From Candidatus Bathyarchaeota archaeon (GTDB lineage Archaea > Thermoproteota > Bathyarchaeia > Bathyarchaeales > Bathycorpusculaceae), in NCBI GenBank assembly GCA_963720565.1, contig CAVRFW010000007.1:1-64000 (forward strand): a stretch of 64,000 nt of DNA, given 5' to 3'. This document shows, piece after piece, positions 1 through 64,000 of the stretch. The notes under the pieces are model-generated. The model was given only the letters and a program-made list of their open reading frames with translations, ran no database searches and was not told where the DNA came from. The stretch's first letter is position 1; each line of letters opens with the position of its first letter. The position numbers and the translations under genes are program-made.

Positions 1-182
1 GGCAAAAAACTTGTAAGTCCAAAATAGCGCAAGCGTTGTTCTTTCTCAGACAAATACAATTGGGCTGTGTGGTTACTGATGGGGGTAGGGGAAGCCTTCT
101 CCTTTGCTCCTCGTTTCTTCCTTGCGGGGGCGTTTCAAGATGGGGTGCTAACTGCTTTCTGGGGTTTGGTGTGTTGTTGGGT

Positions 183-582
183 TTAGGCTTGAATGGTTGG
201 GTTTCTTCTTGTTGGGCCGTCGGCGGGGGATGGCATTACAACGGTGGCTTCAGGGGTGGAGGTTTTTGATAGGGTTCTGGTGATGAGGTTTAGCGAGTTT
301 TCGGGTGAAGGATGGCAGGCTGGCCTTCGGTTGGTTAGGGCGTAGACTTTGCGTGGTCTTTCATGGGTCATGTTCCATTCGCTTTTGACTTGTCCCTTCT
401 TTTCAGCGTTTCCTGGTAGGAGATCACACGGTACTTGGGCCGAAGTAGACGCCGAAGCTTCGGCGTATGTTGGTGATTATCTGGTAACCGTGCATGGGCT
501 CGTTTCTGAGCAGTTGGAGGACGATCATGTCGAGTAGGCCTTTGGTTAGTTTTGTTTGGGCTTCTTTTTGGGGGTTGTTCAT
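183..582 (-). CDS. PadR-family transcriptional regulator (frameshifted in this assembly)
   Basis: Reconstructed across frames: MNNPQKEAQTKLTKGLLDMIVLQLLRNEPMHGYQIITNIRRSFGVYFGPSTV...SEWNMTHERPRKVYALT. PadR MHGY and RPRKVY motifs; AGGAG RBS upstream. Confidence 0.85.
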
Positions 583-1122
583 TTTTTGTTTTTTCTCCTT
601 GTTGTATTTTTGTTCTACACGTGTACGATAGGTCTTTCTTGAGACATATGTCGTACGATACTATCAATGCGCAGACCTCCGATTTAACGATACAGACATA
701 CTTGCGAGCATATCGGAAACATATCAAAAGAAGCCTTGAGACAGAAAAAACAACATGTCAGACGCTGAAATAACCCCGGAATCGGCATATCTAAAGCATC
801 GTTGAACTGTACAACAGGTGCGCGAGAAACCGTTAAAACACCATCATAAACCTACACTACCAATACAGATCCAAAATCCATCAAAAACCCTAGAAGAGCA
901 CTCTAGGAAGTTGCCCGCGCAACCCGCAATCCAAGCTCAATCCCGCAGGTTCAAACATGCGCTTTACGGCATATGTTCTTGGCGTGCGCTTGAGGCAAGT
1001 ATTCTGCGATTGCCAACATCAGAATTTTACTTTTTGAGGATCTACTTTTTTATAGTTTGAAATTATCTGCTTAAGATAGACTAACACGTCAATTAGAAGT
1101 GAAGGGTGAAGGGTGACGTTAT

Positions 1123-3716
1123 ATGAATTTGAATAATTTTACTATTAAAGCTCAAGAGGCTATTCAGAAAGCTACAGAGATCGCCTTATCAAAGCAGAAT
1201 CAGGCAATTGAACCCTCACACTTGCTCAAAGGCATACTGATGGTCGACGAAAACGTAGCACCATATCTACTGAAAAAACTAAACGTTAACTTTGAGCTCT
1301 TCTCAAAACAGCTCGATAAATTAATTGACGATTTACCCAAAGTTAGCGGAGGCCAACAATTCCTCTCACTCAACTCAAATCAGGTTCTCCAAAAAGCCCA
1401 AGAGATGGCCACAGAATTTAAAGACGAATTCATCGCCATCGAACACTTGTTGTCTAGGCATTTTAGTCTCAAACGACTCCGCCTCAAGATTACTAAAAAA
1501 CAACCAAGTTACCGAAAAAGGCCTCAAAGAAGCCATCAAACAACTACGCAAAGGATCCAACGTTAATTCGCAAACGGCAGAAGAAACCTACAACGCACTA
1601 AACAAATTCGCCATCAACCTAAACGACCGAGCACGACAAGGAAAACTCGACCCCGTCATTGGACGCGACGAAGAAATCCGCCGAGTCCTCCAAATCCTAT
1701 CTCGACGAACCAAAAACAACCCCATCCTCATAGGCGAACCCGGCGTAGGCAAAACCGCCATTGTGGAAGGCCTAGCCCGACGCATAATCGACAAAGACGT
1801 CCCAGAGAACCTCAAATCAAAACAAATCTACGCTCTAGACATGGGCTCGCTCATCGCAGGAGCAAAATACAAAGGCGAATTTGAAGAACGCCTAAAAAGC
1901 GTAGTTAAAGAAGTCATCTCAGCTGAAGGTGATATAGTCTTATTCATAGACGAAATCCACACCCTCGTTGGAGCAGGTGGAGGTGAAGGAGCCATGGACG
2001 CCGCCAACATTCTAAAACCAGCGCTTGCCAAAGGAGAACTACGCGCCATCGGCGCCACCACCCTAAACGAATACCAAAAATACTTCGAAAAAGACAAGGC
2101 CCTGGAAAGACGATTCCAACCCGTCATGGTCAATGAACCAGACACACTAGACGCTATATCGATTCTACGCGGCCTCAAAGAACGCTACGAAATATACCAC
2201 CATGTCCGAATCAAAGATGAAGCCATAGTCGCCGCCGTCGAACTCTCCCAAAGATACATCTCCAACCGCTTCCTACCCGACAAAGCCATCGACCTCATAG
2301 ACGAAGCAGCCTCCAAACTCCGCCTAGAAATCAACTCCGCCCCCGAAGAACTAGAAACCATAGACCGAAAAATTCGTCAACTTGAAATCGAACGCGAAGC
2401 CATCAAACGCGAAAAAGACGAACCCAAACTAAAAACCCTAAACCAAGAAATAGCCAACCTCAGCGAAACACGCAACCAACTCAGAGCAAAATGGCAATCC
2501 GAAAAAACCCTGGTCGACCAAATCCAAATAAAAAAGAACGAAATCGACCAACTCAAATTCGAAGAAGAAAAAGCAAATCGCAACGGCAACCTAGAAAAAG
2601 TCGCAGAAATCCGCTATAGCACCATCCCCGCCGCAGAAAAAACCATCGAAACCCTAAAGAAAAAACTCCAAGAGCTACAAAAAGAATCCGCCATGGTCAA
2701 CGAAGAAGTCGACGCGGAAGAAATCGCTGAAGTCGTCTCCCGATGGACAGGCATCCCTGTAAGTCGCATGCTCCAAAGCGAAAAACAAAAACTACTCAGC
2801 CTAGAAACAGAGCTCCACATGCGAGTCGTCGGACAAGACGAAGCCATCAGCGCAGTCTCAGACGCGATAAGAAGAAGCCGTGCAGGACTCCAAGACCCCA
2901 AACGACCCATCGGATCATTCATCTTTTTAGGCACCACCGGAGTAGGAAAAACCGAATTAGCAAAAGCATTAGCGGAATTTCTATTCAACAACGAAAACAA
3001 CATGGTTAGAATCGACATGTCCGAATACCAGGAGCGCCACACCGTCTCAAGACTAATTGGTGCACCCCCAGGATACGTAGGCTACGAAGAAAGCGGACAA
3101 CTAACCGAAGCAGTGCGAAGAAAACCCTACGCTGTTGTCCTTCTAGACGAGATTGAAAAGGCGCATCCTGACGTCTTCAACATACTTCTGCAGGTCCTTG
3201 ACGATGGTAGACTAACCGACAATAAAGGCCGAACCGTCGACTTCAAAAACAGCATAATCATAATGACCTCAAACATTGGCTCACATATAATCCAAGAAAA
3301 CCTAGAAAAAATAACCCCGCAAAACCGCGAAGAAATCCTAAATCAAACCAAAACCCAAGTCTTTGACCTGCTTAAAAAGAGCATCAAACCAGAATTCCTA
3401 AATCGCATCGACGAAATAATAATGTTCCAACCCCTAACCCAAGACCAAGTCCAAAACATCGTAGAACTCCAACTAAAAAACATCCAAAAAATGCTCGAAA
3501 AAAGCAACATCAAACTAACCATTACAAAAAAAGCCATAAACCACATCGCCACCATCGGCTATGACCCCCAATTCGGCGCCCGACCAATAAAACGAGTCAT
3601 CCAAAAAGAAATCCTGAACGAACTGTCAAAAATGATCCTAGCAAGAAAAAGTCGATAAAAACGCAGCCATCATCGTCGACGAAAAAAACGGAGCGTTGGT
3701 ATTTAAGAATAAATAA
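1123..3716 (+). CDS. clpB: ATP-dependent chaperone ClpB (two frameshifts, near 1450 and 3645)
   Basis: Clp N-domain, Walker A GEPGVGKT and [21 protein letters not shown], middle coiled coil, [19 protein letters not shown]. Confidence 0.96.
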
Positions 3717-3758
3717 ATATCAGGAAAGAAGGAATAGCAATCATGGAAGGTTGAGAAA

Positions 3759-4436
3759 GTGTTAGCGGCGAGTCTTTTCTCAGGCGGCAAAGAATCTGTT
3801 CATGCCATATCTACTGTCGAAAAACAAGGTGTTGAGGTTAAGCATTTAATTCACCAGATTCCAACTTTCACATCGCCTCATGCACACAATATTGAAGCCC
3901 TAAAAACGCTTGCAAAATCCATGAACAAACATTTCGCACTCGTAGACCTTCACAAAGGTGAACAAGAACTTGTTGACTTGCTCAAGAACCTCAACGTTGA
4001 TGCACTCGTTGCAGGAGACATCAACGTTCCACAACACATAACGTGGCTCCAAAACATATGCAGTCAAGCAGGCATAGAACTGCTTGAACCTCTTTTCGGG
4101 AAGAATACATCAGTTTTATTCCAGGAAATGTTTAGTGAGCCCAGGTTCAAAGCTACAATCATAGGTGTAAACACAAAATATCTAACGGATGAGTGGTTAG
4201 GGTTCACAATAAGCAGTGAAACGGCTGAAGCCTTCTTGTCAAGAACGCAACAAATAGACCCTCTTGGAGAGAACGGTGAATTCCACACCATAGTTGTTGA
4301 GAGTCCTCTTTACTCCAACACATTCAAAATAAAGCCATTGGAGAAAATAACTGAAAAAGACATGACATATCTTCGCATAATGATTTCACCTCTTAACCCA
4401 ACAACTTACGATACTGAGCGCGTGCAGGAAAAGTAG
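3759..4436 (+). CDS. Diphthamide synthase (Dph6)/PP-loop ATP pyrophosphatase family protein
   Basis: SGGKES PP-loop variant, VAGDI, DPLGENGEFHTIV. Confidence 0.85.
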   Translation: MLAASLFSGGKESVHAISTVEKQGVEVKHLIHQIPTFTSPHAHNIEALKTLAKSMNKHFALVDLHKGEQELVDLLKNLNVDALVAGDINVPQHITWLQNICSQAGIELLEPLFGKNTSVLFQEMFSEPRFKATIIGVNTKYLTDEWLGFTISSETAEAFLSRTQQIDPLGENGEFHTIVVESPLYSNTFKIKPLEKITEKDMTYLRIMISPLNPTTYDTERVQEK

Positions 4437-4517
4437 ATTTGCGGTTGCGCGAGCGCGCAGATTAAAAAGCAAACGTCAGATAATGGATGCCAAAAAAACC
4501 AGGCCGGTGTGATAGAA

Positions 4518-5719
4518 ATGACCAAGAGGGAGCGAAATATCAGGTTTTGTCAAGCCAGGGTTTGAGGCTGTGCGGGAAGCCTTCGTCGAGAACTTTGAGC
4601 GTCGCCATGAGCTTGGAGCCGCCTGTTGCATCTACTACCGTGGGGAAAAAGTCGTTGACCTCTGGGGCGGTATCCGGAACAAGGCGACTGGCGAACCGTG
4701 GGAAGAGAATACGATGGTTCTCGTCTCCTCAGCCACGAAGGGACTCGCCGGTCTGGCCATGGCGCTTGCTCAATCCCGCGGGTTGTTTGATTACGACGAG
4801 CGTATTTCAAAGTACTGGCCGGAGTTCGCTCAGCAAGGGCAAGGACAAGATCACCATCCGGCAGCTGCTGGCACATCAGGCAGGGCTTTTTGCTTTGGAT
4901 GAGCGCGTGGACACGAGAGTAGAGGCTGACCTTGACAAGCTGGCGGTCATACTAGCGCGACAGAGACCGGCTTGGGAACCAGGGACGCGTCAGGCCTATC
5001 ATGCCATCACCCTCGGATTCTATGAGAGCGAGTTGCTTCGTCGAGTCGACCCGAAGCACAGAAGCCTTGGGCGGTTCTTCCACGAGGAAATAGCTAGTCC
5101 CCTGGGGCTCGATTTCTACATCGGGCTGCCGGAAGACATTCCCAATTCCCGGCTGGCAAGAACCTACATGGCTAATCCGGCGCCAGCGGCACTCAAAGCG
5201 CCCATCCCTCTGGTGCTCGCATGTCATGAACCCTCGCTCACGCATACAACAGGGCGTTGTGGGGAGAACTGCCAGAAGACAAGGAGCATGTCTACCCTCG
5301 GAACGTGGAGGTGCCTTCTGGAGGAGGAATCGGAACTGCTCGTGCGATCGCCAAGGCATATGGCGTCTTCGCCACCGGCGGAAAGGAGCTTGGATTGCGT
5401 GAAGAGACCTTAGAGCAGCTAATGGCACCTGCGGTTCCGCCGACTCATGGATTCTACGATGAAGTAATGAAATTGGAGGGAATGGAAATGTCCCTTGGCT
5501 TTATGAAGCCAAGCCAGAAGGTTCCTTTCGCTCATCCGAGCTCCTTTGGCATGCTAGGATTTGGGGGATGCTTTGGTTTTGCTGATCCCCACGCCAAGAT
5601 TGGCTTTGCATATGTCCCGAATCTGAACTGATTTCTACTTGATGGATCCGAGACAAAATGCGCTTCGTATGGCGATGTATCGCTCGATCGGCGAAACGAA
5701 TCCATTCCTCTTGCAGTAG
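4518..5719 (+). CDS. Serine hydrolase, beta-lactamase/esterase (EstA-like) family (frameshifted)
   Basis: VVDLWGG, SATK (SxxK), ISKYWPEF, TIRQLLAHQAGL, PAWEPGTRQAYHA, GFADP spread over several frames. Confidence 0.88.
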
Positions 5720-5825
5720 GAAAGAGGAGCGCACTCTTTAACTTGAGAGAGTATTCTAATTCTTTTAATAGTTACTAGAATCGCATATACTCAAGGACAA
5801 TGCAATATTATAGGAGTGTTTTAGG

Positions 5826-7272
5826 ATGAACTTAGAAGAGTATTCTCGTTGTGATGGTGTCGCTCTAGCTGAATTGGTGAGAAAACGAGAAGTCTCACCG
5901 AAAGAACTGGCGCATCTCTTTGTGGAAGCAGTGGAAAAGGTCAATCCCAGAATCAACGCTGTCATAGAGGTCTATTCAAGATCGTGTCGAAGGGTTGGAT
6001 GATCATGCGATACCTGCTGGTCCATTCGCAGGGGTGCCCTTCTTGATGAAGGATATCGGAGCTGGTGAAGGCGGACGGCTTCAAGAGAGCGGGTCGAGGC
6101 TCATGAAGGGACATGTCGTGGACAAGGACTCGTTTTTGACCACGCTCTTCAAGAAAGCAGGTTTGACCCTTATGGGTCGTACAACAACGCCAGAATTCGC
6201 CTTAGGAGTCTCGACGGAATCGGAACTTATGGGTGCAACTCGCAATCCGTGGAATCTTGACACCATTTGCGGCGGTTCTAGCGGTGGTTCTGGAGCGAGC
6301 ATCGCAGCTGGCATCGTGCCGATGGCGCATGGAAGCGACAACGGCGGCTCGATCCGCATCCCAGCAAGTGCTTGCGGCCTTGTCGGATTGAAGCCTTCCC
6401 GAGGACGCGTGACCCTCGGGCCAGACATCGGGGAGATGTGGCCCGGAATGTTACAAGAGTTCATCCTGAGCAGAACCGTCCGGGATACTGCTTTGATGCT
6501 AGACATGGTGTCAGCGCCTGCTCCTGGTGACCCGTTCATCATAACTCAGCCCGCTCGACCTTATGCCCAAGAAGTGAACGCCCCAACAGGGCACTTGCGA
6601 ATAGCCTGGACCACCGATTCTTGGCAACCTGGCGCCTCCGTGGATTCAGAAGTCGTCAACTGTGTGGAGCAGGTAGTCTCTGAATGTGAAAGGATGGGCC
6701 ATGAACTCGTTGAGGCGAGTCCAGTCTTTGATTATGAAGAGTACCTCCGCGCCACATGCATTGCTTGGTCCTTCGGATTGTACGCAGGGATGGATATGTT
6801 CGCAGCTATGACGGGACGAAAAATCAGCGAGGAGAATTTGGAACCCGTGATGTTGTCATTTTACAACTACTCCAAAGGTCTCAGTGCGGCTGACATGTTC
6901 ATGACTGAATTTGTCTTGAACAAATTCCGACGAACCTTTGGGAAATTCTTCGAACAGTATGATCTGCTGCTCACACCCACATTGGTCAAGTTGCCGGAGC
7001 CAATTGGCAAGTACACGAAGATGCGGACAGACATTGATTATGTCGGGTATATGCGTCTGTGCGACGAAGTCCGAATCCATCCCCCAGCTGCCAATGTGAC
7101 TGGACAGCCAGCAATATCATTGCCTCTTGGACAAAGCCAATCAGGCTTGCCGATAGGGGTACAGTTCATGGCTAGGTTTGGGGAGGAAAGCACGTTAATT
7201 CGTCTGGCAAGTTCACTTGAAAAAGAAATGCCTTGGCATGATCGAATTCCACCTATCCATGCAAGCCGGTAG
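5826..7272 (+). CDS. Amidase signature family enzyme (frameshift near 5980)
   Basis: N-terminus MNLEEYSRCDGVALAELVRKREVSPKEL; GGSSGGS, GSDNGGSIRIPASACG, GLPIGVQF. Confidence 0.93.
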
Positions 7273-7337
7273 TCTCTTGAAAAAAATGAGGCGGCAGCCG
7301 TCCGCGCGCGCTAAAAACATGCCAAGAATGATTGCCA

Positions 7338-7837
7338 ATGAAATCCTTGATAATTTTATTTTCTTACCATCACAACAACACCAAGAAAATAGCGGAAGCA
7401 ATATCAAAAGTGCTTGATGCTCAGATAAAGTCGCCTCAAGAAACTGACCCAGAGGAGCTTAACCAATATGATCTTGTCGGTCTTGGCTCAGGCATATACA
7501 GCTACCAACACCATAAATCTCTGCTTGACCTCGCCGATAAACTACCGCAAGTGACCAACAGGAGAGTGTTTGTCTCTTCTCAACCACTGGAGCACCAATA
7601 ACATTTGGAGACATCTGCAATCACGAAAGCACTTGAACAGCACAACCCACTCAAGGAGAAACTGCAATCCAAAGGATACGTAATTGTCGATGAATTCATT
7701 TGTGCAGGTTTCAACACTAATAGTTTCCTCAGACTGTTTGGGGGAATAAACAAGGGCAGACCTAACGCTGAAGACCTCAAGCACGCGCAGAAGAGTTTGC
7801 TCAGAACCTGAAGCAAAATTTCGAGCGCATCCCTTGA
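7338..7837 (+). CDS. Flavodoxin family protein (frameshifted)
   Basis: SYHHNNTKKIAEAI, YDLVGLGSGIY, GGINKGRPNAEDL. Confidence 0.88.
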
Positions 7838-7961
7838 GAACTACAAAACCAATCTCTGAGAAGAAAAATGGGTGACGGGAGGTGTCGCCACTGAGGGTCT
7901 TTTTTTTGGGGTTCGCGCCTTCCGCCTCCAAATCGAAAGCCACAACATTCTGAGTTCGCGT

Positions 7962-8790
7962 CTATTTCGAAGCGGAGACGCTAATGCTTACAATGGAATT
8001 TGCGGTTTCATCAACTTCTTCTTTCGTCAATTTCAAGTTGCTAACGACTCTCTTGACTTCGGGTTCGCTTAAGATGAAGTCGAGCGGATAGTTTTTCTCG
8101 CTTAGGACTTTCACGTCTTTGAAACCAGCGTCTCGCATCAAGCCAAGATATTTGTCTTTGATTTCTGCGCCCGCGACACAGCTAGTGTACGCTTCAGCGC
8201 TCTTCTGAATCTCTTCTGGTAAGTGTTTCAACAGAACAATATCTGAAACCATGAGGCGACCGTTGGGCGCCAGGACTCTGAAAGCTTCTTCAAATACTCG
8301 TTTCTTGTTCGGTGCCAGGTTTATTACGCAGTTTGAGATTATGACGTCGACTCGAGCTGTCTGCTAATGGCAGGTTTTCGATTTCTCCGAGTCTGAATTC
8401 AACGTTTGTGTATTTGCCTTTCTTGGCGTTCGTTCTTGCTTTGTCCAGCATCTCGGGAGTCATGTCTACACCGATTACCTTTCCTGTCTTTCCGACTTTC
8501 TTGGCTGCCAGGAAGCAGTCGAAGCCGCCTCCCGAACCTAGGTCGAGGACTCTTTCGCCCTCTTTTAGGGATGCCATAGCTGTTGGATTGCCACAGCCCA
8601 GACCGAGATTAGCCCCTTCTGGAACAACATTCATTTCGTCTTCGCTGTAGCCGATTATCTTGCTGACCTGATCGTTTGATGGAGCTGAACAGCAACTTGA
8701 GGTAGGAGCGCAGCCGCAGTTAGGGCCCTTGTTCTTGGCAACTTTCGCGTAGCGTTTCCGTACTATTTCCTTCACGTTTTCTTCTTTCAT
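7962..8790 (-). CDS. arsM: Arsenite S-adenosylmethionine methyltransferase (frameshift near 8350)
   Basis: Cys-rich N-terminus, [40 protein letters not shown]. Confidence 0.92.
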
Positions 8791-8792
8791 TT

Positions 8793-9044
8793 TCAAACCT
8801 CCTGATTAGTCAATGATTTGAGTAGTGGACCAAGCGTTTTTGTCACAGCACCGACGAGTTTTTCTGCTTTTACCATCGTGATGCAGCATACTTCACCGTT
8901 CTTCTCGCAAGCCACCAAGGCCAACTTTTCGTTCGGCTTGATGTTTGCTTTTTCTCGCAAATCTTTGGGCAGCACGATTTGCCCCTTCGCGTCCATGGTT
9001 ACGACCGCGTCGATTCTGCAAGTGTCATCTTCACATTTGGTCAC
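8793..9044 (-). CDS. hgcC: AbrB/MazE-fold small protein with vicinal CC, resembling the HgcAB-associated protein HgcC
   Basis: VVTMDAKGQIVLPKDLREKANIKPNEKL (AbrB fold) plus GEVCCITMVKA; directly upstream of arsM. Family assignment is from recall and needs an HMM check. Confidence 0.65.
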   Translation of the reverse strand: MTKCEDDTCRIDAVVTMDAKGQIVLPKDLREKANIKPNEKLALVACEKNGEVCCITMVKAEKLVGAVTKTLGPLLKSLTNQEV

Positions 9045-9099
9045 GCTTAATCACCATGCAAAGAGCAGTATATTTCAGCATACTTAAACTTTTCCTAAA

Positions 9100-9117
9100 A
9101 ATCAGAAAAATCTGATT
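9100..9117. promoter_or_regulatory. Perfect inverted repeat AATCAGA-AAAA-TCTGATT, candidate operator of the hgcC-like/arsM operon
   Basis: 7-bp arms, 4-nt spacer, just upstream of a minus-strand TATA-like TTTAAGTA. Confidence 0.5.
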
Positions 9118-9314
9118 ATTTGGATTAAATATTAGTTAGCCTTTCGCCCGCCTTCTTTCGAGGGAAATCCGCAGAGCACAAGACGCAACGTACGGTTCCG
9201 CTGTTAAAACTGATACAAATTCTTGTGGCACTAAGAAAGTTAGGTTGTGCTCCATTTATCGATTAACGCGCGTAAAGCAATAGAAACCTTTGGCACGGAG
9301 CAACCTTTAACGGG

Positions 9315-9761
9315 TCAAAACGCAGTAGGGTTTTGGCAATTGCTGCATTTATCGGCATAGCGATGTAATAATGTTCCACATTTAGAACAGGTATAGTGTT
9401 TTTCCTGTTCTGCTACCCAGCGTTCGGTGCCCAATTCCTTCCATCGAGGTATAGATTTCAATATGTTATTTCTGGCAGCTTCGATAGGAAAATTCTTTAT
9501 GTTATTACATGGAAAATCATCACATTGGTGGCAGCCTTTCAGTTCTTTTTTCTGCGCACATGCTCTAACAGGACATGTCTTAGCGAATTGAAAAGTCTTT
9601 TCCGACATGCATCCCTCACAAGCTATGTTCTCAGGTGAAGTGCCAAAGAAAGAAGCAAGGTCTTCTTTGAGTTTCTGGTCATTATTTTGATCTGCTGCTC
9701 GTACTGAACATACACTACAATACATACCGCATGGCGACAGATACTCATTCTTTACGCCCAT
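9315..9761 (-). CDS. DUF3795-like Cys-rich (Fe-S/Zn) protein
   Basis: PCGMYCSVC, CEGC, CPVRAC, CHQCDDFPC, CSKCG, CSNC. Confidence 0.8.
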   Translation of the reverse strand: MGVKNEYLSPCGMYCSVCSVRAADQNNDQKLKEDLASFFGTSPENIACEGCMSEKTFQFAKTCPVRACAQKKELKGCHQCDDFPCNNIKNFPIEAARNNILKSIPRWKELGTERWVAEQEKHYTCSKCGTLLHRYADKCSNCQNPTAF

Positions 9762-9938
9762 TTTTTTCTCCTCCTTTCTCCTCTAATCCTAAAGAAACAT
9801 AATCGCTATTCTGTTGCAGTTTGCTTATACGGTTTGCGTAGAAGATTCATTCTCAGCTACCTTTTCCTACTATTAACTAGCTAAGAAACACGCAAAAAGA
9901 AGGCTCGGCTAACCAGCCAATTCCAGAACACTCGCTCA

Positions 9939-10698
9939 CTAAGGTGTATAGCACATTGAGTTTTCGAAGTAGTCTCTTGATATGCGAATTAGGTTTTGGT
10001 CTTGCGAAAGCATGGCAGTTTCAGAAAAAGTCCAGTCTGACACCGTTATGAGTGTTTTCATATCCGATATTATCAAGTTTACGGGGCAACATAGCTGGCG
10101 AACATCACCCAAGTCTTTTATTTTTTCCGTCTTGAACATTTCTTCTGACAAGGCAATGTTCAGTTTGATTCTCCGCTTATCCTGAGCTTCACGAAGTGGT
10201 GCGCTGAGTTCTTTGAAAAGTTCAGGGTACGAAACGAAGAAAGTTATCTCCTTCCGAGCAGTTCTCAATCAAAGCTTTCATTCTGTTTAAAACAATGTTC
10301 TTTCCGCTTAGGATGTAGCCTATTTCCAATTCTTCAGGCTTTTCGGCGCTGTCATAAATGGGCGACAACATGTCAACCAAGACATCTGCTTCCTTGAGTT
10401 CTTCATTCAACTTCTCTGTCAAACGCTGTTTCAGGTTCGCAATTGCCTCTTTCGGCGGAACAGGCTTGTACACCTTCGGGTTAGCATTGCGGACGACAAG
10501 CATTCCCTTCTCCGAAAGCCCGTCAAGTGCATAGTATATTTTCGTATCAGAAATTCCAGTCTCTTTGCATAGCGCACTCGCAGTCAAGTTTGGGTGAACC
10601 AACAAAGTCGCATATATTTCTGCTTCATGCGTCGACAAGTCCAAGTTCTTCAAACTTGAAACTATTCGGTCTCGTGCAATTGTTTCATTTCCTTTCAT
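9939..10698 (-). CDS. TrmB-family transcriptional regulator (frameshifted)
   Basis: LDLSTHEAEIYATLL...KIYYALDGLSEKG...PKVYKPVPPKEA; C-terminal LIISDMK...YFEN. Confidence 0.88.
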
Positions 10699-10715
10699 TA
10701 TCGACGTTCTCCTGC

Positions 10716-10739
10716 TTTCTGAGAAGTAAATGTCAGAAA
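10716..10739. promoter_or_regulatory. Inverted repeat TTTCTGA-N10-TCAGAAA in the divergent TrmB/CMD promoter
   Basis: Seen directly; adjacent to TATA-like CTTATAT at about 10743. Confidence 0.4.
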
Positions 10740-10799
10740 AATCTTATATGCTTTTCTACTGCACATAGAGAAGTAGAAGAATGTGAAGGAAGGACTGAC

Positions 10800-11048
10800 A
10801 TGGAAGAAAAAATAAAATGGCTAATAGCGGCTGGCGCAGCGTTCAACGCAAACTGCCAACCGTGCCTAAAAACCATATTCAAAAAGGCTCTCGAAGCTGG
10901 AGCCAGTAAAAAAGAAATCGCGGAAGCAATCGGAGTGGCAAAGCTGGTCCGAAGAAACGCCACTACTTTTATGGACAAGTTCGCCGCGGGCATGACTGAG
11001 ATGGAGATCGGAGAAGAATCTGGCAATACTGGCTGCGGGTGCAGCTGA
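10800..11048 (+). CDS. Carboxymuconolactone decarboxylase/AhpD-like protein
   Basis: ANCQPCL (CxxC), ALEAGASKKEIAEAI, C-terminal GCGCS. Confidence 0.8.
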   Translation: MEEKIKWLIAAGAAFNANCQPCLKTIFKKALEAGASKKEIAEAIGVAKLVRRNATTFMDKFAAGMTEMEIGEESGNTGCGCS

Positions 11049-11082
11049 ATCAAGCAAAAGGAAAAAATGGAGGTGAAATGAA

Positions 11083-11431
11083 ATGACCGAAAAAACTCAA
11101 ACAAACAAAGTCTTGGATGCCATAGCATGGGGCGTGTTTATTGTCTTGCTCGGAGCCGGATGGATAGCATCCTCTTACTACAAGATGGACACTGGAATTT
11201 ACGTCGCTCTTGGAGCTGGACTTATTCTGATAGCTCTAAATCTTACAAGACGGGCCATGGGAATCACAATAAGCAAATTCAGTCTCTTCATAGGTCTGCT
11301 CGCTCTTGCTCTCAGCGGTTCTGGTATTGGGATTCGAAATGCCCTTCATTCCGACGGTGATTGTACTCGTTGGCTTTTTCATCGTTGCCGAAGGTCTTCA
11401 GAGGCGTTTTCACAAGGCACAAGAGGCATAA
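11083..11431 (+). CDS. Small multi-pass membrane protein (frameshifted)
   Basis: About four hydrophobic segments; GGAGGTG RBS. Confidence 0.7.
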
Positions 11432-11968
11432 GGCAAGTTTCTAGAGCATGAGTTAGACCTTGCGATTTCTTTTTTTTGATTTTTTGTCTTCTTTTCTATG
11501 TGAGCCTCACCGAAGGCTTGCACTAGTAGACGGAGTCTCTGGCGCTCGAGGAGTCACTTCAAGCATTCCTTAGCGCGGCGCGAAGTGCAGTAACTATCTC
11601 CAAGCAAAATTCTTAATAATTTCCTGTTTCGAAAAAAGGGATTTGTGGGAGACATCTCCATTTGTCCCATGTTCAAATTCCAGTGACGCTAACCACAACG
11701 AGCGTTTGAAATGGTTCTGAAAAAAGGGAAATGCGGGACGCTCACAATCTATAAAAGACAAACGAGAATACAGAATAACAGGGATTTTGCGTGTGGAAAG
11801 AAACAAAACATGCATTTCTTATCCACCTGAGAAACAATCAATGGTCAAATACCATTGAAAAAATCAGGCAAATCTACGCTTCCCCAGCCGCCATTAATAA
11901 AGCAGTCTTCTGTATTGGTCTCAACCTATGTTCGCAAAAAACCCTGCCTGCGATTTTTGGTGACGGAA

Positions 11969-12946
11969 ATGAAGATTGCTATTTGTGGCGGGGGCTGGTC
12001 TGGACGCCTCCTCGCAGATACCTTATCAAATGAACATGAAGTAACGGTTTATGAAAGGAGCAAACAGCTGAAGGTAGTCTGCGCATGTGGCATACCGACT
12101 TCTCGTTTAACTGAAATATCAAAGGAGCATGGCCTAAACGCTGAAGACTATATTCTCTGGAAGTCTAAGACTCTCACGACGGAGCATAGGGGAAAACTCC
12201 GCTACGTATCGCTAAAGGGATTATGTACTTTTGACAAGTTCCAATTCATGCAGGACCTGTGCGTTGACGTGAAGTTTTCTTCAAATATGAATCCCAAATC
12301 AAGAATCGCTGCTGATTTGGTTGTGGACGCCACTGGAACAAGAGAACTTCTAGGGCGCCTCCCCCAAGATCTACTCTATGTTATGTACCAAGTGAAGGCA
12401 CGGTTCAAGGAGCCTCCATTAAACGATTTTTACATGCGTTTTCCTTCGGACATGGGCAAGACTCTGTATCTCTGGTTTTTTCCAACTGGAGAGAGAGAAG
12501 CATATGTAGGCTGTGGTTCACTGCAAGGGTCAACAGCGGCAGAACAAGTAAATCGCTTCCTTCACAAATACAACGGAGAAACACTGGAGAAACAGGCTAA
12601 GCAACTGCGAATTAACCAGCCAAATCAAAGCCTCCCTTTCCATAAAGAAAACATTGTTGGGGTGGGCGGCAGCGTGGGGGGAATAAGTAGCTTCGCAGAA
12701 GGGAACGAACCGTCGGCAGTCACTGCAGACCTTTTAGCCAGAAACATCACCGATTTGGACGAATACCGAAAACAAGTCTTCAAACACCTTGAATGGCTAA
12801 AACAAGAATATGCCTACTACAATAGTCTCGCTCAAAATTCCAGATTAGGTTGGTTGTTAAACATATTGAAGCGGCATTCAACTAATAGAAAGCGCTATCG
12901 GGTTCCATTGAACCCACTTGCCATTAAAAAAACAACTTTTTCATAG
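11969..12946 (+). CDS. Geranylgeranyl reductase-like FAD-dependent oxidoreductase
   Basis: IAICGGGWSG Rossmann motif, VVDATG, YLWFFP..AYVGCG (GGR YxWxFP motif), AEG. Confidence 0.72.
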   Translation: MKIAICGGGWSGRLLADTLSNEHEVTVYERSKQLKVVCACGIPTSRLTEISKEHGLNAEDYILWKSKTLTTEHRGKLRYVSLKGLCTFDKFQFMQDLCVDVKFSSNMNPKSRIAADLVVDATGTRELLGRLPQDLLYVMYQVKARFKEPPLNDFYMRFPSDMGKTLYLWFFPTGEREAYVGCGSLQGSTAAEQVNRFLHKYNGETLEKQAKQLRINQPNQSLPFHKENIVGVGGSVGGISSFAEGNEPSAVTADLLARNITDLDEYRKQVFKHLEWLKQEYAYYNSLAQNSRLGWLLNILKRHSTNRKRYRVPLNPLAIKKTTFS

Positions 12947-13013
12947 CTAAAATGATGGTAGAAAAAAGGAGATTACACGGGAGACATATCAGCCCGAATG
13001 GGTCTCGTGCAGT

Positions 13014-13407
13014 CTACTCTTCTTGTTTCTTCGATAGGTAGGCTTCGACTTCAGCAAACTGTTTTTTGAATTCGCCTAAATCTATGCTGGTCGCATGTAT
13101 CATTTCGCTCCAACCCGTTGTAAAGCGGGTCTAGAAAAGCGGTTTCAGCGATTTCGTCGTCAGTAGCTCCGTTCATTTTAGCTGCCCGCGTATGGAAATG
13201 AATACAGTATGGACACTTGATTGTTGCTGCAATAGCCACGCCCATTAGCTCTTTGTACTTGGCGGGTATCTTGGTCTCCGAGAAAGAGTATTCTTTCATT
13301 AGAGCCCATTCGTGGGGAACAACGTCGTGCGGAATCCTTTTGAACTGGTCGAGAACGACGCCCATAGTTTTCTTGATGTCTTCAAGAGTTGACTCGTACT
13401 CTGACAT
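13014..13407 (-). CDS. Carboxymuconolactone decarboxylase/AhpD-family protein (frameshifted)
   Basis: IPAKYKELMGVAIAATIKCPYCIHFH, GATDDEIAE. Confidence 0.88.
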
Positions 13408-13519
13408 ATTCTATGAACACCTAGTTTTTCCTACCTGAAATCAGTCTATAAGCGTTTGTGATTGCATCCCACCTATCACATTGAGAATAGATAGAGAAGA
13501 AACGACCTATTTTCCAGAA

Positions 13520-14496
13520 TCAGAAGACAAATTTCGTGAGCAACAGCATTATCGACAGGATCATATAGGTTTGAGTGACCAACATTATCCACTTTGGATT
13601 TTCTGATGACAAATCCGTGATTTTTCCCTCCAGAGCGAGGCGGTCTTGGTTATCTGCATTTTCGTATTCTCTCGTTAGGCAGTATAGTTTCCAGAATTTT
13701 GACAGGACAAATAATACGACTATCGGTATTGCCAGAACGAAAACTCCTAAAACCGACAGTTGGTTACGAGACCCATTCTAGGAATAATGCTGTTGCAGTC
13801 AAAGCCGCACCTGCGCTCAACAAAACAATGCCCATCAAAGCTGCTCTGGATAGACCCATGCGCACCGTTAGAGTTTGAATGTCCATGGCTTTGTCACCGA
13901 AATAGTCTCGAATTTCAGTAGGCACGATAACGCCGTACACAGTAAGGGATAGACCTGCAAGAGACATTAGAAAATAGGTGTTGATTTCAGAGGTGAATGC
14001 GTAGTAAGCGAACAGTACGGGAAATACTGCCAGAACAAGCATCTGGCAGATCGGTCCGATCCAAAACCTTGCTTTTAACCGCAGAGGCGGAGCTGAAAAT
14101 GCGATTCCCAAGGAGATGCCTACTATCCAGAGTGCGAGCAAGATTGGCTCCTGCATATACAGCGCCAGCGCTGAAACCAGAACGAGAGTCAAGCAAGATT
14201 TCAAGAATCATGACGTTTCTGACTTTCTTGTGTCCAAACGAGTCCAGCGCTTGAACTAGTTCTTTCTTGCGTTCATCCTTCAGGTCAAGTTTGTAGTCAT
14301 AGAGCGTGTTCGCTTGAGCGCCAATAATGGAGCTGAGGTTAATTATTAGAAAAGAAAGGACCACTGAGATTGTTCCATTTATCGGATCGATGGGTGGGCT
14401 GGCGCCCCATGCGAGACCCATGATCAGTGAGCCTAGATTTGGCAACAAGAATTCGGATCTGGATATTTTCGCGAATAGTTTTGCAGCGGTAGGCAC
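13520..14496 (-). CDS. UbiA-family prenyltransferase (frameshifted)
   Basis: NTLYDYKLD, FSAPPLRLK, EIRDYFGD, multiple TM helices. Confidence 0.85.
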
Positions 14497-14604
14497 GAAT
14501 GGACATCATCCTGCTCGCCTTAAAAATCTTGTCTCTAAAGTCTCAGTGCCTCTCCGCTCCGCCTCGCCGCACAACACTGCGGGCGCTATAAAAAAGAGAA
14601 GGAT

Positions 14605-15313
14605 TTAAGGTACTCCATAGAGCACCTGGATTCCTGCAATGTCCCCTGATTCCAAAGTCCTTTTCTCAGTCTCGCCAATGCTGCCATAGCCATACATGGT
14701 TTGTTCAGACTGCGCCTCTTTGTACAAGTCAGCAAGACCAAAGCCATGTCCAAGTTCATGCGTAGCAATGTTTTGCACATCCATTACACCTGAAGAAGCT
14801 AGGTTGCATCTCCCCAACTGTAATATGTATTGAAGACTATTTCAAAATCGACTAGTTCTCTAGTTGTTCTGTAGTACCAGAAAGTGCATTGTGCAATTAT
14901 GTTGGAGTCCGCAATAGATCCAAAGACTACTTCGTTTACCCTGTCCACTGTTGGTCCATCCAAATCAAACGTGGAGATCTCATAAGTGTTCACTAACTCA
15001 GCATGAGCTGCGATATCCCACGCCTCAGCACTCGCAATAATTGCACTTTCAATGAAATTGGCATTTAGTCCGCCTGGGTCGACCTTGACGGTTAGGGGCA
15101 GGGTGAGCCATTTGTAACCTGTGAGTTTATATAGGGCATTGGGGTCTTGCCGCCTCCTCCAGGAGTGCTTGGCGGCTTTGCATAGTAATCCTGAACTTCA
15201 ATTGTGTATGTTACTGAAGATAGTTCTCCGCAACTGGCTGAAACAACTAATGGTGTGGCTGCTAGGAATGTAGCTATGAAGGCTACTGCAAAGAATTTTT
15301 CAAAGTTTAGCAT
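14605..15313 (-). CDS. Secreted matrixin-like metzincin metalloprotease (frameshifted)
   Basis: Signal peptide, DVQNIATHELGHGFGLAD, Met-turn TMYG, GDIAGIQVLYG. Confidence 0.85.
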
Positions 15314-15589
15314 ATAATCAGCTTCCTTTGTTGAAACTAATAAGATTTGCTCCAAACAGAAAACATCCTGATGCAAGTTCTTCAGTATCTTGACCACTCT
15401 GACCAGTGTTCTCTCATTTTAAATCTATAGAAACCCAGACCAGACCCAGAACTCAGTTTGCACTTTCAGAATGGTTTGGCTGGGTCAAACTCGAAAAAGT
15501 GTTAAAGAAGGACATTGAGCCGTAAGACCTTGATTGGACTACCGAGAAGTAATTGTTAATCCAATTTCAATTCAATGAGATAGCTTGCT

Positions 15590-15652
15590 GAGGAATAAGC
15601 TACTACGAGTTTGTCTCACTTCTGGACGAAGCAGGCGTCAATCGATGCCTAG
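15590..15652 (+). pseudogene. 3' remnant of a UPF0175-like antitoxin
   Basis: GISYYEFVSLLDEAGVNR, overlapping the start of the PIN gene; no 5' part found. Confidence 0.45.
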
Positions 15653-16109
15653 CTGTCTTGTAGTCGATTCGTCGATTCTCATTTTCCTGGATAGGAAGGG
15701 GAAACTGGAAGGTTTCTTGCAGCAGAAAAGGAAAGAAAACTGCGTAAGTCATAATCCCGAAAGCGATAGAGCAGGAACTCGTTGACGAACCTCGACAGGG
15801 TTTGCAGCAAGAATCGAAAGCAACGTGCTCCAGATTTGGCAAGCAGAATACTCGATTCTGTCAGTGAAGAATTACTGCTGCTATTCAGCGAGGACTAATT
15901 CAAGTTCAAAGCAGGTGAACTACAGAAAGTACTCGAAAGTAATGGATAACGTCAGGAAACACTTAAGTAAGCTAGAATGCCAAGCCAGAGTACGCGGTAA
16001 GAAAGGGCGACACAGAACTGATAGCACTCGTCTATTCAACTCTACGACGAAACGAAGGAAACGGTCTTTGTTGCAACCTGTAGATAAAGGATTACTGAAA
16101 AGCGCTTAA
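15645..16109 (+). CDS. PIN-domain (DUF3368/VapC-like) protein (frameshifted or degenerate)
   Basis: LVVDSSILIFL, IIPKAIEQEL, DKGLLKSA. Confidence 0.6.
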
Positions 16110-16180
16110 AGCGCGCAAAGTCATAAATAGCGATTATGCACTTGGTGATTCTTTGGGGGAAGTTGTTAGTTTGGAGTTTG

Positions 16181-16624
16181 GTGGGAGGTGAGCGCATCAA
16201 GAGTATCATACGCAATATTCTTGAAGCATACAACAAGAAGGACTTAACGAGTATGCTTTCTTTCTTTGCTGATGATGCCGCCTATATTCGGTCTGAAGGA
16301 ACTTTTAGGGGAAAGGAAGAGATCAAGCGGTACTACACTTGGAGTTATTCGAATTATTCAGAGATATCTCTTGCAGAGAAAAGCATCGTTGTCGAAGGAG
16401 ACATGGCTGTCCTTGAGTGGGCTTTTGAAGGGACTTCTGTTAGGGGTGGCAGCAAGAAGGCGCAGCTGCAAGGGCTGGATATTTTTGAGTTCAAAAAGGG
16501 CAAAGTTCAGGAAGTTCATATTTATAAGGATAGACTTCTGGCTGCCAAACAGTTGGCAAGCGGGTGGTTTGAGAAGACAATAATAAATGGTGTTGTCGAT
16601 AGGATGGAAAAAGGTTTGCGCTAA
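16181..16624 (+). CDS. SnoaL/NTF2-like protein
   Basis: AYNKKDL..FFADDA, GKEEI, EGDMAVLEW, DIFEFKKGKV. Confidence 0.85.
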   Translation: MGGERIKSIIRNILEAYNKKDLTSMLSFFADDAAYIRSEGTFRGKEEIKRYYTWSYSNYSEISLAEKSIVVEGDMAVLEWAFEGTSVRGGSKKAQLQGLDIFEFKKGKVQEVHIYKDRLLAAKQLASGWFEKTIINGVVDRMEKGLR

Positions 16625-16719
16625 TACTTAGTGCACACCCCAAGACCAAAATTTAACGCGAAAAAGGAAAACTTGACAAGACGAAAAGGCTAAGTCTCCA
16701 TACCATGTAATTGAGCAGT

Positions 16720-17223
16720 ATGCCATTTACCCCTTACCATCTTGGTCCAGCATTATTGTTTGGTTTACTATTTCTTAGTTTCATTGATTTTCCAACATTT
16801 CTTGTTGCTAACGTCATTGTTGATATAGAACCATTTCTGGTTCTAGCATTAAACCTGAATTATCCACTTCATGGATTCTTTCATTCTTTCTTAGGTGGAA
16901 CATTAGTAGCGGTGCTCCTTGCTCTGATGATGCACCAAATTAGAGACAGGTTGTCTCCCTTGCTGTCTTTCTTTAAACTTGAACAAAAAATATCGTTTAT
17001 GAGAATATTAGTGGCGGCATTCTCAGGAATATACATACATATACTGCTTGATTCACGAATTTACACGGACATCCAGCCGTTCTATCCATCAACTTATAAT
17101 CCCCTACTAACTGCTGGACTTCTCGCTGGATTAGACGCATACATTTTCTGCATATGGTGTTTCTTTGGAGCGATAATCGTATACATTATCAGATTGTTAC
17201 TAATTTGGAGAAAATCAAGATAA
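16720..17223 (+). CDS. Membrane-bound metal-dependent hydrolase (DUF4184/YdjM-like)
   Basis: MPFTPYH, VDIEP, LHGFFHS, HILLD, QPFYP. Confidence 0.82.
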   Translation: MPFTPYHLGPALLFGLLFLSFIDFPTFLVANVIVDIEPFLVLALNLNYPLHGFFHSFLGGTLVAVLLALMMHQIRDRLSPLLSFFKLEQKISFMRILVAAFSGIYIHILLDSRIYTDIQPFYPSTYNPLLTAGLLAGLDAYIFCIWCFFGAIIVYIIRLLLIWRKSR

Positions 17224-17477
17224 AACAATTCTACCTTTCCTTTCTTTGCATTAAAATTTAACCCAACCAACCAACTGAACGGGCAACTACGCTGATGAAA
17301 TTGTAGAAAACAGGTATGGGCTGTGTATACAGGATTCAGGTCAGATATGGTTTGATTATTACAACATCAAGATGTAGGGTAGGCGTAGATTCAGATTCAA
17401 TTCAATTTCAATATAGGGTATACGTATAGACGGAAACGAGTATACGCCCTATTTCATTCATCATTTGCAGAAAAAGA

Positions 17478-17909
17478 TTACTTGATTTTGCTCCAGTTGT
17501 TTACAAATTGTTCAGGATTAGCATGCAACCTGAGTTCTATGCTAAGTCGGTCTTTTTCATCAACTTTCTGAATATATTTTCTCTGAGCTTGAATTATGAG
17601 TCGGAGCGTGGTCTAACTCTGTTTTTGATCCTTTATTGCCGTGAAAACGTCCCTGTTAAAACTGATGTCTCTCGAGGGCTGAACTTCTTCCATTCCGACT
17701 GAGACAACCGCCAGATACTTCGGACACCCAAGTTTCGAAGCAAAACCTTTGACGATTCTAATCGGAGCTTCTCTGAACTCTAAATCAAAAGCTTGAAAGT
17801 ACCTAAAAAGCAACTGTTGTGAAAAAGGAACAGAAAACTTGTAAATTGATGTGTCGCTTTTTTCAATTGCAAGTATTGTTTTTATAGGAACAGTCACTGC
17901 GCTACTCAA
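17478..17909 (-). CDS. Hypothetical protein (frameshift near 17615)
   Basis: 98-aa ORF continuing in another frame as TLRLIIQAQRKYIQKVDEKDRLSIELRLHANPEQFVNNWSKIK; GAGG RBS. Confidence 0.5.
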
Positions 17910-18044
17910 TCCCTCACTCGTTATTTACGCATAAACATACCTACCTACTCATATACACGGGCACGCGTATGCCCATTTGTGTATATGCGACAAAGAAACA
18001 AAGAATAAAAGTGCCTGACAGGGCATTTCTATTGGTTAGACAGG

Positions 18045-21000
18045 TTGAAATCTAAGGTTTTGCCTGAACCCATTCTAGTTGGCAGAGAAAGAGAACTCGA
18101 GGAGCTGCAGCGTTTTCTGGATGGAATTCTGGAGGGAGAAGGAACTGCGGTTTTCATATCGGGAGAGGCTGGAAGCGGAAAGACAAGATTAGCAGAGGAA
18201 TTCTTGAAGCAGGTCAAAGCCAAAGACGTTATTGTTTTAGCGGGTTCGTGCATGAGCAACGTCGCCATTCCCTATTTCCCGTTCATCGAAGCTTTCAGCT
18301 CCTTCGAATCTGATGATGAGAAAGAAATCAGAGCTTTTGACACAAGACAACTTAGCCTGAGAATAGCCTCAACCGAAACGGGTGCTGTCGAAGGTGTGGA
18401 CAAGGCAAAAGTGTGGACTCCTCAGATCTGGAGGGATCAAGCGTTTGCCACGATAACCGAAGAACTTTTGCGTTTGTCAACAGGCAAACCGACCGTTCTC
18501 TTCATAGATGATCTTCATTGGGCTGACTCAGCCTCACTCGCTTTGCTTCATTACGTTGCGCGAGCCGCCAAAATGGAGAGAATTCTGGTTCTGGGCTCTT
18601 TTCGAATTGAAGAAATAAAAGCATCCGTTGACGGGCAACCGCACCCTTTGACTGAAGTTTTACGGCTCATGGGTCGAGAAGACCTCTTCCAAGAGATAAA
18701 ACTCTCAAACCTAAATCAAAACGACGTCAGTAGAATTGCCGAAGATATGCTCGGAGGCGCATTAGATATGGAATCTGCTGAGAGGCTGTCAGAGGAAAGC
18801 GATGGTAACCCGCTTTTTGTGGTTGAATCGCTACGCATGATGCACAGTCAAGGCAAAATAAAGAAAGAACAGGGACAATGGCGCCTCGAAGACGCTGCCA
18901 TCGGCGTTCCAGACAAGGTAAAAGACGTAATCTTGCGAAGATTTGACTCGTTAAAAACCAATGAACGAAGGATTCTTGACGCAGCCTCAGTTATCGGCGA
19001 AAGATTTGCCTCCAAACTAGTGGCTGATGTGCTTTCCCAAAACAACCTCGGCGTCCTTGAAGCATTAAGAGCCATTGCACAGAATACTCTGCTGGCCCTT
19101 CCCGAAGGGAACGATTATAGATTCAAGCACGCCAAAATCCGTGAAATGCTCTGCAGCGAAATTCCACAATCACTTCGGGCAGAATATCACGCAAGAATCG
19201 CAGAGGCTCTGGAGGCAAACAGTCCTCCTGCTGCGCTTCCTCTTAACGACCTCGCCTATCATTACGCCAAAGCAGAAAACAAAGAAAAAGCTGTGAGGTA
19301 CTCTTTGCTGGCAGGACAAGACGCCCTGGCTCGATGCGCCAATACCGAAGCCATCAAACACTTCGAGTTCGCGTTAAACGCAGTTTCAACCGTCCCCGGA
19401 AAAGAAAATGAAAGAAGAACTGCCCTAGAAGGATTAGGAGATGCCTACTACGCCAACTGCATGTTTGAACAGGCCATCAGAGCCTACAAAGAGTTTGCAA
19501 GAATCGAGACAAGCCACGCTAAACTGAGGGCTCTAAGAAAAGAGATGGAGGCAGTCTGGTATAAGGACATGGATTCTCAACGGCTAATAGAGCTAATTAA
19601 ACAGGCTGAACCCTACATTGTTCTAGACCGTTTGGAGAGCGCACGCGTACGATGGAACAAAGGACGAGCGCTACTCTGGCTCGGAGATGTGAAATCAAGT
19701 CTAAATGCTCATGAAGAGGCGCTGAAGATTTTTGAAGAAGAAGGCTCCCTCATCGATGCAGCGTTTGCCCTGTGGGGAACTGGAATAACCCGCGCCGTCC
19801 TCGGCATAGATGAAGAAAAAGGGCTAGGCGAGATACTGCGAGGAATAGCGATCCATCAAGAACTAGGCGACGCCCATGGCGAACTACTCGCATGGAAAAA
19901 CGGCGGCGTTGACATATTCCACCTCTGCGGTCTTTTTGATGAAACATGCGATAACGCGGCAAACGTGCTGAGGCTAGGAGAAAAGCTCGGTGATTTTGAC
20001 AACATAGCTGGCACACTAATCTCAATGAGCGATATATCCGAATACAAAGGAAACCTCACGGAAGCTTTAGCACAAGCCTTGAAAGCCCAAGAATTCGCCC
20101 AAAAAACTGACGCGGAAGGCACAAAATGCAAGGTAAACGCCAAACTGGCTACACTCTACGCTTTACTCAATGACACAAGAAAAGCAGAGTTCTACTGCGA
20201 TGAAATGAATAAGACTCCCCCTGCAATCCGATTTCACCCAAGAAACATCCTTTACGTCACATTTGCCCCAGCGGTTTTGTTTGCGGTAAAGAAGCAATGG
20301 ACAGAAGCAGACAACGCGATCAAGCAAGCCCAAGAGGCCATTTCAAGAATGTATCCAAGAAACATGGGAGCTCAATTTTGGCTTCGATTCAACCAAGCCC
20401 TCATTCTTGGTCTTCGAGGAAGAACCGAGGAGGGAAAAACCCTCGACGCCGAGGCTGAAAGAATTCTCGAGAGAATTGAGAAGAGATTTGACAAGACCAA
20501 CATTCAGGCAAAGTTGACGGCGCCCAGAGAGATATCTGTTGACCAAGAATTCGAAATGCGTTTTGACGTAGTTAACGTCGGCAAGAAACCGGGTTCACTC
20601 CTCAAAATAGAGGAGATTGTAGCTCCCCAGTTCAAAATCGAGTCTTTGCCTTCTCAAACCAAAAATGAAAAGGGAAACCTTGAGATTCAAGAAGGTCACA
20701 TAAACCCTTTTCAAGTCAAAGTACTCAAACTGAAACTAAGTGCTTCAAGAGCAGGGTTACTTACCATAGAGCCCAAGATCATTTTCTCTGATGCCAGCGG
20801 AGAGACTAAAGCCTGCAAGGTAGAAGCAGTCAACATAAATGTCAAACATGCATTGCCCACAAAATCTGAAACCGCGCCTGCTATTTCCGAGCCCAATTCC
20901 GAGGCTGCCCAGAAAGCAATAGACTTCCTAATCACAGCCTTCAAAGAAGACTACGTTCAACGAAAACTGCTCCATGAAAAAGCCGGATGGAGAACCCTGA

Positions 21001-21227
21001 TGGACCTCGTAAAGCAAGGACAGCTAACGCCGTACAGCGTTTACGGGTCAGTCAATCACCGCGGAACAGCTGTGTCCGAACTGGAGCATTCAGGCTTAGT
21101 TGAGACCCGCGTATTCACTGGAGAAAGAGGTCGGGGAGGAAAAATACTCAAGCTCAGAATCGCTTACGAAAAAGAAGACGTAAAACAATACATTGATCAG
21201 CACAGTTCGGAAATGAAGAAAAAATAA
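18045..21227 (+). CDS. STAND-type NTPase with TPR repeats, Ig-like domain and C-terminal winged-helix-like domain
   Basis: LVGRERE, Walker A GEAGSGKT, Walker B LFIDDLHWAD, GNPLF, FKHAKIRE, helical repeats, beta-rich VVNVGK segment, GWRTL...ELEHSGLVETR..GRGG. Confidence 0.88.
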   Translation: MKSKVLPEPILVGRERELEELQRFLDGILEGEGTAVFISGEAGSGKTRLAEEFLKQVKAKDVIVLAGSCMSNVAIPYFPFIEAFSSFESDDEKEIRAFDTRQLSLRIASTETGAVEGVDKAKVWTPQIWRDQAFATITEELLRLSTGKPTVLFIDDLHWADSASLALLHYVARAAKMERILVLGSFRIEEIKASVDGQPHPLTEVLRLMGREDLFQEIKLSNLNQNDVSRIAEDMLGGALDMESAERLSEESDGNPLFVVESLRMMHSQGKIKKEQGQWRLEDAAIGVPDKVKDVILRRFDSLKTNERRILDAASVIGERFASKLVADVLSQNNLGVLEALRAIAQNTLLALPEGNDYRFKHAKIREMLCSEIPQSLRAEYHARIAEALEANSPPAALPLNDLAYHYAKAENKEKAVRYSLLAGQDALARCANTEAIKHFEFALNAVSTVPGKENERRTALEGLGDAYYANCMFEQAIRAYKEFARIETSHAKLRALRKEMEAVWYKDMDSQRLIELIKQAEPYIVLDRLESARVRWNKGRALLWLGDVKSSLNAHEEALKIFEEEGSLIDAAFALWGTGITRAVLGIDEEKGLGEILRGIAIHQELGDAHGELLAWKNGGVDIFHLCGLFDETCDNAANVLRLGEKLGDFDNIAGTLISMSDISEYKGNLTEALAQALKAQEFAQKTDAEGTKCKVNAKLATLYALLNDTRKAEFYCDEMNKTPPAIRFHPRNILYVTFAPAVLFAVKKQWTEADNAIKQAQEAISRMYPRNMGAQFWLRFNQALILGLRGRTEEGKTLDAEAERILERIEKRFDKTNIQAKLTAPREISVDQEFEMRFDVVNVGKKPGSLLKIEEIVAPQFKIESLPSQTKNEKGNLEIQEGHINPFQVKVLKLKLSASRAGLLTIEPKIIFSDASGETKACKVEAVNINVKHALPTKSETAPAISEPNSEAAQKAIDFLITAFKEDYVQRKLLHEKAGWRTLMDLVKQGQLTPYSVYGSVNHRGTAVSELEHSGLVETRVFTGERGRGGKILKLRIAYEKEDVKQYIDQHSSEMKKK

Positions 21228-21394
21228 GCTAAACGACAGACATCAAAACAAGTCCAACGCATTTCTATCCGCTCAAACAAACCTGCAAGATCAAATTTCA
21301 CGAATTTCTAGAAAATCAGCAAAAATGCTTACATATTTTTGTGATTGGAAAAACAATTAGTGAAACAAGTGAAACTTAAAGGGAGGTGATTGAA

Positions 21395-22026
21395 GTGAAG
21401 AAACTTGCAGTTGTAGTCTTAGCAATGGCTATGTTAATGATGCTTTAGTGGTCGTGCCCGTATATGGCAGTTCCAAAAGACTCGTCGCCAGCTTGGCATA
21501 CGTTCCTACTTCTGACACCGAGTGCTACAGCAATCACATATGATGAATTGACGGCGTTGTGTCTCGATGCGGGACTATACGAAAATCCCTATCCAGCCCC
21601 AACTGTACCAGTCGCCACTACCCCTAGGACCCGACGCAGACGGGAATCTTTATGTCTGCATGTAGCTGGCGAAACAGAATACTGTGTATTTACTATAACA
21701 ATCGGCGATGAAGTTTATGAAGGAGTCGCATGCGACCTTTTTGACATGACTTTCAATGTCGCGACAGGAGACGGGCAAATAGTGTACTATACGGCCCCGC
21801 GGTATTTTGGTGACCTTGGCAAAATGAATCACGGGTTTGTTGCGTTGTTAATGCGGATTTCTCGGCTATGGCACGCCAGACTACTACTTCACAGCAAGCT
21901 TACGTGCTTCAGGGCTTTGGTCATTTCACGGGTCAATCAGTGGTAATAACGCAGGACACCAGGATAACTGGTATGAACGGTCGCCACGGGTTATGTCCTC
22001 GTACTTGGAAACAAGTGGTCAAATAG
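21395..22026 (+). CDS. Secreted hypothetical protein (frameshifted; end approximate)
   Basis: GGAGGTGA RBS, signal peptide MKKLAVVVLAMAML; beta-rich mature part. Confidence 0.6.
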
Positions 22027-22398
22027 CATAACATTGCAAAATACACTCTTACTCCTCTTTTCTTTTTTTGTTGCTACCGTGTTTTGACAATGAGTGGTTA
22101 GATGCCAATGGAATACTGACTGAGTGACTGACGCCATACACGTATGAGAGAGTACACGTGTTTGGGGTTGGTTGGTTGGTTGGATTAAAATTTGGTGTAG
22201 AAAAAAAAAGACTAAATTTTAGACCAAAACAGATAGACTTTAGTTTGCAGCAGCATTCCAACGATTTTGATGAGTCTTGTCAGTTTGGGAAATTCCAAGG
22301 TTAAACGATTTCGGGGAGCTCGCTGAGTATGTAGCCGATGTAGACTGGGTCATGTTGAATCTGCAGGCCATCCCACACTGGAAAACAGATTCTTTAAA

Positions 22399-22722
22399 TC
22401 AGCGAGGACGAGCTACTGCGCCTGACCATAACTGATCGAAAAGCACTCTGAGGGCTCCCCACAACGGCTGAGCTGTCAGTCCACAAAGCGGCTTCCTCTT
22501 GACTTATTCTCGGAGTGGCAGCAGAGCGAGGGGTCAAAAAGAAAACTGCGCTCTCCTCGTCCTTTGTCGTGAAGCGACAGCAAAAGCTTGAATCGGTAAG
22601 ATGACGCCACTCAATACGATCGTTAACACCCTGACTTGAGGCTTCTGCGAGACCCTCACTGATGATTTTGTGGCTGTCCCCGAGAAGATTCAGACAAGAA
22701 TATTATTCTATTACCTGCCAGG
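22399..22722 (-). pseudogene. 3' remnant of a TrmB-type effector domain gene
   Basis: IEWRHL..CRFTTKDEESAVFFL..EAALWTDS..LRVLFDQLW with no start or HTH; abuts the stop of the phosphate regulator. Confidence 0.55.
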
Positions 22723-22725
22723 AAA

Positions 22726-23778
22726 CTACGTCAATACAGATTCCACATTTAGGTTAAGCACAACCTCTGATATGTCACTTGCATATTCCGCTGTTCTTCT
22801 TATGCTTTCAATAAGCAACCTCAAACTGGGGATTTGGTCCACGCTGACATCTTGAGAAGATACGACTGCGTCTTTTTCTAGCTTGTGTATTTGGCCAAGC
22901 TTTTCAATTACTTTCTCAGCCAAATTGTAGTCGTGTCTGAACAAGGCTTCCACCGAGCTTTCAAACATGGAAATAGCCAGGTTGCTCAGTTTTTCTGTCC
23001 TTTCAAGAAGTTCCGGCTTTATCGGATCTTTGAGCGTCAACATGTTTTTGGCGATGTTTGTGGCGTGATCGGCTGTCCTCTCAACTGATTTTGCTATTAG
23101 TCTATACCCTATGCATTCCCGCTGGTTGCTTAAGCCAATTTCCTTAACGGTCTTGATATTGGTGACTGCCATCTTCAGCAGTCTCACGATGTACAAGCTG
23201 AATCGATTGACTTCTTGATCCGTTTCAACCACAGCTTTGGCCGCAGAATAGTCCAGATTGGCGTAGACATCGCAACTGCCTCCTTGTGCATCGACGCTGC
23301 AATTATTGACATTCTTCGCAGTGCACTCTGAACACTGAGGTCCTGGTAATTGAGCAAGATCTGAAGCGTCAGTTCCGTCGGAGAATCAGTTACAATTTCT
23401 GTTCCGACCAGGTAGTTTCTAGCGAATCTCTTCAGGTAATTTCTTAATCCCACAGGAAACGATTGTTGACCCTGAGCTCTTATGTGAAGTATGCTGTAAC
23501 CAACCAGATATGCTGAAATTGCCTTTCTCATGACAGCGTCTGGATTGTCATTGGGTGATACCCGAATCAATGCTTCACTCTTTCTTTCCGGTTTTTCATG
23601 CTTCGAAGGGTTTATTGATAGTGATCCGTCGTCTTCTTCGTTGATGATTATGGAGCTTCCCTTTTTGAGTTGGTTCCTGAGTTACCCATTCCTTGGGCAG
23701 AGAAAGAATATAGGTAGACCCGCCGGTCACCTGAAGCTTCCTCTGCTCTTCAAGTCTCTTTTCGTCTACTTTTGCCAA
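22726..23778 (-). CDS. Archaeal phosphate uptake regulator (AbrB + PhoU domains; frameshifted)
   Basis: RKLQVTGGSTYILSLPKEW, ISAYLVGY, ERTADHA, IRRTAEYASDISE. Confidence 0.92.
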
Positions 23779-23842
23779 ATCAAATCACTGCCCGTTTTGC
23801 CTCTTGAATTCAACTAATCGCGTTTTGGCAAATATTGTTGAC

Positions 23843-23882
23843 CTATATATAATATATAGATTATGATTGACTATATATTCTA
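23843..23882. promoter_or_regulatory. Palindrome CTATATAT-A-ATATATAG plus a further CTATATAT repeat, candidate phosphate-regulon operator
   Basis: Located in the divergent regulator/pstS intergenic region. Confidence 0.5.
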
Positions 23883-23947
23883 TTTGGACAATCTAAATAA
23901 TCTCTATTGCCCTACTTCAACTGAAAATAAATAATGGAGAGAAAAAC

Positions 23948-24823
23948 ATGGACATGAAAATATCGGCAGTATTTCTCATAATCGGTCTACTAGATAGGAA
24001 TCGCTGTAGGCTACGTAGCAGCACCACGAACTGGAGCAACAACAGGAACCGAACTCACCGGCACCATCGTCGTGAAAGGCTCCGACACGCTACTCATAGT
24101 CGCTCAAAGATGGGCAGAAGAATTCATTACTCTACATCCGAAAGTCAACATCCAAGTCGCAGGAGGAGGAACAGGAACAGGCTTCACAGCACTGAAGGAC
24201 AAAACAACAGACATCGCAGATGCATCCAGAGAAATCAAAACCTCAGAAGTAGAATCCTGCAAAGCAGCCGGAGTAAACCCAGTAGAATGGACAGTCGGTC
24301 TTGATGGAATATCAATCGTTGTACACCCAAACAATCCAGTAACCAGCCTCTCAACGACACAGCTTGAAATGATCTACAACGGAACCTACACTAACTGGTC
24401 AGAAGTCGGCGGAAACAACGCCCCCATAGTGACTTACGGCAGACAAAGCACATCAGGAACCTACGATTTCTTCCGCGAACACGTCTTGCACAACAGAGAC
24501 TTCAGAGCAGACAACCGCGAACTCGCAGGCAACGCAGAAATCGTCCAGTCAGTACAAGGCGACGCAAACGGCATAGGCTATGTCGGCGTGGCTTACACGA
24601 AACAGGGAGTGGACGTGAAGATCTTGGGAATATCATCAACGTCAACAACTATCTACCAACCCACAATCGCAAACATCAAGAGCGGAGCATACCCCATAGC
24701 CACGAAAACTCTACATCTACACCGACAGCGAACAATCAGATCTGCTAGAGCAGTACGTTGCGTTCATCCTTGGACCACAAGGGCAAGAAATACTCGAAGA
24801 AGTAGGCTACATTTCCACAATAA
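23948..24823 (+). CDS. pstS: Phosphate ABC transporter substrate-binding protein (frameshifted)
   Basis: KGSDT, GGGTGTG, DIADASR, RQSTSGTYDFF, GIGYVG. Confidence 0.93.
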
Positions 24824-24884
24824 AACTGGAAAAGTAGAATTCAAAACTCTTTTCTTTATACAAGTTACAAGAAAATCAACTTAG

Positions 24885-25813
24885 TTGAAGAAGTGAGGCA
24901 AGAACGGAAGAAAAAGCACCTGAACAAAAGGGTAAACAGAAAATTACTGAGAAAATCACAGAGAAAGCCCTTTTCTTCTGTGCCTTGTTCTCTGTAGTAG
25001 TTGTGATTCTAATCTTTGGATTTCTTTTCAGCCAAGGATTCCCTATGTTCGGCTCAGTATCACCAATAGAATTTCTGCTCGGTACAAGTTGGCAACCAAC
25101 CAGCGTGGTGGCAAGAACGTTTGGTGCATTACCCCTAATCTATGGAACTATGCTAGTTACGTCTTTGGCAATGATTATCGCTGTTCCAGTAGGAATGATC
25201 ATTGCCATCTACATTGGAGAGGTCTCGCAGCCCTGTAGAAAAAGAAGTCTTGAAACCAACTATCGAGCTAATAGCCGGAATTCCCTCGGTTATTTTCGGA
25301 TTCTTCGCTCTAGTCACCCTTGCATCTATAATCCAGCAACTTACAGGAACAACTTCCAGACTTAATGCCCTAAACGGAGGCATAATACTAGCAATTATGG
25401 CAATACCAACGATTGTGAGCATGGCAGAGGATGCAATAACCTCGGTGCCAAAAGAATATCGAGAGGCGTCAATAGCACTGGGAGCTACAAAATGGGAAAC
25501 AATCCGTTCAGTAGTCTTGCCCGCCTCTGCCTCAGGAATACTGGCAGCGATACTTCTCGGATTCGGCCGCGCCATAGGCGAGACAATGGCTGTTCTGATG
25601 GCAACCGGAAATGCCGCAACAATCAACCTCAACATCTTGGATTCTGTGCGAACAATGACCGCGACAATAGTCATCGAGACTCCTGAAGTGGCATTCGGAA
25701 GCCTGCACTACCAGTCGCTCTTTGCGTTGGCAATTGTATTGTTTGCAATCACTTTCGGATTCAACTATCTTGGCGGAGTCGTTCTGAAACGTCTCAGGAG
25801 GCAAGGCAGATGA
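24885..25813 (+). CDS. pstC: Phosphate ABC transporter permease (frameshifted; start approximate)
   Basis: FGALPLIYGT, ELIAGIPSVIFG, EASIALGATKWET, GRAIGETMAV. Confidence 0.93.
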
Positions 25814-26665
25814 ACATGAAACTCCTGAAACAGAAAATATACTTCAACTTCTTCAGAATAATTACAGCCATTGTTGTCGCCTTCCTAGTCTACATGATCG
25901 GGACATTTGTTTACAATGGAATTGGAGTAATAGACTGGACTTTCCTGACGGATATACCCCGGAAAGGAATGACGGAAGGCGGCATATTCCCTGCTATTGT
26001 TGGCACGTTATATCTGACTTTGGCGACGATGGCTTTTGCCTTGCCAATTGGAATTGCGGCTGCAGTTTATCTTGTCGAATATGCAAGAGAAGGTCGCATT
26101 GTTGGAGCAATTAACTCTGCGATAGTTAACCTGGCGGGAGTTCCTTCAATCATCTACGGTCTTTTTGGCTTTGGACTGTTTGTTGTCTTCCTGGGTTTGG
26201 GGACATCTATACTTGCGGGTGCCCTGACAATGTCTTTGTTGGTATTGCCGATTGTTATTGCTGCAACCAGGGAAGCTTTGGTAAGTGTGCCGAAATCTTT
26301 CCGCGAAGGCTCACTAGCACTGGGCGCAACAAAATGGCAAACGACAAGGAACAACGTCCTGCCATACGCCTTGCCTGGAATGCTTACCGGAATAATATTA
26401 GCGGTTGCGAGAGCTGCTGGCGAAACAGCACCCATAATCACGACAGCAGCATTTTTTTTCAGCCCAAATATTCCCACGTTCGCCTCTGCAAGGCACAATG
26501 GCTCTCTCAACTCACATTTATTACATGGCAACACAACACCCGAACATCACTCTCGTCAGACCAATAACCTATGGAACAGCATTAGTGCTTCTCGCAATGG
26601 TTCTATTATTGAACTTGATTGCCATAGTCATTAGAACAAGATACAGAAGAAGGAGGAACTGGTAG
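25810..26665 (+). CDS. pstA: Phosphate ABC transporter permease (frameshifted)
   Basis: GGIFPAIVGT, LAGVPSIIYGLFG, REGSLALGATKWQT, RAAGETAP. Confidence 0.94.
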
Positions 26666-26666
26666 A

Positions 26667-27424
26667 ATGTCACTTCGAATGGAAACTCGCTCTTTAAGTG
26701 TGTCTTTCGGTACGACGCAGGCGATAAAAGATATCTCACTGCAAGTTCTCGCAAACAAGGTGACCGCCGTAATCGGTCCTTCAGGATGCGGAAAATCAAC
26801 CTTCATCAAAAGCTTGAACAGAATGAACGAAATCGTTGGAAAAGCCACAACAACCGGCTCGGTCCTCTTGGATGGACAAAACATCTACGACAAAGACTAT
26901 GACGTCGTCGGTCTGCGAAGAAAAGTAGGTATGATTTTCCAGAAGCCAAACCCCTTTCCTAAATCAATATACGACAATGTAGCTTACGGTCCAAGAATCC
27001 ATGGCACTCGCCAAAAAACCAGTTCTGGACAAAATAGTTGAGGAAAACTTGAAGAAAGCCACACTTGTGGGATGAAGTCTCTGACAGAATAAACACTTCT
27101 GCCTTGGACCTCTCAGGCGGACAACAACAGAGACTTTGCATAGCCCGAGCTTTGGCAGTTGACCCGGAAGTTATTCTAATGGATGAGCCATGCTCTGCAC
27201 TTGACCCGATTGCCACTGCAAAAATCGAAAGCTTAATTCGCAAGCTTTCTGAGGAGTACACTGTGGTCATAGTTACTCATAATATGCAGCAAGCTGCCAG
27301 AGTCTCTGATTTCACTGCCTTTTTCTACTTGGGAAAGCTTGTTGAATACGGAGTAACAAAAGACGTGTTTGAGAATCCCAAGAGTCCATTAACTGAAAAA
27401 TACATAACTGGAGAATTTGGATAG
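26667..27424 (+). CDS. pstB: Phosphate ABC transporter ATP-binding protein (frameshifted)
   Basis: [52 protein letters not shown]. Confidence 0.96.
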
Positions 27425-27434
27425 GTGAAAAAGA

Positions 27435-28084
27435 ATGAGTAGAATAATAGACACAGGATTAGAAGAGCTTTCTGTAATACTCTGCAGACTTGGGAACTGC
27501 TTCATTCGAAGCTGTCTCGCTTGCACTCAGAAGTTGCTTGACAGGGCATGACAACTATGACCGAATATAGCGATTTATCGGAGGCGATATCTTCGATGGC
27601 CGAAAAGGCAGAAAACAAAGCCTTCGAGCTTATCGCCAGATTTCAACCCGTCGCCTCTGATCTTAGAGTGATAAAATCCTACATGAAAATCTCAAATGAC
27701 TTTGCACGGTATGGTCGCTACGCTCATGGACATATCTTACATCTGCAAACGAATGGGAAGCCTGCACGAATGCGAAGAATGGATAAGTGAGCTACGTCGG
27801 GAACATGAGCGAAAAAGTTTGGAAATGGTTCAAATAAGCATCAACGCACTCAAAGATCATGACGTTGAGCTTGCCAGAAGCATTTCAAACATCGAGAACG
27901 GAAGTTGATCAAAGATTACTTTAATTTTCTCGAAGAATTGGTGAAGAAGGCTTCAACGACAAACAAATGCACGATAGCCAGCGTTTTGGTTGTCAGGTAT
28001 CTAGAAAGGATAGCTGACCACGCTGTTTACGTTTGTGAGTCGCTGGTCTATGTTGTGAGTGGCGAGAAAGTCTCGCTCGGATAG
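27435..28084 (+). CDS. phoU: Phosphate signalling protein PhoU (frameshifted)
   Basis: IARFQPVASDLR, RYLERIADHA. Confidence 0.9.
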
Positions 28085-28101
28085 TAATGGAGGAACAAAA
28101 A

Positions 28102-28775
28102 ATGGCAAAGAAAGAGTTTTGGATGGTTCGAGGATAGAAACAGAATAGAAGTGATGAATCTAGCGCAAAAACAGATAGAGAAATCCCTTGGTACAGTGGT
28201 GCTCCTGAAAGGAAGCAATTAGTTCACGTGATACAGAAAGACTTGGAAAAAGCGCGGAGATAGCATTGAAAAGCTCTTCTTGGAAGAAGAGGAAGTTGAT
28301 GAATTGCGCCGATCTGTTTTCAGAAAAATGACAAACACAGCTATTTCGATAGAGTTTCGTGAGGATTTCATGCACTTGGTGAAACGACTTGACGTTATGG
28401 CAGACCACGTAAAAGATGCTGCTCGGTGTGTATCTGCTTCTGCTTGAAAGAAAAGTGCCTGAAGGAATTGTGGAAGGCGTACTTTGAAATGGCAGAAGAT
28501 ACGGTGCGAAGCTCTGACGCGCTGCGTGCACAGCTATAGAACAATTGAGTTCAAATGTTGATACAGCGGTACAAAAGACTAAAGAAATAGAACAATACGA
28601 AAGCCAAATTGACAAGCAACACTTTGAAATCAGAAAATCTTTCCCAAGATACGTAGACCAGATTGACCCAAGCACGCTCCTTCTACTCAATGAGCTGGCA
28701 GGGTACATAGAAGAAGCCTCAGATGTGTGCGCTGATACAGCAGACTATATTTCGATGTTGGCTGGCGAAAAATGA
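28102..28775 (+). CDS. DUF47/PhoU-like phosphate transport regulator (frameshifted)
   Basis: EEEVDELRR, REDFMHLVKRLDVMADH, IEEASDVCADTAD. Confidence 0.8.
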
Positions 28776-29193
28776 GCTCACGGTAAAATCATGCAGAAAT
28801 TGGCAAGTCTGAGCTGGAGAACCTTTTTCCCCTAAAACGAAGATTCGACGCGGTCACGAAAAGAAAATAGGCATTGATTCCAGCCTAACGCGTGTAACAA
28901 CTTAGAGCGTGTGAAGTATGCTGAACGGTTCGCTTCTTCCTATTTTGAATCCTGAAAAAGTCTAACGTGTTTGTTTTTGACGTTCCCATTCAGCTGAATG
29001 CTGTTTTCGGTAACAGGGTATTTCATGTTCGAACAGAGGGATTTTTTTCATTATTTCGAAGCTCTGTTCCAGATGATTAGCCGGGAACTAATAAAACACT
29101 TTCGCTTTGGTCTGGGTTCGCGAGAGGGATAATAGAAAATTCGGAAGGCCGACCAGGATCTTGAATCTAAGCGTGTAGACCCTATATCGAAGT

Positions 29194-29318
29194 TCAAACA
29201 GTAACCAGATTCATTGGTTTGCCATAACATACGAGGGTTCCGAATCCGGTTTCTACAACCTTGACTCTGTTTCCGCAGGTCTTGCAGTATTATACTTCAT
29301 AAAGTTCAGTGACGATTC
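29194..29318 (-). pseudogene. Desulforedoxin-like FeS4 domain remnant
   Basis: VTELYEV*YCKTCGNRVKVVETGFGTLVCYGKPMNLV; in-frame stop, CC changed to CY, no start. Confidence 0.6.
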
Positions 29319-29351
29319 TTGGCGCGCTGTATGAGAGAGGGCTATCAATTG

Positions 29352-30728
29352 TCAGTCCCGGTTGTAGTTTTTGAGGTTTTCAATTTTGTGTATTTCTATT
29401 AGGTTGCTGGCGTGTTTTGTGAGAGTTCTGAAGGCGGCTGTGAAGAGCACGGTGTCATCGTCGTTGATTAGGTTCATTGAGTAGAGGTTTTTCGCGGTGC
29501 ATAGGATGTGATCTGTTTGTTTTTGGTAGTCTATCTTGGCTGGGTACACTCCGAAGGCGAGTTCGAGCTGTCTTTTCACTTTCTCGTCTGGGGTGACTGC
29601 GATTATGGGTTGGGAAATCTTGAACCTTGCGATCATTCGTGCGGTGTATCCTGATCTGGTTAGCGTGACTACTTTGGTTATGGGCATGGTTAGGCATATT
29701 TTCTGGACTGCTTTGCTTATTGTGTCCGATATGTTGATGAATCCTTCTTCTTCGACGTTGCATTTTGGCGGCTTTTTCGTTTTCTGCTGCGATTCTTGCC
29801 ATCATTGCGACGGATTCTACGGGGTATTCACCGACGGCTGTTTCTCCAGAAAGCATGGTTGCGTCTGTTCCGTCCAGTATCGCGTTGGCTACGTCGCTTA
29901 CTTCGGCCCTTGTAGGTAATGGTTCATGAATCATTGATTCGAGCATTTCTGTCGCGGTGACTACGGGTTTTCCCTTCTGGTTGCAGAGTCTGATCAGGGA
30001 TTTCTGGATTAGAGGCACCTTTTCGGGTGGGATTTCGACGCCTAAGTCGCCTCTTGCAACCATTAATCCGTCTGCTGCGTGAGGATTTCTTCGGCGTTTT
30101 TGACGCCTTCAGAGTTCTCGATCTTGGCGATTATTGCGCCTTCAAAATTGCCGGCTTGAATCAAGTTCTCAATGTCCTGCGCGTTTCTTGTGAACGAGAG
30201 CGCAATGTATTCGGCGTCGTGTTTTTCCGCAAACCGTATGATCTCCACGTCTTTGCTGGGGATGGTGGGGACTGAAAGATGCTTCTTTGGGATGTTGACT
30301 CCCTTTCCGTCTTCTATGGTGCCGCCGTCTAGGGTTAGCAGATGGAGTCTTCGGGTTTTCTTTTCGATGATGCGTGTTCTGATTTTTCCATTGTCAATGT
30401 AGACTTCGTCGTTAACTTCCATCTGGTCATAGAAGTCGTGGTTGAAGGAGATTTCTTCTTTGCCGAAACCTATTTCGAGAATTTCGTCTTTGTCAAGGAC
30501 TCTTCGTTTTTTAGCCCTGATTCTGATCTCCGGTCCCTTAATGTCAATTATTACTGGAATATCCCCGATTTCCCTAACTGTTTCGATTATTGACTTGTAT
30601 GTGGCGAGATTTCCGTAGGCAGTGTTTATCCTGACCCCGTTCATGCCTGCCTTATACATTTTTTCAATTATTTGCTTAGAAGAACTAGCAGGGCCCACAG
30701 TGCATATGATCTTGGTTTTCTTCAACAA
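29352..30728 (-). CDS. pyk: Pyruvate kinase (frameshifted)
   Basis: [57 protein letters not shown]. Confidence 0.96.
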
Positions 30729-31003
30729 AACTGCCCCTCACAAATGTTAAGTAACAATCATTTCTAAGTTAAGGTTAACGCCTGAACTGACTTCTCGCAC
30801 TCGATCTGTGCGTTAAACCTCAGCGAGAATCAACAGTCCAATTCTTAAACATTAGGTGGCGAGTGTCCAAAAAGCGCGCTTCGGAAAGAATAATAAGCCC
30901 TTTCTTTAGATGGGTAGGGTTAAACTGACTGTGACAAGGCTAAGAGTATGTCTCCCATCGGTCTACCTCCAATCTAATAATACCCATTTTAAGAGGCAAC
31001 TTT

Positions 31004-33803
31004 ATGTCGTATGGGAAAGCCGCTCTAGCAAACATCGAAGATCTCTTCAAAGAACTTCAAACTGGACCTGAGGGTCTTTCAGATGAAGAGGCGAAACGTC
31101 GCCTCCTGAAAATGGGTCTTAACGTCCTTCCAAAGTCCAAGAAAGTCAGCATAGCTAGGAAGATTGCTTTACAATTAAAGAACATGTTCAATCTTCTTCT
31201 ATTGGTCGCTTCGTTCCTCTCGTTTCTAAGCGGCTTCATATCCAATGATCCATCCTCAATTCAGATGGGTCTTGCGATACTTGTAGCAGTTGTCATAAAC
31301 ATAGTCTTCAGTCTTTTTCAAGAATACAGGGCTGAAAGGGCTGTGCAGGTGATAAAAAACCTCATCCCCACCAAGACAAAAGCCATCAGAAACGGTCAAA
31401 TGAAAGAAATAGCCGTGACAGATGCGGTTCCCGGCGATATTTTGGCTTTTGAAGAGGGGGATAGAGTGCCTGCAGACCTGCGGTTAATCAGCGCATTTGA
31501 GGTTTCCGTTGACAACTCTATTCTCACTGGAGAATCCGAGCCTCAGAGACGATTTGCCACGATGTCTCCAGATGTGGAGACAGACACCCCCTATGAAGTG
31601 CACAACATTCTCTTTGCTGGAACAACCATAGTTTCAGGAGTTGCCAGGGGTGTTGTCCTTTCAACAGCAAAGAATACCGAGTTCGGGAGAATTGTTTCCC
31701 TATCCGGCGAAGCTCATGAACCTATGAGCTCACTTGAGAGAGACATAAACCATACTGCTAGACTGAATTTCCTGCTGGCGATTGGTGTGAGTCTAATCTT
31801 CTTTTCGGCAGCTCTGCTTTTTGTTGGGCTAAACCTCGCTACGAGTATATTGTTCGCAGTTGGCGTGATGATATGCCTAGTGCCGGAGGGCTTCCAGCTG
31901 ACTGTCTCTCTTTCTCTAGCTCTGACTGCTCGTAAGATGGCTGAGAGAAATGTTGTCGTGAAACGACTTTCCTCCGTTGAAACGGCTGGATCAATGACCG
32001 TGCTATGTGTAGACAAGACGGGCACGATTACGAGTGGAGAGATGATGGTGAAGAAACTCTGGGCTGCAGGCAAGATTTTTGAAGTCATTGGCGACGGATA
32101 TAGTCCAGATGGCCACATCACCTTCAACGGCAGAAAGATCGATCGCAGTGAGAACTCAGCCGTCTCTAAGCTTTTGGAGGTTAGTGCTTTCTGCAACAAT
32201 GCCAAGCTGAACGCTCCTTCGGACAGAATTGGCAGATGGACGGTTTTGGGAGATCACACTGATGGAGCTTTTCTCGTGTTCGCGGGAAAGGGGGATTTCA
32301 ACGTTAGCAAAGCTCTAGCGGAGAATCAAAGAGTTAACCTGATTCCTTTTGATTCCAAGAGGCGAATGATGACGAGTATTCACAGAGATCCGAAGGGAGA
32401 GTCAACCGCGTTCACCAAGGGTGCTGGCTCGGAAGTTCTCAAACGATGTACCCGTGTTTTCTATGACAATGAATACATCCTTCTGACAGACGAGACCAAG
32501 AAGGCCATAAAAAAACAGATGAACGATTTTGCTTCAGAGGGCTTTCGAGTTCTCGCAATGGCAAAAAAGACTTTCTCAAATGAACCTGAAAACCTATCCC
32601 AAGATGTCGAAGAAAACATGACCTTTCTGGGTTTGGCAGCATTGCTGGATCCGCCTAGACCAAAGGTAGAAGCAGCGGTTCAAGAAGCCAAGAATGCAGG
32701 TGTAAGAGTCATTATGCTGACCGGTGATCACGAGCTTACTGCCTATTCCATAGCAAAAAAAGTGGGCATCATAACAGCAGAGGACCAGAAAGTCTTCACT
32801 GGAAAAGAAATCAGCCAGATGAATGACAAACACTTGACAGACATCCTTGTTAGAGGCGAGTCCGTGTTTGCGAGGATAGCACCCGAACAGAAGCTGAGGA
32901 TAGTACACGTCCTGAAATCCATGGGTGAAGTAGTGGCAGTGACAGGAGATGGCGTGAATGACTCCCCCGCGCTTACGGAAGCAAACGTTGGCATAGCAAT
33001 GGGAGCAGGTGGAACCGACGTGGCACGAGAATCCGCCGACTTAATCCTCCTAGACAATGATTTTACATCGATAGTCGAAGGGATTAGGTTGGGAAGGTCA
33101 ACGTTCGACAACCTGAGGAAATTCGTCTCCTATGTCTACACTCACAACTGGGCTGAACTAGTCGCGTTCCTCGTCTTTGTACTGCTTAAAACTCCGCTTC
33201 CGCTGCTTGTGATCCAGGTGCTAGCGATAGACCTCGCGATGGATGTACTCCCTTCCCTTGCCCTGATATTGGAGCCTCCTGAACCCGATGTTATGATGAA
33301 ACCTCCGCGGAAGACGGACACGAGACTGATCAATGTTTCGACTCTGCTCAGGGGTCTCTACATAGGCGTGTTCGCAGCGGTTGTTGCGATCTACTTGGCC
33401 TTCAATGTTTGGGGGAGTTCAGGGTGGGTGTTGGGCCAGAGCACCGTGAGTGATGCAGTGATATACGCTAGAGGTACGACGGTTGTCATGACGGGAATAA
33501 TGGTGGGACAGCTTGGGAACCTCTTTTCCGCACGAACGAGTTCAATATCAGCATTTAAGCTGAACCTGTTTAGAAACCGATGGATTCTTCCTGGCGTACT
33601 GGCTACGTTCGCTATATTGGCAGCAATAGTGTATGTACCTTTCTTCCAGCCGTTATTCGGCACTGCCCCACTGCTTCCGCATGGACCTACTTTTCCTTCT
33701 TCTAATAGCTCCCGCGGTTCTTGTGATGGAGGAGCTAAGAAAGATGCTGAAACGTAAACTGTTACCTGTGTCGTGCGCCAACCTTCAAATACCCAATCAA
33801 TGA
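31004..33803 (+). CDS. Cation-transporting P-type ATPase, P2 type (frameshift near 33690)
   Basis: LTGES, VPEG, DKTGT, KGA, DPPR, MLTGDH, TGDGVND. Confidence 0.95.
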
Positions 33804-34018
33804 AAAAAGTGGAGAGCGCACAAGGTGCTGAGGCAAAAGAGCACGTTGTTGATTTTTGATTTTCATGCAGTTTCAATTAAACATTTGTCCAGTATTATAA
33901 GAGAAAGACTTTTATTCGGTTAGAATATAACTAACTAAAAGAACACATAGCCACAATATTAGGAGTATATTGCAAAAATGATGAGTTTTAAGTTCGAATT
34001 GGTCCGCGGCGATTCCCC

Positions 34019-34687
34019 ATGAAGGTCGCAGCCTTATGGACTGGAGGAAAAGACTCCTCTTTAGCCTGCTACAAAGCCTTGAAAGAAAAATTTGATGTAG
34101 CCTTCGTCATGACCTTCATCTGGGATCAACCACCACCATCACATCCTTTACCCATGATCAAACTTCAATCCGAAGCTCTCCAAATCCCATTCTATTGGCA
34201 AAGAGCATCCCCCCCATATTTCAAAGACTACAAACAAGCCATCCTGGAACTCAAAGAAGACTACGGTATCGAAGGAGTCGTTACCGGCGACATTTCCCGC
34301 GTCGACAGCTTCCATGGCAACTGGATAGACGACGTCTGCAAAGGCACAGGCATCAAAGTAATCAAACCGCTCTGGGAACTAGAGCGCCTTAGAATAGTTG
34401 AAGATCTTTTAAGAAGCGGTTTCAAAGTCATCTTCACCTGCGTCAAAAAACCTTGGTTTAATGAAGATTGGCTGGGAAGAGAAATCGATTCTCAAACCGT
34501 TGAAGAACTAAAAGTTCTCAGCAAAGAAACTGGGATGGACATCTGCGGCGAGAATGGGGAATATCATACAATGACTGTGGACGCGCCCTTCTATAAGAAA
34601 ACCATCAACGTTTCCAAGTTTGAGACGGAAAAAATAAACAATTCATACATCATGAAACCTGTGGATCTTTCACTTACTCAGAAATGA
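34019..34687 (+). CDS. Diphthine-ammonia ligase (Dph6) family protein
   Basis: TGGKDS, GVVTGDI, PLW, DICGENGEYHT. Confidence 0.9.
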   Translation: MKVAALWTGGKDSSLACYKALKEKFDVAFVMTFIWDQPPPSHPLPMIKLQSEALQIPFYWQRASPPYFKDYKQAILELKEDYGIEGVVTGDISRVDSFHGNWIDDVCKGTGIKVIKPLWELERLRIVEDLLRSGFKVIFTCVKKPWFNEDWLGREIDSQTVEELKVLSKETGMDICGENGEYHTMTVDAPFYKKTINVSKFETEKINNSYIMKPVDLSLTQK

Positions 34688-34709
34688 AAGGAGGTGAAGA
34701 CGACTGCAA

Positions 34710-34958
34710 ATGGAAAGTTGTAGGGACTGCGCAAACTTCGAAGATCGCAGGGACAAAGAAGGAGTCGCGCTTTGTGCCATGCACCACGGGCCATCGGTGT
34801 GCTGCCAAGAGTTCAAGCCTAGAAACGCAAGCGTGAACCCAGACAACGTTCATGAGCGATTTTGCCTTAACTGCGCCAACTATGATATAGTAGCAGGCGT
34901 CCCCGTCTGCGCCAGGGACCACAGACCTGGGCGTGCTTGCGGTGCTTTCAGAAGCTGA
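34710..34958 (+). CDS. Small Cys-rich metal-binding protein with a duplicated CxxCAN(F/Y) module
   Basis: CRDCANF..C..CCQEF and CLNCANY..C..CGAF; GGAGGTGA RBS. Confidence 0.75.
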   Translation: MESCRDCANFEDRRDKEGVALCAMHHGPSVCCQEFKPRNASVNPDNVHERFCLNCANYDIVAGVPVCARDHRPGRACGAFRS

Positions 34959-35077
34959 ATAGAGAAAATAGTCGCTTCGTCATAACACATGTTTGCACAG
35001 TCAGACGATGACGGGCGAGGGTTATGCGTCTCGGTCGGTGGGAAGGGTTAGTGTGCGCTTCCGCGGTAATGCTGTTT

Positions 35078-35587
35078 TTAGGAAGTTTCGTAGCCTGCTG
35101 CCTTAAGCTCCTTGAGTATTTCCGCTCTAATCTCATCCAATGAATCTTTAAAACTCAGGTAAACGATGCCCTGCATATCCGAAGGTTGTTCAACGGGTTT
35201 CTTGAGCAAACAGGCAATCCTGTTACGACCCAGCTTTCCCACAAAAAACCCGAATTCAAGAATCACGTTCTGTCTGGGGCGGGGATAGGCGGTTTTCAAA
35301 AACTTTCTAAGCCTCTGAGGCCTCGACCAAATGCTACCCATTTCAACAAAACCGCCTAAGTCGTCAGGAGTTAGAATGACAAATACGAAACCGACATCCG
35401 AGTAAGCCTCAAGCTTCTCGATCACCGTCTTGCCTCCGCTTGGCTGTTCGCTGAGAACGACAGGTGTTAGACCAAAATCAACAAGCATAGTCTTGAGCTC
35501 ATTTAACGGCTTCAGGTCTTTTCCGTGAGCAATAAAAATCTCTTTCTTCAGAGCTATCGACTTTTTTGGGTCGGTTTCACTTTGCAT
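35078..35587 (-). CDS. Stand-alone TIR-like nucleotide-binding protein (Cap12/Pycsar-type TIR)
   Basis: IFIAHGKD, TVIEKLE, FVILTPDD, RPRQNVILEFGFFVGKLGR, PSDMQGIVY. Confidence 0.88.
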   Translation of the reverse strand: MQSETDPKKSIALKKEIFIAHGKDLKPLNELKTMLVDFGLTPVVLSEQPSGGKTVIEKLEAYSDVGFVFVILTPDDLGGFVEMGSIWSRPQRLRKFLKTAYPRPRQNVILEFGFFVGKLGRNRIACLLKKPVEQPSDMQGIVYLSFKDSLDEIRAEILKELKAAGYETS

Positions 35588-35761
35588 TTTGACACCTTCT
35601 CGATAAGACTTGTATTCACTAGTTATGTCAAATTCAAAATTTAAGCCCTAAGTACGCCCGGTTAAGCCCGGAGCTTCCCAAGGAGGAACACGCGCTACTT
35701 CAAGAAACGGGCAAACCAAACAGGTCTAAAGATTTTAGCTAGACTAAAACCTCAACGAACT

Positions 35762-35776
35762 GGAAAAGAAAAAAAT
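35762..35776 (-). terminator. Oligo-T archaeal terminator after the micropeptide
   Basis: Minus-strand T-rich run (two T tracts separated by one C). Confidence 0.5.
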
Positions 35777-35805
35777 GGAGAAGCAAATGTACTTGCGCCG
35801 AGGTT

Positions 35806-35856
35806 TTACGCTTTCTTTGCCGGAGCCTTCTTCTTTGCTGCTTTCTTCTTAGCCAC
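35806..35856 (-). CDS. 16-aa Lys/Ala/Pro micropeptide MAKKKAAKKKAPAKKA, histone-H1-like
   Basis: GTG start, GAGG RBS about 8 nt upstream, BRE/TATA agcaaaTTTTATATA about 40 nt upstream, oligo-T terminator downstream. Confidence 0.7.
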   Translation of the reverse strand: MAKKKAAKKKAPAKKA

Positions 35857-36116
35857 TTGTATAGCCTCGGGATTTTATGTATGATAATAATTTGTATATA
35901 AAATTTGCTAAAGCCTGGCGTTTCATATTGTGCCTCTTTAATCGAAATCTAAAGGGCTAAACCATGAAATCTCTAAAAGAGTCTGTTTTTCGATTTTTTG
36001 CCTTGGAAAAACCATTCAGAAGTTGTAGAGGCAGAAATTGTTAATTGTGTAGGCGGAATGTAAAATACAAAGGTTAATATTGCCTTAAAAAGAAAAAGAG
36101 GTGTGGAGAAGTCAAT

Positions 36117-36338
36117 ATGGTCGAATCAGAAATTGCTGTAGCAACCATGCACAGATTATGCAAAAAAGCTGGTGCTGAAAGAGTGAGCGAAGCAGCAGCA
36201 AAGGAACTTGCAAAGGCACTTGAAGAAATTGGCGTAAAGATTGCTAGAGAAGCACTTGATTATGCTATGCATGCCGGAAGAAAAACCATCAAAACGGAAG
36301 ATATCGAGATCGCCACTAGAAAAGTCATGGAAAAATAG
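36117..36338 (+). CDS. Archaeal histone (HMf-like, no N-terminal tail)
   Basis: RLCKKAGAERVS..AA..HAGRKTIKTEDI histone-fold signature. Confidence 0.95.
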   Translation: MVESEIAVATMHRLCKKAGAERVSEAAAKELAKALEEIGVKIAREALDYAMHAGRKTIKTEDIEIATRKVMEK

Positions 36339-36423
36339 TTGTCAAATAATTCAATCTCGTTCTTCGACTATTTCTACAGAGAACCATTCTAGCCAAGTGA
36401 TGTGATAAAAAGGTCTGCGCGGG

Positions 36424-36455
36424 TGGCTTGGGTTTGCTGGTTTACCTCAAGAAAC
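36424..36455 (+). repeat. Orphan copy of the surface-protein anchor sequence (GLGLLVYLKK)
   Basis: 31 of 32 nt identical to 56604-56635, in an intergenic position. Confidence 0.85.
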
Positions 36456-36609
36456 CCCAGAGGGATGGGAGTCTAGGAAGAAAACAGCGTTAACACTATT
36501 AATCATAGCGTGCATTAGATGTTGAAGTTGAAATGACTAAAGCTGTTCGGATGCTTTTGGGTTTATCATTAATTATGGCACGTGCGCCATCACGAGAGGG
36601 AACGTCAAA

Positions 36610-37815
36610 TTGAAGAGAATTCTGTTTGTAAGCGGTTCGCTCGGTTTGGGGCACGTTGGAAGAGACATCGAAATCGCGAAGGAACTCAGAAAGCTTCGCA
36701 ACGACGTTGAAATCTATTGGATGGCTGAATCCCCCGCTTCAGAAGTGCTCGAAAAAGCAGCAGAAAGACTCTTGCCAGAAGCCAGCCAGCTATACTCATC
36801 GAATTTTGAGCTGGAAAAATCCACCAAGGAATACAAAGCCAACCTCGTCCGATGGGTAAAAAACATGCAAAAGGGCTGGACCAAGAACACCGAAGTCTAC
36901 GCCAAGATATCTGAAACTTATGATTTTGACCTCTGGATAGGTGACGAACCCTACGACATCATGATTGCCTATGAAAAGAATCCGAGCCTAAAGAAATGCC
37001 CCTTTGTGGTTATCAACGACTGTGTAGGATTAGACACAAACACATGGAATCCCGTCGAACACCTCATAGTCAGCATGACGAACAAAGCGTGGCTGAACTT
37101 CCTGAGAAGCGAACCACCACTCGCTGAATTGAACATCATCATAGGAGAACCGGAAGACGTCCCGGACAAAAACTTCGGCTTCATGCGCCCCAACCGCCGC
37201 AGAATCGCTGAAAAATTCGCGAAATTCGTCGGCTACGTCCTTCCAGAAGACATTGAAGAATTCAAAGACAAAGCTTACGCGCGCAAACTTCTAAACTACG
37301 GAAACGAACCATTAATTCTGTGTTCCATAGGCGGTACAGCAGCGGGAAAAGACCTTCTCGATCTATGCATCGCCGCTTACCCAGCCATGAAGGAAAGAAT
37401 CCCAGAACTCCAGATGATCCTGGTTTGCGGACCACGCCTGGCGCCGGATTTCGTCAAAGCCCCAGAAGGCTTGAAAATTGTTGGCTATCTACCTGACCTT
37501 TACAGGCACCTAGGCGCAGCCGACCTTTCCATCGTAACAGGGGGCGGTACGGTAACACTTGAGCTGACCGCTCTCGAAAGACCTTTCCTGTACTTTCCTC
37601 TCAGAGACCATGCTGAGCAGCAGTTTGCCGTAGCTCCAAGATGTAAGCGTCACAACGCCGGCGTCAGGATGGATTACTCAAAAACCACTCCTGAACTACT
37701 CGCCGAGACCGTGTTGTCCAACATCGGCAAACGAGTGGAATATCCTAAGCTTCCGACAAAAGGAGAACAAGAAGCCGCGCGACTGATCGATCAGATTCTC
37801 AGCGGGAAAGTCTGA
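36610..37815 (+). CDS. GT-B glycosyltransferase (GT28 C-terminal-like)
   Basis: GSLGLGHVGRD, SIGGT, ADLSIVTGGGTVTLE, HAEQ. Confidence 0.88.
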   Translation: MKRILFVSGSLGLGHVGRDIEIAKELRKLRNDVEIYWMAESPASEVLEKAAERLLPEASQLYSSNFELEKSTKEYKANLVRWVKNMQKGWTKNTEVYAKISETYDFDLWIGDEPYDIMIAYEKNPSLKKCPFVVINDCVGLDTNTWNPVEHLIVSMTNKAWLNFLRSEPPLAELNIIIGEPEDVPDKNFGFMRPNRRRIAEKFAKFVGYVLPEDIEEFKDKAYARKLLNYGNEPLILCSIGGTAAGKDLLDLCIAAYPAMKERIPELQMILVCGPRLAPDFVKAPEGLKIVGYLPDLYRHLGAADLSIVTGGGTVTLELTALERPFLYFPLRDHAEQQFAVAPRCKRHNAGVRMDYSKTTPELLAETVLSNIGKRVEYPKLPTKGEQEAARLIDQILSGKV

Positions 37816-37878
37816 ACTTGGCGCGCAATGACCCAAAAATAGAGAAAAAAGATTTAGTCAGCTTCCTTTGATCTTCCT

Positions 37879-38322
37879 CTACGCCTCAAGAGTTTGCTTT
37901 AAGTTTTCCAGCATTCCTTCCATGAATTTTTCGGTGTCTTTGCTGTACTTCACCTTGTCAACAAGCTTTCCCAAAATGGAGTAAGGCACTTCGTATTCAT
38001 CTTTGTATGTTAGTTTGGTTCCCACAGGAGTCGGTTCAAAGAGACCAGTTATCGTCATGTTGAGTTTGCTGTCTTTGACTGTTCGCATAACAATCTTCTT
38101 GTTCTTCTCAAATTCAATTATCTCTTCGTCCCATTCGCCCTTTATCTTAAATTCTTCTTTCGGCGTCCAATGCGAAACCGAGCCAACTCCAATAGGTCCT
38201 TCTGAGATCCATTTCCCCTCCAACCATCTTCCCCACACATCATTCATCTTGTCGCTTAACATGAAGGCGAAAACCTTCTCAGGAGGCGCCTTGATATTGA
38301 CAGTCTTAGTTATCCTTGCCAC
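37879..38322 (-). CDS. SRPBCC/polyketide cyclase-like protein
   Basis: IKAPPEKVFAF, GPIGVGS, GTKLTY, LENLKQTLE. Confidence 0.88.
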   Translation of the reverse strand: MARITKTVNIKAPPEKVFAFMLSDKMNDVWGRWLEGKWISEGPIGVGSVSHWTPKEEFKIKGEWDEEIIEFEKNKKIVMRTVKDSKLNMTITGLFEPTPVGTKLTYKDEYEVPYSILGKLVDKVKYSKDTEKFMEGMLENLKQTLEA

Positions 38323-38789
38323 ACAATCACCTCCTTCCGTTTCTTTTGCGCCAGATAATCGTTGCAAGCTTTGAAACCGAGTTGCATGACTTCCGAATGC
38401 GCTTTTGCCGTGTCTACGAAAGGAACGATAAAACGGAACAATAGCTTCTTGGGTCTAACGGTAAACCGAAACCTCGTATTCGTTTTTTCATCTCTCGGTA
38501 CAAACGTGTATACTCCAGTCCCCACAAAATCACCTGCATATTCTAGTTCTATCAACTTGTCCTCCACCAGCTTCGTAATCTTGGCGGAACACTTGAGACT
38601 AGTTCTGCTCTCCGGATTGATGGTTGCGTCAAAGACTGCCCCCTCACGAGCGATTGAACCCATAGGATTGAATCTGATATGTGGCATCCACCATTTTGTG
38701 ACCCCGAAGAGCTCGTTCAAGAAAGCAGTATAGACCGCCATTGGTGGGCTGTCAATAACTGCTTCGTCAGTGACGTCAATTTTGGCCAT
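38310..38789 (-). CDS. SRPBCC family protein
   Basis: AVIDSPPMAVY, KWWMP, GDFVGTGVYTF. Confidence 0.82.
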   Translation of the reverse strand: MAKIDVTDEAVIDSPPMAVYTAFLNELFGVTKWWMPHIRFNPMGSIAREGAVFDATINPESRTSLKCSAKITKLVEDKLIELEYAGDFVGTGVYTFVPRDEKTNTRFRFTVRPKKLLFRFIVPFVDTAKAHSEVMQLGFKACNDYLAQKKRKEVIVWQG

Positions 38790-39000
38790 AAACGCTCACT
38801 GCACCTACCTGCTCAAGATGTTCTTTCCAATTGGCCATCGAATCCGTAGATTTTTGAACTTTCTCGATTCGAACCATAAACCTCGCCATGAGTAATCTAT
38901 CCTTGCAGACGAGAGATAAAATCTCCTAAGAAGCGTTTATGAAAAATAATAGTTCGCTATAAATGCCATGATTGTGAGAATAGGCGGTTACGCACCACTT

Positions 39001-39768
39001 CTATTCCCGTTTGGCTCTTCCCCAATAGTGCAAGAACAGTGATTTAGCCCAGTTGACCGCAATTTTGTCCTGCGACTTAAACGACCCATAGTCAAAAATG
39101 CCTTCCAAATTCTCGAAGCCTATTCCGGCAAGTTCCTTCTCCGATAGGAACATGAAGACGCCGATAGTGTCCAAGTACCTGCTCTCCGCCTTCTTTGCTC
39201 TGGCGGCACGATCAAAAGCAGGGTTGTTTGCCAACTCCAAAATGGCTGGGGGAATTGATGCAGTCTTAGGCATCAGTTTTCTAACCTCTACACCACGGGC
39301 AATGGCTTCAAGGAAGAGTGGCAAGGAACTGGGAAGAATCTGGTCGACGATGATCCACATGAACTCTTGAGCTTCCTTCACCGCGTTTTCTGCGTTGAAT
39401 AACATTTCTGTGACACCGTTAACATATTCACTCTTATGTAAGGCACCTATGCTTGCGGCGAATTCTGTAGGCAAAGCTGAGATTCTGTGTGTTTTGAAGT
39501 ACTTCTTGTGTTTGGAAATGAACGCAAAGCTTGGAATAAACTGCAGAGCTGCTTCTCCTACGGGCGTCAGATGAAAAAAGCCGTCCGCATCTTTTGCGAT
39601 GAGGTCTGATTCGGTCAGCCGCGCCATGTTTCTCGCAGTTTCAGGAACGGTGAAGTTGAATCTTTCAGACACGCGAGAAAGTCTAATGGGGCTCTTTTTT
39701 ATTTCTCTGAGAATGTTGAGTCGATCCTCGTTTGAAAGTTCAAAAAAAAGAGCACAGAGTTCTGCCAT
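39001..39768 (-). CDS. ArsR-like wHTH + DUF1724-like transcriptional regulator
   Basis: FFELSNEDRLNIL, TVPETARNMARL, WAKSLFLHYW. Confidence 0.82.
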   Translation of the reverse strand: MAELCALFFELSNEDRLNILREIKKSPIRLSRVSERFNFTVPETARNMARLTESDLIAKDADGFFHLTPVGEAALQFIPSFAFISKHKKYFKTHRISALPTEFAASIGALHKSEYVNGVTEMLFNAENAVKEAQEFMWIIVDQILPSSLPLFLEAIARGVEVRKLMPKTASIPPAILELANNPAFDRAARAKKAESRYLDTIGVFMFLSEKELAGIGFENLEGIFDYGSFKSQDKIAVNWAKSLFLHYWGRAKRE

Positions 39769-39923
39769 TTCTCAGATTACCTTTTGCCACTGGTTGTTTT
39801 TTGAAATTGCCAATACTGTAGTTTATAGTTGACTATTGTATTTCATATTTTCTGTTCGGAAGTTCAATGTTGAGTCTATAGCAGGCGCAGGTTTCTTTGT
39901 CTTCTGATTAGTCTTAGTGCGTG

Positions 39924-40688
39924 CTATCGTTTTGTTTTATCCCAATAGTACGAGAACAAAGATTTTGACCATTTGTGTACGACTTCGTCTTTGGACGTAA
40001 ATCCAAGATAGTCAAATCTTCCATTCGTTTCCGGAAAACAGAGCGTTGCAACTTCCTTTTCAGAAAGAAAAATAGCCACCTCAATTCTTTCAGCATATCT
40101 GCTTTCGAACTTCTTATCTCGTGCAGCGCGATCGAATACGGGATCATTGGCCATTGCAAGAATATCGTCTGGAATACTGGCGTTTCTAGGCAATAGTTTC
40201 TTGAAGGCAACTCCGCGTTTAACCGCTTCAACAGCTATGGGCAGTCCGCTCGCGAGAAGCTGATCAGCAACAAACCAATAGTATTCTTCAGCTTCGCTCA
40301 TCACTCTTTCAATGTTGCGCATAGTTGTCGTCACTTCACTGACTATTTTGCATTTCTCAAGGCTACCCAAACTCACCGAGAACTCGTGAGGTAACTTGGA
40401 TAGAGAATGAGTCAGGAAGTAACTTCTATTCTTGGAAAGAAATTCAAAGCCCGGAAGCAACTCCAAGGCTTCCTCCCCCATGGGAGTCAAATGATAAAAG
40501 CCGCCCGAATCCTTGGCAATCAGGTCTTCCTCGTTGAGTCTCGAAATGTTTCGCGCGGTTTCTGGCACAGTGAAACCAAACTTTTCGGAAATGCGAGAAA
40601 GCCTCATCGGATTCTTCTTGAGCTCACGAAGTATGTTGAGGCGATCCTCATTTGAAAGCTCAAACAAGAGACCGCCCAAGTCTTTCAA
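39924..40688 (-). CDS. ArsR-like wHTH + DUF1724-like transcriptional regulator (tandem paralog)
   Basis: LFELSNEDRLNIL, TVPETARNISRL, WSKSLFSYYW. Confidence 0.82.
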   Translation of the reverse strand: MKDLGGLLFELSNEDRLNILRELKKNPMRLSRISEKFGFTVPETARNISRLNEEDLIAKDSGGFYHLTPMGEEALELLPGFEFLSKNRSYFLTHSLSKLPHEFSVSLGSLEKCKIVSEVTTTMRNIERVMSEAEEYYWFVADQLLASGLPIAVEAVKRGVAFKKLLPRNASIPDDILAMANDPVFDRAARDKKFESRYAERIEVAIFLSEKEVATLCFPETNGRFDYLGFTSKDEVVHKWSKSLFSYYWDKTKR

Positions 40689-40836
40689 CTTTCAGACCAT
40701 CCTCCCTTGCTTGAACACATACTGAAGTACCCCGTTCTTGATGTACATCGCTTAATAGTTGATTATTATATTTCATATTTTCTGTTTAGAACATCTTATC
40801 TTCTTTTTTTGCCTCACTTATATTTTGGCGAAGCAT

Positions 40837-42522
40837 ATGGAATCAGCAAAATACGATGCAATCATCATCGGTTCAGGCCTTGGAGGCTTGTCGTGTGGCG
40901 CCTACCTCGCTAAAAACGGCTTGAAAGTACTGATTCTTGAAAAGCACACCACCCCCGGAGGATATGCCACTAGCTTCAGAAGAGGCGTTTACACTTTTGA
41001 CTCAACTCTTCACATGATCGCTGGCGTAGGCAAAGGGCAAGACATGTATAGATTCTTAGAATGGTGCGGAGTCGCAGACGAGATAGAATTTCTCAAGCTC
41101 AAACATTTTGCTAGACTAGTCTTTCCAGACCACGATCTGCGAGTGCCAAACGGAAACCTGGAAGAAGTCACAGTGCTCTTGGAAACGAGTTTTCCAAACG
41201 AAAAAGGAATCAGACCTCTTCTCAGGGAAATGACCAAAATTCATGATGACACGCGCAGATTCGTACTCTCGGAGGCACCGATGTGGCAACAGTTACCCAT
41301 CTTTCCATTCAAGTACAGATCACTTTTTCGGATGCTCAAAAAGACAGCCAAACAACTCCTCGATAAACACATCAAGGATTACAAGCTGAAAGCCATTCTA
41401 TTGGCAAACTATGGTTTCTTCGGCTTACCACCAAGCAGATTGAACGCGCTCTCGGTATACGCCAACATCACTTACTGGACTGACGGTGCGTACTACCCCA
41501 AAGGCGGAAATCAAACAATACCTAACGCGTTTGCAGAATTCATCAAACGCAACAAAGGAGAAATTTACCTCAACTCACAAGTCACCTCAATCATAACCGA
41601 GAAAAACCAAGCTATAGGTGTCAGGACAAGAAAAGGAGAAGAATTCTTCGCCGAAAACATAATCTCCAACGCCAGCGCCCCCGAAACATTCCACACCCTC
41701 ATAGGAGACCGAAGACTACCCACCAAATTCCTCGAAAAAATGAAAGGAATGGAACCTTCCACCTCAGGATTCATGGTCTATCTTGGGTTAGATGAGGAGT
41801 TCAAAGCTAAACTGAACAATACAGAGGACTACGAAATCTTCGTCTCAGAAACCTATGACCAAGACACAGACTACGAATGGATAAGTCAATGTGAGACAGA
41901 GAAAGCTAGCTATTTCATAACACTACATTCCAACGTTGACGAATCATTAAGCCCAGCCAACAGATTTGTACTGTCCTTGACTCAGGGTCAACCGTACAGC
42001 CACTGGAAGAAATTCGAAACCGACTACAAAACGGGCAAAAAAGACGAATACAACAAAGAAAAAGACAGACTCGCAGGGATACTCATCAAGAGAGCCGAAA
42101 AAATAATCAGCGGATTATCAAGACACATCGAAGTCATAGAATCAGCAACCCCCCTAACCCTGGAAAGATACACGGGCAACTTCAACGGCGCATTCTACGG
42201 ATGGGCTAACACCACAACTCAATTTACACCTATGGATAGAATGGTCAATAATCCAATCAAGCATCTGCACCTAAGCTCAGCCTGGACGTTTCCAGGAGAA
42301 GGTCAGGCAACAACCATAGCCTGCGGATATAGAACAGCCAGGCATATAATCGGAAGAAAGAAAGGGAAGTATAGGAAGGCTTTGAAACTTTCATTTGTCA
42401 TCATAGCAGTCGCAGTAATTGCCACGCTTTCTCTTCTGCTAGTAAGCTGCAAGAAGTTGTTCATGTCTTACCTGCCAAAATATCCTTGTTGCGACACAAG
42501 AAGGTTAACAAAGTTTTTCTAG
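40837..42522 (+). CDS. Phytoene desaturase/retinol saturase-family FAD oxidoreductase
   Basis: IIIGSGLGGL, EKHTTPGG, YYPKGG, ATPLTLERYTGNFNGAFYG, WTFPGEG. C-terminal extension may be read-through. Confidence 0.88.
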   Translation: MESAKYDAIIIGSGLGGLSCGAYLAKNGLKVLILEKHTTPGGYATSFRRGVYTFDSTLHMIAGVGKGQDMYRFLEWCGVADEIEFLKLKHFARLVFPDHDLRVPNGNLEEVTVLLETSFPNEKGIRPLLREMTKIHDDTRRFVLSEAPMWQQLPIFPFKYRSLFRMLKKTAKQLLDKHIKDYKLKAILLANYGFFGLPPSRLNALSVYANITYWTDGAYYPKGGNQTIPNAFAEFIKRNKGEIYLNSQVTSIITEKNQAIGVRTRKGEEFFAENIISNASAPETFHTLIGDRRLPTKFLEKMKGMEPSTSGFMVYLGLDEEFKAKLNNTEDYEIFVSETYDQDTDYEWISQCETEKASYFITLHSNVDESLSPANRFVLSLTQGQPYSHWKKFETDYKTGKKDEYNKEKDRLAGILIKRAEKIISGLSRHIEVIESATPLTLERYTGNFNGAFYGWANTTTQFTPMDRMVNNPIKHLHLSSAWTFPGEGQATTIACGYRTARHIIGRKKGKYRKALKLSFVIIAVAVIATLSLLLVSCKKLFMSYLPKYPCCDTRRLTKFF

Positions 42523-42609
42523 CACGTCAATTAGTACAGAAAAGGAAATTACAGAGGCGCTTCTAAGAGTCTGACGATAGTTACAGAAAATGCGTGGAAG
42601 GTGTCGAGA

Positions 42610-42822
42610 ATGAGTTTGCTGCGGAATGCTTTCGGACGGCTGCGGCGCGGGCTTCCAAAAATGGATTTCATGAAAAACAAGCACGAAGACTGCGCTAACT
42701 TTGATAATGGAGCCTGCAAATTCTTTCATTTCACCAATGTGGACCCTAAGGGGCAAGCTTGCCCGCACTTCAAAGCTAAGAAGAAGGCAGAAGTTGAAAC
42801 CGCCGATGCAGGTCATGCCTAA
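42610..42822 (+). CDS. Small Cys/His metal-binding protein
   Basis: HEDCANF..C..ACPHF; GAAGGTG RBS. Confidence 0.6.
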   Translation: MSLLRNAFGRLRRGLPKMDFMKNKHEDCANFDNGACKFFHFTNVDPKGQACPHFKAKKKAEVETADAGHA

Positions 42823-43079
42823 TTAAGCAATACTAGTGAAATGGAAAATCATCATTTATCTCGTTGTTTTTCATCAGATTTTCAGCCTCTCTAGTTACTC
42901 TCTTCTTTTTCTCTTCCAGTTCATCGTTTCCGTTAGTTCACTGGTTGCTAGATTGTATTCACACATACACTGTCCGGCAACGGCAGACGCTGTCAAGGGA
43001 GAAAGGGACAAATCGCTGCAACGCTTCAACAACATTGTTTAATACCGAGAATAGCCGCTTAGACTAATGGTGAAGAAAG

Positions 43080-43427
43080 TTGGTTCTTCAAAAAAAGAAT
43101 TTCAGTAAACCTGACGAGACTCAGTCGCCCCCGTATGTAAGGATAGAGAACATCAGAATAGGCGACATGACGATCTCGAAGCAAACCTATCAACCCGGAT
43201 GGCAATGGTCAAAACACATCAAACCTATCGCTAAAACAAATTCCTGTCAAGTGCACCATTTCGGAGTCTGGGTCTCAGGCAAGTTGCGCGTGAGAGCCGA
43301 TGACGGGCAAGAGATAGAATTTGGTCCCGGAGATGTATCTGACATTCCGCCGGGGCATGACGGCTGGGTCGTCGGAAACGAACCTGCAGTCTTCTATGCT
43401 TTCACACCTAAGTCAAACCCGAAGTGA
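43080..43427 (+). CDS. Cupin domain protein
   Basis: QPGWQWSKH, SCQVHH, IPPGHDGWVVGNEP. Confidence 0.9.
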   Translation: MVLQKKNFSKPDETQSPPYVRIENIRIGDMTISKQTYQPGWQWSKHIKPIAKTNSCQVHHFGVWVSGKLRVRADDGQEIEFGPGDVSDIPPGHDGWVVGNEPAVFYAFTPKSNPK

Positions 43428-43616
43428 ACTACTCGCCCGTGAGGGTGAGCGTCTTTTTTCTGAAGCGCGCTACCGGGTCGTTCTTCTATCAGAATAGAGT
43501 GTTCTTCGAGGAGAGCTAAGTACCAGTCTGAAACATTCATGTATTGATGCTGACGTGAAACGCAGAGGGTTAGCACTTTGTCTGGCTCATTATGAGATTA
43601 GACATGGGTATGAGGA

Positions 43617-44123
43617 ATGAATAAGAAATTCACCGCAATAGCGTTGTCTGCATAATAATTGCCACATTGTCTCCACTAGCTAGCTACGTCTATTTCTGCA
43701 GTAGGTTTAACGCTACCTTCGAATCTTACAAGCTGCAAATTTGGGACTTATCACAAGAGAATGAGAAGCTTGAAGAAATTAAAAGATTCATGAATACATA
43801 CGAGAAAAGTCCGTATTTAATGAAGCCGTATCTTGTCACCAACTTGGGATGGTACGTCCATGGTAGCTCTGACCCGGTTCCTAGCTTCCAGAAACACATT
43901 CACCATCTACGGGGAAGTATTAAATGTTGGAGCCACAACAGCAGTAAACTGCAAGTTGATAGTTGATTTCTATGATAACGTGACATTGCTGCAATCATCA
44001 GAAGTTGACGTAGGAGATATTGGGTATTGGACAGATAATTATGTTAGAAGAGTTATTGATTGTGATTGTGCTGATTCTGTAACAAGAGTAGAAGTAACCC
44101 CGAAATGGTCTCTGATTGAATAA
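43617..44123 (+). CDS. Membrane-anchored hypothetical protein with Ig-like C-terminus (frameshifted)
   Basis: N-terminal TM, coiled coil, TIYGEVLNVG..VDFYD. Confidence 0.55.
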
Positions 44124-44215
44124 TTGAAAACTATTGGCTTAACGCCGCACGCGTAATTAGAATGGGCGAGACAGACTTTTCAGCAATTCAGAATTGCTTT
44201 GCGAAGAGTCTTGAT

Positions 44216-44651
44216 TTACGGAACTCCCGTCGGTGGTGCTGTAGCGCGCAGCACTTCATTTTGTCTCTCTAACTCAGCAATTTGACCCTTTAGCATTTCA
44301 GTTTGGTTTCTCAAAACGTAGATTTCGTGCCATGCTAGTAAGAGTTGATATTGTTTCTGATGTACTTCGCCAGTGAGTTCCTCATTTTCGGTCTGCAGAG
44401 TTTTAACCACGCCCGTGAGATTTCTTATTTGCCGAATTAAATCTTCACCAAGTGGGCTCCTGTTCTTCGAGAAGATTTTGTAGGGAGTTAACCTGATTGT
44501 TTAGGTCGCTTATTTTCTCATCTCTAGTGCGAATTTCTCCGTTAACGTAATTGCTCGTCGTAAAGTATGTTGCAAGTAGCAATGCTATGCAGACAATTCC
44601 AATTGACATGTTTCGCAGAGTTCTCTTCCTAGTTTGAATCGAATCATTCAT
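44216..44651 (-). CDS. Membrane-anchored coiled-coil hypothetical protein (frameshifted)
   Basis: TM IGIVCIALLL followed by heptad repeats. Confidence 0.55.
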
Positions 44652-45038
44652 GGACTGGTTCTCCAGTCACAGATTATTCGACGGGAGCCTCTTAGTTCTA
44701 CTCAAGGAACAAAACGTTCCAACACCGGAACAACTTCAACTCGGTAAGCCGCGTTAAAGGAAGGTTTCTTAAGGTATTCTCTCCCGTTAGTGTAAGAGTT
44801 CCAGTCTAATACAAGAAAAAGCAAAACCTTGAAAAATAAGGGTAAACGGGGGTTTTAACCCAAATGCCCACGAAATGCGGACGCGATTTTTTGGAATAGC
44901 AGATAAACGTGAGAAAGTGGAGTTGCGCGAGTGTAGATTTCGAACTCTGGCGGGTTTTATGCGAATGTTGAAATACCGCACGCAACAAATGAAATGTGCA
45001 CGTGCTATACTGACTAGGCTTTAGGCGTTTGAGAATCT

Positions 45039-46271
45039 ATGAGAGCTATGTATTCTGTTGTTATCCTTGCCCTTTCCACTTTCATTGTCAACATGGGCGC
45101 AAGCATGATGACTCCCTTTCTCCCGGTGTATGCCAAGTCGTTTGGCGCGACGCTTGGAATCGAGATAGGTCTTTTCACCTCCATGTTTCTTTTGACCAGG
45201 ATTTTCATGAATTATTATTCAGGCAGGAAGTCTGATCGGCTGGGGAGGAAGAGGCTGATTGTGTTGGGCATTGTCATCTGTGCTTTTTCCTCGTTTCTCT
45301 TTGCTATTCCTGTGGGTTGGTATGCTATTTTGGGTGTGAGGGCTCTTCAGGGTGTGGGTTCAGCCATGGTGTGGGTTCCGTCTACGGCTCTTTTGGGGGA
45401 TCTTATACCGCGGGGGAGGAGGGGGTTTGCAATGGGAGTGTATAATTCTCTTTCTATGGCTGGGTGGGTGCTTGGTCCTGGGCTGGGCGGTGTAGTGCAG
45501 GGTTATTTCCGTACTGCGGGTTTGATGTCGCTTGAGGGGAGTTTCCAGGCGGTTTTTTTCGCGTTTGCCCTCTTGCAGGCGGCTGCTCTCGTGTTAGTTG
45601 TTGCCGTTATCCGGGAGCCAGGGGTTAGGCATGGAGGTGAGGCAGAGGAGGAGGTCAGCCAGGAAATGGATGTTTCTGTGAAGAGGTCTCTTTTGGTTAT
45701 GTCGCTTCTGGTTTTCTCTTTCGCGTTTATAGTTGCGCTTATCGAGCCTCTTCTCGTGTATCATGCCCAGCTGGCGTTTGGTCTCTCGGCGGACGAGGTC
45801 ACCTCGAGCATGACAGTTGTTTACCTGGCCTCTGGAGGTCTTGTTATTGGGGCTCAGTTGGTTGCGGGCTTGCTTGCGGACCGTTTCAGCAAGAAGGTCA
45901 TAATTGCCGTTTCGGCCTTAGCTGCCCAGGCTTTGGCGTTTCTGATGCCGTTCGCTGTAGACGTTGCGAATGTGGGTGTCTTGATTGTTCTGTGGTACGG
46001 TTTCTTCAGCCTCGCCACGCCTGCTTACCTGGCGCTTCTGCAGGATCTGTTTCCCCAGCGCCTCAGGGGAACGTTGACCGGGGCGTTCCTGACGATATTT
46101 GATTTGGGCTCGTTAGCTGGACCGATTCTCGGGTTTTTAGTCTATGACAACGTCTCGGCAGCGCTGCCGTTTATAATGAGCGGGATGCTTGGCGTCCTCA
46201 CGGTGATCGCGTTCTTTGCTTACGTGAGGGAACCTGCTCGGGAAGGAAGAGAAATGCGAAAGACGGATTAA
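45039..46271 (+). CDS. MFS transporter
   Basis: GRKSDRLGRK motif A, RALQGVGSA, about 12 TM segments. Confidence 0.93.
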   Translation: MRAMYSVVILALSTFIVNMGASMMTPFLPVYAKSFGATLGIEIGLFTSMFLLTRIFMNYYSGRKSDRLGRKRLIVLGIVICAFSSFLFAIPVGWYAILGVRALQGVGSAMVWVPSTALLGDLIPRGRRGFAMGVYNSLSMAGWVLGPGLGGVVQGYFRTAGLMSLEGSFQAVFFAFALLQAAALVLVVAVIREPGVRHGGEAEEEVSQEMDVSVKRSLLVMSLLVFSFAFIVALIEPLLVYHAQLAFGLSADEVTSSMTVVYLASGGLVIGAQLVAGLLADRFSKKVIIAVSALAAQALAFLMPFAVDVANVGVLIVLWYGFFSLATPAYLALLQDLFPQRLRGTLTGAFLTIFDLGSLAGPILGFLVYDNVSAALPFIMSGMLGVLTVIAFFAYVREPAREGREMRKTD

Positions 46272-46303
46272 GCTGGTGTCTGAAGAATAGAGTCAATAAA
46301 TCG

Positions 46304-47960
46304 TTGGAGAGAGGCTTTCTGACCGACCACACCCGCCTTGTACAGGAGATAGAGGATACGATCGTTAAGGATTTCGGGATGACTTACCCCGAGATCAAGC
46401 GTTTTCACTCTTCGCTTTTGGGAAGCATAACCGCTCAGGCCAGCAGGTCCCCCGTGTACGAGGGGCTTGCAACGGTCTCAGACGTGGCTCGTCTAGGCGA
46501 GCTTCCCTTGACGACTTATTCTCATGTTCAGGATTGTTTCGATCGGCTTGGCGTTGAGAAGGTGCTGCAGGCTCCGGCAGCTAGGTTTTGGCACACGTCT
46601 GGTTCGACGGGGAAACCCAAGAAGGTCTACTATGGGAAGCGCGACTTGGATGAGATTGCCCAGGGGCTCCTCCAGTTGCTCTATCTTTGCGGGGCTAGAC
46701 CGTGGAATAGTGCCTGGGTGTTCACGGCGAGCGGTGGAGAGACTCTCTTTGGCTTAGTTTTGGACAAGTACGGATTGGAGGGAACCATAAGTCCTCTGGC
46801 GGGTGAATTGGACCTGATTAAGGCTCTAAGGGAGGCGTCTAGGCTCGATAAGATAGATGTCATGGTTGGGGTGACGTGGCTGTACCTGCTAATGGATAGG
46901 ATCGTGAAGGACCCCCAGGATTTTAAGAGGCTCGTGGCAGGCGAGGTGAAGAAGAAGGTGAAGATCCTAGGTCTCTCTTGGCTTGTGACGCGGTATCTTC
47001 TCAGGGGCATTGACTATGCCCGGCTTGACCGCTCATTGCAGAACGCGAGGCTTGGCTTTTCCCATGCTGAAGCCCTCTCGCCTTATCTGCCTAAGATCAG
47101 GGAGGTTTACCCTAACCTAGAGATGCATGATGTCTTCGGGGCAACGGAGCAGTGGGTCCAGGCCATACAGGTCTCGCCTGAGAAGAATTGGCTTAGCTTT
47201 TTCCTCAGATACTCCATACCCGAGATAGCTCCGCCGGAGGAGATCCTGAAGGGGAAAGACTGACAGGAGCTACAGGGTGAAGGGTGTGCCGTGGTACGAG
47301 TGGGAGAAGGGCTTGAAAGGGGAGCTTATGCTTACGCGCGCTAACGAGTGTTTGCCGCTGGTGAGGTACGCCACGGGCGATCTCGTGGAGGTGATGGACC
47401 CTGCCTTCAGCTTTGAGGTTATGCTTGAGCGGGGGAAGCTGCAGATTACTCTCCCGGCCATAAAGGCGCTGGGGAGAGCTGCGGACTCGGTGGACTTCGC
47501 TGGAGCGGACGAGTCCGGTAACTTTCTGGGCTTCAAGGTCTACTCGCGACAGATCAATGACGCCCTGATGGGGATAAAAAACGTGAGGTGGTGGGAGCTC
47601 TACCACGTGAAGGGGAGCCCCGGCAAGTTCGTCTTCCTAATAATCCCGGAGAACACTGTCTCTGATGAGACCGCATTTAGGAACGAGATCCTGCGTTCCC
47701 TTGTTTACATGTTTGATGACTTCACGGCAGCTGCCCAGGGGAGAGCATTCCTGGTGGGAGGGACCGCTGCCATGGAGGACCAGAGGAACTACTTGGATCT
47801 AATGATAACGCGACCATCTGCCTACGACTTGATTGACGCGGAGATCAAACGGAGAATAAGAGAGGGAAGGACCATGGGGCAGCTCAAACCCAAGAGGGTC
47901 TACGTAGTGGACAACGCCGAGGCCTTGACCGCTCTCACGCAGGAGAAGATGGAAGCCTAA
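46304..47960 (+). CDS. ANL-superfamily adenylate-forming enzyme, phenylacetate-CoA ligase/GH3-like (frameshift near 47265)
   Basis: HTSGSTGKPK, DVFGATE, GELMLT, PLVRYATGD, LGRA. Confidence 0.8.
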
Positions 47961-48047
47961 GACCGGTTTTCTTCAAGTAGAGCGCACTGACGTTAAAGAG
48001 CGAAACACTTATTGGTCATTCTCTTCAGGAAAGTAGTTGGTGATTGT

Positions 48048-48386
48048 ATGAAGATTACGCGTGTTTATGAAATTGGCGGATTTCAGAATCCTCATGCAGT
48101 TGAAGCGAAAAGATTGTATGACACAGACAATGCTGAAGCAATTCACATGGCGTTGAAGCCGGGGCAATCCTTGAAAAAGCACATCACGCCAGTGGATGTC
48201 TTCTTCTATATTCTGGAAGGCAAAGGCATCGTTGAGATTGGCGACGAAAAACAAGACGTAGAAAAGGACATGCTAATAGAGAGCCCGAAAAACTCGCCTC
48301 ATCTGCTTCGCAACACTGGACAAGACACCTTTAGGTTTCTAGTGGTGAAAGTGCCTAAGCAGAAAGAACCTACAAAATTCCCCTGA
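48048..48386 (+). CDS. Cupin domain protein
   Basis: LKPGQSLKKHITP, FYILEGKG, PKNSPH. Confidence 0.9.
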   Translation: MKITRVYEIGGFQNPHAVEAKRLYDTDNAEAIHMALKPGQSLKKHITPVDVFFYILEGKGIVEIGDEKQDVEKDMLIESPKNSPHLLRNTGQDTFRFLVVKVPKQKEPTKFP

Positions 48387-48625
48387 GTCGGCAGCGCACG
48401 CTTGGAATAATCCTTCTGAGGTTGTTACTAGTTTATCCCATGTCCTTTTTCCATGTTGTTTGGCAGTCTTCGCGTGGCCACACTTTCTTTTATGTCTAAT
48501 AATTGTCTAAATAGTTGTACATATGTATATTTCATATTTACATATATGAACAATAGTCCACAATACTTAAATAATTCTGGACAACAGATGTGTTAGAAAC
48601 TGGTTTGGTTGGAGTGGGAACAGAG

Positions 48626-48700
48626 ATGAAGCGCAAATTCAAAGATTGCGAGAAAACCGGAATCGATCCGATAAAGTTAGCTATAGAAGAGGAGGTGTAG
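48626..48700 (+). CDS. Putative 24-aa small protein MKRKFKDCEKTGIDPIKLAIEEEV
   Basis: GGAGTGG RBS-like sequence, TATA-like CTTAAATA upstream. Confidence 0.35.
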   Translation: MKRKFKDCEKTGIDPIKLAIEEEV

Positions 48701-48705
48701 GACAG

Positions 48706-48813
48706 ATGTCTGACTTTGCAATTGCCTTAGCTGGGGCGGCCTCACTTTTCTTTTCATTTGTATACTACAGAATGGAAAGAAACAGCAGAATATTGAACTC
48801 CAAAAAAGAGTAG
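48706..48813 (+). CDS. Putative 35-aa single-TM small protein MSDFAIALAGAASLFFSFVYYRMERNSRILNSKKE
   Basis: Strong GGAGGTG RBS, TM helix with basic tail, oligo-T terminator downstream. Confidence 0.55.
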   Translation: MSDFAIALAGAASLFFSFVYYRMERNSRILNSKKE

Positions 48814-48999
48814 GCAAAACCCCTATTTTTATTTTTTCAGCATTCTACCATGGCTGGCGTTTTGCTATGCCACCTGATGAGATCGCGCTACTGCTTCTCC
48901 ACTTTTTGTGAACAGCTAGCAGGTATCCGCCGAAGCCCGGTATCCACACAATGTTTAGAAGGCTGCCGCGCGCTACGTAGTTTTCCTTTCAATGAGGAC

Positions 49000-49764
49000 T
49001 CATTCTACAATTCTCTTGAAGCTTATAGAGGCCAAGACAAACATTGCCCCGTCAAATAACGCTATGGCTAGCAAATCGATTGGAAGGTTAGACAAGTTCC
49101 CGCTAATCATCAGGCCTCTTACAGCGTCGACTATGTAACTCATGGGGTTGAAACGCGAAAACTCCTGCAAGATGGGAGGCATAATCGAGACAGGGTATAG
49201 TGCGTTGCTTGCAAAGAAAAGAGGAAAGGTTATGGCTTGGCCTATGCCCATGAATCTTTCTCTGGTCTTCAGGAAAGAGGCAATGAGGATGGATATTGCT
49301 GCAAATCCTCCGGAGGCAAAGAATACGATTAGGAGAGCCAAAACAAAATACGCGATGTTAGGGAAGAAATTGACTCCGACAAGTAATGCCACTGGAACGA
49401 TGATTAGGGCTTGAAATACAGCCCTGACGCCAGAAGCCATCGATCGGCCTATGACAGTGGCATATCTGCTGGCGGGTGTAACGAGAAGCTTCTTCAAGAT
49501 TCCTGAGTCTCTTTCCCAGACAATGGTTAAGCCGTAGAAGATGGAAACGAAAGTTGTTGACTGTATGAGTATGCCTGGAGTAATGAAGTCCGTGTAAGGT
49601 ATACCGCCGGTTGGTATCGCTGCAATGCTGCTCATTATGGTGCCGTAAACCACTATCCATAGAATAGGTTGAATTGCTCTAGTATAGAGTTCTGTTCTGT
49701 CATGTTTTAGTCTGCGAAGCTCGAGTTCAATCATCACGAGCATTGTTCTCAAAGAGTCTAGCAA
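49000..49764 (-). CDS. ABC-2 exporter permease (DrrB-like)
   Basis: YTDFITPGI, WERDSGILKKLLVTP, FFASNALYP, NPMSYIVDA. Confidence 0.92.
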   Translation of the reverse strand: MLDSLRTMLVMIELELRRLKHDRTELYTRAIQPILWIVVYGTIMSSIAAIPTGGIPYTDFITPGILIQSTTFVSIFYGLTIVWERDSGILKKLLVTPASRYATVIGRSMASGVRAVFQALIIVPVALLVGVNFFPNIAYFVLALLIVFFASGGFAAISILIASFLKTRERFMGIGQAITFPLFFASNALYPVSIMPPILQEFSRFNPMSYIVDAVRGLMISGNLSNLPIDLLAIALFDGAMFVLASISFKRIVE

Positions 49765-49766
49765 AT

Positions 49767-50762
49767 CTATCCCCGCTTAATCATGCGTCTGGTTTGCGTG
49801 ACGTCGCTGATTCGTCCGCCGGATTCAAGCCTTATTCCAGCATACTTTTGGAAAACGTCATCTAAAGTTGGCTTGGTTATGGAGGCGTTCGTAACAGAAA
49901 TGCCTTCCTCCCGTAGAACCTCGACAACATCAGGCAGAAGTGATTCAGCATCTTTGGTAATGACGGTTAATGCTGAATTGTTTATGATGACGTCGTTAAC
50001 TGAATTTAGCTTTCTGATTTCGCTCAAAGTGTCTTCGTTAACGCTATTGGATTCTATGCCGAGCATGATGACTTCGCCTCCGACTGAACGTTTAAGCTCT
50101 GCTGTTGTGCCTAACTTTACAATCTTTCCTCCATTGATTATGGCTATTTCGTCAGAGTATAAGTCGGCTTCATCCATGTAGTGCGTGTTGAAGAATATCG
50201 TGGACCCATGCTCTTCCCTGATAGAAGCGAGTTCCTCCCAGACCGCTTTTCTCGCAGAAGGATCTAAACCAATAGTGGGTTCGTCTAAGAATAGAATCTT
50301 GGGCTTTGTCAAAAGCGTGCATGCAATCTCAAGTCTTCTGATCATTCCGCCAGAATATGTCTTGACTAGCTGGTTTCCAACATCGCTTAAACCCATTTTT
50401 CCTAGTACGTCCTCAATAACTCTCTTCTTGGGTGATGGAACATTGTAGATTTTGGCGTAGATAAGGAGATTCTCGTAGCCGCTTATGTCGGTCCAAACGC
50501 TCATTTCTTGAGGGACATAGCCCACAAGTCGCCTTATTTTGGCGCCATCGCGGACCACGTCCAATCCGAAAACGGAGGCTGCACCCGAGGTGGGCTTAAG
50601 CTGCGTGGTCAAAATTCTTATCAATGTGGTTTTGCCGGCGCCGTTGGGACCGAGAACAGCAAAAACTTTGCCGACCTCAACTCTCAAATCAACGCCGTCT
50701 AAAGCCCTAACCTTGCCATCATAAACTTTTGTTAATCCTCTAACGTCAACAGCGAACTCCAT
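49767..50762 (-). CDS. ABC exporter ATP-binding protein (DrrA-like)
   Basis: GPNGAGKTT, YSGGMIRRLEIA, LDEPTIGLDP, PTLDDVF. Confidence 0.94.
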   Translation of the reverse strand: MEFAVDVRGLTKVYDGKVRALDGVDLRVEVGKVFAVLGPNGAGKTTLIRILTTQLKPTSGAASVFGLDVVRDGAKIRRLVGYVPQEMSVWTDISGYENLLIYAKIYNVPSPKKRVIEDVLGKMGLSDVGNQLVKTYSGGMIRRLEIACTLLTKPKILFLDEPTIGLDPSARKAVWEELASIREEHGSTIFFNTHYMDEADLYSDEIAIINGGKIVKLGTTAELKRSVGGEVIMLGIESNSVNEDTLSEIRKLNSVNDVIINNSALTVITKDAESLLPDVVEVLREEGISVTNASITKPTLDDVFQKYAGIRLESGGRISDVTQTRRMIKRG

Positions 50763-50941
50763 ACTCCACCAAATACCTCGTTGAGTGAGTAAAGGATTCA
50801 GAAAAATTAACTCTGATTTAGGTCTTTCCTATCATGTCAGAAGGGCAGTGCACAGAAGAAATATGCAAGAGAGTCTATTCCAATTCAGGCATGTGTCCTG
50901 AACGAGCGCAACTCTTAGTGGTCAGCACGCGCTGGTTGGTT

Positions 50942-51673
50942 TTATTTCCATTTTGTCAGTATTTCTTCTCGTTGGAAAGTCGCTTTGCTTACATAGAACA
51001 GGGCTACGACTGCGATGGCCATTGCGCCTGATAGTATCAGCGCGAGCGTGTCGGCCGGCATGAACCCAATCGTTGAGCCTAGAAGTAGGATTAGTATGAT
51101 TGGGAGCACGACTAGACTGCCTAGCTGCTGTGCTGCCCTCACGTCGCTGACTCTGGAAGATACTATGACGTTGGCTTCTACACTTAGGATGCATGCTAGG
51201 GGTGCTACTAATCCGACTATGATGATCCAGTTCAAGTTTGGCAACAGGAAAACTCCGAGGTTCATGTACGACCAAGCATCTGCGACTACAACGTAGGCTG
51301 CGGCGCCGATGTAGGTTGCGAGAATGCAGGGAAGAAAAGCGGCTAAGCTTTTGCCGAATAATAGCTCTCCATCAGTTGTTGGGGTAGCCAACAGCGGCTC
51401 TAGGCTCTTCTCAATTTTTTCGCCGACGAAACTGTAGGAGGCGATGACTGTGGGAAGAATCGAGGCCATTACGGCAAAGTACATGTTGAGCACACTCAGA
51501 ATTAGAGTTACGGCTTCTGCGGGAACATCGGCGGGCAAGAAGAGCAGCATGACCAAGGGGAGTATGAGACCGAACATCAGCGGCATCGCAAGTATGGAGT
51601 AGAATATGTACTTGTTCTTTCTGAAAACGCTAAAGTCTTTGGTTGTGACGATCCAGGCCTTCCAGAACCTCAT
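50942..51673 (-). CDS. ABC-2 transporter permease
   Basis: SFVGEKIEKSLEPLLATP, ELLFGK. Confidence 0.9.
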   Translation of the reverse strand: MRFWKAWIVTTKDFSVFRKNKYIFYSILAMPLMFGLILPLVMLLFLPADVPAEAVTLILSVLNMYFAVMASILPTVIASYSFVGEKIEKSLEPLLATPTTDGELLFGKSLAAFLPCILATYIGAAAYVVVADAWSYMNLGVFLLPNLNWIIIVGLVAPLACILSVEANVIVSSRVSDVRAAQQLGSLVVLPIILILLLGSTIGFMPADTLALILSGAMAIAVVALFYVSKATFQREEILTKWK

Positions 51674-52599
51674 TTGACATCGTTCTCCCTGATCATTTTT
51701 AGGTAAACATCCTCGAGCGTGGATCTGAGTTCGGTGACAAATTGCACGTTGGCGCCTGCAGCTATCAGAGTACGGACAATCTCCGGGTTATCGTGCTCGG
51801 GGTCGTCCACGTCGAGAACCAGTTTGTTGTCTACGACTCGCGCATTCTTGACCGCGCCGAGCTTTCTAACCGCGGCTAGTGCCTTTTCGTCGGTTCGTTG
51901 CAGGTGAACCACGGTCTTTCTGGCCTGCAAGCCCCTAGCCAAGCTTCCGGGCGCGCCGATCGTGAGTAGCCGCGTTTTAAGTATGCCGATGCGGTCACAG
52001 AGCCTCTCCGCCTCGTCGAGGTTGTGGGTGTTGATGAATATGGTTCGTTTCTCTCTTTTGAGTTCAAGAATGAAGTCTCTGACTGTTTTGGAGGCTTCAG
52101 GGTCCAAGTTTGCGGTTGGCTCATCCAAAAACAGCAGTTTTGGGTCATGGATTAGGGCTCGGGCGATTGCTATTTTCTGTTTGGTGCCCTTGGAAAAGGT
52201 GCCCACGAGATCGTTTCTTCTCTCCCAGATGCCAAGCAGGCTCAGCAGATGTTTTATGTTCTCTTCGCGTTTTTGGGGTGGAACCTCGTAGAGTTTGCCG
52301 TAGAAGTCCAGGTTCTTGATTGCGCTTAGGCTGTCGTATAATCCGACGTTTTCGGGCAGCAACCCAACCATCTTTCTGATTTCTAGGCAATCCTGGGGGC
52401 TGTCCACGCTGAGGTCGCCTATCCTTGCGGTTCCGCTGGTCTTGGCTATCAGGCAGCAGAGCATCCGTATCGTGGTGGTTTTTCCAGCTGCATTCGGCCC
52501 AAGAAAACCGAAAACTTCGCCATCATCCACCTTTAGGGTGAGGTCTTCTACTGCTGTTAGCTCGCCGAATTTTCTGGTCAAGTTTTCTGTTTCAATCAA
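51670..52599 (-). CDS. ABC transporter ATP-binding protein
   Basis: GPNAAGKTT, FSKGTKQK, LDEPTANLDP, THNLDEAERLCD. Confidence 0.94.
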   Translation of the reverse strand: MIETENLTRKFGELTAVEDLTLKVDDGEVFGFLGPNAAGKTTTIRMLCCLIAKTSGTARIGDLSVDSPQDCLEIRKMVGLLPENVGLYDSLSAIKNLDFYGKLYEVPPQKREENIKHLLSLLGIWERRNDLVGTFSKGTKQKIAIARALIHDPKLLFLDEPTANLDPEASKTVRDFILELKREKRTIFINTHNLDEAERLCDRIGILKTRLLTIGAPGSLARGLQARKTVVHLQRTDEKALAAVRKLGAVKNARVVDNKLVLDVDDPEHDNPEIVRTLIAAGANVQFVTELRSTLEDVYLKMIRENDVK

Positions 52600-52626
52600 G
52601 CTTTAGCCCTATGCCCCGTGTTCTTT

Positions 52627-52884
52627 TCAAGTCTTCTCGTATTTCGAGTCTTCGATGCGTTTCTTCTCGTACTCTTCTTCGGTGAATGGCTTTTTTATGG
52701 TTTGCGTCTTCTCCGAAATAGGCCAAGTGATTGGGTCCTTGACTGAGGAGTAAAAGTTGAACCAGCCTCTCTTGTTGCAGGCAGGGCACTTCATAAGATG
52801 GTAGGGACCAACGTGCAGCGACAGTATGTTCGATAACCCAGCCTCGAAAACGTTTGTGCACTTCTTGCACTGAAGCCTTACCAT
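52627..52884 (-). CDS. Small zinc-ribbon protein
   Basis: CKKC...LHVGP..KCPAC. Confidence 0.75.
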   Translation of the reverse strand: MVRLQCKKCTNVFEAGLSNILSLHVGPYHLMKCPACNKRGWFNFYSSVKDPITWPISEKTQTIKKPFTEEEYEKKRIEDSKYEKT

Positions 52885-53018
52885 AACAACCGCTACTCCA
52901 ATGTTCCCTTCTAATATTAATAATTAGCGAGGAGCGCGTGAAGATTTTGTTTAAGCTGAAGTCAAAACGAACTAAATAACTCCATTCCAAAGAATGGGGA
53001 AATCAGCGGCATCTCCAT

Positions 53019-53543
53019 TCATTCAAGATTGACTAGAATTTTTGGTTCTTTCCACTCTTCCCTCAGAATGCTGTATATGCAGTCGTCTCTCCATTTCCCT
53101 CTGCAGAAGAAGGTCTTTCTCAGAACACCTTCCCTCTTGAATCCGACCTTCTCAAGAGCTTTCCATGATGCTATGTTTTCTGGGTCAGCTTTGGCTTGAA
53201 TCCTCACTATGTTTCTTGAGAGGAACAAGTAGTCGATCATTATCTCAATGGCTTCGCTGACATACCCCTTGCCTCTTTCATCGGGCACAACAAAGTATCC
53301 AAGCTCTGTTTCGCCTGCTGCCAGAAAATGAGCAACGTAACCGATCTTTGTTCCGTCCTTCTTCTGCACAAAGAACCACTGTGCATCTTTGAGATTGTCG
53401 AAGGTTTTCTCCAACTCAGTTTTCGTCTCTTGTCTAAGAGGCTCATATTCACCCATAAACTCAGGAGTGTTATCCCATTCCTGCAAGACTCCTAGATCCT
53501 CTCTTTCCATTACTCTGAGGTTCACAGTTTTGCCTTCAAGCAA
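53019..53543 (-). CDS. GNAT acetyltransferase (RimJ/RimL family)
   Basis: ERGKGYVSEA, ENIASWKALEKVGFKREGVLR. Confidence 0.92.
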   Translation of the reverse strand: MLEGKTVNLRVMEREDLGVLQEWDNTPEFMGEYEPLRQETKTELEKTFDNLKDAQWFFVQKKDGTKIGYVAHFLAAGETELGYFVVPDERGKGYVSEAIEIMIDYLFLSRNIVRIQAKADPENIASWKALEKVGFKREGVLRKTFFCRGKWRDDCIYSILREEWKEPKILVNLE

Positions 53544-53799
53544 ACCTTAACACCCGTTTTCACTAGTTTTCAGTCTTTGACGGTTAAGACTTTTGGCATT
53601 CCCCACCAGAACGGTCTCAAATGCTTCAGTAGAAGAGTGCATGAAGATTTTAGCGCGGGCGTATGGTTCTAACGCTTTGTGCTACAAAGAACAACAGGTC
53701 ATAAGCCCCAGTCTTTCACTATCGTTGATAACGCGCGAAAATCCAAGCTCAAAGGGGATCATTCTTAAATATTGTTAGACCAATTGGTTTTGAAGCAGA

Positions 53800-54258
53800 T
53801 TGCCCACTTATCGTAAGCCTAAAAGAAGTGACTGGTCAAAATCACTAATTTTCATAGGAGTTTATGTTGCAGGCATTTCCATTACAGCTTTCTACCTGCT
53901 AGTCAGTTACTGGTACCTCTGGATAGCGTTAGTGGCAGCTGGATTGATGCTGCTTGTTTTATGGCACGCTAAATCTACTGCTTACAGTTGCCCAACATGT
54001 GGCTCAGAATTCGAAATTTCCGCATTAACCGATTTTTTAAGCCCTCACGGAGTAACCAAGGATGGCGGTTGGTTATTCTTGAAATGCCCCGTTTGCGGTA
54101 ACAGGTTAAAAATGCAAGTATTAGTTAAGACAAAAGACAAATCAAACTACCTCCGCTCTTATCACTGGCTTCCTGAAGAGTTTAAACTGAAATCAGAACG
54201 AATATCTTGTCAAACTAAAATCAAAAAGAACCCCTTGAAACTTGATAATAGACTCTGA
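53800..54258 (+). CDS. Two-TM membrane protein with zinc ribbon
   Basis: Two TM helices, YSCPTCG..FE..SPHG..LKCPVCG. Confidence 0.75.
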   Translation: MPTYRKPKRSDWSKSLIFIGVYVAGISITAFYLLVSYWYLWIALVAAGLMLLVLWHAKSTAYSCPTCGSEFEISALTDFLSPHGVTKDGGWLFLKCPVCGNRLKMQVLVKTKDKSNYLRSYHWLPEEFKLKSERISCQTKIKKNPLKLDNRL

Positions 54259-54283
54259 GAATTCCTCGTGCAAGGTTTCTTGT

Positions 54284-54324
54284 TAGTCAAGGAATTTTGA
54301 CTAGAAAAGGGCGTGTTTAGTCAA
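54284..54324. promoter_or_regulatory. TAGTCAA-N6-TTGACTA inverted repeat plus a third half-site upstream of the surface-protein array
   Basis: Perfect 7-bp arms at 54284-54290 and 54297-54303; TAGTCAA again at 54318. Confidence 0.5.
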
Positions 54325-54380
54325 GAGACCTTTACAAAAACCCCTTTTAGCACCCAAACCTGCATAGTAGAGGAACAGAG

Positions 54381-55876
54381 ATGAGCAAAACTGCAGGGTT
54401 GATGTTTGTTCTTGTCCTCCTCGTACCGCTATGCGTTTTCCCTATTCAACCAGCCAGAGCAGAATCAGGAACAATAATTGTCACCAACGTTAACCAGCTA
54501 GCAAACGCTGTTTATGGTGCGACTGATGGAACCACGATAATCGTGAAAAACGGAACCTACGAGTACCAAGAAAGCCAAACACTAGTTATAAGCAGGTCTA
54601 TCTCGCTCGTGGGTGAAGACCCCGATAGCACAATTCTAAACCTGTATCCCCATCGGATAGATCCGCCTTATCCTTACTCTACGCCTTACTATGAAAATGC
54701 AATCGAGGTTCAAGCCAGCGATGTCTTACTATCAGGTTTTACAATAAATAGCGTCGGTGGCTCCCTCTCGGCAAGTGGAAGCAGAGTCCAAATAACGGGC
54801 AATATGATAAATACGTATGTGGTTGCAGAGGGTCGTTACCAGAATATTTCCTTGAATGTTCTAACTGAAGGAATTCAAAATTATGGAACCTACAACAACA
54901 TCGAAAGAAACACAATCATAGGGCATGGCATTTGGGCAGCTGGCGACTTCAGCATAATCAATGGAAACAACATCACGGACTGTAATACTGAATCCGAGGG
55001 TTATGGAATAATGCTGCAGTGGAGTGGAAACACTGTTTTCGGCAATTTCATAGAGAACTGTAATCACGGTGTGAGTGTTTTGGGGACGAGTAGCTTGAAC
55101 AACATCTATTCAAACATGGTTGTCAACAACGTTGGAGGGCTTGAACTTTTTGGTGAAGGAAGCAACAACGCTTTCCATGACAACTACGTAGCCGACAACA
55201 CAATATGGAGTCCTGCTGAGTCACACATACTTGAGGACTGCAGGAGAAAACAACACAGTCTACCATAACAACTTTGTTAATAATGCTGAACAAATTAACA
55301 GTCGTTCTACCTATTACGGTAACTATGGTTCTGAAGCAGCAATCTATCCAATTGGAGACTATGATAATGGCAAGGAAGGTAATTACTGGAGTGACTACAC
55401 TGGAAAAGATGCTGACGGCAACGGAATAGGCGACACTCGCTATTTTAAAGACCTATACCCGCTTATGTACCCGTGGGGTGCCCCGCTTATTTCTATTTTA
55501 GGCTTGGAGAATGCGACATACTCTGGAAATGTTTCTCTGAACTTCAGGGTTAACAAGCCGACTTCTTGGATGGGTTATAGCCTTGACGGATTTTACAATG
55601 TAACCATTGATGGAAACTTGACTCTCACGGGCTTATCAAGCGGTTTGCACAGCATAACTGTATACGCAAAGGACATGTTTGAAAACGCTGGAACTTCAGA
55701 AACAATTTTCTTCACTACAGCGGAAAAACCAGAACCTGAGCAAGATTCTTTCCCAACAACACTACTCATCGGATCCATAATTGCCGTAGTGGCTGTTGTC
55801 GGAGTGGGGTTGCTGGTGTTGTCGGAGTGGGTTGCTGGTTTACCTCAAGAAACGCCGGGGGATTAGGAATCCATGA
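54381..55876 (+). CDS. Secreted NosD/right-handed beta-helix protein with Ig-like domain and C-terminal anchor (frameshifted)
   Basis: Signal peptide, PbH1 repeats, GNYWSDY..DGNGIGD, SFPT-TM-LLVYLKKR. Confidence 0.88.
55794..55838 (+). repeat. Tandem 23/22-nt duplication inside the anchor-coding sequence
   Basis: TGTTGTCGGAGTGGG(G)TTGCTGG occurs twice in tandem. Confidence 0.9.
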
Positions 55877-56646
55877 GTGGCAAAGCGTTAGTATTGGCAC
55901 TGATATTCGTCTTCTCTGTTTCATTGATCGTTAGCGTGCATAATATTCAAGTTGCTACCGCTAATTTCTTTCCGGGTAATGCCCTGCTGATCTCTTCTCC
56001 AACTTCTGGAATGGTTTACGCAAACACTTCTATTCCACTTATTTTAGTGGCTAATGTTGCTAATCCTACCCCTGAGATTGTGAGCCTTGCTTACAGTCTT
56101 GACGAAAACCCAAATGTAACTCTGACCAATTTGAACAAGACACTTCGCCCCCCAGGTCACATTGACGGTTCCCAATTCTTTGCAGAACTAGTTTTGGAGA
56201 ATCTGTCTGAAGGCAACCACACGCTCAAAGCTTATTCGCAGGATGATTCTGGCGTGCAGATGTCAGCGTCAGTGGAGTTTATGATTGATACAAACTACCA
56301 GACGCCACTTTTGGTTCTGTCCCCCCAAAACATTACCTACTACACAACTGAAGTTCCTCTGACTTTTGTTTGCAGTGAGGAATTCACGTTTGTGTCTCCT
56401 GATTACGTGCTAGACGGTATAGGCATGGGACCTATTTCCGGGAATTTGACTTTGACTGGATTGTCCCTTGGTAAACATGAAATAACAGTTATCGTTTGGA
56501 CTGTGAGGGGAGTTTTTTCTCAAACAGTCTACTTCAGCGTTTCGGAGCCAGAGCCTTTCCCAACCCCGCTGGTCATAAGCTTCGTAATCGCATTGATTGC
56601 TGTTGGCTTGGGTTTGCTGGTTTACTTCAAGAAACGCAAGCGTTAA
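55873..56646 (+). CDS. Secreted Ig-like (two-domain) surface protein with EPFPT...LLVYFKKR anchor
   Basis: Signal peptide, ISSP..YSLD..LSEGNHTL repeats, EPEPFPT, TM, basic tail. Confidence 0.85.
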   Translation: MSGKALVLALIFVFSVSLIVSVHNIQVATANFFPGNALLISSPTSGMVYANTSIPLILVANVANPTPEIVSLAYSLDENPNVTLTNLNKTLRPPGHIDGSQFFAELVLENLSEGNHTLKAYSQDDSGVQMSASVEFMIDTNYQTPLLVLSPQNITYYTTEVPLTFVCSEEFTFVSPDYVLDGIGMGPISGNLTLTGLSLGKHEITVIVWTVRGVFSQTVYFSVSEPEPFPTPLVISFVIALIAVGLGLLVYFKKRKR

Positions 56647-56722
56647 GCAGAATTGTTGAGTCAATAAAGTTTTACAAAAACGATTTTATCACGCCGTCAC
56701 CCCGATGTAACTGGGAACAGAC

Positions 56723-56833
56723 ATGAACAAGAATGCGGGAGTGTTAATCGTTCCGGTTCTCCTAACTTCGCCTTTCTATGCGCAGCCTAATGCAGCTTTT
56801 GCTGCCTCTGGAGGTGAAGAACGCAATGAGTAA
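56723..56833 (+). pseudogene. Signal-peptide-only remnant of a NosD-type gene with its promoter
   Basis: MNKNAGVLIVPVLL resembles MSKTAGLMFVLVLL (54381); upstream TTTACAAAAAC...GGAACAGA is shared. Confidence 0.6.
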
Positions 56834-57536
56834 ACTCAAAGAGATTGCACTATTCATCGTCATAACTGTAATAATTGCTGTACCCCTCTACTTCCTTACC
56901 CTCACTGGCTACAGCTACGGTACTACTGACAAGTGGATCTTGATTGCGTTGAACGTGGTTTTCCTTGCCCTCTTTCTCCTGTTTCTACCCTTCAAGAAGA
57001 AGGTGGCGCGTCTGCCCAACAGCGTCTATCTCGCCTTCATACTAGCTCTCTACGTGGAGATGTATGGCATCCCACTGACAATGTTTCTGTTCGCAGGCTT
57101 CTTCGGACAAAACAACATATTCTCGCTCGAGTTCCTCCTCGCAGGCGTGGTAGGTCAAGAAACGTTCTACCGCGTTTTCAACACCTACATCTTTCCCCTG
57201 TCCAAAATCATTATGGGCATAGGCATACTGCTGATCATTTACGGTTGGAGGGCAATCTACAAGGGTAGAAAAGAAGGCAAGCTTGTGACCACAGGCCTCT
57301 ATGGCGTCATCCGCAACCCGCAATACGTAGGCTTCCTGTTGATCACTCTGGGGTTAAATGTGATGTGGCTGACCATAATCACGCTCATACTCTGGCCTAT
57401 ACTGGCAGTGCTTTACTGGCAGCTCTCAAAAAGAGAAGACAAAGACATGGAGAAACAGTTTGGGCAAGAATTCGTAGATTACAAGAATAGGGTTCCAGGC
57501 TTTTTCCCACGCTTGCGGAAGCGTTCTGCCTCTTAG
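56826..57536 (+). CDS. Isoprenylcysteine carboxyl methyltransferase (PEMT/ICMT) family membrane protein
   Basis: LYVEMYGIPLT, LVTTGLYGVIRNPQYVG, REDKDMEKQFG..Y..RVPGFFP. Confidence 0.88.
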   Translation: MSKLKEIALFIVITVIIAVPLYFLTLTGYSYGTTDKWILIALNVVFLALFLLFLPFKKKVARLPNSVYLAFILALYVEMYGIPLTMFLFAGFFGQNNIFSLEFLLAGVVGQETFYRVFNTYIFPLSKIIMGIGILLIIYGWRAIYKGRKEGKLVTTGLYGVIRNPQYVGFLLITLGLNVMWLTIITLILWPILAVLYWQLSKREDKDMEKQFGQEFVDYKNRVPGFFPRLRKRSAS

Positions 57537-57644
57537 GAGAGAAGAGATGCGCTATCTTGCATTTCAATCTCTCCCGGGAAAAACCGCTGGATTATGGAAA
57601 CCCCCAGAAATAAGCATGGCGACAAAAGTGGATGGAGACTAGGC

Positions 57645-59831
57645 ATGAAAGTAGTACACGAAATAATGTTAACATTGTTGCTGACCAGCGTGTTAACATT
57701 ACCTTTCTCCGTTGAACTCGTTCGATCCGAAGCATTAACCATTGTCATTATGGCTGATGGGACAATTGCCCCTTCAACAGCACCCTTTCTTCGGGATGGA
57801 AACCGTTACGCGTTTACCGGCAACGTTTTTGGCGAAATTGTGGTGGAGAAAAGCAACGTAACAGTGGATGGAAACGGGTATACTCTTCAGGGTTCAGGAA
57901 GCGGAAGTGGGATCAAACTGGCAGGAGTAAATGGCGTCACGATACAGAACACAAATATCCAAAGCTTCACATCCGGCCTCTGGTTTGACGGTTCTTCTGG
58001 AAACACAGTCTTTTCAAACACAATAGCAAACTGCAGCTATGATGGAATTCGTCTTGACGGATCTTCTGGCAATACCATCTCCAGCAACACAATTAAAGAC
58101 AACTATCAGAGCATCCGCCTTCATAGCTCTCCAGACAACAACATCTACAGGAATGTTATAACAAACAGCTACCACGCCGTCTTTTTGCACAGTTCCTCTG
58201 ACAACACCATCTCCGAGAACACGATAACAAACATTTACCTTAGAGGCTTCGAACTCTACAGTTCTTCAGACTTCAACACTATATCCAAAAACAACTTGAC
58301 AAACAGCTTCAGAAGCATATGGCTTTCTGTTTCTTTCAATAACACTTTTTTTGGTAACACAATAACAGGAAACAACTACGAGGGTTTCTCCTTCTACGGT
58401 GCATCCAACAACACCATTTCCGGAAACACCATAACAAACAGCAACTATGACGGCATTTCCCTCTACGGTTCTTCGGAATCTAACACAATAATCCAGAACA
58501 CCTTCAGGGACAATTATCACGGAATCAACTTGCATGATCACTCAAGATTCAACGTGATTTCCGAAAACACGATAACGAACAGCAACCGCGGCATCCACCT
58601 TCATGGATCTTCACAACTCAACACCATCAATGGAAATACCATAACAAACAATTACGAGGGCATTTACCTCGACAGTTCTACAGAGCTTAACACAGTTTCC
58701 CAAAACATTATAACCGACAGTAACCGCGGCATATACCTAGATGGTTCCTCCAAAAATAGTATTTCCAATAACACCTTAACAAGCAACACCGAAGGAATCT
58801 CATTGTATGGCTCTTCTGAATTAAACGCCATCTCTGGAAACATAATAACAAAGAACGACTATGACGGCATCCACATCTACGATTCCCGATACAACACAGT
58901 CTCTGAAAACATCCTGACTGAAAACTATAATGGCATCTATCTAGATGGTTCCTCCAACAACACTGTTTCCGCAAATTCTATAGAAAATAATGGCAATGAT
59001 GGCATATGCCTAGATGATTATTCTGACTCCAACATTGTATCTGGAAACCTATTGAGAAACAATGGTTACGACGGCATCTATATCTATGGTTACTCAAAAT
59101 TCAATTTCATCTCAGCTAACACGATAAGGGACAATGGCTACGACGGCGTCTTCCTTTATTGTTCTGACAACAACACAATCTCCCAGAGCGTGATAGCGAA
59201 CAACTTCAGAGGGATCTTTTTCTGGAATTCTTCAGGAAACATCATCTCTGGAAACGCAATAGCAGACAACCGCTATGACGGCATGTGCCTCCACGGCGCT
59301 TATAACAAAATCTTCGGAAATAACATAACAGACAGCAATTACGACGGCATTGGCCTTCACGGTGCATTCAACGTAATATTCGGAAACAACATATCGGGCA
59401 GCGACTATGACGGCATCCACATCTATGATTCAGTTTACAACACGGTTTTCCATAACAACCTCGTCAACAATACACTTTCTGCTCGCTTATCAGACAGCAC
59501 CAGTAGTTTGGACGGAGGCTATCCTTCAGGCGGTAATTATTGGAGCGACTACACAGGAATCGATGAGTATTCTGGCGCTAATCAAGATAAGCCGGGTAGC
59601 GATGGCATAGGCGACACCCCATATGTTATCGATGAAAACAACCAAGACAATTACCCGCTAATGGCGCCATTTGCAGGCGATAACGACGACATAGTGTTGC
59701 CCACTGAAGAAGTGTTTCCGTTAGCGCAGGTTGTTGTTGCTTCTCTAATTTTTGCTGCTGCTGGTGTGGTTCTGCTGGTTTATTTCCAGAAACGCCAGAA
59801 GGACAAGAATTTATGCAGAACAAGGCAATAG
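57645..59831 (+). CDS. Large NosD/PbH1 beta-helix surface protein with C-terminal anchor
   Basis: Many GIxLxxSSxNTISxNTI repeats, GGNYWSDY, DGIGDTPY, DNYPLM, VFP-TM-LLVYFQKR. Confidence 0.92.
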   Translation: MKVVHEIMLTLLLTSVLTLPFSVELVRSEALTIVIMADGTIAPSTAPFLRDGNRYAFTGNVFGEIVVEKSNVTVDGNGYTLQGSGSGSGIKLAGVNGVTIQNTNIQSFTSGLWFDGSSGNTVFSNTIANCSYDGIRLDGSSGNTISSNTIKDNYQSIRLHSSPDNNIYRNVITNSYHAVFLHSSSDNTISENTITNIYLRGFELYSSSDFNTISKNNLTNSFRSIWLSVSFNNTFFGNTITGNNYEGFSFYGASNNTISGNTITNSNYDGISLYGSSESNTIIQNTFRDNYHGINLHDHSRFNVISENTITNSNRGIHLHGSSQLNTINGNTITNNYEGIYLDSSTELNTVSQNIITDSNRGIYLDGSSKNSISNNTLTSNTEGISLYGSSELNAISGNIITKNDYDGIHIYDSRYNTVSENILTENYNGIYLDGSSNNTVSANSIENNGNDGICLDDYSDSNIVSGNLLRNNGYDGIYIYGYSKFNFISANTIRDNGYDGVFLYCSDNNTISQSVIANNFRGIFFWNSSGNIISGNAIADNRYDGMCLHGAYNKIFGNNITDSNYDGIGLHGAFNVIFGNNISGSDYDGIHIYDSVYNTVFHNNLVNNTLSARLSDSTSSLDGGYPSGGNYWSDYTGIDEYSGANQDKPGSDGIGDTPYVIDENNQDNYPLMAPFAGDNDDIVLPTEEVFPLAQVVVASLIFAAAGVVLLVYFQKRQKDKNLCRTRQ

Positions 59832-60889
59832 CACTAACACTTATCTTGTCTCTCTTTTGCCTACCGCCTGTTAGAGCTTTTGAGGTAACGGCCACTTTGA
59901 CTTTGGAGAATCCAGGCGGTTATTACGGCGTGGCTTATGATTCTGGCAAAGGAGAAGTCTTTTTGACCAATGTGGATTTCGATTTGGTCTACGTAATTTC
60001 AGACAGTAACAATGCAGTAGTCGCAAGTATACCCGTGGGGAGACAGCCTGTGGGAATAGCTTATGATTCTGCGAAGGGTGAACTATTCGTTGCCAATTAT
60101 GGTTCCAATTCGGTTTCGGTTATTTCGGACAGTAACAATACCGTAATTGCAGACATACCCTGTGGGACCGCGCCCTTTGCCGTGGCTTATGATTCCGGTA
60201 AGGGCGAAATCTTCGTGTCCAACTATAATTCTAGTTCTGTCTCGGTGATATCGGATAGCACCTATACCGTAGTCGCAAACATAAGCGTGGGAATTCAACC
60301 CTGTGCTCTAGCCTATGATTCGGGTAAAGGAGAGATATTTGTGGGGCATGCTGGCTGCAATCAGGTTTTGGTGATATCGGACACCACTTACGCCGTTGTC
60401 GCAAACATAACTGTGCAAGATCCCTTGAGTTTGGTTTATGATTCCGGTAAAGGAGAAGTCTTTGTGGCTAACTATAATTCAAGTTCGGTCTCAATTATAT
60501 CAGACGCTACAAACCAGATTGTTGCAACCGTAAATGTGGGAGCAAATCCCGTAGGTATCGCGTATGATTCGGGTAATGGCCAAGTCTATGTGGCAAATTA
60601 CAATTCGAGCTCGGTCTCAGTGATATCCGACAGTAACAATACTGTAATTGCAAATGTAGCTCTGGAAAGCCATCCGCAGGGTATAGGTTTTGATTCTGGT
60701 AAGGGAGAGATATTTGTGACTTATTCTGAAAGCAACAGGATTTCGGTGATATCAATTTCCTCTATCCCACTGCCCGGTCCATCCGTTCCGGAGTATCCAA
60801 TATGGACGATTCTGCCTTTGACTGCCATATTACTAGGGGTCTTGTGTGCTGGCTTGCTGGTTTACGTCAAGAAACGCCACAAGCTCTGA
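59813..60889 (+). CDS. YncE/YVTN beta-propeller surface protein
   Basis: Seven (A)YDSGKGE(I/V)FVxN..VSVISD repeats; VPEYP-TM-LLVYVKKR. Confidence 0.92.
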   Translation: MQNKAIALTLILSLFCLPPVRAFEVTATLTLENPGGYYGVAYDSGKGEVFLTNVDFDLVYVISDSNNAVVASIPVGRQPVGIAYDSAKGELFVANYGSNSVSVISDSNNTVIADIPCGTAPFAVAYDSGKGEIFVSNYNSSSVSVISDSTYTVVANISVGIQPCALAYDSGKGEIFVGHAGCNQVLVISDTTYAVVANITVQDPLSLVYDSGKGEVFVANYNSSSVSIISDATNQIVATVNVGANPVGIAYDSGNGQVYVANYNSSSVSVISDSNNTVIANVALESHPQGIGFDSGKGEIFVTYSESNRISVISISSIPLPGPSVPEYPIWTILPLTAILLGVLCAGLLVYVKKRHKL

Positions 60890-60970
60890 TTGTATGCTGA
60901 CTGCGTTCCTGTGGCGGAACAATGTGTTCCTTGAGTAGAACTATATAGGATCTTTACCAGTGTATTGGAG

Positions 60971-61837
60971 ATGATTGCAGTGCGAAAGACAACAAAGTTT
61001 CTAAGCTTCATTATCTTAGGATTACTTGCTGCTTCATTGCTTGATTTTCAATCTGTAAAAGCACAATATGCTGATGATGGAAGACCATTCCCCCTTGCTT
61101 CACCAATTGAAATAACTTCACCATCTAACAGCACATATGATTCAGGGTTATTGATGCTCGATATCAGTTTCAAATTGATGCTCAATGTTGAAAAGACAAA
61201 CATAACAGTGCTTTACAGCCTGGATGGAAAAGAAAACACCACTGTCGCAGTATCAACAAAACTCTTTCCAGTAGAAACAACAATAACTTATGCAAACGGC
61301 TCAACACAAACTGGCATTTCATCACTATTCTCTTATTACATCATCAATGCAAGCGTGGCTTTGCCAGAACTCCCTGAAGGTTTTCACAGCATATCAGTCT
61401 ATGGAAGATATGAGCATGTTGGCGGCTCCAATTACAATGTGCATGATAGTAGCAGGGTTTGCTTTACAATCAATAATGGTAAGGCTCCAGTCATATCAAG
61501 TCTAAGTCTTGAAAACATAACTTACAGTCAAGATAATTTGAACTTGAATTTTACGGTTGACGAGTCAACTTCATGGATGGGTTATTGTTTGGATGAACAG
61601 GCTAACGTTACTTTGACTGGGAATTTCACGCTCACACAGCTGCCCTATGGCTCACACACAATAACTATTTACGCAAATGACACGGTTGGAAACATGGGCT
61701 CCTCTGCAACGATCAACTTCAGCATAGCACAACCGTTCCCAACTGCACTTGCCCTGTCATCCGCAGGCGTAGTGGCTATTGTCGGTTTGGGTCTTCTGGT
61801 TTACCACAAGAAACGCTACAAGCTCAAGATTACATGA
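60971..61837 (+). CDS. Secreted Ig-like surface protein with QPFPT...LLVYHKKR anchor
   Basis: Signal peptide, ITSPSNSTY, YSLDGK, SWMGYCLD, GSHTITIYAND. Confidence 0.85.
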   Translation: MIAVRKTTKFLSFIILGLLAASLLDFQSVKAQYADDGRPFPLASPIEITSPSNSTYDSGLLMLDISFKLMLNVEKTNITVLYSLDGKENTTVAVSTKLFPVETTITYANGSTQTGISSLFSYYIINASVALPELPEGFHSISVYGRYEHVGGSNYNVHDSSRVCFTINNGKAPVISSLSLENITYSQDNLNLNFTVDESTSWMGYCLDEQANVTLTGNFTLTQLPYGSHTITIYANDTVGNMGSSATINFSIAQPFPTALALSSAGVVAIVGLGLLVYHKKRYKLKIT

Positions 61838-61921
61838 AGATTTGTCTAAACTAAAATCTAAACGACCTCTTGAAAAAGAGACTTTCAATCAGTCGACCTT
61901 TAAGTTCTACGAGTGAAATGT

Positions 61922-62795
61922 TCAGTAAAGCGGGGGATTAGGCAACTTTTCCCCAGTAGCAGCGTCAATCAACAATGGGAACAAGTGTCCCTGAGCGAAT
62001 GTACCCAGAGGGTTCAGTAACGACTATCTGCCAGACATACTTGTAAACCACACCTTCCCCGTAGACAGGAGAGTAATCTGACGGCGGAACAGTAATCGGA
62101 CTAATATCGACCACAATTGGCCCAGTGAAGTTATGTCCATCAAGGTCAGTAACCTGTTTCAACGTCCTCAGATAGGCCCCCACTCTCATGCCCTGAAGTG
62201 AAGTCTTGTTCCAACCGCCAGCTCGTAACCCTAGCTGCAGAGCACGATACACTGACACAGAAGGTGAGAATGAAGAATTAACGTTTATGTAGGGAATCAC
62301 TCCGAATTCATCATAGTACGCCATTGCCTCAACGTCGATTGCTTTCAAACGCTCATTTTCCCTCTGAAGGTCAAGAGCCTGAGTGTACTCGTAAAAAGCG
62401 AATGCTGTAGTGACTATCAACAAGGCTGAAAGCAACAGAGCCCCTGATTTCAATCCGACTTTCTGGATGGAGAGACGCCGATTAGCTCCTTTAAGATTCC
62501 CTGTCTCTCTGACAGATGACACGTTTTCCACTGTCTGGATTGTGAGCAAAGCATCTTTTCCTTGTTCGGAAAGGCAGTATTTTCCGTATTCGTCGGTCTT
62601 TATTAGTCCATTGAGCTTGGTCAGGTGATGTTGAAGATGCCCGCTGCTTTCAATGGATACCTTCTTTTTTAAATCAGCAAAGCCGAGTGCTCCTTCACTT
62701 AGAACCTTCAAGAGAACTATGCGAGTTGGATGCCCTAGTGCGTCAAATACCTCTGCACGCTGGCGGTCTTTTTCGACATCTTCGGGTTTTTCCAT
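61922..62795 (-). CDS. Membrane-anchored ArsR-type wHTH regulator with extracellular domain (C-terminal frameshift)
   Basis: FDALGHPTRI..GFADLKK..SSGHLQHHL..GKY, TM helix, extracellular part ending YVWQI...IDAATGE. Confidence 0.82.
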
Positions 62796-63096
62796 TTTTA
62801 GCAGCCCTTTATGTAAAGGGCTCATTTTGATATTTAATTCCTCGTTTGTAGACCTGTCTAGAAATAGAGTGAGAGTTAAGTCCAGTTTTGTGGACCAAGA
62901 CAAGCTAACCAGTTATTGTCTGTAGTTTTTTGTAAGATGTGATTTTAGGATCTGAATGTTAAGTTTGAAAGCCAATAGAGGAGCGAAAAAGCAGGGATGG
63001 AACCAAGGTAGCGGCAGCCACGCGCGCCAATAGAGATTTTTTGGAAGACAATTCCGTAAGGCTTAAAGATTGTTGCTGCTGAAAAGATTAGTTTTC

Positions 63097-63522
63097 TCAA
63101 GATTCCGATTTCTTGCATTGATTGCAATAGGTGTGTATTTCCAAATGTTGCTCAATATGCGAGTGATTCAATTCTGCAGTTATTTGTGACATGAAATCCC
63201 GAATGGTTAGTGATTCATAATTTTGTATCTTTGCGCAGTTCTTGCAGACGATGTTGATGTGGGGTGAAGTGTCTGGATCATATCTGGTGATTCCGTCACG
63301 AAAGCCCAGTTCTTGTAGCATTCCAATCTCTGTGAGCAAGTGCAGTGTCTGATAGACGGTTGCCAAGCTGAGGGTTGGATATTTCTTCTGCATTGCATGG
63401 TGGATGTGTTCAACTGTTGGGTGTTCTTTGCTCGAAAGGATCAGTTCGCAAATCGCCAGACGTTGGGGGGTAACCCTGAAGTCTTTCTCATGTAATTTGG
63501 CGATGAGTTGTTGAGTGTTCAC
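63097..63522 (-). CDS. Fur-family regulator, PerR-like
   Basis: RVTPQRLAI, HPT, SLATVY, RYD..PHINIVCKNC, CNQC; divergent from catalase. Confidence 0.92.
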   Translation of the reverse strand: MNTQQLIAKLHEKDFRVTPQRLAICELILSSKEHPTVEHIHHAMQKKYPTLSLATVYQTLHLLTEIGMLQELGFRDGITRYDPDTSPHINIVCKNCAKIQNYESLTIRDFMSQITAELNHSHIEQHLEIHTYCNQCKKSES

Positions 63523-63539
63523 AGTTACTAACTGTGAAC
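63517..63539. promoter_or_regulatory. Perfect palindrome GTTCACAGTTA-C-TAACTGTGAAC over the fur start
   Basis: 11-bp arms, 1-nt centre. Confidence 0.6.
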
Positions 63540-63581
63540 TAGGTTATATAAAATGTTTTGTAAGAAATAAGAATACTTAAA

Positions 63582-63596
63582 TAATAATGATTACAT
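63582..63596. promoter_or_regulatory. Per/Fur-box-like TAATAATGATTACAT directly after the catalase TATA box
   Basis: Resembles TTATAATnATTATAA; overlaps the 3' edge of CTTAAATA. Confidence 0.5.
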
Positions 63597-63638
63597 CTTT
63601 GTTATGAGTTAAAGTAATAGGGAATGGAGATAGTGAAA

Positions 63639-64000
63639 ATGGAGAGCAAAAAACACTTGACAACCGACCAAGGCGTGCCGGTCACTGACAATCAAAACTC
63701 TTTAACCGTCGGTGAACGCGGTCCTGTCTTGCTGCAAGATGTTCAATTTATTGAGAAGATGGCTCATTTTGATAGAGAGCGTATCCCCGAACGAGTTGTT
63801 CATGCCAAGGGGGCAGGAGCGCATGGGCATTTTCAAGTTTATAGAAACATGGCGGCCTACACCAAGGCGAAGTTCCTTCAAGATCCAGAGAAGAAAACCC
63901 CTGTCCTAGTAAGGTTTTCAACCGTGACCGGAGGAAGAGGCTCAGTTGATACTGCGCGAGATCCCCGGGGATTTGCCGTAAAGTTCTACACTGATGAGGG
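63639..64000 (+). CDS. katA: Monofunctional heme catalase (5' part; runs off the window)
   Basis: [65 protein letters not shown]. Confidence 0.95.

Follow-up and report, generated by a model that had tools for sequence, protein, structure and literature searches.

The window, by which we mean the whole 64,000-nucleotide stretch that was analysed, carries a very short gene on its minus strand (35806..35856) and, beside it on the plus strand, a histone gene (36117..36338). The sequence-only reading had described a 51-nt minus-strand ORF that encodes only lysine, alanine and proline after its start, and this ORF is indeed present, with GTG as the start codon. Its DNA (GTG GCT AAG AAG AAA GCA GCA AAG AAG AAG GCT CCG GCA AAG AAA GCG TAA) comprises 16 codons plus the stop, and the product, (M)AKKKAAKKKAPAKKA, consists after the start of 8 K, 6 A and 1 P (n=15) and has a net charge of +8. 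The signals that had been attributed to the gene (GAGG, BRE/TATA and a T-tract) could all be located, between 35764 and 35909 on the minus strand. The BRE/TATA-like element AGCAAATTTTATATA (35895..35909) probably serves as the promoter; GCTTTAGCAAATTTTA has exactly two occurrences in the genome, each before a peptide gene. (A sigma-70 promoter scan is unsuited to archaea.) The Shine-Dalgarno sequence CCGAGG (35865..35870), with its GAGG 8 nt before the GTG, is kept in 34/34 relatives, 26 of which were reached via the histone. Right after the stop codon lies CCTCGG (35798..35803), which complements the Shine-Dalgarno hexamer and is likewise found in all 34 relatives, and beyond it an oligo-T, terminator-like tract (35764..35775); a T-tract follows every relative that was inspected for it.

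As had been claimed, the two genes share a divergent intergenic region, which measures 260 bp from the GTG of the peptide gene to the ATG of the histone gene (35857-36116). Between the two promoters (35910..36068), about 100 bp is 75-84% identical to the spacers of six other long-gap cassettes, as we call the pair of peptide gene and histone gene. The histone promoter AAAGGTTAATATTGCC and the Shine-Dalgarno-like GAGGTGTGGAG that goes with it (36069..36108, plus strand) have a layout that accessory and canonical histones share. The proposed co-regulation of the two genes is conjectural: in the window they lie on opposite strands, each with its own promoter, and 4 of the 47 pairs that we found are not head-to-head.

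The histone has 73 amino acids and is of the HMfB type. It scores 84.5 bits against NF043032 (cut-off 50), which indicates a histone fold, and by alignment it keeps the residues that match R10, G16, R19, H49, R52 and D59 of HMfB (numbering of PMC6136690). Because the alignment to HMfB is offset by only 3 residues, the protein lacks a tail, in agreement with the earlier description of a tailless HMf-like neighbour. The genome encodes two histones, and the one in the window, which is 85% identical to the canonical histone on contig C5, is the second, accessory copy.

Within this 2.09-Mb genome, two ORFs fit a lysine-rich definition (GAGG, 8-40 codons, at least 40% K and at least 80% K/A/P/G), namely the window copy and a paralog on contig C9; there were none in each of 10 local shuffles. 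With a pattern built on the Shine-Dalgarno sequence and the 3' end, 52 of the family's 332 genomes yielded 60 matches, and after the removal of 4 that were not lysine-rich ORFs, 56 relatives in 50 genomes remained. (A start-anchored pattern, run on the same 332 genomes, gave 26 matches, or 23 peptides of 16-23 residues once 3 long enzyme genes were removed.) The 56 peptides have 16-23 residues, net charges of +6 to +9, and an overall composition of 53% K, 19% A and 12% P, with no R and 0.6% S+T. Named Bathyarchaeia records contain near-identical peptides along with an 86%-identical histone, and the window's genome is accordingly assigned to this group.

Selection was analysed on 34 cassette-type copies, 26 found via the histone and 8 via the start pattern. 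All 34 end in TAA, and they have 16-18 codons, with lengths that differ by whole codons only; 19 start with GTG and 15 with ATG. Across 25 distinct 18-codon relatives, pN/pS was 0.16 (pairwise, uncorrected), which indicates purifying selection on the frame, and changes were concentrated at third positions (variation entropy of 0.9, 4.2 and 8.5 by codon position). At codon 2, all four alanine codons are used. The relatives thus show the synonymous variation that would be sought in conserved K/A/P peptides. By these comparisons, the minus-strand ORF at 35806-35856 is a real protein-coding gene, and we infer that it is transcribed and translated. Two of three RNA-library runs gave contig pieces (6 and 4) that span the peptide gene; because these pieces also span the promoter and spacer, DNA carry-over is indistinguishable from transcription. 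The idea that the ORF arose by chance, or is the leftover end of a longer gene, could draw on an apparently frameshifted paralog in genome G207 and on the window copy's departure from the 18-codon consensus of its relatives. It is extremely unlikely, however, and largely refuted, given the gene's own promoter and Shine-Dalgarno sequence, the purifying selection, the empty shuffles, and a stop codon in the same frame, three codons ahead of the stretch that precedes the GTG.

A role for the RNA or for the act of translation, with the 3' CCTCGG pairing with the Shine-Dalgarno sequence as a switch or a lysyl-tRNA sensor, would fit the presence of CCGAGG and (C/T)CTCGG in 34/34 copies and the changes that preserve G-U pairs (also at locus L402). 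But the pairing is predicted (probability >0.5) in only 22/56 peptide genes, with a probability of 0.03 for the window copy; there is no folding signal (z 0.1-0.7) and there were 0 Rfam matches in 3 loci; selection acts at the amino-acid level on alanine and proline codons too; and the gene ends in a terminator of its own, with no gene constantly downstream that it could regulate. We consider such a role very unlikely. A leader-peptide attenuator was rejected because of the gene's own terminator and because no constant or lysine-related gene lies downstream.

The peptide gene and its cassette with the histone are apparently undescribed so far. Two relatives of 22-27 residues were absent from a collection of 15 billion proteins by exact look-up, and relatives of this length matched no NCBIfam model at E<=1. 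The searchable full-text literature, which does not take in many subscription papers or supplementary tables of small proteins and histone neighbourhoods, held no description of the peptide gene, and in the portions of PMC11390915 and PMC11894787 covered by term searches, Bathyarchaeia are unmentioned.

The peptide gene turned out to be tightly linked to a histone, and the linkage concerns the accessory histone. We examined 106 histone loci, of which 71 lie beside a TatD-like gene and are canonical, and 35 are other rows (34 distinct); this sample, made up of the top matches to two queries and of 47 picked from the matches listed, these mostly from multi-histone genomes, is not random. A peptide gene is present at 26/34 of the non-canonical loci (26/29 of those with enough DNA), in contrast to 0/71 of the TatD-linked loci within about 900 bp. 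Among the 8 non-canonical loci that lack it, 5 reach a contig edge 47-214 bp upstream and 3 are true misses. A contig-edge case from the window's genus (G004:C8) is 85% identical over 35903-36338 and reaches the TATA box of the peptide gene at the contig end.

Conversely, 47 of the 56 peptide genes are beside a histone, with 43 divergent at 125-764 bp and 4 co-directional; the others are at a ferritin-type locus (3), at contig edges (3), or histone-free (3). A follow-up look added one more histone-linked copy (G114) and two histone-free ones (G191). All told, a histone is missing within 1.5-4.8 kb of at least 5 peptide genes of the cassette type (two in G144, one in G159 and two in G191). Most peptide copies are held by one large genus, where 45/120 genomes have them. 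The other three genomes of the window's genus gave no match to the Shine-Dalgarno and 3'-end pattern, and in G003, which is of this genus and 96% complete, there was one histone match and no cassette match.

The surroundings of the pair vary. Clustering of the outer ORFs gave 37 clusters from 41 proteins for one flank and 41 from 44 for the other, by a rule that takes the largest ORFs outside the pair and so may include spurious ones; and DNA comparison found several shared contexts among the loci, so the number of independent positions is below 47. Metabolic, toxin-antitoxin, TIR and core genes all occur among the neighbours. In the window, a stand-alone TIR-domain gene (Pfam CAP12-PCTIR_TIR; 35078-35587, minus strand) lies just downstream of the peptide gene, and another TIR gene flanks the cassette in G163.

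In several relatives the pair is bracketed by repeats that resemble the end of a tRNA gene, which argues for mobility. Behind tRNA-Leu of G020, tRNA-end-like direct repeats stand in a row, and the pair takes up a single 628-bp unit of that row. The pair of G158 and that on contig C27 of G115 lie inside an insert of 1.7-2.4 kb, with tRNA-Leu on one side and a DUF1385 gene on the other, and G204 and G116 are similar. The repeats bracket the pair in G020, G158 and G116 and mark the end of the island in G115:C27 and G204. A profile of the repeat matched 11/56 cassette loci (7 of which were its seeds), 1/71 canonical loci and 0/26 paralog loci, and it found no att-like repeat at the window's own locus. 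No integrase turned up among 85 flank proteins, or among the 30 ORFs that were scanned out of 67 in five regions of 18-19 kb. In a tree of 219 nt of the histone gene, the accessory label requires at least 3 changes, and the AU test does not reject one common origin for the pair (p-AU 0.123); the 47 loci are therefore not independent events, and a unit of 500-600 bp could move together without any joint function. From these comparisons, the pair most likely moves between genomic sites, in some relatives via tRNA-anchored mini-islands.

Rows of tRNA-3'-end-like direct repeats (L046:309-2650 in G020:C4, and L417-L421) hold one small gene module between each pair of repeats, such as a HicAB-like pair, a nitroreductase, or the histone and peptide, with no integrase seen nearby. 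A repeat in the window at 36421-36460 (plus strand) was rejected as a boundary of the cassette: it is what is left of a membrane anchor, the LGLLVYLKK terminus common to paralogous surface or secreted proteins, whose genes form a long tandem array on C7 at 54381-61837 and onward.

The paralog of the peptide gene, VAKAAKGKKKKAAKKK, lies on the minus strand of contig C9 (G000:C9:341884-341934, where G000 is the window's genome) and has a near-identical promoter layout and the same Shine-Dalgarno layout, without a histone. It is flanked by genes for an ECF S-component and for a 2-oxoacid oxidoreductase-like protein. Across relatives this locus is stable: the paralog follows the ECF S-component gene and precedes a ferritin-like, pyrimidine-enzyme or other gene. 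By hand count, it is present in at least about 40/66 genomes of the large genus, with 150 of 235 matches listed and few of them located. Versions of twelve residues occur in another order of the class. In G207 (contig C2, L401), an apparent one-base frameshift leaves a paralog of 12 residues, by assembly error or decay. On contig C8 of G000, a region on the minus strand (92652-92870) has an ORF that encodes about 66 residues rich in K, A and E (MSFLDKAKKKTEEGAKKVAEKAKK...) and is followed by a T-tract.

Short lysine-rich ORFs are also found much more widely. A scan of one genome per species, with a pattern that forced lysine richness in the first ten codons and left early stops unforced, gave at least 60 ORFs that end within 35 codons among the 120 matches listed, most of them lysine-rich throughout. 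They come from records that bear the labels Aenigmatarchaeota, Woesearchaeota, Pacearchaeota, Hadesarchaea, Rokuibacteriota, Planctomycetes, Patescibacteria-type lineages and others, and among the matches listed, none of these 60 lies beside a histone (flanks of 1500 bp for 80 loci and about 300 bp for 40). ORFs that share a peptide-like start run from 10 to >100 residues across taxa, and low-complexity 16-mers carry no usable homology signal across taxa or to tail-only H1-like proteins. A pattern run across the phylum matched 3/301 genomes, with one real peptide (G381); this pattern is narrow and misses even G000, so it does not show absence. Viral contigs gave 44 pattern matches, 3 of them of 16-23 residues; the flanks, of up to 3 kb, contained no histone. 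One of the viral contigs (L300) has a 16-residue ORF, MAKKPAKKKVAPKKKK, with a Shine-Dalgarno sequence and a hairpin terminator and no histone in 3 kb.

At 3/56 peptide loci, a gene for a 53-residue zinc ribbon lies about 250 bp from the peptide gene. The gene order is histone-peptide-ribbon in G174 and G178 and ribbon-peptide, without a histone, in G144. Pfam, NCBIfam and single-sequence searches gave the zinc ribbon no name. By fold it is Cren7-like (prob 0.99, TM 0.61, E 0.14), it falls in atlas clusters with 35-37% Cren7 members, and it has a weak profile match (E 0.029). Cren7 homologs with cysteines have been reported in Bathyarchaeota, in the available part of PMC5906684. The three Cren7-like peptide loci may represent one or two events. 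G000 has three Cren7-like zinc-ribbon genes as well as its two histones, with Cren7/Alba matches on contigs C2, C3 and C12 and on C5, C8 and C9. It also has four matches to a protein that we take to be Alba-like. G226 and G248 have three peptide genes each. One of those in G248 (C7, L410) comes about 1 kb after a Cren7-like gene; the gene 265 bp after it is presumably for a TATA-binding protein.

Because of the gene neighbourhood, DNA is the likeliest target of the peptide. We narrowly favour the reading that the peptide is a gene-encoded polycation that would coat DNA and that moves with an accessory histone as a cassette for topping up chromatin. The gene would be translated into a disordered polycation of 15 residues, the initial methionine probably being removed, which would bind the DNA backbone without sequence preference and neutralise its charge. 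In the manner of an H1 tail or a polyamine, it would then bridge or tighten DNA that histones and Cren7 have bound, and the two genes would add chromatin capacity wherever they move. We infer both the DNA binding and the joint action with the histone; a minimal condensing peptide is plausible, helped by the link to the accessory histone and by the 3/56 Cren7-like loci. Several observations weigh against this reading: the histone-free paralog at its stable locus, the 60 short ORFs with no histone beside them among the matches listed, the single origin that the tree did not reject, the cassette-type peptide genes that lack a histone, the weaker constraint on the accessory histones, the absence of an att-like repeat at the window's own locus, and the lack of a cassette match in G003. 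Since the micro-gene is under selection and travels with a spare histone, it is a candidate, open to testing, for a very small helper in the packing of chromatin.

The peptide could instead be a general binder of polyanions (RNA, the ribosome or polyphosphate) that has no particular part in chromatin; its proximity to the histone would then be one old accident, perpetuated by a small mobile unit. The histone-free paralog at a stable locus fits this, as do the similar ORFs of 10-35 residues with unrelated neighbours in bacteria and other archaea (among the matches listed) and the single origin of the pair that the tree did not reject. So do other lysine-rich proteins: in the available parts of the sources, AlgP, with its KPAA repeats, acts on polyphosphate granules (PMC9239181), and a TgH1-like protein also associates with ribosomal proteins (PMC9769792). 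However, the pair has outlasted inversion (4 loci), gaps that range from 125 to 764 bp and the turnover of its flanks; a second type of chromatin gene, the Cren7-like one, also adjoins the peptide gene; and just 1/85 flank proteins is a ribosomal protein (S4), on the histone side. We think it rather doubtful that general polyanion binding explains the pair.

The accessory histones are under weaker constraint than the canonical ones, with a mean identity of 81% vs 93% and a pN/pS of 0.21 vs 0.06, and one accessory copy stops early. The position of HMfB H49 has tyrosine in 18/47 accessory copies and is invariant in 67 canonical ones; the window copy has histidine. This residue belongs to the dimer-dimer interface, according to the available text of PMC6136690 and PMC7776873. 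The mean net charge is +2.4 for accessory and +2.0 for canonical histones, so the accessory ones are not more acidic.

These features bear on a more specific proposal, that the peptide is a true trans-acting tail or linker which docks on the accessory histone or on hypernucleosome ends, perhaps with modified lysines. The link is exclusive to the accessory histone (26/34 vs 0/71), and the change of H49 to tyrosine may mean shorter complexes that need a bridge. But the window histone keeps its histidine, the accessory histones are not more acidic, the peptide sequence is free to vary (K/A/P/E/V/G), and no fused form appeared: among 128 proteins (the best 120 of 1746 matches and 8 cluster members), 0/48 longer histone homologs have a peptide-like extension. 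So while the sequence-only reading was right about a conserved coding micro-gene tightly linked to a histone, its dedicated trans-encoded tail is weakened by the lack of a peptide-like tail in the longer homologs, by the histone-free paralog with the same promoter and Shine-Dalgarno layout at a stable locus, and by the canonical histone never adjoining the peptide gene. We judge a dedicated tail or linker to be quite unlikely.

H1 homologs were not found in archaea and most archaeal histones are tailless, with tails on a few that include one from Bathyarchaeota, according to the available text of PMC6136690. The lysine-rich C-terminus of H1 is needed for compaction (PMC8015243, in part), and tail-only H1-like proteins are known from bacteria and protists (available portions of PMC8015243, PMC9769792 and PMC9239181). 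As far as these sources go, the H1 C-terminal domain and the tail-only proteins of kinetoplastids and of the TgH1-like type from Toxoplasma are alike in being K/A/P-rich, arginine-free and of low complexity, with no globular domain. Taken over the 56 peptides, the composition is K/A/P-rich and basic, like that of the tail of canonical H1. The window gene differs in being archaeal, in its length (16-23 residues in the family) and in having no S/TPKK minor-groove motif, and with a whole product of 16 residues there is no winged-helix globular domain. The peptide thus resembles the tail-only H1-like proteins by composition and is not one of them by length or domain.

With AlgP, the H1-like protein of Pseudomonas, it shares KPA/KAPA units and composition, and polyanion binding would be expected (PMC9239181, available part); however, the repeat domain of AlgP has 154 residues and is attached to another domain, while the peptide amounts to one or two units, standing alone beside a histone. 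Compared with the Methanobacteriales capstones, as described in the portion of PMC7776873 available, the accessory histones are likewise second histones with changes at residue 49 (18/47), but the capstones are old and vertically kept, whereas the accessory histones have a patchy distribution, occupy scattered positions and come with a peptide gene. The window histone, with its histidine, lacks the acidic or hydrophobic residue at HMfB position 49 that marks a capstone. The N-terminal tails of archaeal histones from Heimdallarchaeia, Huberarchaea and Bathyarchaeota B23 are likewise short and lysine-rich, and have been proposed to stabilise hypernucleosomes via DNA contacts (PMC6136690, in the text available). 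Those tails are covalent; the peptide has a separate gene with its own promoter, and is not fused in any of the 48 longer homologs. Genes for nucleoid proteins are also carried on mobile elements, as in the "stealth" genes of the H-NS and HU types. These too are extra chromatin genes that move with foreign DNA; here they would be an archaeal histone and a micropeptide, with no integrase near the loci checked.

It is possible, if on the doubtful side, that in Bathyarchaeia a mobile chromatin module of two genes supplies a tailless accessory histone with its tail or linker in trans, in the form of a free, lysine-rich peptide of 15 residues. If so, archaeal histone chromatin would have its first H1-like or tail-like component, recruited from overlooked genes for ultra-short lysine-rich peptides across archaea and bacteria, and there would be a living model of the way in which tails might exist ahead of fusion. 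A synthetic peptide with recombinant histone would be a cheap and direct test of a free tail or linker in archaeal chromatin. Even if the link is passive, lysine-rich genes of 10-35 residues escape gene callers and trypsin-based proteomics, which leaves the catalogue of small basic proteins incomplete.

Many histone entries with 86-111 residues (for example P0051, P0060 and P0114) show basic N-terminal "tails" such as LNIALKRKR.. and KVKYCFKKKK... We rejected these long entries as fusions to the peptide because their "tails" result from in-frame translation of the conserved promoter and 5' UTR (32/48 by a simple motif). The reported histone tails of Bathyarchaeia, including the published B23 tail, are worth checking for mis-called starts.
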